Source of the DNA: Ascidiella aspersa
Lineage: Eukaryota
Direction of reading: 5' to 3'
Length of the DNA stretch: 64,000 bases
Assembly (NCBI GenBank): GCA_963924565.1
Contig: OZ004612.1
Location: forward strand, 12,276,001 to 12,340,000
Shown: positions 1 to 64,000 of the stretch, in pieces
Layout: the number at the start of each line of letters is the position of its first letter
Numbering within the stretch: position 1 is the first letter of the stretch
Translations under genes and position numbers: made by a program
The notes under the pieces: generated by a model
The model's database searches: none
The model's input: the letters and a program-made list of their open reading frames with translations, nothing else
Told to the model about the DNA's origin: nothing

Positions 1-508
1 CTGCTCACCAAATGATTTTTATAGTTTTATTCGAAAGGCGTTACTGACTGTTGAGGTTAGTTTATATTTTAGTAGAGAAATGGAGCAAAACGAGTCCTGA
101 CAAGCTTGTGAAAAAAGGCGGGTGTATTTAAAAAAGCGACCAGTGGCAAGAGAAAAAGTACATTAATGTGGAGAGCAATTGTATGAAAGTTAATCATATC
201 GTCAGTGGTCAATAACAATAAACTATAGATATATTATCTCTAGTACATCACTTTTTCTTTCCTTTTACTTTTGCAAATAAACAGGATGAGACGAAATCAT
301 TCAAAATGTATTTATCTTGGGTGAAAAAATGTTTTACAAAATCAAGTAAACGTTTACAAACCAAAGTCAAAATTATATATATATGCATTATATACATATA
401 TTGGTTGTAACTTTTTCGTGGTTTAGAGGAAATACAATGCGGCAACACTACCGTAGCATGTGAAGAAGCAGAGACCTTAGGGCACCAGGTTGCTAAAAAG
501 CGATTTAC

Positions 509-578
509 CTTTCGTGTGTAGAAGGCGTTGTTGGCGCTGAGACCTGACCTTGGCCGAGACGGGCGTTCTTGTGCGCCT
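509..578 (-). CDS. SIPA1L: SIPA1L exon 24
   Basis: ttttacag acceptor, AAG|GTAAAT donor, open in phase 1. Confidence 0.6.
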
Positions 579-3500
579 CTGTAAAAAAAACGGGTTGGGC
601 TTGTTTCAATTTCCGCTCGATAAAAATAAGGCGTCAAACAGCTCAATAAGGCAAAAATTTATTTTAAAAAACGGGGACATAAATGTGCTGTTGCTGCCGG
701 GCACAGCATACTAAATAGATTCTCTTTCCGGAATTTATTATTTGGTTTCGTGCATTTTGACAAGCTATACAGAAGACTCCATTAATTATATCTAAATTGA
801 GGATGAGGTGTAAAACGCTATTTACCGTTGGTGTTAATTCTATAATATTATAGATAATTCCGCTTTAGATATTGCTGCTTTATAAATCTTATATAAGTTT
901 TCCTATACAGGGGATATAACATTCCACCACGGAAATTCCGTGAGTAGAAAAGGGGAAATGCTGAGGAAAACTATTTTAACAACAATATAACCACAAAAAT
1001 AAAGTTATATGTTGTTACCTGTACCGGCGATATAGACCCGCAACGACCTGTTAACCTCTGATGACGGCGTACAATCGACTGCGAAGGGTGAGTGGGGTTT
1101 TCCTTTTTCTTGTGGAAGGGAAGAACCTACGGATTTGAAAAGCGTAAATGCAGATGTGTTTCTGACGAAGTGTTACTTTTGCAACAACGTAAAAATGACA
1201 ATAATTTACAAAGTCAGTGAGTAGCGATCTTAGACGGTTTCAGCAAATTGATTTCAGACAAACCAAACAATATGTAATATAACAAGGGCATCCTGTTTCA
1301 CAAGATATATTTTAATTTACTCAGTTAAACTATTTCTGAAATTATTCGTTGAACGGCTTCCAGGATCACGTCCACAAGAAACATTAAAGTTCTACTCATA
1401 ATTTATCTTTAGAAAAGTAAAGAAGGTAAAGGTTGTGTTTGGGTTGTTCCAGTTGGCCAAGAAGGAGGCTGGGAATTTCTGAACAAGTCAGTAGTGTTTG
1501 AGCCCAGGGCTCTGCCGCCACGGAGGTAGGGACCGAGTTAGAACTGCGCGAGGTAGGTTAACATTTTAACCTTTTTGTTCGTGGTATTGGTTATGGGCAT
1601 TGAGTAAGTTTAATATATTGCTAAAGGTTTGCTGAGTAGGCTATATACCCCCCCCAAAAAAAATGTTTCTTCAAGAAAAATAAGCGGGGTCCGGTTCCTT
1701 ACCTTACTCCAAATAGAATCGACACATAAACCAAAATATTTTAGTGAAGTTATGTATACCTTTTTAGACTATACCCAAAACACAAACTCACCCAGGGATA
1801 AGTTAGTTGGTTTCGGGTTCCAGTTGACCCGAATAATCGGTGTTTCCCCAGCAGGGACCGGCGTCCCGACGGTTGCGGGTGACGAGTTCTTCCTGGGCAT
1901 GCTTCCGTAGCTAATCGAGTTGTTCGAGTTCTGGTTGAACGAGTAAGAGTGCTGGTGAAGGGACTCTTCCCAAGGCTCGTCGTACGACAGCGTCTGGTTG
2001 CTGATAGAAAATAATAAGTTTTAGACCAGGGGTCGGAAACCTTTTTAGCTAAGTGAGCCATAAAAGTCATATATTCATGGTTGTATTTCCACGAGAGCCA
2101 TATAATACTTTTTTACATATAGTTATGGTTGAAAAAAAATGGTAAATTAAGCAGGACCGTTTATTTTGTTCTCATTTAAAAGACAGAACATAATATGCAT
2201 CAAAATTCATTTCAATTTGTTAGTTAAAATCATGGATCAAGCATTGAATATGACTACTGAAATAGGCTTTTTTTATTAATCTTTTTTTTAATTTTTATAC
2301 TTTTTTATATTTATAATATATAGACAATGCTTAGTATTGTGATATAATTTTTTTTTTCTTAAAATGTTTGTCATATATATGTTTATTTTGCCTTTGCGTT
2401 TTTTGTGCTAGTTTTTTGCTGTGTAGCTTCTCGTGCTAAAAACGCTTTAAACCGTATGTGTCAGCCACCGAGAATCGTTCTCCAATCGTTTATTTTATTC
2501 GCTCTGATTCGGCTGGTCACCGGGGCGTCAACCTTATAGAGTTTTAACAATTAGACAAGAGTTAAAGTCTCACCTCATGGTGGGAGTGTCGGTGGACACT
2601 CGGCTTAGGGTGCTTGACGAATTGTTATTGCTGTTTAAGCCGCTGTCTGTCGACAGGCTGCTCGAACACTGAAGCGCGGCACCGTTGCTTGACGGTCGCT
2701 TGTCTGTAATGAAGCAGGTAAATGCTGTTGGTTATACTGCGTATATCGCCAGGATGTAAAGTTTTAGATACGTCGCGAATTTGCAACGTTTTTTAACTTT
2801 TAATCTTCTCACTTTTAACATAAATTCCTATAGGCCAGTAAATGCAGTTAAATTATTTATTTATCAGTATTAATTTCATGCAACGAGGTAAGATATATAA
2901 ACTGCTGTTACCAGGCATCGTAATGTTAATCAAAAAACAACTCTTCTGGTAATTGGAATAATATTACAAAGTACCAGAAGAGGTAAGATATGCGTCAAAT
3001 GTTCGAAGAAATTCGACTCGCCAAGACGAGTAAAGCGCAATTACTCGTCGGGTACTCGGCTACTGGCTATCACATCATTTTTTGTCCCATTCAATGTAAA
3101 ATATTCCAAAATATAAAAGTCTATTTGCGCTACAAGCGACAGAGGTCTTACTTCCCGACATATTGAGCGTACTTGGTTGACAAAAAAATAAAAAAACATG
3201 CAATATGTTTAATATTTGGGATCTGTTCACACAACTTCTAAGTATACTTTTGATCATTTCCTAATGCATGGAGATGTAGTAAAATTTCTTGTTTGCGAGA
3301 ACATTTTTTATCGAATTCGGATCAAACTATTATATTTTATTATTGTGTACAAACAAAATAACAAGAATTGGAAGTGCATCGTACCTTCGACGTCGGCAAA
3401 ATCGATGTCGGCCCCGCTCTGGCTGCTGAGGTTACTAAAGGTCGACTTGGTGCTCGACAGAGTATTGGACGCGCTTGAGTGACCGTTGCTATCGGCAACC

Positions 3501-6500
3501 GTCTGTAAAAGTAAAAAAACGCAGAGCGTAAGATAAGAACGAGACTTGATGAGCATAGAGGGTGAAATAAAACAATTTCATTTCTGTAACTTTCATCGTT
3601 AACTTAGAGTAACATCGCTAGCATGCCATTATTATGAACTACCAAACCAGAAAAAGACATCACTCAAATCTAGAAGATTACACCCGGAAAATAAAGCAAC
3701 AACAACGTTTACCGAGAAAACATTGCTTACCACCTTTCGAGCCAATAAATTCTATATTTAATAGAAAGTGACAACCTCATCCACAATAAAGAAAGGTCAC
3801 GAAATAAATAATTCAAGCAAGGTTATGCAAACACAAGTTCATAATATTTGCTTTGTAATATCTAGGTTCACGTATATTTGTTTGAACTACATAATCTTAA
3901 TCAGGGTTTTTAACGGTATACTTTCACCACTACAGGTACACACACAGCTTCCAGGTGCTACAAAATGGAAGATTAAAATAGCGTGTAATTGTTTTTTTCT
4001 CTTTCCACGTAAATCGATCTAAAATTAAAAATCTGCGAAACAACAGAGAAATTATAACGAAAACCAATAGAGTTATGTAAATGTTCTCGAATTTGCACTA
4101 TTTTTACCGAGGATAAAAAATTTACTTAATCTCAAAAAACGGTAATTCCTCAAATTACCAAAACACCTCGAATCAAACTACGCAATTCCTTTTAAATAAA
4201 ATTGAACAAGTGAAAACGGGAAAAATCATTCCCAGCATTGTTGCTGTTTTACGACTTGCTGATAGAAACGTCGAAAAGCCAGAATGTCTCAAGGACCAAA
4301 CTACAAACCAAAGGTAAACAAGCCTTACAAATGCAACCGAAACAGTGAAATTTTCGGCCGGTAAAACGAACAAAAGAACACCCTTTCAGAGCGTCGAAGA
4401 GCTTGAAAGGCAGGGGACCGGACAGCACCCGACAATCACTCCGTGCAGCAAAGAAATCGGCACGCAACAAACAGCAAAAAACAGCGACCTTAATTGTGGG
4501 ACCCGATCTCGATTTCCTTCGGATAGGGTAAGTTTGCGTGAGACCCACCGCTGCGAGGCGCGTAGCGGCGGTAAAGAGCACCACCCGGCTTCCGTGCTCC
4601 TCGAGTTCCTTGTTTTGCCGGCTTCCGTGCTTGGACGACTTCTTTCCGCTTTTCCGCGTTTTGCCGCCGCCCGAGCTGTCGCGAAGTAGCAAGTCTGCGG
4701 AGAAGAGAGTTTGCGACGGGTTAGATCAGTGGTTCTCAATCGGGATGCCGCGGTTCCCTGGGGTGCCATTTCTAATGCCCAAGGGTGCCGGGAAATATTG
4801 GAGGATTTTTAAGAATGAGGAGGATTTTTAAGAACTGAGTTTTGCTCAACTCTTATAACTTTTTGTGTAGAGTGGAATGAATCCAATTAAAACGCACTAC
4901 GTTGCGCAGAGATGATGTGTGTTGTTCCAGTTCCGTTTATTGTGACATTTTAGTGATTTACCTACGAAAAATCTTGTAGGGGCGCCGCAATCTATTTGTT
5001 ATTTCTAAGGGGTGCCGCAAGCCGTGAAAGGTTGAGAACCAATGGGTTAGATGTTTATAACTGGCGCGGGGTTCAACGCAAATAAGCCCCAGTAACACAA
5101 AAAGGTGGAAATTGAAGCGTATTTCACAGGGTGAAGGCGATTTTAAAACTCATCGACTCGAATTTTAGCCAAAAGTAAATATAGAAGTAGATAGGTATAG
5201 GTTAGATAGCTGTTTTGGAATTATGCTAGATAGCTATAGTATACAATAATAAAACATACAACACAACGAAAGCCTTTAATTTTTTACAATCATGAAACAG
5301 AGGTTGAAAAAGTGCCCGTCACAGAATGAAAAAAGTAAAAGTTAGGGTGACAAAATAGATAATAATACACCAGACCTGATAACCTCGCAAACGCGATTAA
5401 CGAAATGAGTTGGCTCAACTTGGTATGTTGTACAAGCAAGCCAGAAAAGAAAAAGTCGCTCTAACACTAAGCAACTTTGAATCAGGTTAATAATGACCAC
5501 GACTGTATATTTTCGCTATTGATTACATGTGTTTTTTGTTCAGGTTTCGTAACTGCTCAACGTTACTTACCACCGGCTGTATGTGAAACGTCGTGGTGGA
5601 CTTGGTGCTTTGGCGTGTTGCTAGTGTTGTAACTTTCGCTGCGCTGGTGTCTGAAATATACGACAAAACGACATTTGCTAAGGCCAGCTTCACAAAATAC
5701 AAAGACAGTGACCTATTGACTGATTGCTTGCTAACTAAGTCTGATATTTGCAAGCATTATCAGCAAATGTTAGAACATATTACTCACATATATTCGCAGT
5801 CCAGAATTTACCAAATCTTTTCTCCCTTATTTAAGTTACTTATGTATTCGGAAAAAGGCTAATCAAAATTGGCCAGCTACTTTATTATTTGTTTTACATA
5901 GAAAAACATATTAAAAAGTCAAATCTGTTTGTATTGGAACGCAAAAAAAAAAAATTAAATTGCTCAGAACATAAGATGCGCCGCCCAGTGTCCGTTCCTT
6001 CCACTCACCCGACTCCGAGGCCGTCCACGGCGTCGGCGTAGATCGGATGAGAGGGCGAGCGGTGGACGGGTTCGCTCCTGGTCCGGTCGTGGAAGGATTG
6101 GAAGGTCATGCCCTCGGGGACCGGCTTAACGTCCAGGATCGGGGCAAGGTGGTACAACTCCATGCTGCATCTAGCGGGTGAAAGTCAAACGAATAAGATT
6201 TTTGTGTAAAAAGTGTTTTGAGAGACCGCGTAACGATTTCTTGTCTCTACTTAAGATTGATTTGCGATTGCAGCAAAGGTGCGGTTGGGAGGGAAACGTT
6301 CAGGGACAGAGACAAATATAGGGCCACTTTAATTCTCTGGAAAACATTTTGTGCGACTGGCATAGAGAGAAGTAACAAATTAAATTTAATAAATCATACC
6401 TTTCATGCTGCCACTATAAAAGTAGAAAGAAACGTTAAGGGTTAAGGACAGAAGATTCTAGAAACGCTTATGACTCTTTTTTTTCTATGGTGTATTTTGA

Positions 6501-9500
6501 CAAAGATTCTGCGACTGAGGCAAGTAAGTTCATATTTGTTTTTTTGCAGTCATATGTGTATTTAGAGGACTTAGTAGTTGGTGTGGCTTGGTTTCACGAT
6601 TTCTATCGCGCAACAGTTCACCTTGATTTTCAATTGTTGTTGCGAAAATTTATCTGAATCTATCATGATTTGTCATATTTTGTTTTAGTCTTCGATAAGT
6701 GCAAATTGATCCAATTTAATAACTACAGTTAATTGCGTAGCAAAGACTAAATCTGATTGGCCTTCATTCCTTTTTTGTTTTAGAAGATACGGCTAAAAAT
6801 GCAAACTTCTACCAAAAACGCGCCAACACACACCAGACGGGCAAGATTAAAAAAAAAAACCTTAAGCATAAGCTGTGGTCAGCAGAACAAGATTATTTTT
6901 CGATGGAGATGCGATAAAAGCGACTCACTTTCTCGGTGTGCCGTCATCGTGGGGCGGGATGGCGACCACTTTGACCACCTTGGACGTGCGAAGCAGATCA
7001 AGCACCTCGTCGTGCGTCATCGTAGCCACGGCAACCTTGCAGATCTGCGCACAGGCGAAGCGCGCATAACACGTGTTATTTGGTAACGCAGTAAATGGGT
7101 AAACAATAGTACCCGAAAGAAGTTCTTTCAATACTTATTTATTTTATTCGACGTTACGGCTACCGATATAGCGCATACAATACGTAAAGTTTTGTAAACT
7201 TGAAATTGTTTTTATGAGGCATATATAAAAATAAACCACAAAAAATCTAAAATAACCGTAGCTTGTCTTTGAATTTGCGTCGAGGTATATTATCTCTTTT
7301 ATGGCGTTTTGTGCAAATCGGGAAATGAGTGCATTTACGCTCATAAACTATTTCTATCGCAAGCAACATAAATATTCGAAAAGTGCTGCAACATTCCATT
7401 ACCTAGAATTGATTTCACTAGGATTAGCGTAGGGTCAAAAAGGACGGCCATATTACACGTTACTTCCATTTTTTTTCGAAAAATACGGCGCTTATGCAAT
7501 GAAACTTCTTGCCTAATACACCACTCATAACTCTTATAACCCCCAAAACAGCGAGATTACCTCGACTAGGCGACTGCTTTGCCTCAATCCGTCCTGAAAT
7601 GCCTTCCCGTCGGAGAGTATTCCCTCATAGTTGACGTTGAATCCCAGCTCGCCCCGGTTGTTTCTGTGCAGCTGACGGTAGATGGTCTCCGAGCCTTTGG
7701 TGAAACGTTCCAGTCTGCAAGCACAATTGCTTCGGTAAGGAATGGCGCACCGTATACTGTTTTGTGGCGTATTACTAACCAAGGGGTTGTGGGTGCGAAC
7801 TTGAGTGCAGGCGATTTGCTAGTTAAAACTAATTTATTTTTATGCGTGGGAATGAATTTACTCCGGGTGAAAAAAGAGTCCTAATTTTTGTTTTTGTAAG
7901 ATGTGCGATACGCAAAACCACAATGTTAAAGATAAAATGCTCTGAGATTCTTACTTCAAACTATACGAGACGAATATTTTAGTTGCGAGTTTCAAATAGG
8001 TATTGGCTAAGCCGTGCTGTTCCAAATTATACGGGGTTAAATAGCTAACCATGGCACGATACAACCATATCGACAATTTCTGTTCTGCCAGTGAAACTAA
8101 CGGAAAAAAGTGTTAACGACTTTCAACAGAAATTTGGTCGTGTCGAGTTTACCGCCAAAAAATTACTAAAAGAGTAATTATGTTCAAATTTTCAGAGGGT
8201 CTCAAAAAACCTTGTAAATGTGTTTCTCGTAAGAATGAACTTTTCCGACAAAATCGTCGGTCAAGCTGGGCTTCATAAACACCATACACAATCGACCAAC
8301 CTGACGATAATTTCTTCGCGGGAGTAGACGTCGTCGGTCTGCACGGATAGGCGTTCGCCGCGCCCGTAGTAGACGTGCAGGTCGCGCTTGTAGCAGCCGC
8401 GCTCAGCAGGGTCGGCCACAGGCGGTGGAACCGTCCACCCAAGCACCGCCTGGCACGGAATACTGAAGATGAGCTGACGTGAGGCGATCTCGACCAGGGT
8501 AAGCACGCAGTCGCTCATGCCCATAAGGCAGGGAACCACTTCCGGTGAGCTGAAGAGGGCAAAATAAGAAGGTTTGAGTTTGGGTAGAACTATATTTTCT
8601 TGTTTTGTTTTTGCTATAATGCGTTGTTACTTGGTTACTTTTTCTTTAATTTTTGGTGTTTTATTGTATTTTTATTTTTTAATTTTTGCGCGATTTCATT
8701 GTGTCGATTAATACCATTGTAGCAAGAACCTCACAATCTTTTTGGATCAGGTCAAGTTGAAGGGCCTCAGGGCTAATTCAAAAGTAGGCTTATAGGGGTG
8801 ATTAAGAGCATCAGGTAAAAATCGAAATTAATCAGGTAAAAATCGCAAACTATTGGAAAAATATAGATTTTGTGAAGCAGATTATACAGCATTGACCTGA
8901 GTTCCATTTACCAACAATAAAATCCTAAATAGAAACTTACACAACATAAAACAGGCGAAAACATGTCTTTAGGGTCAAATGCTCGTTGTATAATGCAATA
9001 AAAGTTTGTTTTCGACTTGCTGCCATGTTAAGATTAAATATATTCACTGGTTCCGAATCAAATCTTGTATTATTTTCATTCTATCCAAAATTCGACAAAA
9101 TGCTGGTGGCCAGTTGGGGTGTGCTAAACATCTGAACGTCACACTATTTTAATCCACAAAGTTTCACATAAAAATAAAATCCAACCCCAAAATACAGTTA
9201 ACGTACAATCAACAAAATTCCACCCAAACAATACAGTTTCAACCGCACCACTAATCAAGCATATAAACAACCGCCACCAACCCCCAAAAAACTCACTTGA
9301 AGTCTGTGACGCTGACGTGCCACGAGAGGGCGCCCCTGCTGAGCAGCTCGGGCGTGGGTCGCGACTTCTGCTTTTCGCGTCCCCCATCGCGAATGCGCCG
9401 CGAAGCGCCGAAGGGGAAACGGCCGAAGTTGGGCTTGCCCTCCCGACCGGCCTGGCTTGAATGGTTGCGGTGGAGGTCGCGTAAATACTCCTGGCGAGTG

Positions 9501-12500
9501 TTCATAGCCATCGCCTGTTGGTGGATAACAGAGGCTCGGTGTGAGTTTGAGTGTTGGGAGAGCGATTATGTTTACGCACAAATAGAGTTATCTCCACCAG
9601 GCAACATATTAAAAGATAAAAATCGCTCTACTGGTGTAAACGAGGTTAAAAACCTACGTTTCGGCAGCAGATACCAGCTGGCCTCCTTTAACCCTAAAGA
9701 GGTCAGCCGAATCTGCTGCCGAAACGTCGGTTTATAACTTCGTTTACACCAGAATAGCGATTTCTATCTATGTTTACGCAAAGTTTACATTTGAAAGCCA
9801 TCTTGTATCCTGGACTGTTTCATAAAGTCCGAAACTGGTAAATGTCAATGAGGAAAACAAGAGTAATATAATTTTTTCAACTTCGAGTTCTGCATGTTTT
9901 TCTTGATTTTTTTATTAAAATCAAACCTGATTTAATACGAAGGTTTTGGGAATTTCATTCAAGCGACATGTTCTATATTTCTTAAATTAGATCTATTAAA
10001 ACTATGAATCATGACAGTATTGGTTATTTCAATTTTAACAGTCTTGTTTTTTCAATTTTTTTTGAGAGTTAGGAATTTTTCTTTGAGAGTTTACCGGAAT
10101 TCCTATCCGTTTATACAACGCGGTGTTAGTGAGTCGGTAAAAGATACGATGATATATGTTTTAACCTATAAACGGATTTAACGAGTTGAGTCACAAAATT
10201 GCACAATTTACATTTTACAGGGTAATTCCTGAATAACGAAAAACTCCACGAAAAAGAATTGCAAAAATCGCAAAGTTTTTTCAAAAAGCTGTAAAAAATA
10301 CAACAGAGGAAATTTCATCGAGCAACGCCTTTCGATTCGTCGCAGGCAGGAGTAAAACAACAATGACAACGCCCAAAAACGTACCTTGAATTTGCCGGCC
10401 TTGTGTACCATGTTCTCGCCGTTGATGATCTTGGTGAGCAGGAACTCGCGGAACGAGGGCGACTTGGGGAACATGCAATTGGCCGGCATAGGCGGACCGA
10501 AGCGAGGGATGCTGCGCGAGCGAGTCACCGCCACCCTGGAAGAAGAGATCGCGGTTAGCTTTAAAATGAAGGCCCCTTGCGTCGTTTACACAACCGCTTT
10601 GCTGGCCAAGCACTCGGTTCTATGACATGTCGGTCAAAGCTGGCTCACGAGCAAAAATATGCCAACTTTTGGTTTCATTAACAACATAAATAACAACTTT
10701 TGCACCTAAATTTAATTGTGAAGCAGGTTTAAAATATAACTTTTATCATAAAGTTTTGTTTAATCAGCAAGCATAAACGAAATAGTCGAAAATACCCATA
10801 TTTTTTACAGTTTTTTAATTGTAAAACTTTAAAATATGCCAACTTTCGGGGCAATGTCTTGAAAACACATTTAATTTTTTTAATTAAACATAATTCGGAA
10901 AAAATTAAAGAAAAAACTTGAATATCTCTAAAAGTCTAAAACAATGCCAAGAGCTCAGTATCAGGATATGCATAGTAATTAGACCTAATGCAATAATGTT
11001 GACAGACAACAGTAATGGGCACGCAAAGCGTAATTTTGGGTGGTCAGTCGTAGTTTGTGCGGACATTTAAAAAGCGTGACAGAATTATTGTCTGCTTATA
11101 AGGATATATTGCTTTGAGTTTATTTTGTCCATTTTAGTCAAGCAGACGGAAATTAAGAAAATAGGCCAGCTGCACTTAAAACGTCAAAAGGAAAACGCGT
11201 AAGAAACGCGGATTACCTTATATGTCGTAGGAAAAACAACACTTGTGTACAAGAAAAACTATCGTAAGGCGAAACTGGAGTTGTGATTTACAGTAAAACG
11301 TTATTAATTGGCAGAATGGAAACTAATAAACGAATATAAATCTAATAAACGGATCCGTTTTGTTACGTTAAGTACCTATAGCATGTCTGGCTTGTGCAGG
11401 GCTGGTGTGCGCGAATCACCAGGAAGACGTGCTGGAAGTGCGAGCGGATGTTCTTCGGGTTGAAGGGCTCCGATCCCGGCTCTTGGAAGACGATCGTCAT
11501 GATGTCGTTGCCGATGTGGCGCTTCCGGAGGAGCTGGGTGGAGGAGGAAGAAAAATTGAAAGACCAATTACAAATAAAACTCCTAAAGGTGGTTTTGGAG
11601 GAATGTAGAATGGGATAACTGGTAAACTCGATTGTTGTAGAATGTAACTATAGGGCAGGGTTTCTTAACCAGGGTGCTCGTACCCCAAAAGGGTGCGAGA
11701 AGTGTTCCTAAGGGGTGCAGGGGTGCTGAATCAGACACAGAAAATGTATTACTGTCATTTATTTATTTTTTCAGTTAAATGTTAAACAGACTCACATTTT
11801 GGTATTGCGTTACTGTGTTTCAATTACTTGCATAAACATAAAAATACAATGGTTTTGTTGTTTAAGAAATTGTACAAAGGGGTACAATAATTGGCTGGTG
11901 ATTTGAAAGGGGTGCAGCAAGAAAAAAAGGTAAGAACCACTGCAGTAGAGCTAGACAAAAAAGGCACAATGCACTTGAATACTTTAGTCGGGACACAATG
12001 GTGTGTTGGATTAGGTCTATAGAAATATTAGAATTATCAATACCACCTTTATTGTTTGGGATTGCTTTTTTTCCCTTGTTAGTACCGTACATAAAACGAG
12101 ATTTCTATGCGTAGGCTTGAACTTGAATTTGGTTTAACGAAATTTGAACCAAACTAATTACTACTATTCAACGACGATGACGGAAAAACATAGAAGTTTC
12201 TTTGTTTTATTTTTGTTCTATGGGTAGTTTGTTCTATCGGGCGATTATGAAGGAGCAAAGTCAAATTAAACACATATATTCACAGGCCTTCTGGCCTACG
12301 CAAGCGGAAAGAGGGTATTCACCTGCTGTCGGTTGTTGGGGGTGTAGGGAAGCATCGTGGACACGTGGAACATGATCTTGTAGTCGCGGAACTGGGTAAA
12401 CACCGACTCCGTTCCGGTCGAATCCGCTGAGGGTGAAAGAAAGAAAATACAACAAAACTATTTTATTTGCTTTATGACATTTAGGTAATTTAAAAATTTA

Positions 12501-15500
12501 ACTTATGATCATCAGTTTGTTTAACTTTTTTTTGTGCAGAAGAACAAATTATTTTATCGCAGTAATCTATATTCTCTGCTGTTGTTATACAACTATAGAC
12601 GACATTTTACGAGACCGTTAGATAAGTCTCTTCACTTAAAACAGCATTCAAAACCCTGGATATCATTGTATAGTAATAATTATTTTTTAAACGGAATTGC
12701 TTTTCGAATTGCCTGCGTATTCAGGTTTGATAATGGGGTATGTTAGTCCACCTTATTCATCCACACTCCAGGGCGATCTAAAAAACTCACTTTTAACGTC
12801 TAGCCCGCCACGGAACTCGCCGAAGCCGTTGAGCTTGACTGTATTTCCCAGCAGCTGCAAAAACTCGGTGAAGGCAGGGCTGGCGTGCTCGTTGTTGTAC
12901 ATCTCCTCCTCGGTGGACTGCTTGGCGCGGCAGTAGAGGACGCCAATCTTGTACGTCTTGTACACCTGGAGGCGATAGAAGAAACGAAATTGTGTGCAGT
13001 GCTTACACAGGGTGACTGTATTTCAATGTTGAAGTCTGTTGCGAATTGACACCAGGTGGTACAGCTGGCATTATAACATTACAGGATGGTCGTCGTGGTT
13101 AGGATTGGAAACAAGGGTCTTACTGGAGTTAAATCTCCTTAAAACAGTTGAGGCTAAGATCGCTTAGTTTTAAGGTGAAGCGACATACTTGTGTTTCGTT
13201 TGGTTTGTTGCCTTTACGTAATTAACTTCATTTTTCGTTTTGAGCTTTGAGTTTTCCTTAGCGTATTTTCCTTTACTTTTTTGTGTCTTAAAATCACTTT
13301 CTACGTATCTCTGAGATGCACGTCGTTTAGAACAGGTGTTACCCATCTTGCCTCGCCGCTTTTATTCCAAATAAAATCGTAAATTGCTGGTGTTGTATTA
13401 GAACTAGGACGCTTTAGGTTGCAATTTCATTAGTACTTTTGTAATTAGGGCAAGGTAGGAATACTAAACCAGAGGTTCTTAAATTGACGTCTATAGACCC
13501 CTTAATATAAGCGGACTACCTTCGGAGGTCCATGGATTGCTAGTTTTACCTTAAGCAGTACAATTTAAATTATCGAATTTTTTTATAAAGAAAATAGATT
13601 CACGAAACAACACTTTGCGCAGTCACTTTTAATGTATTTAAACTCGATTTTCAGTTTCATGCCATAGGTTTAAACAAAAAACAACAGGTTTCTTATGTCT
13701 TCCTGTTTATGAGGTCTTCTCCACAAAAATCCTGCCAAGCATTGTGTACGCAAACCACAGTATTTTTAGTTGAAAGTGTCTGTGTTGAAAAAATTAAACC
13801 TGCTCTCAGCAACCAGCTGAAGAGAAAGCATGACTTGCACTTTGAAAAACTTCCATGCAAAGTTTGTTTGGTGATGGCGCCTAGAGTCGAGAGTGTATTA
13901 GGCCTAAACCGAAACAGAGCCGGCACGACCCTTTGAAACTTCTTAACGTTACGAGCGCCTGCACAACCAAATAAGGATCAAATGTGACGCGTTAGCACTG
14001 TGTGACGTAATATCGCCTGATTCGCAAATGGTCAATGAGCCTAAACAAGGGATTTCCCAGTATTGGCAATTAGCATATCACATTTCATTTGCAACGTGTT
14101 TCACTCCCAGAAGATTTGCGACATATTGATGGCGAATCAGCACAATTGTGTTTTTTTTTATTTCTAGACTTAAAACAAATACTGACCTAACAGTCTTAAA
14201 TATTTTAGAGCAACGATAATGATATATATTTAAATATAACACATGAAAGAAGGTTAAGCACTCATTTACGCGAATTAAATTGTGCAAATAATTTAAAAAA
14301 TAAACGATTGTCGATTTAAATCGCAATATGTTAACTTGAAATATTTACAGCAATTTGTATGTTTCAAACAGGGATCCATAAGTCTTAAGAATGTGTCAGA
14401 GCTTAATCAGTCTTGGAAGAAAAAATAAGTTGTTTGAAAAAAAGACTTTAATTGTGTCTGAAAACAACTGAACGATTACTATCAGTTGTATTTAAAAAAA
14501 AGAAGCAAAGTATCGATTGCGCCAATAAAGAGTCCAAAAGGAGAATTTAGTGGTAGAGATCGATTGTTGTCAAACGAAATAGTGGGACAGTTAAGCAAGC
14601 CAAACAAACAACCCTATTTACCAAATAGTACACTGCTTGGTTATGCGCTCAGTGGAAGTAAATCGCCCACGCCAAATCGCGCCTCTTCCAAGGTGAACAA
14701 ACCCAGGCGACACCAGTTTGTGTCTTGGTACTTTGTACTGAGTATTTTGGCGTACGATAGCGGCGGCAGCGACTTAATGAAACCGAAGGGAAAAGGCTCG
14801 GACGTCGAACGCCATTAATTATTCACGAGGCGCGAGGACCGCGGTCCCAATGATTCGCTAACTCGGCCGAGCGGAAGACAACAGACGGAAGGCGCCGCCA
14901 TCACCACACGCCGCCGCTCGATGGACTGTTTGGGCGATTAAGCACACAGTTTCTCCTTCACGTTTCACCTCCAAAACGTCTAAACCAGGGGTTCTTAAAC
15001 TTTTTTTACCGCGGACCCCTAAAATTTTTTTTTGGACCACAATAGGCAATTTTTTTTTGGAGTCTTAATGCATTCACTGCAATACCGTTTTATTTTTAAT
15101 TAAACTGTTGTGTTTGATGAATTGATTACTTCTTAAATATACACTAATATTTCAATTAGGCTTGCATGGACCCCCTAAAGCTAGGTGACGGACACCTAAG
15201 GGGTCCATGGACCCCAGTTTAAGAAGAACCCCTGGTCTAAACCTTTGCCGGGTGAAATTCTTAAATTTGAATTTCGACCCACGACTGTTTTGTTTGTGAT
15301 GACTGGAGACAAGGAACTCGAACTTGGTCATTTTGGGGCTTTTTAAAAATAATTTGTGAAGCGCTTTTCGTGATTTTATACCACATAGTTATTTAACACG
15401 GGCGATTTTAAGTCAGACTTACTGTTTTTCAAAAACTGTTGGCTAGGTGGGAAAACTGTATATACATATATGTATCATATATGAGATTCAGAGACTGTAG

Positions 15501-18500
15501 ACAAATTTGCAAACAGCGCGAGATAAACACCAGATTTCGACAAGGACAAAAACAACTTAACCAAGAAATGTAGCCTGTGCCTTTAAAGTTCTCCTGTGAA
15601 ATGATCTGAAACAAAACGCTTAGTATATTCTCCAACCAATTCGGTCTGGGGAAAACTGAACGCTTTTTAATAAACCCGTTCCCAACAGCCTTCACACATA
15701 TTACGAGCAGATGGACGTTGTTCAATTTTCCATCACGAGGCGACGCTGGCTGTTTATTGATTTTGGGGACTTTTTGCGGGATACAACATGCAACAGGTTA
15801 CAATACTTCGTAACAGTGATTCTCAACATTGTTTCCGGGCGACAAAAAACTTAAACCGTATGTGTGCTTTCAGGGTTTGATTTCAAATAGCACGCCGCTG
15901 CTACGTAAATATACGTCAGGCGTTATTGCCTGACTTCCGTGCTGTGTCAACGTCATCATTAACAATGCGCGTAATTTTCAGTGAGGTTAATTTAGGTAGA
16001 GCCTTATTGGGAAAGGCATTTTTCCGAGAATGTTTATAGCGTGTTTTCCCTTCCATTGATTAAAACTTTAACGACTTCACAGAATGCATTGGACAGCAAA
16101 TGCTTTATGTTGGCCAAAGCCGCCTGATATTATTTTTACGTGAATCAATTAAGCCTCATTTAAAATTTTCAAAGATAAAAGTCATTTTAAAAAGTGTAAC
16201 CTTGCTTATACATGTATAGGCCTGGCCTCAGTTGACCTTTTTGTTTTCTATATAGTTCGTAATAAATTCACCGTTTTAATTAGCCAGGGCATGGCATTAA
16301 CACATTTTCTTATTTATTAATCAAAATTGAACATTGTATAGGATTACCGAAAAAGTCTATATGAAATTACAGGTTTGCGTGGCTTGTCGAACGAATTGGG
16401 TTACATGCAAAAACAGCACTTTACTTTAAATCAGTGTTTCTCAAGCTGTGGGTCGCAACCCAAAATTGGGTCACTGTTCAATTTGGTTGGGTCGCCGACT
16501 CCAGTGGTTCACATGGTTAGATTTATTAAGATTGGTTCTGGGCAAAATTTCTTTAAAATGTGAGAAAATTAAGGAACAAATACGAAGAATGTCTTATGAT
16601 AATTAATATAGTTCGAACTTATGTTTTGTCTGCTTACAAGAAATTTAGCGAAGACAATTGGGTCGCCAAAGCTTCGTTGTTATACTTGCGCCTAATATTT
16701 GGGTCGCCGTGAAAAAAAGGCTAAGAAAAACTGCTTAAAAAAAAAAAAAAAAACAATTTAAAAATAACAGGTTTTACCACTTACGTTCTGTTCGTCGACT
16801 TTCACCAACTGCTCGTGAACCTTGGGTGTTGCCACGGCAACGCGCAGGCAGGAGAGGTTGACCTCTGGACACAGGTACTCCAGGACCTCTTTGGGAGGGA
16901 TGCCTTTAGTGGTGGAGGCGTGCTTGGAGGAAGACTGGTGAATTGCCTCCTCCAGGATTGAGCCACGAAGAGTGCAGAGCTTGCGGGAGAAAGGAAGGTT
17001 TAATTTCGATGGAAGGTTGAATAAAGAAAGATGAATTTCGTACGAGGTTTTTAAAAGCGGAAAAATGCACCTAATTTTACACCTGTAGCAAAATAATGTG
17101 GGTAAAATTAAAAGGTATTCGAGGGAAAGATTATGCGCGACTAAACATGAAAATGCCAGATAAGCAAATACACTTTAAAGAGTCACCGCGCAATATTAAG
17201 CTAAGTTCTTAAATTTATACTTATAAACCATCTGTAAATCCATCAATTAAGACCCATCTGCACATAAGTAGTAAAGATTTCTATTTATCTAAAGTAATAG
17301 TTAACAATGAAAATCAAGACTGCTTTTAAATACTAAAACGGAAAATTTTACAATTTGATAAGAAAAAACAACAAAACCAAAAAGGACTTCTTCCCTGCAA
17401 AAGGTAAAAGCTTATACAAAGAAGCCAGTTTGGAAGATTGTAAGTGTGATTTTTCGTGGCAAGCTATTCAGAGCGGTGTCGCCAAAATCATTTAACGCCG
17501 CTACAGTACATTTCAAAGTTAGTAAATGAATGGCGTATACCTCGCTGGTGCGAACGATGACGCGGTACTGGTAGGCGGCCACTCCTGCCGAGTCCTCAAT
17601 CTTCTCGCGACGCAAGCTGATCACAACCGGGCCGTACTTTTCGTCGATACCGAAGAAGTTCTGGTGCTCTGTGCGACAGAATAAAATCGTAGGATTAAAA
17701 CTGGCGAAATATTCTTGGGCGCCAAAAGTCAATCAGCAGCGTGGATTTTGGCCAGGCAATTGACTATATCCGACAATCGAAAAAACGTAAACGCTGAGTA
17801 ACTGTCAGTCGGTTAAATACGTTTTTTGTTTCTTTCAAGAAGAGCCTTTGGTGTAACAAATAAAGTAGATAAACAGGTGGTTTTTATTTTCAAAAAGAGC
17901 TTTGAAGACACTTTTAGCCTATAGGTTTTAGGTCCATATGAGTTTTTTTTTAAAGGCGTCCATAAGACGCAAACAGCAAAACTGAACCTATGGGACGAAA
18001 ATAAAGCTCAACATCTCAACCAGCGTTCACCAAATTAGGGCAAATTCGCCTGGCGCGGGTTTAAAAAATAGGCTTACTTGTCGCGCGAGTAATTTTGACA
18101 TTCAGGAAACTATCAGGAATCGAATCAGGACGCTCGCGACACGTTCGCTGTCACGGCCAACGCCAGCTGGTCGCTGATTGACGGCGCTTCGGGCGCGTGG
18201 GTATTGCAATCGGGACTCCTATCGCTTCCTCAGTGCCTTGTAAACAAATCGGAGCGACTGCTAATGCATTATTCCCCGCGTCGGCTTAAAAAACAATGGG
18301 AATGTGGCAGTTGCTGGCTAATTTGGTGCGGCAGCGCTAGGGTTTTGTTGTTTTTTTAAGTTGGGTAGCGTCGACTTCTGCACTTCTTATGCGAATTAGC
18401 GTTAATGCTATAAAGCGACCTTGACGCGATGTTTGTGTGACTCTGTTTTAGTGAGATCACTGTTGTAATGACGTACAAACGGTAACTAATATTACCTACA

Positions 18501-21500
18501 AATCGTTAAGTTTTACCTAAAAGCGAGGAAAAATGCCTAACTGGACACAACTGTATTCTAATATTCGTGGGACTTTTCCTGAACAGGTCAACATAACCAG
18601 AAATCGAAAAATCGGGCGGTGTTAGTTTGATTTAAATGAACGCAAAGTTGCCTGAACGACGACCGCACTGACAAATCACCAAAGGTATTAAAGTCGGGCA
18701 ATTTTTCATCTTAATTTTCTGAAATAATTACAAAACGATTAAAAATTAAAAAAAAGCTATGGACGTGAACGTATTTTGAAGGGGTTAAAATAAGGAAAAA
18801 AACGGTGTCGAGTGATTTTAAAACGCCCGGACATAAACCGTACTTCAAAACGAGCACCAAAATAGGTTCATACAGAAACATAGGGTTAAAAAGTTATTTG
18901 AACAGGTTTGATACTTATATATATTTGGTTCCGATTAATGGAACTTTAACAGTTTAACATAAATTTCATGGCAATTATTTTTGAAATTATGGCAAACTAT
19001 TTGGCCTATACAGTGGTCGTTACCTGGAACGTTAAAAAAATACTTTTGCAAAGCCAAAAAGGTCGAGTTGAACAGCATAATCTCGATTCAGACATTGGAA
19101 TACGAACACAATGCGCCCCGCCTTTTATAATTGATGCTTTAATTTAGTTTTTAGTCACGTTAACTGAACAAAATACAAGCACGCATCTTAATCAAGATAA
19201 TGCCGATCTATACTCGACCTTTTTGGCTTTGCAATTCATTATCAAGCCACATAGCAGATCCGAGCATAGCGCACCCCAAAATTAGTTTCGTTCGGTCAAT
19301 AAAGCCACACACACACCTTTGTCGAAGAAGTACTGACGGTAGTAGCAGGCTCCCTCGTCTCGGTTCTCGATGCCGAAACTCACGCTGCCGGTTGGGGGTG
19401 ATCCGGGGGGTAGGAGGGTCTCCTGGTTGCCCCCCTCGACTACCGAGAGGAACGAGTGGTTGGTGAGCACCTTGCGCGCCTGGATCGTTGTCTTTTCCTG
19501 GCTGTTGGCTCCGTTGCCCACCTTTTTTTTTAGACAGATATATATTTTTAAAATGTTTTTTTTTGAAGTTTCAGTTTTTTGTCTAGCTGTTGGCTTCTCG
19601 CCCGCCTTTTTAGACAGATATGTATTTTTAAAGAGTTTTTTCTTTCGAATTCTCATTTTTTTGGCTGTTGGCTCCCTGGCCCACCTTTTTGTTAGACAAA
19701 TATATATTTAAAAAATGTTTTTTTCTTTGAAGTTTTAGTTTTTTTCCTGGCCTTTGGCTCCGTTGCCCAGCTTTTTTAGACAAATATACAGTTTACATAC
19801 GTTTTTCGAAGTTTCATATGTTTTCAAATGATTTAAAATTATGTCTTCGCTCTTTCTTTTGGTTTAGTAAATGCAATCGTTGGTGGTTCACGCTATTGTC
19901 TTTGTTTCATAAATCGAACAGTTATCTGTTTTGATGTACAACATAAAACAAACCTAGTAAAAATAAAATAAATTTTACCCGTAATTAGCTTTTAAAACCT
20001 ATATTTAAACGATTTAGACTGGTAAAAACATTTGTTTTTTATTATTTTTATGTGATTGTGTGCAAACTTTAAACTACGATTGAGTTACAATAACCTTGTT
20101 TTTTGTGTATAAAATATTTAAATAATAGTTTTCTTTACAAAATATTATTTAATAAAAACACTTAACGCATAGTATAACTTGACATTAGACAAACATCGAC
20201 ATTTTAACCCCAATTTGATTAGAAACCTAAGGTTTCGACGTGGTAGATATTACAAGACGTTAATTAAAGATTAGAAGTGATCATTCATTGGGTTCAAATA
20301 TCTGCATTATTTTTCTTGCGGCTGTTGTTTTTAGTTCTACTGTAAAATCATAAAAAAAATGAAAGAATTCTCCCCACAAAGCAAGGCTGCTGAAAACGGG
20401 ACAGGCAGGCAGGCAGGCCAGCCAGACAATCGCGGTCGGGTTACGTCACACTCGATGCATTGTCTCACCTGGATTGACACAGACGACGACGCGTTGTTGC
20501 CACTCGCCGCGATGCAGACCACCCGTTCCGGTTCGCCGCCGATCTCGTTACGGAAGAACGGGCAGCTGGGAATTTGAAAAATGCGATTTAGAGTTTTCGA
20601 ATTTCGAGTTCGGGCCTGATTGGCTGGACAGAGTCGACAGAGGCAGATGCAGCATGTCGCTTTCAGGGAGGGTGAACCATTTTTTCAGATTTACAGGTTT
20701 TCTGAAGTATGGTTGCCTCTATGACTGTATGGCCTGTTGACGTTTTTGGACGAAAAAGATCGCGCTTTACAGAAATTCACAATTTGGCAAATATAAAGAC
20801 CCGTTCTAAACACATCTCCGAAACAAAGAAATAAACATATCCTGTAACTGTAATGTAAAGAGTCTTTCAAGAAAATACCCCTAAAATAACCTTCTTCCCT
20901 TTCACTGACTTAAATAGCAACCCCAATGTTTCTGATTTAATTAGGCACCCCAATAACATGCTTTCGAAAGTGAGAAAATTATTTGTTTTAAATATTTACA
21001 TTTCGGATGTTCTCTTTCGGGATACAATATTGTACAAACAACAAACAAGTATAGTTTAAAGCTTGTTAGCGTTTCAAAGCAAGGGTCGTTATGTTCATCA
21101 TTAATTGTTAGTAGAATAACTGTAACCATATTATTTCCTAGAAAAATGAATTAATAGTGTCTACTGCATGCATAACATTTTTAAAGAAATGGCCAAGTAT
21201 GTTTTAGGTTGCAGAAGTTTGCGAATTTGCTCAACTTTTGTCCTATTTTTATACATCTTTTACTCCAAAATATCTTTCTTACAACTTACTTGGACACGAG
21301 GTCGTTGAACTTGTTGTTTACGAGTCCCTCATCCTCAATGAAGTTGGACATGTCTTCCATGCTCCCGCTCACACTTGATCCCTTGCTGCCGAGACTGTCC
21401 GTGCTCACTGGAGGAGGAAGAAAAAAGAATCGTTTTATCTTTTACCAACTATTTTTTTCTGGTAAATTCCTTGATTGCTTTTTTAATAAAAAAAGACTGT

Positions 21501-24500
21501 AGGTTATTTGTGGCAATAGTATTCTGGTTCAACTAAGCGAGTTGTTTAGACGCAAATTTTGCTTAAATAATCAGGATTCTAAATTTCGAATTTAAAATGC
21601 ATATATCGCATAAATTGAAAAATACAAGAACTTTTGTTGAACACATGTATTATAAACTAATTTTCAGTCAACGTTTAAAAATAGATAAACAAAATTGCGA
21701 CTAAGTGTTTCGAAATTCATAATAAACAGGTGCCCTTTCGCTTTAAACTTCAACAGGCGGGCGATTTGGCAACAACAGCGCTCGATCAATTTTCAAAATC
21801 GCGATCAATGTTTTCCTGGCAGCCCTCCCAAGTTTAAAGGTTTTCGCTATACAGGTTCGGCTCCCCTGGGTCCAACCATCTGTTCGGCTTCTCTTTTCGC
21901 CGGGTTACATCCAATTTAGATAACAGACAGATATAAATAAAATCGTACGGAAAACATACGCTATTTTTTAATTACATTTTTACGACACTTTTGATGTTCG
22001 ATGGGCTAAGACAGGGGTCGGGAACCTTTTTAGCTAAGGGAGCCATAAAAGTCAAATATCCTTGGTTGTATTTCCAAAAGAGCCATATGATACTTTTTAA
22101 CATCTAGTTACACGTTGGCGAAAATTAGTACATTGAGCAGGGCCGTATATTTTATTTTCATTTAAAGGACAGAACATAATATGCACCAAAATTTAATTAG
22201 CTAGGTTTGCACAACAATGATTACGGAATTTCGTCGAAAGAATAGGGGCTTTTGGATATAAAGCGATTCGCGCAAAGTGCCGAAAATTCGCTACTATGTA
22301 GAATAAAAAAGGAAATATAAAGTTAGGATGGCCGCTGGCAATTTAATTAAGATCATGCTGAGAAATGATAGCTTAGATTTATCTGCAAGATTCTTTCATC
22401 AAAAGAGCCATATGACGTCGCAAAAAGAGCCATAGGTTCCCCAACCCTGGGCTAAGACTTGCTGGAAAAATCGCTGGAAATAGCGAAAAAACAAAAGTGA
22501 CAGCAAAGGAAATCGCAATGGGCAATTGAAACCACGGGGCATCAATATTTAAACAGAAGTGTATATTTATTACACAGTCGCATTGGCCGCATCCTGCGCT
22601 TACGGTAACGATCGATTTCTTACTTCACCCTGTTTTTAGCAACGTTTTCAGTGGCAACTTATTCTCTAATCTAAACCGTATATTGGCAGTAAAAGCAACC
22701 AGTTATTTTCCCGGGGGAGGTGCGCTGCCCCCGACGTAATTAAAAGTAACGCGGATTCGCCAAAATATGCCGCCCCCAGGGAACTGGTTTGAACACCAGC
22801 ACAGCATATTTTACAAACAGCAAGTATAGCAAAACATATGGCCGTAAAATGTGCAGAGGGATTGCTGTTCCATTTCCTAAAAATTAAATCCAGCTCTGTA
22901 GCCTACAATATTTTAAACACCAACAAATATTTCGCAATTCCTACCACGCTACCATGTCTTTATTTATTTCGTACATTAATAAGCGATCAAGTTAGCAGTA
23001 GAATATTCGTTTGTAGCTTATCCAATTGCGCTAACAGCAAAAATACCCAAAATTGCTAAACATTTAAAGATGAATTTATTGGACAGCTGTATAAAAAATT
23101 ATAAAACATAGGACTGAACTTTCTTTTAGAAGCCTAATCAATTTTCAACTGAGATAATGTAATATGTGAAGTCACACAGGCATTCCAGTAATTGCGTGAC
23201 AGTGCAATTTCGGGTAATTAAACGTCTGAAAAAAACTTCTCATGATTCGGTTTATTATTAATTAACGAACAGTCGATTACGCAATCGCAATACGCAATTT
23301 AACTCCTACTGGATTGAGCGTTGTACTAATATGGCATAAATTAATGCGCGAGCGATGGAGGGAGTATGAAAAGGGCTGTCATTAAGTCAGCAGCCACAAT
23401 ATAAAAATATTAGCTTGCAAAACAAAAATAGACAAATTCTCAGAGTTAACTGATCAAAGCGAACATAACACAACACATTAGCATAACTAATTAATATGGG
23501 CCATGTTTTTGTATTGCATCTTCAGTTACAAGTATTAGCCAATTCTTGTTAGAACCAATCTCAATAAATCAAACCATAAAAAAACTACTGTAGTGGGCGC
23601 AGAATTTTGCATCGCAAAACATGGGTTGAGAAACACTGCTATATAGCTGAAACGCTGTTTCGCAAAATTTACCCGAGTTTTAGATTATTTAGCCTTCTTT
23701 TTAGATCATTTTCACCGAGTTTACTACCTGCCAGGGCAGCCGCCTTGCTCGCTCCGGTGGTGGTGTTCTTGCGCTTGAGTCCTTCCATGGCGGTCAGCAC
23801 GTCGCGGAAGCTGAAGAGCATGCTCTGCCAGTCGTAATGGGCGAAGTGGTGGCGACGCCGACGTTCTTCCTCGTAGCTCATTTCTGTGGACAAAGCGAAA
23901 GCACTTTTTTAGGCCTGTTTTCCTTTCCGTCATATTTATTTATGTTTTAAATGGATGTTGTCTATGGATTTACAGGCCGTGCGAAGAGTTGATAGTAAAG
24001 TAAAATTATTTTACCGGGTTTAAAACAAAATGTTTAGAAAATAACAACTTTATGAACACAGAGAACAACATCAAATAGCGCAAAATTTTATCACCGGGGT
24101 TAACCCTAACACAACACAACTACCACAGGTCCACAGCTTATTATAATCAGGTTTGAAACGAAAGGTTTTCTCGTGAGATTGCTTACGGCTCATTCTGTAA
24201 GGTTGGAAGTGGCCAAAGAAGTTTTGAGAACCACCGCTTTACACTAACGGGTGCATATCGACTTCGATAATATATTCCGGACGTCTCGATACGAACCTTG
24301 GCGCATGGCGTCCACCACATCCCTGGCGTTGTCGTCCCTCGCGATCCGACTGATCAGTGTCTTGTGGTCGGGAACGTCCGACTTGGAGCGCGATCCCTTG
24401 TCCTTGTGCTTGCGCGGGAGCCTCGGGCTGGCGTTGGCGCTGTTGATTGGACTCGCACCGCGCGAGTCGGACTTGTTCTGTAAACAAATATGAGTTTCGA

Positions 24501-25998
24501 GTTTAAAAGCGAAAAAAAAAACACTTCGAAAAAAGTTTGATATTAATAAATCTGGCTACATTTGCATAAGGGTCTACTATTCTTAATTTGTACCAGAACA
24601 CTCGAAGAGTGATCAGGGCAAGGGAAGAGAGGACCGTGCTCTGTAAACAAATATTGTTGTCGAGAAAAAAAAAAACACTTTGAAAAAAAGGTTGATAATA
24701 AATATGTTCACATTTTTCCTTCGTTTTGATTTATACCGGAACACTCGAAGAGTAATCAGGACAAGAAAACAGGGGGGGGGGGGGGGGGGGTTATCGTCAA
24801 AACGTCAAGCACAATTCGATTTAGCCCGAATTCCAAGGCCAACAGCAGCGACAAAACAACAACTCCTCGTTTCAGTTTCACCGACCTTTTTCAGGTGCTT
24901 GGTGCTGGGCGGAAGGATGTGCGCGTCCCTGCGGTCGGCGGCGGCAAGGGCGATGTTCTGCCGCTCTCCGTCGTCCTCATCGCCCAGCGCCTGATCCAGG
25001 GTCGACGCGCTGCCGAAGGCTCGAGCCGCCGACGCCATCTTGGGTCTGGCGTGGTCGGCGGCGTCGAAGCTCGCTGAAAGATAGTCGGAGCTGCGCGAGG
25101 CTCGCTTTTCGCTTCGCGCGTCGCTGCTCGATCTCTGGCGGTCCAGCTTGCCGCGAAAGAGCGTCACCGTTTCGACCGACGGCGGCGGCATGGCGCTCTT
25201 GTCGCGCGCCTCGCTCGAGACGCCGTCGGCGCCGCTGTCCGAGTTCAGCGACGTGTTGGAGCGGTGTAGGTGGCTGTCGAGGCGAGGCAAGCCGTTTAAT
25301 GCGCGAGGGTGTTCGGCCTGCTGCTTGTAGGGAAGTCTTCCAGCGCGTGTAAGTGAGGCCGAGCGCTCGTCGTCGTCTAGGGATGGGGCTTTAGTGGGAG
25401 ATGGTCGAGTTTTCTCGGCGCGGAGGTGCGAATCCTCATTGCTGCCGACTTTCAGCTCGTTTATTTCGCACGACGCCGACTTGGAGCGCGACTTGATGCT
25501 GCCACTGCTTCCGCTGTGGTGCGAGCGTATATCGATAGCGGCCGAGGCGGCGTGTTGGTGGCCTTTGCTGGGCAGCGTGTAGGTCTTGTGATGTGGGTGC
25601 TGGTACAGGTCTGCGTCCAGCTCCTTGCTTGCCGGGCGCGAGCGGGGTTTGACCCACGTCTGGCCGTACTTGCTGTAGGCGTTCGAGCCCGGGTCCTTCC
25701 AGCCGTAGGCGCCCGAGCCGGATCCCGACGAGCGAGGGTGGTGCTTGTCAGGGCTTGACGACCTGCGGCGCGCCTCCTTCTGCGCTTGCTGGTGAGTGAG
25801 TAAGTCGCCGTTCGAGAGTCCGATCGAGTTGTAGAACTCCTTGGCACGGCGGGCCTTGTCTCGGATCCGGTCCAACTCGCCCGACTCGCCGGCCGGGGGG
25901 TTAGTGGGGGTCATAGGTCCCCCGCCCCTGGGATTAGTGCTTGGTTGGCCGCCTAACGTACGGTTTGTAGTTGCGATGTAGCGCGGGCGTTCGGCCAT
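509..25998 (-). CDS. SIPA1L: SIPA1-like (SPA-1/SPAR family) Rap GTPase-activating protein, 24 coding exons in window, 3' end beyond left edge
   Basis: Joined exons (minus): 25998-24886, 24477-24297, 23883-23728, 21407-21290, 20565-20469, 19521-19317, 17668-17541, 16979-16785, 12965-12791, 12426-12323, 11533-11376, 10535-10385, 9514-9297, 8549-8301, 7714-7561, 7044-6929, 6170-6009, 5650-5571, 4694-4549, 3502-3385, 2703-2574, 2000-1792, 1126-1019, 578-509. All are GT-AG with consistent phases and no stops. Family motifs: [63 protein letters not shown] (Asn thumb), [12 protein letters not shown]...[14 protein letters not shown]. Confidence 0.95.
1019..1126 (-). CDS. SIPA1L: SIPA1L exon 23 (symmetric, 108 nt)
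   Basis: ccgtag acceptor, CAG|GTAACA donor, phase 1 to 1, open. Confidence 0.65.
1792..2000 (-). CDS. SIPA1L: SIPA1L exon 22
   Basis: Open in phase 2 (…[12 protein letters not shown]…); donor GTGAGT. Confidence 0.75.
2027..2215. mobile_element. Truncated copy of the GAGCCAT-family hAT MITE
   Basis: About 190 bp co-linear with 22012-22195; right end missing. Confidence 0.85.
2574..2703 (-). CDS. SIPA1L: SIPA1L exon 21
   Basis: SLSTDSGL motif; donor AG|GTGAGA. Confidence 0.8.
3385..3502 (-). CDS. SIPA1L: SIPA1L exon 20
   Basis: [10 protein letters not shown] resembles the SSNTLSS motif of the SIPA1L C-terminal region. Confidence 0.82.
4549..4694 (-). CDS. SIPA1L: SIPA1L exon 19
   Basis: ctccgcag acceptor; [18 protein letters not shown]...; donor GCG|GTGGGT gives phase 0 into exon 20. 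Confidence 0.7.
4727..5044. mobile_element. hAT MITE (GGGTGCCG family)
   Basis: TIR CAGTGGTTCTCAA / TTGAGAACCAATG; perfect TSD ggttagat. Confidence 0.92.
5571..5650 (-). CDS. SIPA1L: SIPA1L exon 18
   Basis: tttcag acceptor, GTAAGT donor; needed to keep phase between exons 17 and 19. Confidence 0.75.
6009..6170 (-). CDS. SIPA1L: SIPA1L exon 17
   Basis: [10 protein letters not shown]...; phase 2 to 2, donor GTGAGT. Confidence 0.85.
6929..7044 (-). CDS. SIPA1L: SIPA1L exon 16 (PDZ C-half)
   Basis: [38 protein letters not shown]. Confidence 0.95.
7561..7714 (-). CDS. SIPA1L: SIPA1L exon 15 (PDZ N-half)
   Basis: TKGSET...[16 protein letters not shown]...[10 protein letters not shown]. Confidence 0.93.
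8301..8549 (-). CDS. SIPA1L: SIPA1L exon 14
   Basis: CLMGMS...[13 protein letters not shown]...VYYGRGE...EIIVR. Confidence 0.92.
9297..9514 (-). CDS. SIPA1L: SIPA1L exon 13
   Basis: [14 protein letters not shown]...GALSWHV. Confidence 0.93.
9614..9769. mobile_element. Palindromic Penelope-like remnant with hammerhead ribozyme motifs
   Basis: About 76-bp arms with a 4-nt loop; each arm has stem II-GAAACGT(C/A)GG; flanked by 12-bp direct repeat tatgtttacgca (9567, 9769). Confidence 0.7.
10385..10535 (-). CDS. SIPA1L: SIPA1L exon 12 (RapGAP domain)
   Basis: [15 protein letters not shown]...[14 protein letters not shown]. Confidence 0.96.
11376..11533 (-). CDS. SIPA1L: SIPA1L exon 11 (catalytic Asn thumb)
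   Basis: [20 protein letters not shown]...[13 protein letters not shown]. Confidence 0.96.
11656..11942. mobile_element. hAT MITE (GGGTGC family)
   Basis: TIR CAGGGTTTCTTAACC / GGTAAGAACCACTG; degenerate TSD. Confidence 0.75.
12323..12426 (-). CDS. SIPA1L: SIPA1L exon 10 (RapGAP domain)
   Basis: [35 protein letters not shown]. Confidence 0.96.
12791..12965 (-). CDS. SIPA1L: SIPA1L exon 9 (RapGAP domain)
   Basis: [21 protein letters not shown]...FRGGLDVK. Confidence 0.96.
13470..14430. mobile_element. Old, degraded hAT element (GGACCCC-related end)
   Basis: CAGAGGTTCTTAAA end after tacTAaac; GACCCC/GGTCCATGGA motifs as in 14986-15234; right boundary uncertain. Confidence 0.4.
14986..15234. 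mobile_element. hAT MITE (GGACCCC family)
   Basis: TIR CAGGGGTTCTT / AAGAACCCCTG; perfect TSD gtctaaac. Confidence 0.92.
16432..16733. mobile_element. hAT MITE (GGGTCGC family)
   Basis: TIR CAGTGTTTCTCAAGC / GCTAAGAAAAACTG; repeated GGGTCGC; degenerate TSD. Confidence 0.78.
16785..16979 (-). CDS. SIPA1L: SIPA1L exon 8
   Basis: [13 protein letters not shown]...[17 protein letters not shown]...QLVKVDEQ; donor GTAAGT. Confidence 0.95.
17541..17668 (-). CDS. SIPA1L: SIPA1L exon 7
   Basis: [22 protein letters not shown]...YRVIVRTSE. Confidence 0.95.
19046..19277. mobile_element. Long-TIR MITE, copy 1 (left terminus lost)
   Basis: 23-bp perfect inverted repeat 19046-19068 / 19212-19234; homologous to 30190-30388. 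Confidence 0.75.
19317..19521 (-). CDS. SIPA1L: SIPA1L exon 6
   Basis: [10 protein letters not shown]...[18 protein letters not shown]. The acceptor lies in a tandem repeat, so the 5' boundary is less certain. Confidence 0.85.
19495..19815. repeat. Tandem repeat, 4 x ~83 bp, spanning the SIPA1L exon 6 acceptor
   Basis: GGCTGTTGGCTCC..GCCCACCTTTTT.TAGACA.ATAT repeated with spacings 84, 79, 86. Confidence 0.9.
20469..20565 (-). CDS. SIPA1L: SIPA1L exon 5
   Basis: [14 protein letters not shown]; donor CAG|GTGAGA. Confidence 0.92.
21290..21407 (-). CDS. SIPA1L: SIPA1L exon 4
   Basis: [14 protein letters not shown]...NDLVS; donor GTAAGT. Confidence 0.88.
22012..22449. mobile_element. hAT MITE (GAGCCAT family)
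   Basis: TIR CAGGGGTCGGGAACC / GGTTCCCCAACCCTG; perfect TSD ggctaaga. Confidence 0.92.
23728..23883 (-). CDS. SIPA1L: SIPA1L exon 3
   Basis: Conserved [11 protein letters not shown] and [12 protein letters not shown] motifs. Confidence 0.92.
24297..24477 (-). CDS. SIPA1L: SIPA1L exon 2
   Basis: tttacag|[10 protein letters not shown]...[18 protein letters not shown]...|gttcgt; phase 0 to 1. Confidence 0.85.
24469..24771. repeat. Tandem duplication (~160 bp) spanning the SIPA1L exon 2 acceptor
   Basis: CTGTAAACAAATAT at 24478 and 24641; GAACACTCGAAGAGT at 24596 and 24739. Confidence 0.85.
24772..24790 (+). repeat. Poly-G tract (19 G)
   Basis: Direct read. Confidence 0.9.
24886..25998 (-). 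CDS. SIPA1L: SIPA1L first coding exon (Ser/Arg-rich N-terminus)
   Basis: 371-codon GC-rich ORF from ATG. Donor AAG|GTCGGT at 24885. Acceptor TTGCAG at 26178 puts the exon start at 26177, so a non-coding exon or trans-splice lies upstream. Confidence 0.85.
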
Positions 25999-28900
25999 CT
26001 TTATTTTTAGTCGGGTTCTTGTTGTTCTTGTTTTCTTTTTCGTAGCTCGGTCGACGCGTTGTGCGTTACCGGGAATGTTGGTCCATCGTTGGGCGCTGGT
26101 CGTTGGTGCGTTTCGTCAGTTCAGCGCTTAGTTTTTCTTTTATTTTGGTCCCTATGCTGGTTATGTTTGGCCTAAGTCTGCAAGAGTAAAATTTAAAATA
26201 AAAATTTCGTGAATTGTGGGTTCAAGTCAAGGAATGCAAGTTGCATTGGAATAAAATTAATAAAATCCTAAGGAAAACAGTGAATAGAATAAAAATAGTA
26301 AATCCTCAAAACCAGAATTAGGGCTACTAAACTAAACTAGTAGAACATTTTTTTTTCAGGTCCAGTTAAAGCGGTTGCATCCATTAGATTCTAATCGGAT
26401 AAATAATTAGAATAGTGCTAAAGCTACAACAACTGGGAGGCACAGGGCGATTTATTATTGTGCTCGTCAGCTTGCGGGAAAATCTGTCTCTTTTTCAGTT
26501 ACTCCAAAAATCACATATAATCGTACCGCTTTTTTTAAGTAAACTAGTAAACTGAACATTTGTTTAGGTCCACACTCAACATTCAAAGATTCGATAACAG
26601 CAATAAGCCAGTTAAGTAGTCCTTAACCAAACCATCAAACAACAGTAGTAATAAATAAACACCTTAGGATCTGTAACTGGTGTCGAAAAGTCAAACATAA
26701 ATAGAAGCAGATTAGTCGTTCACAACAGGCCAAGCCAAAGCAAGATGATCAGAGGTGGTTATTTAACTGTATTATACACAGCGCAAGGGGATAGATTGCA
26801 AATAAATCTCACAAAAAAAACAAACTTTTTTTAAAAAGCTAAATGAGTGGCAGTTTGTTGATTTGACCGTACCAGCAGGCAGTAGCAAAAAAGGAGTTAC
26901 AAAAATAGGCATTTGCGCGTGAATGCTGGAGCGCGTCGGTATTCGGGTTCGCCGCTCAGCGATATTATGATAACAGTCGCGACCGAAAATAAACATGACG
27001 GCCAGATTTCGGGACGATACAGGGGCAAGTGTTTGTCTAGACTCCAGAGTCAAGCTAGGTAGGGAACGACCGGATAGCGCAAACAAAAGCGCCACAAAAA
27101 GACAATCCCTCGCGACCTGGCTTCGTTCCTTGCTGGTCCTTATGGGTTGATCTAGCCGTGGAAGAAAGCGCTATATTTACATTTAACCTAGGATTATGGG
27201 AGGGACGCATCTAAATAGTTTGAATATATTTCTTTGCACTCCCAAAAGTTTGCGTGTTTACCACATTTTCTTGTTACAAACGCAATCTAATCGAAAAACG
27301 CCATTTACCTGAAATTGAAAGTTAAGGCTTGGTTAAGTCAGGCTCGGGGTATGTTGTTTGATCCAAAATCGACGATATGAATAATAAAAAAACAGTTTAC
27401 AAAATATATTTCCTGCATAATGATCTAGTGTTCAAATATCTACAAATGTGAATGAAGCGCGGTTCCAGTATTTACCAGTCGGCAACTGCTAAAATGAAGG
27501 CATCTGCTAAACTTTGTTTGAATCTTGCAGATTTTAAAAGCAAAAACCCAAGACACCCTAAACCTAAAGTGACTTCGCAGTGAGAGGGATAAATAAAAGG
27601 GAATTCGTGTCATAGGTTTACCAAAAGGAAAAATCGGCGAGATGCAAATCGTCGCGCAACAATTCGCGATAACAGCAACCGGTCATCAATTTTAAGGCTC
27701 AACAATTGACGTGCTGGTACTTTTACACACAACAGAGCGGGGGAAAGCATCTTCACAGTGCATTTCCTCATATAGTTAATTTCAGAGAAACGTCAATTCA
27801 GTACTAGAAGTCATTTAAATATTGCGCATAATGACATACTACAATTAGGCAAAAACGTTAAAGACGAATACACAAAGGCCCGTGACATCAGATAATGTTA
27901 ATTTGGACAAGCTTAACAGAAATAATTTCAATTTCATCCTATTAGGACGAGCTCGGCGACAACAAAATGCCTTTTTAATTAATACGCCGCGGCATTAGCT
28001 AGGAATATGAAGCAAAAACAAAATTATCTGATGGGCGCATCAAATAGTTCTTAAAGGTACATTTCCATTCTGCTGACAAGACAAATTCGAATCAGTACTT
28101 TGAGCGGGGGCTTAGCTATCAGAACAACACACACCGCATGTCACTATATCCTTTCCTGATTAGAAGGGAGGTATTCGAAAAACGGCTGTGGCACTATAAA
28201 GTCAGGTGGTCATATCAAACAAGGTTCGTTTCGTCTGTTCAACAAACGGTTGAACCAGGGTCCTGCTAGGAATGTACACTTAGAAACAGTACCATCTGCT
28301 GGCTGTCTTTCACAGGACTTAATCTATCATAGAGCAGCTTGCGCTTGGACGTACATAAGCCGGCATTGCTGATAAAAAAAACAGGCAGATGACCCTTCGA
28401 AACATCCGTTAAAATAAACGTTTTGGAAAAATCGCTCGCGGGTGGCATCTCAAGACACTCTCAAATGAAGTTGTTATTGCATTGAAGTCGCTCAATTCAC
28501 ATTTTTTGAGTTGTTAAATTGCTGGTTCCTATATATAAGTTGTTAAAGGCGTTTGTCCCTTGAACTTATTGAGTAGAGACAGAAGGCTCAGGTGGCTGTG
28601 TTTTTATATTAGTGCAAATTCAATACGTTGCGTAAATTCATCGGACACGCAAACGATAAACTTAACCGGATTCCGTTTTCGAAAAGAAAATCGGCATTGT
28701 ACACCTGACCAAGAAGCAAAACCTGCAACCAGCCGCGGAACAACAACAGCATTAAGAATGACTAGAAAGGCAAATTTGGGCCGACAAGTCCCCTCTGGCG
28801 TGCGTTGCCATGTATCTAACTCACGCCCGACCGCGATAAGGTCGTGTAATCTCGCCAAACCGCGAGCCACTTTGAGACGGGGTTACGTCACAAGTTTGGA

Positions 28901-30189
28901 CCTCGGTTGCTGGCTTGGTTGCTGCTTTATTTTGCGGCGCCAAATTTCGACTGTTGTCCTCAAAATTGTGTAGAAATGAAGAGCGGGTCTTGGTTTTCCG
29001 TGCCTTTGCGAAGACAACTTGGAAAAAAAATCGCAGGCCGGATTATCATTTTTCAACAGTAACTTTAATTCTATTATTTTAAAAGTATGTTATTGAAGGA
29101 TGATATACACATGAATGACTTGGCAGTGAGTCAACTGTGGGCGCATTAAAAGGGACCGGCTTACGCACAACAGACATCGCGGAAAAGCGGCTTGGGATGA
29201 TTATTGGGAGGCAAAAACATCACAGATAGCTTATGATTAAGTGTACAGTGCTGAGTGATGATGTGCTCATTCACTGGCTTTCCTTTTTGACATCACTCGG
29301 CGCTTGTAGAACATACGAGCGGTTTACTAACTTAGGGTGTGCAAAGGGGTACCCAAGCACAAATCCAAGCCTTGGCTAGATACTGTTTGTCACAATTTGT
29401 AGCCTATGTCTGTCGGAATTCAGGAAAATCAGCAATACATGATTCATTTTTGTTGTTTCGATAAAAAATGTGACTATGACGTCACTCGTCGTGCCTTATT
29501 TTTGCGTTTCGTGGGAATAATGGCTATTTCGATTGTGTTTGTGTTTGGGGGATACGCATTTAAAGTTCTCCGAAACGTTTATAAGTAAAACCATATAGCT
29601 AAATCTAATTAATGTTAATGCCGCTTTTCCGTTTTGCCTCTTTTTATTGCCCACTTTGGAAGAGTTCTGCGAAGAGAACCTATGTTGTTTACGAGGAAGG
29701 GTACTCCTATTGGCAAAATAAGGGGCCGCTTTGATAAAGGCAACGGTTAGAACTCAGCATTGCGTCGGTTTTTAAAAAAATGTCTGGCCGAGGCGATTTC
29801 TCACGCGGACAAATCGACGTATTTACGTGAGTCACGATTCATTGGAGGAAACCGGCGAAGCGTAGTGAGATTTTTTTCGAACGTAAACATTACAGCGGCG
29901 AAAAATCGAGCGGCATTTGTCGATCGGCCCAGGTTGCATTTTCCAGGTTGGCGATTTTTTATGCTTGGACCCTGGAGAGCCGGTACCACACTAAATTTTA
30001 CAGTTGGTAGCTCTTTTAGAACAACACATTAAACTAACATACAAAAAATATATCGTTAAATCACCTCTTACATCAAACGGATTGGCCTTACATTTGGAAA
30101 TGAATGAATTAATGGCCATAATAAGCTAAAATGTCGGCGGGACATTTATATGGATAGTTGTTTTAAGGTACATCGGAACATCGTTATTT

Positions 30190-30388
30190 GGGTACACTAT
30201 GCACGGATCTGTAATGTAATTTGATAATAAAATGCAAAGCCAAAAAGAACGAGTATATCGACATCATCTTAATTAAGACGTTTCGATACGAGCTTGTATG
30301 ACACTAACTGAATATGATGTGACCTTTTTGGCTTTGCAATTTATTATCAAGTTACATCGTATTTAACATCGGATTCCTGAAACACCAA
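30190..30388. mobile_element. Long-TIR MITE, copy 2
   Basis: TTGATAATAAAATGCAAAGCCAAAAAG inverted pair; left terminus GGGTACACTATGCACGGATCTG matches the reverse complement of 19255-19277. Confidence 0.75.
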
Positions 30389-33300
30389 GGCATAACAAGG
30401 AATAGGCATCGATTACTAACAAATATAAACTAACCCAATTTTCTGCCATGTTATCAACAGCCTCAATTGATGACGACACTTATTTATATTTTCACACAAA
30501 CCCACGCCCTATTGTGAGCAGTCGTGCGGTCGCACCTCCGCGGCTTGGAGGCTTTTCGGGGATTTACAGAGGATTTCCAACGCTCAGGATTTTCGCGCGG
30601 ATCAGTTGGTTTGGCGAAAATTTCCAGTTTACTTTACGCTGCCATTTAAAGTCGGCGTGCTGCAATATTTCAAATGCATCGGAGCTTTGAGTGTTTACTC
30701 GGTAATCCACATAGTCTTGCACAGAAAATAACAAGGAATAAAACCTAAAAGATAAATTACACATTTGCTGTTTACGCTGCCTATTTACACCCAACTTGCA
30801 GAAGCAAAAGCGTAAATTTTCTACGGTTAAAAGCAACTAAGGAATCGTAAAGAGCACATCACACTGCTGCTGCAATATTTTGACGTCTTAAAGTGAACGG
30901 TTTAAACTTTCTAAAAAAATGTCCGACATGGGCGGTGGACAGCTTCTAACTAAACGCTAATGCCTTTCAAAACACCAACTTTTACTTGAAAACGATCAGT
31001 CATCGCTGACAGTCTGTCCAGTCTGGCAAAGCTACTATAAGGAAATAGGCCATAGCAGACACATCTAGTAATATGGTACACAATACAATCACATAAATCC
31101 TGAATACACTGTTATAAATACGGTCCATCTATTTAAAGACAAAGCCTTCGCAACTGCCAATAAAACGTAACGATAAAGAGTAGCAAATAAACTGATAATG
31201 CTATCACTGTAGCGCTGGATATGTGATAATGGAAATAACCTTGGCCCTCGCAAGATAAATGTCGACCTTAGTTTCTGATCAGTAACAGCAGAATACTTAA
31301 AGCTAGCAATTCAGGACAAACACTATTAAAAGATCCTTATATATAAATATATTTGGCCAGCAAAGCCATCTTTAAAATATCTCATTCAAATAGAATCTAT
31401 TGTCACTGTATTTGGGAGCGAGCACGCCTGCATATGGCGCAATTAGAGAGAGGCGTGTGGCCCTAATCGCGATCCATCCCGGCATAGTGCGGGAGGGGGA
31501 GGGGGGCGTGTTTAATGAACTAAACATCGATTTCCGATCAGGCGTGTCGAGCTACGGGCGCACGTGCACTTAAGCTTCGATTACGAAAAAAGTTGAGCAT
31601 GTGCTTTTTTTCGTTTGGCCATGAGGTTTCAACTTTGAACGTTTAAGATAATGTGCAAGATAAAACATAGTATTACGCCCATCGCAGGACCGAAACTGGT
31701 TAATATAGGATTGGTGCGTGAACCCATAGCTTGATGATTAGGTTTACAAAAATCTTTCAGAATTTAATCCTGTTACAAAAATGTGTCGTTTTCACCTAAT
31801 TTAAGTGACCAAAACTCCAAAACCGCATGGACAAAAGCAGTCCTCGAAATGTTCGGAAGGCTGGTAAGTTTAATACGTGAGCTTATACAGACCAGCAGCA
31901 GCCTGGGTACCATACATCGACTTATGAGGTGCCTTTCTGGATCCTATACAAACCATATTAAGGCAGATACATTTAGCAACTGGATATGATCCAAAATTTC
32001 ACTCAACTTACCCTGAACAAACTGCTGGCGGAGTGAAAATAGAAGAGACCTTTAATAAAAGTTTGTCTTTTACATTAACTGTACCACATGGGGTGATTTT
32101 GCTCGCAAAAGTTATGAGGAAAAAAGTCCACTTGAAAACACCGACAGATTGCATAATTAAACGTCGAACGGATTAGAACAGCAATCGTGCCAACAATCAG
32201 CAACGCGCATGAACAGAAAACGCCAAAGTCTGGCCGACATCTGGCCCACAAGCAAATAAACTCGACGGCGCGATTACAAAGAGCGCGGGAAGCAAACGGA
32301 TAGTGTTACACATTTAAACGCGCGATCATTCAATGTAGTGCAGATGCCGGGAACGGCAAAAATGTTCGTCGCAATGCAATTACACGTGGTCGCACGCGCG
32401 CGAGACGGAATAAGAATAGTTGCGTTCAGTGAGACGCGACTCACGAGCGTTACGCAACCAATGACATTTAAAGAGATAATTAACTTTTTAGGAGCTAAAG
32501 CACTTTTCTGGACATTGCTTAAATAAGCTGCGTGCCGCCAACTCGGTTTCCAACTTTTAGTATTTCTCCTAATCGCAGGCCCAGGGTTGCAACCTGTCTG
32601 AGATTATTAAATCGTACTGCGATGAGACTATAGGTCTTTCATCGCGTACCCCAAACATATAACTCCGTCAACATTTTATCACTGTGGTTCTTCAAAGGTG
32701 GTGTCTGTCTATAGCTGTTGCCTACGTAATTTTCACATCATCCACGGTGGTGCTTAACTGCTTAACATGGTCATGGTGTAGGCATCCCACATTTACCGCA
32801 TTCTGATCTGTAACTGTTTTGTTTCCTTGTTTCTGTGATCATTCTTTTTTCGAAAGGGTCTGGTAACGAGGACATCATCAACGGAATTTGACGGAGCACG
32901 TGGGAGATTTCTTTTACGACTACAGCTTGATCACTGGAAAATAATTGAAATCAATATCCTTTCGTTAGATTTATGTATGTTCACCTTTAAAAAACGATGG
33001 TCATTTAACCAAGTTGTTAAATATGACAAACCCACATTAAAACTAAACTCTTGGCACTTTTTACTTAATGTGCGTACGATTTTTCTTAGTACCAATAGTT
33101 ATACCGTCTCATTAAAAAACGAATAAATTGCTTCAAGCGCAAAAAAGTAAAATACTTGGAAAATTGGGGACTAAATTGCTGACCAATGACCATAGTAAAC
33201 AAATAGCTTAAATAATATTGATTAAATCTACATTTCTGTAAAAGATATAGCATTGTTAATACATAAACGTTTTTATCGCCAAATGTCTTCAAAACGGACT

Positions 33301-34123
33301 TTCTAGGTGTGCCTTTAACAATAAGCGATAACGCAGTAAGGAAACATTAGCACAGCGTGTCAAGTCATGAAGTCCCCGGTAGCGTTTACAAATTTCAAGG
33401 CAAAGCTTTTTCTTGTTGTTCGCGCGCGTTTGGCAGTGCTAAATGGACAAGCGCCAGGCGATGACATTGTCTGATGCTGAAACTGATACCAAACAATGTC
33501 AAAGATTTCAGTTTCTGAGAAGACTTTTTGAATGTGACTCGAAAATCGGGACTTTTCAAGGTATTCGACCAAAGTGATATCTTTCTGCGAAAGTCGTGCT
33601 GAACTTCGTGAAAAACAATTTTCTTACAAAGAGTAAGCTTTAATTACAAATTTGACAACTTGTACTAGCAGTTAAATCACTGCTATTTACGTCGTTATTG
33701 GGGGTAAGGTTAGTTCACAGTAATACACCGTCATTAAGGTCTATTTGTTCTACTTTTACTACCCAACCGTAATTAAAAACTCAAATCTATCATGCAGATT
33801 TACTATTGAAACTTCCGGCTTTTAACATGAACAGCATCTCCTCGTTTACCCATAGAAGGTTCGCTTAGTTCTGGCCTTCCCGGAAGCTTGGCAATTAAAA
33901 CAGGTTGAACAAAATTTAACAAGGAATTATAGTTTAGCGACAAGCCTATGATGCCTGCCAACGCTTATTTAAAGCTGTTTTTGGCGAAATAATATAATAA
34001 TCTTCGGAGCATAATGGTTGGAGTTTGTAGTAAGACGTAATAAGAATATCAAAGCCCACACAGTAGCATTTTGTGAACGTTTCGAATAACTCATTTTCGA
34101 AACGTTCACAAAAAACTACTTAC

Positions 34124-34406
34124 TCCTGTACGGGCTTTAATATGATAATCGTTCTATCAGCATCTTTCAGTGCCAAACTCATCTGCCGAATCAAACAACT
34201 CCTAAATTCTTCGCAACAAAACAACCAGCTTGGTCGTGCTGGCAATCTACTGTACACAGAAGGCGATTGTTTACGCTAATCACCTGGCTAGCCCTTCGCC
34301 ACCCGGTCGCAACATCGCGTTAATAAAGAGAACACACACAGGCTCGCGCAGAAAACTACAGTAAGCCGGCGCTCGGCCGAAGCGGTGGCTAACCACCCTA
34401 TATAAG
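34124..34406 (-). promoter_or_regulatory. Candidate upstream promoter and non-coding first exon of SIPA1L
   Basis: TATATA at 34399-34404 in a CpG-rich patch; GTAAGT donor at 34123-34118, oriented toward the 26178 acceptor. Confidence 0.4.
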
Positions 34407-34454
34407 CGCGGTGACATCGAGCAAACACAATGCTGTCTCATACCGCCGAATCAC

Positions 34455-35008
34455 AGCATAATCTTTGTCACATTGGCCCCTCAATTTAAAGCAGGTTGCA
34501 CGTAAGGCTGCCACTAATTGTCCGTCATCCACACACACCTATAAAAACTCGTTTTAAGCTGTTTTCCCTAGACCGACTACCGTATCCTCAAAAAGGCAGT
34601 AAATTGTGTTTTAAAGTGCCTTTAAGCAGGCGACAAGCATAATATTTAACACCCTGGCCGCTCAATTTAAAGCAGGTTGCATGTAAGGCTGCCACTAATT
34701 GTCCGTCATCCATAGACACCTAAAACAACTCGTTTTAAACTATTTTCCCCCTTGACCGGCTACCGAATCCTTAAGGAAGTTAGTAAACTGCGTTTTAAAG
34801 GCCTTTACGCAGGCGACAAGCATAATTTTCGTCACCCTAGCGGCTCAACTTTTTTGCACGTAGGTAGGTCTGCCACTAATTGTCCGTCATCCGCAGACAC
34901 CTTAAAAAAACTCGTTTTAAGCTATTTCCCCCCTGGCCTGGCTACCGTGTTCTGAAGAAAAGTAGTAAACTGCGTTTTAAAGTGCATTTAAGCTGGCGAC
35001 AAGCATAA
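34455..35008. repeat. Tandem repeat, 3 x ~181 bp
   Basis: Units begin near 34481, 34662 and 34844; shared core CTGCCACTAATTGTCCGTCATCC...CTCGTTTTAA...GGCGACAAGCATAAT. Confidence 0.92.
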
Positions 35009-35810
35009 TCGCGTTGGCACACGGCTAAAAATACCACCGGCTGTTGGTGTTCGCACTGATCGCGTCTGGGCCGTGCGCGGGCGCTGGCGCGTGTCCGTGA
35101 CGTCATGGCTTCCGTTTTCTCATCACGCTTTGTGGGTGCTCGTTTGTGACGTCACGCGCCAATGTCGCGAGGCAGCTGGAGGCTGAAGAGAGTTAAGCAA
35201 GGAGAAGGACAACGCTAAGCCCACATGATTAAGGAGTTGTCTGATGGTTTGCCGGCTTGCTTGCAAGTTTACGGATATCGAGTTAAAAGACAATAAAAAG
35301 GGATATAAACTGCTGCTACCAGGTATAGTAATTTAAATCAAAAAACAGCATTTCTGGTAATTTTAATTCTTTACCGACGTTTCGGCAACCTATGCAAGTC
35401 ATCTTCGCCAGAGTGAATGACACCAAACGCTAGTACAACACATGGAAAACACACACATGTTTTTTGATTTCTATTGAAAAGGGATGTGTAGGGTAGGCTT
35501 TCTGATGAAATATATTGTCGAAGCAAATGTGTACAGTAGAGTTTCTTGGTCGCAGAAAACCTTCCAGACCTACAGTTTAAAAATTCTTTTTTTAAAGGTT
35601 GCAATTCTAAATAGAGGTAAGGACATGAAAAAATTTGCGTCTAAACCTTGTTTAAAAAGCACTGTTTTTAACTTATACGTTTCCAGCTTTCCAATAGGCC
35701 CAACAACGAAATCAGATCCGTTTTCCTGAAAAATAGGCATATATTGCAGAGAAGTCTTAAACAAAACGACCTTATCAGCGGTCCCCGAAATAAAAATCGT
35801 CAGTATAGAG

Positions 35811-35992
35811 TAGTGGTCCCAACCGGGGTGCCGCGGCACTCTATGGTGCCATTTTAACACTCAAGGGTGTCGAGAGATATTTTTCTTTTATTGTAAAGTT
35901 ACAGTTAATCACTCAGCAAAAATACGAGCAAGGGTGTCGCGAACTATTTCTAATTTCTGTAGGGTGCCGCAAGCCCAAAATGAGAAACGCTG
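35811..35992. mobile_element. hAT MITE (GGGTGCCG family)
   Basis: Degenerate TIRs; TSD gtatagag/gcatagag; internal segment shared with 54991-55306. Confidence 0.8.
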
Positions 35993-36771
35993 GCATAGAG
36001 GTTTCTTTTTGTAAACGCCGATTGATTGTCTGCGCACCATACATCTTTACACGTAAGTAGTAATAGACAGGCTGAAAGACGGCGGAGCGAGTCGAGGCTT
36101 CGATGCATCGCAGCAACGCGACTCCCATCCCGGGAAGGAAACTTAAAGCCTTCGATTAGAGCGCGTCGGACGAGCTCGTCGTTTATCACCCGCCAATAAA
36201 CACGCAGACAAACGGGACGGTCGAGCGCGTGGGGGTCGAAGGGGCTGCACCGCACCTGTGCACCCAGACGAGTTGTCGCGAAGCTGAAATTTTTTGGGTT
36301 ACAGCACATCGCAGCTTGAGGTAGATGCACCAGAATACAGGACCCAATTAATTGCCCTGCTAATAGCTTTTACTTATAACTTAATACCCCTTTCTTTATT
36401 TTCGATGCAATTTGTCTAAAGAAATTATTTCAGTCTATGCAAACATAGCTTTAGGAGTATTTTTCATTCAAGATCAATTGACTCGATAACGGTGTCTGCA
36501 TTGCTTATGACACAAAAACAGTTTGACAAGTCATCGCGGTGCATCTTTATGATTTAACGTTCATTCTTTAGCGAACATGCCAAACAGACAAAGGGAAAAC
36601 GATAACCGCGAGCACAAACAGGTTATCTTTCTTTCTTGTTCCAAAAAATAAAAATGTCAGCACAATGTTTTACCGTCTGTGGGTATTTAATAAAACTTGC
36701 ACATGAAACGCGAGGAAAACCACTGTCCCAAAAAGAGGATAAAACGCCAAATAGCGATTTCAGGTTTTAGG

Positions 36772-37147
36772 CAGGGCTGGGGAGCCGGAGCCGGAGCTGG
36801 AGCCCGGAGCCCGGAGCTAAGCATTTTCTCTGGAGCCGGAGCCGGAGCCGGAGCCATTGTTATTATTTTTGTGGAGCTGGAGCCGGAGCCGGAGCCATTT
36901 TTATTATTTTTGTGGAGCTGGAGCCGGAGCTGGAGCCCTTTTTATTATTTTTGTGTAGCTGGAGCCATTTTTCAATTTGGAGCCGGAGTCATTGGGTGTG
37001 TGTTTGATGGCTCCGGAGCTGGAGCCGGAGCCAAAGGATATGAGTTTTACTACTCCGGAGCTGGAGCCGGAGCCATTTAATAATTGCCTGATGGCTCCGG
37101 AGCTGGAGCCGGAGCTAATGCTATTTTACGGTGGCTCCCCAGCCCTG
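36772..37147. mobile_element. hAT-type MITE filled with GGAGCC/GGAGCT hexamer arrays
   Basis: Perfect 15-bp TIR CAGGGCTGGGGAGCC; perfect TSD gttttagg. Confidence 0.93.
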
Positions 37148-37558
37148 GTTTTAGGATTTAGGTACATAACATTTTGCTCGTTATTTTCCATACATTGTAA
37201 TTCTGCACATCACCCAATCGTTTCGGCAGGTATTTCAAAGTACAAACAGTAGGTGTCTAATATAACCACAATACAGCAAGGACGGCAACAAACGGTGTGC
37301 ATATACCACCTACGCGGGCGTGGGCGACAGGTGTTGGAGAGAAAAGTCCGGATGCGTTGCGGAATTGGAGGGCCGTGGGCGAAACATGGGGCTGATAGGT
37401 TTTTGGCGCAACAGAAAAAAAGCCGAGCAACCAGGAAGGGTGAGTGGTGACAAACCTGCTAGTCACGAAACGCCGGCCAACGCAGGTTAAATGCGCTAGC
37501 CAGCAGTTGTGGGTAAATAATTTCGGATAAGTTCGGATATTTTCTTGTTTTTTTGAAC

Positions 37559-37764
37559 TCATGGCTTAGCAAAAGAGAAAGAAGCTTCGGTAGGCAGTAT
37601 TAAATCATTTAAAATGATACCACATTTGTCAGTAAATTCGTGGATAAATTATTGTCCGATATCTACTTTTGCATTTTCTGAACCCATCGCTCATGGTTTA
37701 ACAAATAAGAAAGCGGCTTCGGTATAGGCACTATTAATTTATTTAAAATGATACACATTTGTCA
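37559..37764. repeat. Local direct duplication (~70 bp, period ~132)
   Basis: GCTTCGGTA..GGCA.TATTAA...ATTTAAAATGATAC.ACATTTGTCA occurs twice. Confidence 0.7.
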
Positions 37765-40700
37765 TTCAATTGAAAAGATCCAAATTTTCTTCAGGTTTAA
37801 TATTTTTTATCACATTTGCATCCTTAACTTTTTTCGGGTATTTTTTCGCAAAATTTTTGCACCGAATTAATTTCATCCGCCACTAAGACAATAAACTTTT
37901 TGGAAAGTTGTTTTAAGCATCCAATCGATTAAACGGCACCGGGACTTTTTGGCGTAAAGCCTAGATAAGCCGTTACTAGGAATGGAAGTCGCCTCTTAAT
38001 CGAACAGTCGTGACCACAGCGAATTGTAAATAACGGCGTTTTAAGGGTCCGCAAAGTTGTTTGGGGCGTTTGCACGCCAACCCACTTACTTCTGCGTCAC
38101 CAGACCATTCCATAAACCAACGGGGCTTTTGGGGGTGGAAATAGTTTTTCGCGAACAAAGATTTGGTCAGCGTAAGGTTTTTTTCACTTCAGTCGTAGGA
38201 TTTTCTTCAGTCCGATTTTAGGCTAATATTTTGCATGCGATTTTGGGTGGTGATGTTATTTGCGTGTGGTTAGTCAGAGTGGGCGCTTAAACAACTCACA
38301 TCTCGTAACGATAACACATCCGCTGCCGTGTAAAATTTTATATTTGCGTGGTATGCATTATGCTGTGCAAAACATACAGTGTTAGGCGGTACAGACCGCC
38401 AACTAAACAGTCGTTTATGCTGTGACACCTAAAATAACCCGTTTTTTGTTATTCGCCTCGACAAATGTGCACCTGGAAGAATTACACATAATTGCAGGGC
38501 GGGGGCCTTCAATGCAAAATTAATGCTCACGGATATCTATTCGATGTAGCATGCAGCTAATGGGCAATCGCGAGGCTCCGTGCGTGCAAATCGGATTAAC
38601 CCGTTGTTCAAACCAACACGTCGGGGTGGAAATGGCGATTACTACCGGCCACAAAAGGCATTTTGGTCATTTCTTTCTCTCGTACTCTTCTTGACATTAG
38701 AGCTGTCGCGAACCAAACACCGATAGCCTTTAACAAGGTTGTCGACCGCCCAAGTGGCTGTGTAGGGCAGCAGAGCGCGCGCATTTCTGTAGCGTCACAA
38801 TAGGCCTCTGATTGTGACGTATTGACAAACAAACAAACGAGCAAGCGCGGCCTCTTCTCTCTTGATTCGCCTCCCAAAACCAGCTGACCGAACGCAACGC
38901 TTGTTCGCGGCTTGTAACAGCTTGTAGTACGCTGCATTCCTGACCTGAGTATTTTTGTAGTTTACAAGGCCGCTACATCAACCTAACCACCATATCTCTA
39001 TATTTAACGTGCCCGTTGCGGTGCAAAAAATAAATAAATGGGGTACGAAGAAATGGGAAGGTTGCTTCAAATAGGGTATAAAAACTTGGTACTAGATTTA
39101 AAAAGATACAAGACTGTGTTTCAAAAAGAAAGCCTAGCGCTTTCACAGTGGCTGGTCAGCCAGCCAGCGGCTTTCACAGCCGCCTGTTTGTGGATAAAGT
39201 TTTGAAATTTCTCAGTGAACACTTGCTTGAGCTGTACTCATGAAAACTACGCCGTTGGACTTGGTAATGCATTTAAATTATGCAACATTAGGTAGAGGCG
39301 AAAATGATCACACGAACAACAAAAACACGCATCGTAACAGCTAGTTCGCATTTACAAAACACTTACCTGGTATTTCTCAGAAAACATGACAAGATAAGGC
39401 GACACATAATAACGAATTTGTATCGCAATTTAGCGTTTCTATTGCTTTCATTTAATAAACACTAGGAGTGTTAGTTTTGAAAAGCAACAAGTTGTACTTT
39501 TATTAGACACTTAACTCAGAAGATAATGGTGCCTAACGAATACGGCGACACTATTCGAATATGTTTAGGCATTTTGACATAGATAAACATATAAACAAAT
39601 TATGGATCTTTATTCACCTTTTTTAATGAAACTCTACAGATGATATCGATTGGTTGATTGATGATACAACATTAGCAACGGAATTAGGTGGGGCCAAGTA
39701 GGTCCTTATTGGGCGACGAAATTGTACGCGGCAACGTCACTTTCACACGTTTTCGGCGCGAGATGCGATTTTTATCAACAAACAGGTCAACGATAACGGG
39801 ACTTATCAAACTTAAGCGTGTCATATTCTGTGCTGCCTAAGTATGATTGACAGGTTTCGTGATTCAATTCGATCTGTGTATTCGGGTTAGTAGGCTTGGT
39901 GTAGTCTAAAAAGCAGCGTGAAAAATAAAACATTTTTAAAAAATGCCGCACAATTTGTTCAGTCAACATGACCCCTTTGAAAGCGCATACATATACTCTT
40001 TTAATCATGCTGTTGTTTAGTGTCCAAAATTATGTAACTATTTTACATTATTAGTTGCTACTTACATTTTGAAAATTGTCCTTTGAATTTGTATTGATTA
40101 AAAAAAAGATGGATCAAAGATGGGTAAGCACGAAACTTAGTGTTTATTGAGTTGTTTTTTTAGCAAAAAGGGGTTACCACAGGCAGTTTTCAGTTAAGGT
40201 TTGGGCTTGGCTTTGGTTGCCCCTATGAAATTTCGAGAGATCGCTTTTATATACGTGTCTGTAAAACAGCCATTATTGACAGCTATATTATAAGATACGG
40301 TTGGAGAAATTTACAAGAACGTTACGGTCCTATAAAGCACATTAAAAATACATTGACCACATGTAATGCCGCGCAGAACAGGTTAAAACCACAACGCCTA
40401 CCTCTTGATTTGCTCCGATCTAACGTCGCCTAAAACGCTTCCTGTTAATGGTCTGATATTTTAAACGTTATTAAGCCACCCCAACGACAGAAACATGACA
40501 ATGCGCTAATCCTAAACACACGAGTTGAACCAAAATTTACCACAGCGTATGTTTAAACACGAGACAAACATAGTCATAATCAAACCTGAGCGTGGGAAAG
40601 TCAAGTTATCCGTCAATCTACGTATAAGTTCGGAGTCTTAGATAAACCGCACTCGCAGTGATGCCAGACTGTACTCTTGAGCAGATAACACCAGCTAAAA

Positions 40701-43700
40701 CCTTTCAGTGTTGGAACGTTGATGTTGCATGAAAAAACATAATATAGTACAACAGATTTTCGTACGAATTTGACCAAAATACACATTCAGCTGGACATAA
40801 TATTTCTTCACACCACTTCGTGTGCTTTAGTAATAAGATAACCCAACTGAATTAGTAACCAGACGTGCAATGATTTGGAACCTTTAAACAAGAGATATTG
40901 CGACCTTAAAATAAAGATATTCTGACATTTCATTGCACAGGAGGCTGGAGCCTTTTATAGCGGGAGGAGTAGGCAAAAATTGCAGCGAGTTGTTTTCACC
41001 CATAGAGAATAACCGTATAATATTTGTATAATATTTAAGATATATATGAAGTTTTGTGGTTGGTTTTGTAAAATAGGTAAGTACCAGGTGTATAACAATA
41101 ACGATGGTATATGAACTGGATGAACCAGCATTTTCAGAACTGGAAAATACACAAACCAAGAACAAGTGGTCTGTCCTTAAACTGACGTTTGTCTAAAAAA
41201 CAACGACAACAACATTTTGACTTAGGTAAATTCCAACATCAGCAACGACACACAATGGCGAATCGAGTGTCGTGCCCTGGAACGGTCATGACGCACAACA
41301 AACGCTGACAGTCGCAGCCTCAATGGCATGTATGCATATTTTGAACGGTTAGCTAGACAATAAATTCTACATATCGATGCAATGGCGATTCACCTGTACG
41401 CCGGTTTTAGCGCTGCGTTACTGAAACATACAGCTGTGCGCAATACTAAACAACATAGCCTATCTGTGCTAATCTTAATTTTTAAACAGGTTCCTAAACC
41501 GACAACTACAATAAAGATTGTTCATGTGTAACGATGAAATTTTTATTCAAACCGATGATCATTGCTGTATCACCAATATACTTATAGTAACTTAATAAAT
41601 AGTTTTTTTTTTTCAATATGCTTCTCAAATAGGTTTGGCTTAAAGTTAATAGACTGATTTTCGGTCGACACGTACTAAATCTGTTGCATAATTTGGCTCC
41701 GTCTTTCTCTTCCTACAACTTCCTACACGCCAGCCTACACGTCTCTGGTACAGAGTGGCCAAAATGTACCGAACACTTGCTCGGTAACACGCGTGAGCCA
41801 AAAATATAGCCACATCACATGTTGCGAGACAAATCAAAAATAGACGCTGCATAGGAGAGCCAAACATTCGGGCGTCTAACAAGAGATGACGCAAGCAGAC
41901 AATGCATATTGCGACATGAAAAAAATGCCACCATTTCAACCTGGTGTAAAGGCGAAAATAGAAAGGTATTTGAGACAATGTATAGCGTTTTGAGAATATA
42001 AAAACTTAATCGGCGTGTTGAAATTGGAAATAGGGAGTCCGCAAAAGAACGATGGTCGTCTTACAAAATCTACCCTCAATTCGAAAAACATTAATTAAAT
42101 GAGTCGACCCTTTCTATTATAGTAGTTGACCCGTTCTATCATACATTTTTGGTGAGGTTTGTTTTGTAAAGTAGTATTTTCTACTTTTTAAATAATTTAT
42201 AGAGGCCGTGGCTCCATAAACAAAGTAAACCGTGTCCACCATGTGAACAATTTAAAAAAGCTTGACGACAGTTTTAAGGTGATATTTTCGGGTGAGCTTT
42301 TACCCCATAAACGCTCGAAAACGAAACAACACTGCGACCAAGCAACACTGTGCACGTTCCTCGGCATTCACTGTAAGCGCAGGACAAGCTGCCAAATAGC
42401 AGTCCACCAATCCGCGCATTATTAATGAGGTGACGGTAGCGGTGTGTCGCAATACCGTTTGTCCGTAACCTATCTGCGTCTAGCACATACCTGCGTCCAG
42501 CATGAGCAAGTAAAAGCACCAGCGAGCCGTTAACATGTTGGGGGATACCAATTTTTTTTTTAAATAAAGCCATAGACATAAAGCGGGGTATCTAGATAGG
42601 ATTTAACACAAAAGGCAAAACACGAAAGCCGCAGAATCCAACTTCCTTAAAATATATAGTTCTCGTGTGCGACAGTACCCCACAGTGGATATTTTTGCGA
42701 GCTTTACTTTTAAGCGCCCTTCGGCATTGCCAACATTGCGATCAGCATAAGCGACAACCCCGAAATTCCGGGCATTCGTATTTCGAGGCTGGTCGCAACA
42801 ACCACAATCGTTCGTGGTGCGCATCTCGAGTGCTGCCTTCACGGCACGGGGCCCCTGAAAGGTCAAATATGAAATTTAGCGCTTTTAGTGCTAGAGCGCA
42901 CGAACTGCGCTGTGGCGCTCGTAAAACGCCCTGAGATGCAGAAATTGCCCTGGCGTTTTTTTTCGACAGAGACAAGCGTTAACCGACCAACACCGGAGAG
43001 GCAGGCTTAGTATTTCCGTGCAACTAATGATGAGACATTACAATAAAACGGAAGTTTATTTAACAATAAACAAGCAATCAATCTAAGCAGAGTTCAAAAC
43101 ACAGTGTAAGGCATTAGTAAGGCATCAAACCTGTTGAATTTTTGAACACAACATACGGCATAATGCGTTTCATCACAGCGAATCTTTCTCAAATAACACA
43201 CGACACCTAAATAACGCTCTAAACATGCCCAAACAGAGGGACACCGCTTGTTTAGGCAAGATAACTGCCGTAACGAACAAGTGCAGCGAGCTACCGATGT
43301 TCTGTTTGCAGACAACAGGCGTATGAGGAAAGACGGCAGACGTCATACCAGACATAATCTAATTTGCAAACCAGAAGCTTTTGCATTGTCTGACAAGGTT
43401 CATCTTTCTCTCACAAGTCTTGATAAAGCGTTTGTCTCGATCGTGTGTAGAGGCTCAAATGACCACGGCAAAAAACACACACAATGAAAAAAGTAAAAAT
43501 CGCCATCCCTGATGTATATTTAAAAAACGCTGAGCTTTCCAGTCTTTCTAGATTAATCATGTAGGTAACATACCAAGCAACAAACAACACCATACAAAAA
43601 CAATGTACCATTTATACGCCAGGCCAAATTAGGAGAACCAACACTCCACTGACAATCCAACATGACAAACGTTCCACACGTCATCAGTTCGAAACGGCAG

Positions 43701-45797
43701 ATATAACGGACTACAGGTGCCTCAGTCCAATCGATGTTTTATTAGCAAAAGTACAAGTCGAGGTCTAGTTTTGCCCAATCCCGGTGTTTCAACGTTACAT
43801 TTGATTCGTTTGCCAGAAGTTGTTGCACAAACTGTAGCGAAAAGTAATCGAGCAAAATTACTGTAGAAACAGGGTAGAACGGTGGAGCTGGCTTGGCATA
43901 TTGACGCACACTGTCAATCACGCGTTCAACTCCAACGCTAATGGGTCACGGGACGCGCCAAACGAATAGCGTCGAGAACCTGCCACACACCACGTATGCA
44001 GTTGCGCACAACCAAACCGATGCAATGGGCTCCGCGCGTAATCTGTCGTGTCAACATAACTGCAATTACTCCTGAAAGAACCTTGCGACATTTATAAGTA
44101 TTGCGTTGCGACGGGGGCGCTGAAATACGGAGGTCATACGTCGCACTGCTCCGCATCATAATGCGAATAACTCCACTGCGGGCAATCGCCTGTTACAAAG
44201 GTAAGAACTCGTTTGGCGCTGTAGTAATCACAAGGCGTTGTGTAGGCTGGCTGCACTAAAGATCATTGTACTCCCTGCCGGAACAAGGTTGACGAAAGCA
44301 CTCGGGACTTTTTCGAGGCACAGGAATCAACTAGACGTCCCCTGCCTGACGTAATGACTGTTGAAAAGCTTAATACTGCAGATCTCGCAGTGCAGGTTAA
44401 CTGGCAAGTACAACGAAAGCACAGAGCTAACGGTCGACCGACATGCAAAATATACACAATAACATATTAGACAAAACACTGTATAACGGCAATAGGGAGC
44501 TACGTCGAAGTTGGCTCCTGCCGCGGCTCGTCACGTCCGGCCTAATAATGCATATTGCCCTGACGTCAGCCATAAGAAAACAAGCGTTTCAGCGTTAGGC
44601 AGGCCGGGCGCTCCCGCGAGAGCAGCCGACAAACGATAGGACGGATAGGAGGGAGCAATGCTGGCTTTTTCTGACGGTGTGTGAATCAGCCTTTGGTGAC
44701 AACTCTTCTGTTGCGTAGGAGGCTTTTTGTCACCGATTGTGCGTGCCCACGGTACAGGCCCTGGCGGTGCGCGTTCCACATTAGACACGGGTGTTTTGTA
44801 CCCGGAACAGACGGCTTCGTGTGTTATCACAGGTCGATTGGGCCTGCTTTTCATTACGTGTCTCTTGTGCAGACCCGAAACGCGCGTTTAACAGGTTCGA
44901 ATGGCGGCTTTTGTGATCTTTAAAATAAGTGGCTTTACCTCTGGCAGGATGCAAACGTTTTTGAATTTAGCCCTGGTGTAGGATGGAAACCGTGTCGTCC
45001 AAACACTATGCATGGGGTCATGCTAAAAACGGACGGTTTTCGATGCGAGTCTGTCAATGTAAACACATTATTGTATTCTAATTAACTCATACTTACAAGG
45101 TTATACCTGATGAAACTCTATATAAACACTGTCCAGGCTTACATTTTTCCAGGGACGTGTTCTTAACAATTTACAACACACAACAAGTATCTCAGTGGTA
45201 GTGTATCATCTAGACAAGTGGTACTTTATTAAAATCCACAAGAAAGCTGCATTGGCCCTGACTTGATATTACCAATCCACTTGCCTCCATATGTATTAAT
45301 TCACACCAAAGAGGAAACCAAACAAAAAAACAACAAAACAAATTCAATTGTACGTTCGACTATTTAACAAAATTATATTTTAAAACTAATTAATTGTTCA
45401 CTTGCATGACACTAACTTAAAATAATAAAATAAAACAATCATTAAACCTAGATATAATATCACTTTATTATACAATGAAAAGTGAGCATCAAAATAGATA
45501 ACTTAGTTTGAGAATATAAATATAACTTTTATCTAGCAAATTTGTTGATAGGCAAACGCAGACTGACTCATTATTTACTTTTTGTTACTAAGTGTTGAAT
45601 TAGTAGACATCTAAATTTATTTGTCCCAAGATTAAATGACAATGGATATTACAATAAATATTGCATTTATATCAATATAGAAAATATTTAGTTGAAACAG
45701 AGTTTATTAAATTGTTTTGTCATATGTAGTACATTGCATGAGAGTATAAAAACGAACAATCCAGTCTAAAAAGCATCAATGTTCTACCCAAGATATT

Positions 45798-46810
45798 TCA
45801 TGGGACTCTTTTCAGATTTTGTCTATTGAGAAAGTTTATGGGTTCACTATCCATACTTTCCACAGCAGCCTACATCTTTAAACTAAAACTTAAGTCAGCC
45901 GTGGACATTTTTTGTAATATCTTAGTCACAAAGTTTACTTCAAATATCATTTGACACTATAGCTTACATAAACCAATTGCAATACTGCACATGTCAATGC
46001 ACGGAACAGCTTTTTTAAAGGCTGTTTGCGAAGTATATACATATAATCCATAATTGGACAGCTTGGAACAGCTGGTAAGTCTACGGTATATATGAAATAA
46101 AAATAGAAAAGTTAAACAAGAATTACTCCTGAGAATAATGTAGGTATACTATTCCCATTCTGTACTTAGCCCAGATCGGATAACATTCCACCATAGTTCC
46201 GGACTAAAAAAGAAATTATTAAGGAGGGAATTGTTTTATTTTTTGTGAAAGTATACATACTTTGCACAGCAAAGGATAAACCTGGCCTCTTGAATAATTT
46301 TAGATGGCAAAAAATTGATTTCAAGAATAAAACCAGCTACACTGATCCTCACCATGACCAAATTCATCACAGTAAAATATGTGGTCACAAATCAAATGTT
46401 CTATCAAACGTGGTAGTTTCAACCAAAACGACAATGATCCTAAATAATAGCTCAATGTTTTATAAACAAAAAAATCTCAATAACAGCTATAGTCATACCT
46501 TTGACCATAAAATGGTCCTCAAAATTTTCCATCCACTATTAATTCTGTTTTTTTTTTTCATTTTTATATACTATTTATAATGTGTGTAAGTAATAAAATA
46601 CTTATGTATAATGATTTAAAGTTATGTAGCATAACAATTTCAATTTCAGCATTGTATTGTTTAGAGCTGGCAAACAAACGACACTGTTTGAATTAAATAA
46701 CACAATTCGTAAAAAATTTAACATACAGTAGCGTCTAAAAACTGAAACCTTCCAGCAGAATTCAACAAAAGGTGTAAGTTTACAACACGGCCTACGACAG
46801 GAATGCAACA
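45798..46810 (-). other. Candidate compact multi-exon transcript divergent from POLR2I (lncRNA or small unknown protein)
   Basis: Six consecutive GT-AG introns of 60, 66, 59, 57, 85 (or 69) and 98 nt in a CpG-poor block; no recognisable protein. Confidence 0.45.
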
Positions 46811-47187
46811 AAAGACCAGACTACGAGGCTACTAAAATTGAAACCGGAATTTAAGTCAATCGCCTAAATTGGACTAGTCGAAACCGAAGGTGTGAACAGT
46901 GAAACTTAAAAAAAACGCAAGGATTTATAATTTGAATAAATAAAACTGTAAAATGTTTAAATTTGTAATTTATCATTTATCGACTTGTTTTTCTCAATCC
47001 TATATTTTGTAGTGAAACTAAATATTAATTTTAGGTTTATAATTTGCTCTCATCCAACATAAAATTTTTTCAGGGTATTTCCCCATTTTTACAATTTGTT
47101 ACAAAAACGTTTCTCTGTTCAGCATTTTGTAGTTCAGTTCTCTTGTGATTTCTTAAATTTTCTGCGCGTACCCTTTGGTTTTACACA
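46810..47187. promoter_or_regulatory. POLR2I promoter / 5' leader, probably bidirectional
   Basis: Short interval between the POLR2I ATG and the candidate minus-strand transcript; positional inference only. Confidence 0.4.
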
Positions 47188-48195
47188 ATGGATATTGCAG
47201 CTGCTACTGGTGGTCCAGGGTTTGTAGGCATCAAGTTTTGTCAGGAATGGTGAGACTTAAAATCAACTTTATTCAACTGTATGATGTACTGCGTACAATA
47301 ATGTCAATTTGTTTGTTTGTTTTAACTTAATATCTCTTGTTTACAGTAACAACATGCTCTATCCAAAGGAGGACAAGCAAAATAAAATACTTCTGTACTC
47401 AGTAAGACATGCCTATTTAACTGTTATATTTAAAGATGAGTAATTTTTTCCTAAATACCTGTTTTTTTCTGTGAACAAATTTATTATCCAACCTGCCTTT
47501 TGAAGCAGGTGAATTGTGCTATATAAAACTAAACAGCACACGGCAAAATTTGTTTCTGCACACCCAAGATCTTGGCATGAAGTGCCATAAAATGCAAACT
47601 AGCTAATTATGATGTCAAATCGAAAAGTTTTATTCTGTGTTTAGTGCAGAAACTGCGACTACCAAATGGAAGCGGATAACATGTGCATATATGTCAACAA
47701 AATTGTACATGAAATCGATGAGCTGACACAAATCATTGCAGATGTTGCCCAAGATCCAACACTACCAAGGACAAAAGATCACTCATGTCCAATGTACAGA
47801 TTTATTACTTTTCTGTATAATTCAATAACATTATTAACAATATCACTTAAAATAAAAAATTTTAAAGCATTCTCATGCCATCTTTAAAAGTTTTATATAA
47901 GGAATAATATGTTAAGGATTAGCTTTTCACAGGGATGGTTAAAAATGCTTGACTTATCCTACAACAATTTGTGATATTAGGCATATATTACAACTCTAAT
48001 GTTTATCTTTGGTATACAAATAGACTGTTTGGCTGTAGTGTTACTTATAATTGATTTTTTGTTTTCTTGTTAAACAGGTGTCATCACAAAGAGGCAGTTT
48101 TCTTTCAATCGCAATCCACCAAGGCTGATGAAGGTATGCGACTTTATTTTGTGTGCACCAATCCTCAATGCGGTCATCGATGGACTCAGTTGTGA
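47188..48195 (+). CDS. POLR2I: RNA polymerase II subunit RPB9, complete; exons 47188-47249, 47347-47401, 47645-47793, 48078-48195
   Basis: Translates to [127 protein letters not shown]; both zinc ribbons intact; GT-AG introns. Confidence 0.97.
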
Positions 48196-48759
48196 TTGCT
48201 ACCGACTGTTGGAACTTTTGATACAGATGCAGTGCAATCTGGCACCTTTTGTTAGCAGACAACAATGATGCTGATATTTCAAGGCACAATCATGATACAA
48301 TGGTTGACTAAGCATCTTATTTGTTTGCAAACACTTTTTTAGCCCACAGTTGTGTTTGCTTGCATTTTAGGGGATTGTTACACAACTTACCAGCGTTTTA
48401 TATGTAAATTGTTGGTATAATGAGACTGTACCCTCCTTTTAGTAGTAAACAAGCATGAAAGTTAAGTTAATATTTTATTTTGTTCTAAAAATAGCATAAA
48501 GTATAAAATATCACAGTTAAAAAAAACGGAGTTCAAAAACACCCAAAATAGTACATCTAATGTGTCTAGTAGGAATTTTTTTTACACTTGATTTGGCAAA
48601 ATAATAGACTCCTTTAATCAACTTGAAAATGGTTAGAGTACTTGCATCTGGTTACTTTGAGGGCAACTATTAAGCAACACGGAAAATGCATATATGAATA
48701 TCAAAATGTGGAAGTAGAAATATAAATCCCGCACTGGGCTTCTACAAATTCATTGCGTT

Positions 48760-51700
48760 TCATACAGGAAAAATTGATCGCACTGTTTTTCCAATTTTGT
48801 TCCAATTCAGTGTTAAGAGAGCAGCACCTACAATAACGGGTTGTTAATTTGTTTACATACATAAGCAATTGAAGCGGGTATAAGTATTAGCTACAGATTA
48901 TAACCACTACATAACAATATGTTTAAAGCAGACAACTTTTGTAGCATGCTCCCAAATTTGAAATAGCTTACCAAGTGAAAAGTAAATGACCGTCAGCGCC
49001 CAAACGAGGTTATACTCGAATTCTCGTTCAGCCACAGTGTAAGATTGGTCGATGTAGAACACTTTCGTCAGGGGCAGAAGTAGCTCCGCCCAGCAGGTGG
49101 CGTCAGTAGAACAGCTGAAATATCAACTGAAGTTATCTGGTTTGTTTAGCGTTACTGTGAGAATACATAGCGGCATCTTAATGACGTTATTTTAACTAGA
49201 AGACACAAAATAGGCGTAACAATGTCAAACTTTTAGGGATTATAAAGTGAATTGCTATTTATCAATTTTTAATGGGATAAGTTAAAATAGTAACTTAAAA
49301 AACAAACAAAAGGTAACCGGGCTAAACTACTAATTTATGAAATACATATATTAGAGCAGTGGTCTTCAACCTTTTTAACAAGCGACCCCAATTTGAACAA
49401 AATGAAATCAGAATTAACTTCGCGACCCCATTTTTTGTCAGATACGAATAAAAATATTTCAATTACTGCTGCAACAAAGTAACGCGAGAGAATATGCGTA
49501 AATTATACACAATTCCAGAGAACCGTAACTAAACATGTGCACCAAAATGATTGCCGTTAGGAAGTTTAGTTTAACAAACAAACGAAACACAAAACTTTCA
49601 ATTTGTTTCAACAGTAAATTGCTTTAAAAGCTAAAAACAGCAATTCTATATGGCAGAAACGAAAGCTTTTCTCACCTATGCACTCACTCACGTTTATTAG
49701 TGTGACGTCATCGTAAAGAAAATGAATTACATAAATCGTACTAAAACGGTAGGAATATGATGAGTTATGGCGACCCCACAAAAATTTTAGGCGACCCTTT
49801 TTTTTAGGGGAATAAACAAAAAAAGAAAAAAATAAACTAAAAAATGATCTCCAACATTATGTTAAACTGAACTCCAACATTAATACAAAATGGGAACACA
49901 CAATTAGACCTACAAGTCAGCTCACAGTATCCAAAGCAGAATAATCTAAAATACCATGGCATCAAGACCAACTGCATTGTAATATCCACGAAAGAATAAT
50001 ATATACATCGTCTGAATAAGACCTAAACCTGTCGTAATACGTCCTTAATTCATCGTAATAGGGCCTAAAAGGCCAAAAAAACCCATGGAACTGTAGGTAA
50101 AGGGTATGGGACGGTCGGGAGCCATAGGTCTGGCATCGGCCGTTTTGGTATCGACGTTTGAACGTCCTAGTTTTGGGGGTAGTAAGGGGTAATGGTAGGG
50201 GCAAAAACTGGGTTAGGGTTAAAAACTGGGTTAGAGTTAAAATTATTAGGGGAGTTAATGACGTACTTAGGGGTCGGGTTTGGAGTTAGGCAAAAGATGT
50301 ATAGGCCCGATTAGGGTCATTTAGGTCTTATTCAGACGGATTAAGGACTTATTCTGATTTAGACGTAATACGACTATTAGGTCCTATTTTGGTCTTATTT
50401 TGAACTGTGTTTTATTCGTTGATATTGTTCTAATTTCGCTCTTATGGCTAGAGTCCATACAAGATATAAATAGGCTAGTTTAATCAAAGATAAGTTTAAT
50501 GATAGCCAATTTTTTCATATAGGCTTACTGTCATGAATAAACGTGATCTTTTCAAATCAAATTCTGACGGGCCAATAGCTCATACTTAGGAGGACACATT
50601 AGCTAAGTTGCATCCGCAATAAAAACATTTTTTTTAATTATACGCATAAAACTAACGTATGCTGTATACTATGCAAAGTAATGTACTGACTCCGAGGTCG
50701 AAGCACTTCCAGGTACGCTTGTGAAGCTGGCAGTGGAGTAGACGGCGAAACTCTCGGTGGTGACGTCATCTTGACAGGCACCGCCACTACATTGCAGCTT
50801 CCACGTCTCGCGCGTCCAGCTGAAAAACAAGATCCAAGCATAAAGCTAAGGCAAAACCGTACACGTCGCTTCAAATGAAACAAAGCCCTGGTTTACTTTT
50901 ACATGAGACCTACTGCAAGCCAATAGGTCGCTGTCTTAACTATTCGTTTATTGTAACTCGGTCTGTGGTTTACTGGGCCAAAATGTCTACTACGAATGTT
51001 ACGAACCATAGGGGCTCATCCAGTATTTGAACATCAAAGCTTTTCTATATGCATGGGAGCCAGCCTGATATATTTGATCAGAACAATGGACTGAAGGTCA
51101 TAGAAAATAAGGTTTGACGGCTCACAATCGGCCACAAAACTGTTTTGTCAAAAAAATGGGCAACGAAATAAAAAAAGTCCAGGTCAGTATAAACAACACA
51201 AAGCAAATCTAATCCGCTGTCAACGCAGTCGCACACCTTAACGGCAACAACTGTTTTACCTTATACGGGCGCCAACGATCTCGGTAACGGGAAATCCCCC
51301 GATCCTGCCAGACAGTGACGTCACGAACTCGATGTGCATCTGCGAAGGAATGTTGTCGCACTGGCCTAGGATAGTGTCGTTGCTGGCATTAGCGGCCGCA
51401 AGAGATCTGCATAGAAAAAAAAATTTTGCACTTAACTAATATTTCGACAACATTTTTGAAGATAAAAACATTTTTAGGGCAAAAATATTTTTTAACAAAC
51501 TCTTTACGCAAAATGCATACGCCGACGGTAAAAAGTGCTAAAAATTGTTTAATAGTGTTACAAATGCACCAATGGTTTAAAAAGCAGTAAATGAAGCCAA
51601 AGTAACTTATCCGCTGCGAATTATGGCTTGCTTTAGGTCAGGGTTACTTTAACTGGGGACCGTAGACCCCTTGGGGGTACTTAGGCTAGTTTAAGGGGAT

Positions 51701-52800
51701 CCAATAAAGGCCTACTTTAAATATTAGTGTACCGGTATTACTTAATTTTTTTTAAAAAGTTAAATTAAAATACACTTTGACGCCTTCTTAAATATATTTC
51801 GGCTTATTTTATTTTTACACATTTACCGAAAACAGTACGTTTCTTAGGTCCGCTTGTTGTACGACCTCAGTGTATGACGTCATATCTAAAAATTTCACGC
51901 CAACCCTGGTCCACGCGAACCCAAAACAGTTATTATTAGGGCAATTATTATTATATTTTTTTGATTTGGTCAAAGTTTACCTGTGAGGTTAAAATTTGTC
52001 GAAATTTTTTTCAAGTCAAAATCGACTAAAATGCAGATAAATCGTTTACAAAATAATAAAAACTACAGTCAGCTTTTTAAAAATGTCGTTCAGTTAAAAT
52101 TTCGTTAAACAACTGTAGTATTTAATTATATTCAACGATGTTTTAACTGTATTATATCTTTATTAGAGCAAATACGGTATACGCGTGACAGCAGAATTAA
52201 CCACTCAGGCCTAGTTTATCGAATTAGTTCCAGGTCGAACTTCGCTTGGACAAAAGTGTTGAACCGTATTTGCTGTCTTTTTTCGCTTGTGATTTGCAAT
52301 TATCTCATTTTCTATTTTGATAATTTACTGGGTCTCTGTTCATTTTCTGCAATTATATTTACCTTGTATTTGAACTGTTTACATAACATTTTTCTAAAAT
52401 AACCAGCGTCTTGCTTTTCTTGGAAATTTTAATAGTGTTTTGTCTTTTTGAAACATTTTGTGTTAGACCGGTAGTCAGTAAAACTCACACGCACGCAAGC
52501 TCGTACACATATAAAACGTTACGGAAAGTTGAAAATCAAAAAAAAAACATCAGCAGAAGCACACTCACCCAACCACCGAAATCCACTCGTCGGCGACAAA
52601 GGTCGTCCTGTTCGGACTTCCGTATCTCGACACCAGGTTGACGCCGGCGACCAGCGCGCGCTGATTGGCCTCGACCGCGGCGCGTAGACCGCTGCAGTTA
52701 CGGAACTCGGACAACGAGACGCGAAGAAGACATCCGGAGGTCGTGTCCTGGCCGTAAGGTGGCGCCGCCGTGCGGCTGTCGGCACAAAGGCCGCTTGCGC
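48760..52800 (-). CDS. TCTN2: Tectonic family ciliary transition-zone protein, TCTN2-like, last five coding exons (52800-52569, 51406-51260, 50819-50691, 49114-48972, 48827-48760)
   Basis: GLCADS...YGQDTTSGCLL...NCSGLR...EWISV; QCDNIPSQMHIEF...EIVGARI; WKLQCSGGAC...STASF; CSTDATCWAELLLPLT, then a hydrophobic TM segment (LVWALTVIYFSLGAALLTL) and short tail. This matches the recalled TCTN2 C-terminal cysteine pattern; phases are consistent. Confidence 0.85.
49357..49800. mobile_element. hAT MITE remnant (GCGACCC = reverse GGGTCGC family), right TIR lost
   Basis: CAGTGGTCTTCAACC end plus four GCGACCC motifs. Confidence 0.65.
49981..50426. mobile_element. Palindromic non-autonomous element with GGTTAG(G) tract
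   Basis: 19-bp perfect IR 50009-50027 / 50320-50338; outer IR AATATC(C/A)ACGAA; central GGGTTAGGGTT repeats. Confidence 0.55.
51639..51720. mobile_element. hAT MITE end fragment (GGACCCC family)
   Basis: CAGGGTTACTTTAACTGGGGACCGTAGACCCCTTGGGGG matches the reverse complement of the 15200-15234 end. Confidence 0.6.
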
Positions 52801-54990
52801 CTGGCGAAAGAATTAATCAAGTTGGTTAGACCAGAACACCAAAGTTGTTTAAGTCAACCTTTAAGTTCCTTTAAGTCCATTGTGTCTTGCTGGGATTCTA
52901 TGTCAGTCGCTGTTTTTTATCGTTAATATTTTATGAAAATTGATTGAAATTAGGTATTTTCGACTCTTTTATTAGCTACCCACTTTGGCCTTATTGGCCT
53001 CGAACTTTACTTAACAAAGGAACTGTCGTTAGGATTTGATTACCACTTAACTTGAAAGGTATAGGTAAAAAAACTTGACGGCTATGGGATAAAATATTAT
53101 AAACACAGGTAAACACGGGGTACTAATGTAACTTGACATGAAATCAAACCCTTACGTTTTGATTAGCTGTTTGTAAAGAAACAAAAAAGAATAACCCTCC
53201 TACGCAAAGCTAAACTCTCGCGACATTGAAGTTGTTCTTGAAGAAATAGGTTGCATTGTATGCTTGGTTTTAAATAATCTTTAATTAATCCAACCGATGT
53301 CGAGGTAATCTGGTCTTATTTTCAATGTCAGTCGAAAAAACTATTTTCTGGACGTTTTCAGTGATAGTTTGGTGATGTTCGTCATATACATCGCCCAAGA
53401 AGAAGCAATCATTGACACGTTCAGCATAGACAGCTCGAGACTATAGCACAACAGTGCGTGTTTTCTCTGTCATATTAAAGTTGGCGGTCACAACGTTTAA
53501 TGCAAATTGCCACAAAACATAGCAAATAAATCAGGGCAAAGCAATCATGTGACTTAAAGTAACATCCCAAATTTATGAAGGATTGTATCGTTGCACAAAG
53601 AAGTGTACTGCTGGGATAGGCGCGCAAATTAGCGTGAATCATTTACAGGAAGTGTGTGGTGACTGGTGAATTTAAACAAAACAACGGAAAAAGTGTATTT
53701 CTCATCGTTGCGCTATAAAACGTGGATTTAAGGTGCTATATTATATTAGTTATCGGCGCCAATATAAGTAGTTATCGGCGCCAACACAGTAAAGCTGAGG
53801 AATTATCGGCGCCTGAACAGATCAAGAATATTCCTGCACGAAAAACACATAAACACCAATTCTCCCACTTGTAAAGATGCAGCTACCCGAGCACAGAAGA
53901 ATCGCCGCATATCTCGTACGATCCTCTGCTTCATATAAGCGTGATTTATGAATTGGAAAAAACATACTTGCTGTGGCTTACGTAACAAAGCCGGTATGTT
54001 ACGTCGTAAACTTAGTGAAGTGTTAGTCAATTCTCCTGCGGTCCAATAAATGTCAATCTCAAGTGAACGACTCCGACGTTTCTCCATTTTAAAAGTACTA
54101 TAGCTTAAGGAAACTTAACGAGAAAGCACGTTAATTTACTTTTCCTATATTTATTCGGTTTTTAAGGGAAGGTAATGATTTGGTTTAAAAGAGAAGACAT
54201 TGAGAGCAGTTAGCACATGGCATAGATCCTAAATCGTTATTGTATCCTATCCTAAAGCTGATTTTTAAAATCTCCAAACCAAAAAAATAAATGAATTGGT
54301 CCGTTTTCTACATTTATATATATAAGTTCGCTATAGACTCACAGCAGTTTACGTGTGTATGTTTTGTACCACAGGTTTTTCAAGCTATTCTGTGCGAAAT
54401 TCTTTGCACAATAAAATGGCGTCCATTTTGTAACAGCAAGATACCGTTGTACACGAACTGTTGGCTTGTTGGGTCTGTCTAATCACCCACAGTGGAAATT
54501 GATTTAAAAAATATAACACTAAATAAGTCTAGGCGATCGTTAATTTTTTGTAGCTTTAAAACAACCCCGAAAACTGTAAAATCATGCGAAAAGAAGCTTA
54601 AACGCAGGGCTCACAAACTGTTGGACAGTGATATGCGAACGCACGGTTGATGGTCAACATTTCATTAAACGGAGATTATAAGGTGCGGGTTACGTGTTCC
54701 TCCAAACTTTTGCTGCGTACAAGGTTCCAAATATGGATAAAACAAGGAGTAACCAGGTCGACACGGGCTAGATTTAGCCAATTCGCCCTTTCCGAACAAC
54801 GAATGTTTGGTGTGTTCACATGCGCATGTTGCGAGGCGACACAACTTCTTGATCGAGTTGCGAGCGTTTGACGTTAATATGGCGATTTGCTCGCGGTGCT
54901 TAATCTTCTTTTAAAACGGCTGTGATAAAAATAGCCCAACAAAATGTCAGCGCAGCCGGATTCAACTATAAACCTAAAGTTTGCACAAGA

Positions 54991-55306
54991 CAGTGATTCG
55001 CAACCTTTTTTGGTTTACGGCACCCTATAGAAAGTACATATAGTTCGCGGCACCCTTGCTCGTATTTTTGCTGAGTGGGTAACTGTAACGTTACAATAAA
55101 CGAGGTAGAAACAACACATTAACTGTGAAACAAGGTTGAAAAAAATATTTTAATTTTAACACGTTTATCGTATGCAAAAAATTGTATTAAGAAGCTTACT
55201 AATTGAGCGAAAATTTGAATCCTAAAGAATTTGAAATATCTCTCGGCACCCTTAAGCGTTAAAAATGGCACCCTAGAGTGCCAGGCACCCTGGTTGAGAG
55301 CCACTG
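54991..55306. mobile_element. hAT MITE (GGGTGCCG family, reverse orientation)
   Basis: TIR CAGTGATTCGCAACC / GGTTGAGAGCCACTG; GGCACCC repeats; near-TSD gcacaaga/cactaaga. Confidence 0.82.
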
Positions 55307-56980
55307 CACTAAGACAATATAGAAAAGCTGGATTTTGATGACAATGCTTTGAGTGTTAAATCAAATTGACTTAGTTTGCTTTTGCGCGTTCACTTTCGCC
55401 CAAATATAGTATTACCTACTAATTTTATACCGAATCAAGATAACTCAAACATATAATGCCTAAAAAAAATCAAAGTATTATGATACAATTAATAAATATA
55501 AGCCAAAAATTAACCATTTTAGGCGAATGTAAACAAGAAAATTATATGTATAAATTTTCTATTTTGTTTTAAATAGACATTTTTTTCGTCTATGAAAATA
55601 CGAATTTTCTATTTATACCAATAACGATTGGTTACCAAAGACAGCGGGATGCATCTTAACTAATAAAAGGCAAATGTAACTCGCGACAGTTTCACAAGTA
55701 AAATGGCCGACGTTCAATTTCGCTCAATAAACCTACCGTAAAGTTTGGGCTATCAACAAATACACGTCAGACGGATTATAGTACACAAACGACAAACGTA
55801 CATTGTATTTTGAGTGCAATACACAGAATTAAAAAGACGAGCCTGTTTCGTTATTTATTGTTACTAATTTAGTTGTATTATGCTTTCTTGGCCTCGCATC
55901 GCAATTTACCTTTATTTTAATTGCCTTTCACCTTTGGCTGTTTACAGTTTTAGCGTGATAGGCCAACTTCGCAACCATTTAGGTTTCAATTCACGGTTTC
56001 TCACAAAATATATGACATATACCGCGGAAAACGAGGCTGATATGTAACAATTTCAAGGCAAAAAAAAAACACAAGCAGAAAGCAACTTTACAAAGTATAC
56101 TGCAGGTTTCACTGGGAAATTCCAAAATGCGTGAAATACAGTAAAAAAAATACAAAAAAGTAACAATCTGGCCACTATGAAGCCAATAACAAGAAGCAGA
56201 AATCCTGATATTTGTGCGAATGGAGATTTTTTCGGAGATGTTTCAAAGAGCAACGCGGACCCGGTACGGACAGTCATGCGTTTGCGTGATTCATCAATCA
56301 ATAGCAAGAAGACAATGAATTCGTGCTGCACGACCGCAAACAATCGACAATCGAAGACGGGCATGCATCGATTATGGTATAATCACCGAGATTTCTTTTG
56401 GAGCGGCGAAAAGTACCTGATTAGGCGGGTAATCCGCTGGGCAAGGCACAACTCTTTGGGAACTGAAGCGGCGTCGGTGTTCGTTTTTACGTGCGCTCGC
56501 AAGGTTAATGCTTTTGTTAGGAAATAAATGTCTAATATGAACGCCTTCGCAAACACAAACAAATTGCTCGTGATTATTGACAATTTGCCTAATGGGCCGC
56601 TTTTACGGAAAAGGTCTAAGGGTCCAGATTGGTTTCAATTCTAGAGTCGCAAAAAACATTATATCTTGTCAACGGTATAATAAAATTGCTTTGAAAACAG
56701 GTACAAGTTTTCAATACAAATACCGCAGTAGGTTGTCAAATTTACAAACGCAAACTTTCGACCTTTGCGCGTGATTTATCAAACTGTTTAGTTACCGGGC
56801 GAGTTGCTGTTGATTGTTTGCACAAAAGCGTGACACGAGCACAAAGCCCGAATCCGTGCGCCAAAAAGCCAAATCCGGCAAAAAATATAAACCTTGAGCG
56901 AAAAACATCGAGCCGCCATCAATGCAGGCATCCAACAGAGTTGCTGCTGCTGCGAGATTAAGCGCACGCGATCTGCACCA

Positions 56981-56997
56981 GGGTCAGTCCAAGGTCA
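56981..56997 (+). promoter_or_regulatory. DR5 nuclear-receptor element (RARE consensus)
   Basis: GGGTCA-gtcca-AGGTCA, exact RGKTCA-N5-RGKTCA match. Confidence 0.45.
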
Positions 56998-57481
56998 GAG
57001 AGCGTCCTTTGACGGACAGCGCTTTACCGCGAAAACTGGATTAGGCGATGGCGTTCCAGCCTAAGGCGTTTACAGCAGAGGCCCGTATAAGACGTTAAAA
57101 CGGGGGTTATTATATCGTTTTTAAGAAGGGGTCATTACGACTGACGCTCAATAGGCCAAGGCGCTGATTGCGAGGTAAAAATAACGAGACAAGCGCCTTT
57201 CAATTATAACTCGAAGGCGTCGGTTCGAATAGAGAGACGTTCGCTCACAACGGAAGTCGACCTCCTTTTACGGACGCTTGCGGTCGCCTTTGCTTCATAC
57301 CCGGATCACTTTTGTTCTTTCGTAACGAGCAAAAAAAAAAGCGTTAGCGTTTCATACTCGCGACAGGCCGGATATGACGAACGTAAATGGCGGAAACCGG
57401 GCAAGACCGGATTTTAGAGCATTTCTATCTTTCAAAATAAAGGTTAAACCTTAAGAAAAGTTGTCTGGACATGTTCAATAA

Positions 57482-57742
57482 TAGGTATGTCCGATACTTG
57501 AAATTTTATTCCGATACCGATACCACGATTCGATACGATACCAAACGACGTCATTGTTATGTTGCAACACGCAAAATAGGTAAAATTATAACTTTTGATC
57601 AATTAGCCTTTCAAATTAGAATCGCACGATCGCAAATCATGGCTGAAATTCCCATATTAATTTGTTTTTTATGGTGACGGATACCACCCTTATCGGAAGA
57701 GTAACGATACTACTAATTGGTATCGCCCATCGGTCATACCCA
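57482..57742. mobile_element. hAT (Ac-like) MITE with CGATAC subterminal repeats
   Basis: TIR TAGGTATGTCCGAT / ATCGGTCATACCCA; TSD ttcaataa/tacaataa. Confidence 0.8.
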
Positions 57743-60700
57743 TACAATAAAAAGGGCTACGTTTTGATTAGATGACAAACCGTCAGCCTGAAGCAGGTTA
57801 TTTAACTAAAAAAACGTAGCAATGTTATAACAAGCTGGTTGGCGCAAGCATTGCGACAAAGAAAGGGGTATTTGCAACTCGATCTCCACCAACAGGATAT
57901 CACCCGATGGGTTAAAACACAAAAACTGCCTGATTGCCAACATACAGTATTAAGATTTCTAGGAACTAATCCATCGTTTCCGCGTAACGAAATTATCAGC
58001 CAAATAAGTTGCAACGAAACGTGTACTGCGTGTACTTTGAAGCACCAATTATTCTAATGCAATCGTCGCAAAATGTAATCGCCCATTTGGCAATTGGCGG
58101 TTTTATTTTTGTCCCACAAGAATTTGTCACGCAAACGGCTCTAGGCAATTTTTGCAGGGAATTTTTTTCAGATACTTTCGAGTTTGTTGACGAAGCCATA
58201 CTACAAAAGAAGCCAGCCTATATTCCAAAAACAATTTGCGTGCTAAACAGGGTAATGGTAGCCCAATAAAGGAGCCATCTGCCTTCGAGTGGCTTTTCGA
58301 AAAACAGCAGAACTCCAAAAGGAAGTTCGCGGCCAACTAAACGTCAAAAAATGGCGCATATCCCTTTGGCCTATTAGCAGTGACGCAGCAGATTTGCGCC
58401 GGCCAAAATGTGAAGAGCGGCTACAAAACCTTTACAGGAGTTTTGCGCGTGATGCTATGTTTGGCTGAAAAATCTATTTTACCTTTTTTGAGCTATTTAT
58501 TAGCAAATGAGCGTTGGGGATATTTTATTCCTAATTTAGCACTGGAACTGGAAATCGAATTATCCAAGATATGGAAAGTTTGCGAAAACGCTTGTAGATT
58601 TATTTATGAACTGGGCAACATCTATGAGCACTACATATCACACACACATATACATACTGTATATATATATATAATATTGCATCATAAATCTTGTTCAACT
58701 GAAAAAAAAATTAAAAGCAGTACAAGATTCTACGTCAGTTAAGAAACATGAGTTCCACATAACCACGCTTATCTTCCTGTATGGCATTGCGGCTCCTTAA
58801 ACCCAATTCAACCTCAATCGCTATTTAAAATAAAACAAAGTTTAAACGCTTACAAATCAAAATCGATTGACTTTTACGTCCAATTACATTTTAGCTGAAA
58901 CGTCGACCAATATATAAAACGTTTCAGCTTATGTCAGAAAAAAAAACATTGCATCAAACCACAACATCAGCGGCTTTTCGATGTTCAAGAAAATTCAAAT
59001 AACGATAAGCGACAAGTTTATATTTCACTTAGTTTACATATAAGCGAAGCAATGACCTTTGTCCAAGCGACCGTTGGTGGTCTGATTGGTGAAATTATTT
59101 TTAGTCGCCCGCAACAAAGTTTGCGTAAATATTTGCACTGACCAGGTCACTGTAGTATAAATAGACTATGAGCTTGGCAATGAAAAAAACGATGCGAACG
59201 AACTTCAACTAAATGTTATGGGCCAGTATTTAACCGATAAAACAAGTTAGTTTTAAATCTACTTTAAAGAGTTCTTCTTTCTTAATATTAGTAATTTTTG
59301 GTTGGGAAGTGAATTTTTTTACAAGATTCACTTAATCATTTGCTAGTAGGATTTGTATACGCGCAAGTGATTTTGATAAAAATAAATTAAACGTAACCCT
59401 GATGCGAATATCCTCAATTTAATCGAGTTCCGTTTTTCGATCAAATGAATTCGATAAAGCATCCTATTTTACTTAAGAAATAACACGACACAAGAAGGGC
59501 GAATCCCGGAAAACGCCTCTTAAAATCCGCACAGGCTGCAAATTACAAGTAAACCGTCAGCAGAACTTGAAAAATTCCCGGACCGCGACGTTTATTCGGT
59601 CTCTTAAACGTGGGGCGTGGTAGGATAATAGCCTGTATAGTTTACATTAGCGATTTCAAATCAGCAACTCCACATTTTCCATTAATACCGCAGCCGCTTT
59701 CTTCAATCTTTAGCCGGAACCCTTTAAAGAACCCGATTTCGCGTTTCGCCAAGACCGAATTTAGAGCATCTGGCCCGATTTTACTGTTCTCCCACCCAGA
59801 TGAACATTTTCGCTTGTTTGAGCATACTTCAACGGTATAGCAGCGATTCTCAACCGGTGAACGCCGAGTTCTTTCAGGCAACCGTGTTATTGTTACTGCC
59901 AATTTATATTTTTGATGTGATTATGTCAAATCAAGGGTGGTAATGGTGCAGATTCAAAACGAAATCAATCTCTGCAGAACATGCAACAAGTTTTGCGATC
60001 CAACGTATAGTTTTCCCCATTAAAAGGTAAATTTTGAATAAAGTTTTACATTAAATTCCTATAAGGACGAATAGGCTTTCCCACGCAAAAGAAAATTTAG
60101 GCCGAACATCCTGAAAATTATTACAATTTCACTTATTAATTTGATAAATATTATAGATTGCCTTGTAGTAAATGTGACATATGGCATCAGATCGGGTCAC
60201 GGTAATTTTTGCCAAAAATATCGCATGTCGGTATAGAATATAAAACCAAGGCAAAAAAGTTTTTAGTATAGTGGACCGCGAGTTGCAAAAGGGCGAGAAG
60301 CACCAAACGATAGCAATTTTCCGGCCAAAGAAAAGAAATTTAAAGAAAGAAAGTTTTGGCCGCCAGTTTTGGCCAGAATATGCTGACTATAGAGCTCGTA
60401 AGTCGCACGACCACATGTAAAGTTGGAGAGTTCTTAAGTGGAAAAATCGAAACTGCTCGCGATTATCGGATTGCGGAGAAGGACTGAGTCGGGCGTGGCC
60501 GATTATCCGATTGAAACCGACTTGTAATTTAGAGTGGCTAATGGCGTAACGTGATCCTGCCGATGACGAAATTATTACAACAAGACTTTTTATATATAAC
60601 CCAAAAATTCGACCTTTTAGTTTAAACAAAAAAAACTATGTTTAACGACCATTATAAAAAAGGTATAATAAAGGTTTGCTGAAATTTTCAGGAAATGCAG

Positions 60701-61488
60701 TTTTGATATCACAATATCATTTAAAGATGATTTTGAAAAAAGATTTATCCATTTAATAGTACGATGCTCTGTCGTTTTCTAGAAAAAGATTGTAAAACGC
60801 ATTGCAGTTGGCGCCACTGGTTCTCTGATAGTTTTAAATATTTATTACAAAGATAAGCATTTTTTTCATTGACAATGTTACTAGTTTTTATCGTGTATAT
60901 CTTGAAATCAAATACGCGTTTTTAGAAATGTCACTTAAAACGGAATATATGTCCATGGAAAGTATAAACCTAAGTCGCCCTCGACAGGCACCTAAACAAT
61001 TTCACATTACAATGTAATTTGAAGATGATTGGAATGTTATTAAACGTAGATTCACGTTGCCGCAACAGGATTTGGAAATGTTTAGATTCCGATTTGATTT
61101 GACTTAAAGCGTCTCTCTAGGCCGCTTATTTACCCAATAAATCCTGTTTTACTGACAGCTTTGCAATGAAACGCACCTTAACATCGTATATGCGATACTA
61201 ACCTCCTTGTACGACATGCACCATCAACTTGAAACAATGTCAACGTTACCTCCGTATGACGTGCAAGTAATCCGTATCACTCCCAATTACGTAACGCCCC
61301 ATATTTGGCGATGAATATTACGAGTAAAGGCGTTTTATTACGAGTATTTCGAGTAAAAGAAAAACAACTTCTCAACAAGGTTTGAACATAAAAACTACAC
61401 AATAAGTTGAATTATTTTTAAAACGCTTGTTAATCTTTTTAAAACGCTTTTTAATCATTGCGGTTGTTCAAACTTAAATCATCTAAAG

Positions 61489-62730
61489 CAGTGGTTCCCA
61501 ACCGGGGAGGAATTTTATGAGTTCAGGGAAAGATTTTCAAAAAACTATAAAAAAATACTTTGGAAATGTTACAGAACATTTTTGTATATAAATTGGGGAT
61601 GTCTGTTATAATTTGGACCCGGTTCACATTTGGAACTGGTTGTAAAGTGTTCTGAAATTGACCTCCCTAATTATAAGGTATACTTGTAAAAACGGCCGCA
61701 TGCCACTATTCGGGCGGTAAAATTAATCAATTATTGTCGTAACAAAGTCCATTGTTTTGCCATGTTTATTTTTGACCATCAGGTGCTTCTCTATCACACT
61801 CAAACTCAATGGCTATCCAAACGAAACGTTGCGCGAAGAGTCTTTGAACTTAAAAGAGAATTAAAGGAATTTTGTAAACTTAAGAACAATATGGCGTATT
61901 ACTCTTGGCTAGATGATGAACAACGGATACTCTCTCTTGCTTATTTGTGTGATATATTTAAACAACTGAACAAACTCAACCTACAGATGCAGAGTAGAAA
62001 TACCAATATTATTAAGTTTGTTGATGCACTGAAGGCTTTCAAAGCTAAATTGACTAATTGGTAAAAAAAAAAAAACGTAATACAAAATTGTGCAATGTTT
62101 GAAAAACTGGATATGCTTGTGGATAGCAGAGGGAATAAAATGCCAGAGCTAATTAAAAAAGGAATTTTAAAGCATTTGTCAACCCTTGAGAAGGAATTCG
62201 AAAGATACTTTCCAGAGACATCTGGTGGAGACTTTGATTTTGTAAGAAATCCTTTTACATTTCCAGTCGAAAAGCTTTCAGATGAAAGTCAGGACGAATT
62301 TTTAGAGCTAAAGAATGACTCTTCGGCAAGGCAAGTGTATCAAGAAAAACTACTTCAACAGTTCAGAATTGGAATGAAAGATTCTTACCCCAAAACAACA
62401 GAAACAGCTTTTCGCATTCCTATTCCTTTTGTGTCGACTTACCTATGTGAGTCAGGATTTTCTGCTCTGTTGCAGATTAGGAGTAAACCAAGAAACAAAC
62501 TTGATGTTGAGGATGACTTGCGTTGTGCACTGTCACAAACCGCGCCGCGTATACAATTCATTTAAAAGCGCAAACAAGAGCAAATTTCGCATTGAGTTGT
62601 AGTGTGAAATAAATATAATTCAAAATGCTATATTTTTTACGTTATGTTTGTTTTTCGTTTTATAGGGAGGAATGAATAGTTCGAAAATGGGCAAAGGGAG
62701 GAATGTAACAAAAAAGGTTGGGAACCACTG
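61489..62730 (+). mobile_element. hAT Charlie/Buster-type DNA transposon, internally deleted
   Basis: Perfect 15-bp TIR CAGTGGTTCCCAACC / GGTTGGGAACCACTG; 8-bp TSD atctaaag/atctatag; GGGAGGAAT subterminal motifs; carries a C-terminal transposase fragment. Confidence 0.95.
61762..62595 (+). pseudogene. Truncated hAT transposase (ZBED8/SCAND3/FAM200-like) with two in-frame TAA stops
   Basis: LLYHTQTQWLS, LAYLCDIF..LNKLNLQMQ, FVRNPF, PFVSTYLCESGFS, RNKLDVEDDLRCALS, terminal QISH*. All in one frame, broken by TAA at 62062 and 62563. The N-terminal half is absent. Confidence 0.9.
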
Positions 62731-64000
62731 ATCTATAGATACCAGACTGGATTTAGTTCTTTTCATTCATCCATTTTTTTTGTTATATTACCTTTTCGGT
62801 CAGTAAAGCATTGCTAAACAATAGTTGTGTACACCTGTTATGCGGTAATTTAAATAATTACGCTAAATGATGTTTATAAACTATATTACGAGGTGAAACT
62901 ACAGTATCCAAAAAAGAAACCTTTTTTGCAATACTTTGTCTCTATGGAATATAAACACTATTCATTCTTTACTGTGGCCACGAAGCCTTGAACCCAATCC
63001 ACACTTTGGGCGACTCTAATTAATCCCGGGTCAAGTCGGCGGCGTGACGCAGACGCGTAACTGCAGGGCGTTGACCCGAGCCACTCGAATGAGCGCGCCC
63101 AGACGAGTCAAGGTTCAACGTGAGATCTGCTGCCCGAGCTCAGAAAGCGGTCGGGCGAGGAATTTCAGATTTCGAGTGTCCTCACTTGACCAAACCGACC
63201 ATTACCGGTTTAAGGCGGTCGCTGGTATTTTCGTACATGTGTTGTGGATTTAACGCCGAGACGAAAACACTCCGATGGTAACAATGTTTCGCAGAAAAAT
63301 TTGGCCGAACTTGCGAGCAAACAACAACAGCAGACCAACATGGAAAAGCAACCAAAGCCGGTCCCGACATAAGAACAAGGCCCCCAGGTATATGCATCAG
63401 CACTCGTCCAATTTAATAGCAAATTAAATAGGCGTTTTATCCAAGATTTTTATCCAACTTAAGATTATACTAGATCATAAGTTAAGAGAACAAAACACAT
63501 TAACAACAATTAATGTTAACTCCGTTAGAAAGAGTATAGCCCTCTCATATAGTTCTCAAATTTTGTTTGACTTGACTGGACCAATGACGTCATTTGGCAA
63601 CGAATTGGGTGATCGTATATTTTGCCCAGCTGCCGGGAAGTATCAGGCAACTCTACATCTATAGGAAGGAAGAAAACGTTTAAACAAATTTAGAACAATT
63701 ACACGCATACTAAAAATACACGTGAGTTAAAAAAAATCATTTATCGGGGTGATGCCATTATACGTTAGCCATTGAAAAAGCTTAAAAATCATGAAGCGGT
63801 TGTAACTGGCATTTTATTAACCATGCTCCTGCAGCAGTTCAAGGAACAGGAACATTTGTTGTGGTGGACGCTCTAACAAACACTATAAGAAAATAATGAA
63901 ACGTAAATGGAAGCTCAGAGCTCTTGGGATGCCCTTTTTATGTTGTAACAGATATTTAAAAAAAGGGAATTTTTAACGCAGTAAACAACGGCGAGCCACT

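Follow-up and report, generated by a model that had tools for sequence, protein, structure and literature searches.

The insertion and its surroundings

Within the window, by which is meant the whole 64-kb stretch of DNA that was analysed, a 190-bp insert (9579-9768) lies in an intron of a minus-strand RapGAP-domain gene, between two copies of a 12-bp direct repeat, TATGTTTACGCA (9567-9578 and 9769-9780), that has no third occurrence in the window. The host features and the parts of the insert are the following.

9294..9514, minus strand: exon of the RapGAP-domain host gene downstream of the insertion; thin RNA-seq cover, first mates on plus
9515..10384, minus strand: host intron, 870 nt, GT..AG; the adjoining exons join in frame and the upstream one matches Pfam Rap_GAP
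9567..9578, no strand: left copy of the TSD, 12 bp, read from the sequence; the TSDs of the family's two-armed copies are mostly 12-14 bp
9580..9685, minus strand: left arm, pLTR truncated at its 5' end, tail present, in the same sense as the host pre-mRNA; 96/106 columns identical to family copy L011
9580..9613, minus strand: tail (34 nt) within the left arm, made up of 5' codons from the element ORF, ending at the family's distal 3' end
9686..9687, no strand: 2-nt filler at the head-to-head junction; family junctions are blunt or have 0-4 nt overlaps or short fillers
9688..9771, plus strand: right arm, pLTR truncated at its 5' end, tail absent, antisense to the host pre-mRNA; 78/85 columns identical to L011
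9690..9732, plus strand: hammerhead motif of the minimal type I, carrying the changes G5A (9696) and U7A (9698), read from the sequence; the motif is intact in family copies
9769..9780, no strand: right copy of the TSD, 12 bp, read from the sequence

Positions 9614-9690 pair with 9695-9769 around a 4-nt loop, ACCC (9691-9694), and both this fold-back and its 12-bp flanking repeat are as an earlier note on the sequence had described them, except that the arms there called near-perfect agree in 66 of 77 columns (86%) and have unpaired changes. The predicted fold of the hairpin, at -107.4 kcal/mol (z -14.5), is matched in stability by none of 200 shuffles, and the hairpin of the pre-mRNA strand is also predicted to be strong, at -115 kcal/mol. 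The element starts at 9579/9580, with its tail at 9580-9613, and not at 9614, so that the distance to the in-frame splice acceptor is 99 nt for the hairpin, 64 nt for the insert and 52 nt for the TSD. The tail matches the stretch that opens the 790-aa Met-initiated ORF of a full copy of the family, L076, described below.

The left arm contains stem II, GAAAC, a GUA triplet and the 3' strand of stem I. Its likeness to the family begins with the GAGG that closes the core (9685), C3-U4-G5-A6 being missing, and as the arm starts after CUGA the pre-mRNA strand has neither the core nor stem I. The right arm, which stops at the family's proximal end and has its final 3 nt (TAT) in common with the right TSD copy, reads AACC (9690-9693), CTAAAGA (9694-9700), stem II (9701-9720), GAAAC (9721-9725), GTC (9726-9728) and GGTT (9729-9732), and in intact copies the predicted cut is between the equivalents of 9728 and 9729. 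Of the two back-to-back hammerhead motifs that the earlier note proposed, the right one is there as it was spelled (CTAAAGA, GAAA, GTC, GGTT) and does have the G5A change, although the change of U7 to A had gone unmentioned; the supposed more decayed version on the left falls away, its core and the 5' strand of stem I being absent.

G5A would inactivate a hammerhead. Neither arm would be expected to cut, since the left has no core, the right has G5A and is antisense to the pre-mRNA, and the predicted hairpin would lock up the two of them; nor does either arm end at the predicted ribozyme cut. A descriptor search of the window gave no intact hammerhead core on either arm, and Rfam scans of a window arm and of an intact family copy returned generic hairpins below the gathering score and no hammerhead family. 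Both core changes are found together in only one of 10 matches with G5A, this being the window's own CTAAAGA core, and as they allow pairing between the right arm and the junction (TTTA-ACCC-TAAA), a change templated by the hairpin is a possible cause. A G5A subfamily that is still transposing was considered and rejected, its 10 matches having no derived background in common.

Four to five rare substitutions are common to the left arm (9580-9685) and the right arm of L083, an insertion of complex structure with two tails that lies 3.1 Mb away (G000:C6:9177000-9182000, arms at 2201-2430). An exact 23-mer of the left arm occurs in just these two places, and the window's right arm does not have the substitutions where it overlaps, a pattern that may stem from ectopic gene conversion or from the use of two different templates. 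A second minimal hammerhead-like motif of another family (core CTGGCGA, stem II, GAAAC-GTC), at about 35370-35415 on the minus strand, is probably another PLE remnant.

We take the host gene to be SIPA1L-like from its likeness (RapGAP and a PDZ-like exon), the computed match being to Rap_GAP only and the PDZ-like exon having none in Pfam, PDB or Atlas. The earlier placing on the SIPA1L sense strand, about 100 nt from an acceptor, stands as regards a minus-strand Rap_GAP gene and a distance of 99 nt, with SIPA1L as a putative name. A candidate branch point, CTCAC, picked by eye, is between the TSD and the acceptor, outside the insert. Contigs of one sequencing run (X1) cross both junctions, and a contig of another (X2) crosses the left junction on a different flanking haplotype; with the left junction on different haplotypes in two runs, more than one chromosome carries the insertion. 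The 15 joints listed, which leave 12 others aside, include no empty-site joint, flank depth in the raw DNA run being about 2-6. In the RNA run, about 6 in 100 of which was read, exon depth is about 0.5-2.8, no reads fall in the unique intron bins, and those over the insert carry family alleles. The host exon has an in-frame indel polymorphism between haplotypes at 9408 and 9422 (+3, -6 nt).

The parent family

A search of the 309-Mb genome, in which the window is G000:C6:12276001-12340000, with the right arm gave 671 first-look candidates, of which 40 were scored, yielding at least 43 matches, and in other copies the motif is AACC CTGATGA GGTCAGC TGGTATCT GCTGCC GAAAC GTC GGTT. The intact core, 36 nt and exact, has 143 copies in the genome, and a reversed control has none. 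With seven bases of the core left free there are 204 matches; among the first 100 listed, 72 by eye have CTGANGA and 4 have G5A, and the remaining core changes in these 100 are scattered over other core positions. Family copies have the CUGANGA, GAAA and NUH elements, helices I and II and palindromic 15.2-16.2 of a minimal hammerhead (min-HHR), together with an internal bulged U in helix II, and a hammerhead descriptor found 3 matches in 16 loci as against 0.0 in shuffles. The monomer fold of the intact motif is no more stable than shuffles (z -1.05), a result that carries no weight, being what is expected of a min-HHR.

Upstream of the pLTR end, copies continue into coding sequence for an RT and an endonuclease. 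The full copy L076 consists of an inverted 5' tail, a pLTR with the hammerhead, an open frame of 815 codons and a second pLTR, so that it has two direct hammerhead cores 2633 nt apart; from the first in-frame ATG, which is located in the tail and 82 nt after core C3, its ORF is 790 aa. The RT matches RVT_1 at 34 bits, above the cut-off of 29.6, and has YVDD and ADKG motifs. The C-terminal 129 aa have no Pfam GIY-YIG match, keeping in mind that homologues reach PF01541 above its cut-off and that L076 shares 42% identity across 812 aligned columns with a protein that has a Pfam GIY-YIG domain, the GxxY-x-IPCxxC-xx-YIG region being aligned. Residues Y718, C722, C725, Y729, G731, H744, H761 and H767 are kept in at least 90% of the aligned rows of a 43-sequence alignment, and L076 has the CCHH motif and the two Cys between GIY and YIG of this type of endonuclease. 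Motifs and homologues together point to a GIY-YIG domain. The linker between RT and endonuclease (residues 640-712) has no Cys, while 9 of the 43 aligned rows have 3-4, and a PDB search with the ORF gave no match. From the domain layout and the features given in PMC8557442, the family appears to be of the Penelope/Poseidon type.

In L076 an ATG within the hammerhead core opens an upstream frame of 25 codons (oriented 1686-1770) whose stop comes 1 nt short of the main ORF's first in-frame ATG; from the core onward the main frame, too, is open, with no Met. Reinitiation or an intron in the pLTR could explain this arrangement.

The earlier note's association of the locus with Penelope-like elements, a family minimal type I hammerhead, a TSD and an inverted pLTR duplication is supported. 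The genome-wide arm search that it suggested, for intact CTGANGA copies and for linkage to RT and GIY-YIG frames, has its answer in the 143 exact cores and in L076: the family core, CTGATGA, is intact and the RT and GIY-YIG coding sequences are linked to it, so that the grounds on which the note would have been refuted do not apply. Its view of the insert as one of a small, non-coding ribozyme-bearing mobile family has to be given up, the copies being truncations of an autonomous RT and GIY-YIG element, as follows from their variable 5' ends that extend into the ORF and from each inverted copy having its own junction.

Identity of the insert

Very probably the insert is the 190-bp stump, two-armed and dead, of a Penelope/Poseidon-type element, likely resulting from cutting and copying at both strands. 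It has the inverted 5'-truncated copy, the tail at one end and the TSD that mark EN+ PLE insertions, and the genome has hundreds of copies of the family and one intact copy with RT and GIY-YIG. Its asymmetric ends, the variable arm lengths and junctions and the RT linkage are not those of a MITE or other DNA transposon, and it is not a non-LTR retrozyme, being inverted rather than tandem and having no complete motif. The hammerhead belongs to the pLTR of the parent element. Decay since insertion amounts to about 8-10%, and the insert is likely carried along in the intron as a neutral passenger; the locus is ordinary transposon debris, locally inert, and its interest is carried by the family statistics.

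Other identities for the insert have to be weighed against this. It would be most surprising if it were a separate non-autonomous, non-coding ribozyme element, retrozyme-like or MITE-like, that multiplies as a fold-back hairpin, even though short fold-back copies with TSDs of 11-14 bp are common and animal retrozymes are argued (bioRxiv 10.64898/2026.07.22.740005) to be derived from PLE pLTRs. Junctions vary from one insertion to the next, and the window junction recurs in none of those examined; arms extend into the RT and endonuclease ORF with variable 5' ends; the tandem monomer array by which the same preprint defines a retrozyme is absent; and the CTAAAGA core of the window is a single one among 10 G5A matches. 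Co-option of the insert, with the pre-mRNA hairpin serving as an ADAR or Dicer substrate or tuning splicing and with the hammerhead core selected against, is only slightly less improbable. The predicted strength of the pre-mRNA-strand hairpin 99 nt from the acceptor and the presence of the insertion on more than one chromosome are in its favour, yet drift has brought the identity of the arms down to 86% and left changes unpaired, the family as a whole has scattered core changes, and the candidate branch point is outside the insert. The mutated core is moreover on the antisense strand. The earlier note had expected core mutations here, as an active ribozyme would cut the pre-mRNA, but the arm on the pre-mRNA strand has no core to mutate, so that selection against self-cleavage is unsupported, and the occurrence of G5A in 4 of the first 100 listed matches, among other changes, weakens that expectation further, as does the finding that single min-HHRs cleave to no detectable extent in vitro (PMC4209133).

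Two-armed insertions and their origin

Pairing of arms was counted in a set of 84 loci selected by the exact core only. These include 33 head-to-head pairs, of which 25 have both outer ends classifiable and 8 were left out as unclassifiable, and all 25 classifiable pairs have one tailed and one tail-less end (p 3e-8 at 0.5). Single-armed copies, counted without 7 segmental duplicates and without all paired, tandem and full-length loci, are by eye 20 tailed to 19 tail-less. Over all locus sets, the window included, 53 of 56 pairs are tailed plus tail-less, the 3 exceptions (2 tailed/tailed, 1 tail-less/tail-less) having no clean TSD. A TSD of at least 10 bp accompanies 19 of the 25 pairs as against 3 of the 39 single-armed copies (Fisher p 2e-8); the TSDs of pairs are mostly 12-14 bp, and in 6 of the 25 pairs that obey the rule the exact TSD is shorter than 10 bp. 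At a three-state site the alleles of the two arms agree in 32 of 32 pairs (0.38 expected). The 5' reach is longer for the tailed arm in 19 of 53 pairs and for the tail-less arm in 31, with differences of up to about 1.8 kb, and the head-to-head junctions are mostly blunt or have short overlaps or fillers. Several arms start at TTAA just before stem I. Being the sole end of 19 of the 39 single-armed copies, the proximal end behaves as a start site.

Starting from what the window itself displays, namely the family, the TSD, the arm ends and the junction, we infer the following course. The enzyme of the element would nick the two DNA strands at points about 12 nt apart, and from each nick RNA of a single source copy would be reverse transcribed. 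There would be two start sites, 34 nt apart, one for each nick. Both cDNAs would stop after about 85-105 nt and would then be joined head-to-head, and the filling of the gaps would create the TSD. That the pair statistics are explained by priming at both nicks, with one start site for each, is probable, with some reserve. In PMC11167929 the Anolis Poseidon protein is described as cutting and extending both strands in vitro, two internal start sites bound the tail and a dimer of the protein is predicted; the same source gives the start site as not different between top and bottom strands, which counts against one site per nick. A stricter version, with one complex, a fixed stagger of 12-14 nt, exactly one cDNA per start site and germ-line cleavage by the hammerhead, is tentative and falls somewhat short of an even chance; if true, it would account for the head-to-head inversion, the one-sided tail and the occurrence of TSDs with two-armed copies.

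The second arm could instead have arisen within the same family by self-priming, the cDNA of the tail end snapping back (for instance at the palindromic TTAA) and copying itself, with the copying then stopping at the proximal site and the tip of the hairpin being trimmed later. This is the published reading of head-to-head junctions (PMC3846280); the tip in the window is palindromic and pairs down to a 4-nt loop as that model expects, several arms do begin at TTAA, and the allele concordance of 32/32 fits it too. It is nevertheless unlikely, as nesting of the arms has no fixed direction (19 versus 31 of 53), arm lengths can differ by as much as about 1.8 kb, blunt joints, short overlaps or fillers make up most junctions, both arms of L192 start at the same base with no loop, and the proximal end occurs alone in 19 of the 39 single-armed copies. 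Priming from both nicks is the preferred reading.

Possible cleavage by the family ribozyme

The position scale used here sets core C3 at 0 and the first base after C17 at 36. Filtering the genome for arms that start at 31-48 yielded 50 matches, of which 26 were kept as independent true ends and 24 dropped as internal indels or duplicates, though L247, among those dropped, has by eye the look of a genuine end at the cut site. Fifteen of the 26 have their 5' ends at 35-38, a 4-nt interval of the 18 (p 1e-4 versus uniform, the interval being partly chosen post hoc); position 36 by itself has 4 of the 26 (p 0.054), and 5 are near 43. Among arms on C1-C4 selected by downstream sequence (n=87; 88 of 91 listed places recovered, 1 duplicate removed, several reference copies used), 7 start at 35-36, to be set beside 9 over 25-34 and 7 over -15 to -6 within the same 87. 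A seeming accumulation of 5' ends around -57 was set aside as partly an artefact of an indel in the reference copy.

Both arms of L192 begin at 36. Six of 10 host-joined stubs that start at 36-38 have a repeat of at least 10 bp. The 5'-end pile fits run-off at a cleaved RNA end and so, as far as genomic ends can tell, possibly self-cleavage in vivo; stalling at stem I may be another cause. In Anolis carolinensis, by contrast, PMC11167929 reports no RNA reads that end at the ribozyme cut. L192, L208 and L209 (G000:C4 at 3.969, 4.032 and 4.101 Mb) are a perfect loop-less palindromic insertion with a 13-bp TSD, tripled by segmental duplication, the arms of which start at the first base after the predicted cut.

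Relation to known elements

A head-to-head inverted truncated copy with a one-sided tail and a TSD has already been published (PMC8557442, PMC3846280). The EN+ PLE insertions described there (PMC8557442, Fig. 2 legend; Adineta Pen2a_Av, PMC3846280) resemble the present ones in the head-to-head inverted pLTR with TSD, in the tail of 30-40 nt at one end only, in the overlap of pLTR and tail with the ORF start, and in strong 5' truncation. They differ in that here the arms have no ORF body and measure only about 85-105 nt; the Adineta TSDs are 8-10 bp, compared with 12 bp here and 12-14 bp in the family. The one-tail rule is counted here as 25/25, whereas the papers have 'often' or 'optionally'.

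The Poseidon element of Anolis carolinensis, PAc, of the Penelope/Poseidon clade (PMC11167929), is alike in its RT with a C-terminal GIY-YIG, in a hammerhead just before the 5' region of the ORF, and in two 3' ends one tail-length apart within the ORF start. In PAc, however, the ORF starts at stem II and the start sites are 111-118 nt in, while here the ATG is in the tail, 82 nt after C3, and PAc differs too in the RNA ends mentioned above, the genomic 5' ends piling up at the cut in the present case. The min-HHRs of PMC4209133 are found in pLTRs of metazoan PLEs, including pairs on opposite strands, and share with this family a helix I of 4-5 bp, a long helix II, palindromic 15.2-16.2 with no loop 3, and the CUGAUGA/GAAA core, a U3-A8 covariant being described as well. 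The bulged U in helix II sets the family apart from them, nearer to the D. virilis variant, and the window motifs are broken. Non-LTR retrozymes (bioRxiv 10.64898/2026.07.22.740005) are alike in being non-coding, PLE-derived and of type I hammerhead, but are tandem monomers with at least two complete hammerheads, unlike the one-off inverted stump here, which has none complete.

A strict count of tailed and tail-less ends and a genomic pile-up at the cut were not found in the literature searched (main texts of mostly open papers) and may be in print. The steps of PLE insertion and the role of the hammerheads are given as unresolved in PMC8557442, and the locus is one of many natural records of such insertion. 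A genome that has an intact copy with a 790-aa ORF and a sharp end-pairing rule offers a system for distinguishing twin priming from self-priming, and also for tests of ribozyme cleavage in vivo.

Five further PLE families in the genome keep the core while their stems differ, one having the U3-A8 covariant. L268 (G000:C9:23486000-23495900) is a head-to-tail array of at least 4 units of another PLE family, three of them with open frames of 816 codons, and has the U3-A8 hammerhead variant; L265-L267 are further PLE families with open frames of 843-880 codons. L078 and L140 (G000:C4 at 21.75 and 19.85 Mb) are different insertions with an identical 13-bp TSD and similar flanks, which suggests that one site in a host repeat was used repeatedly.
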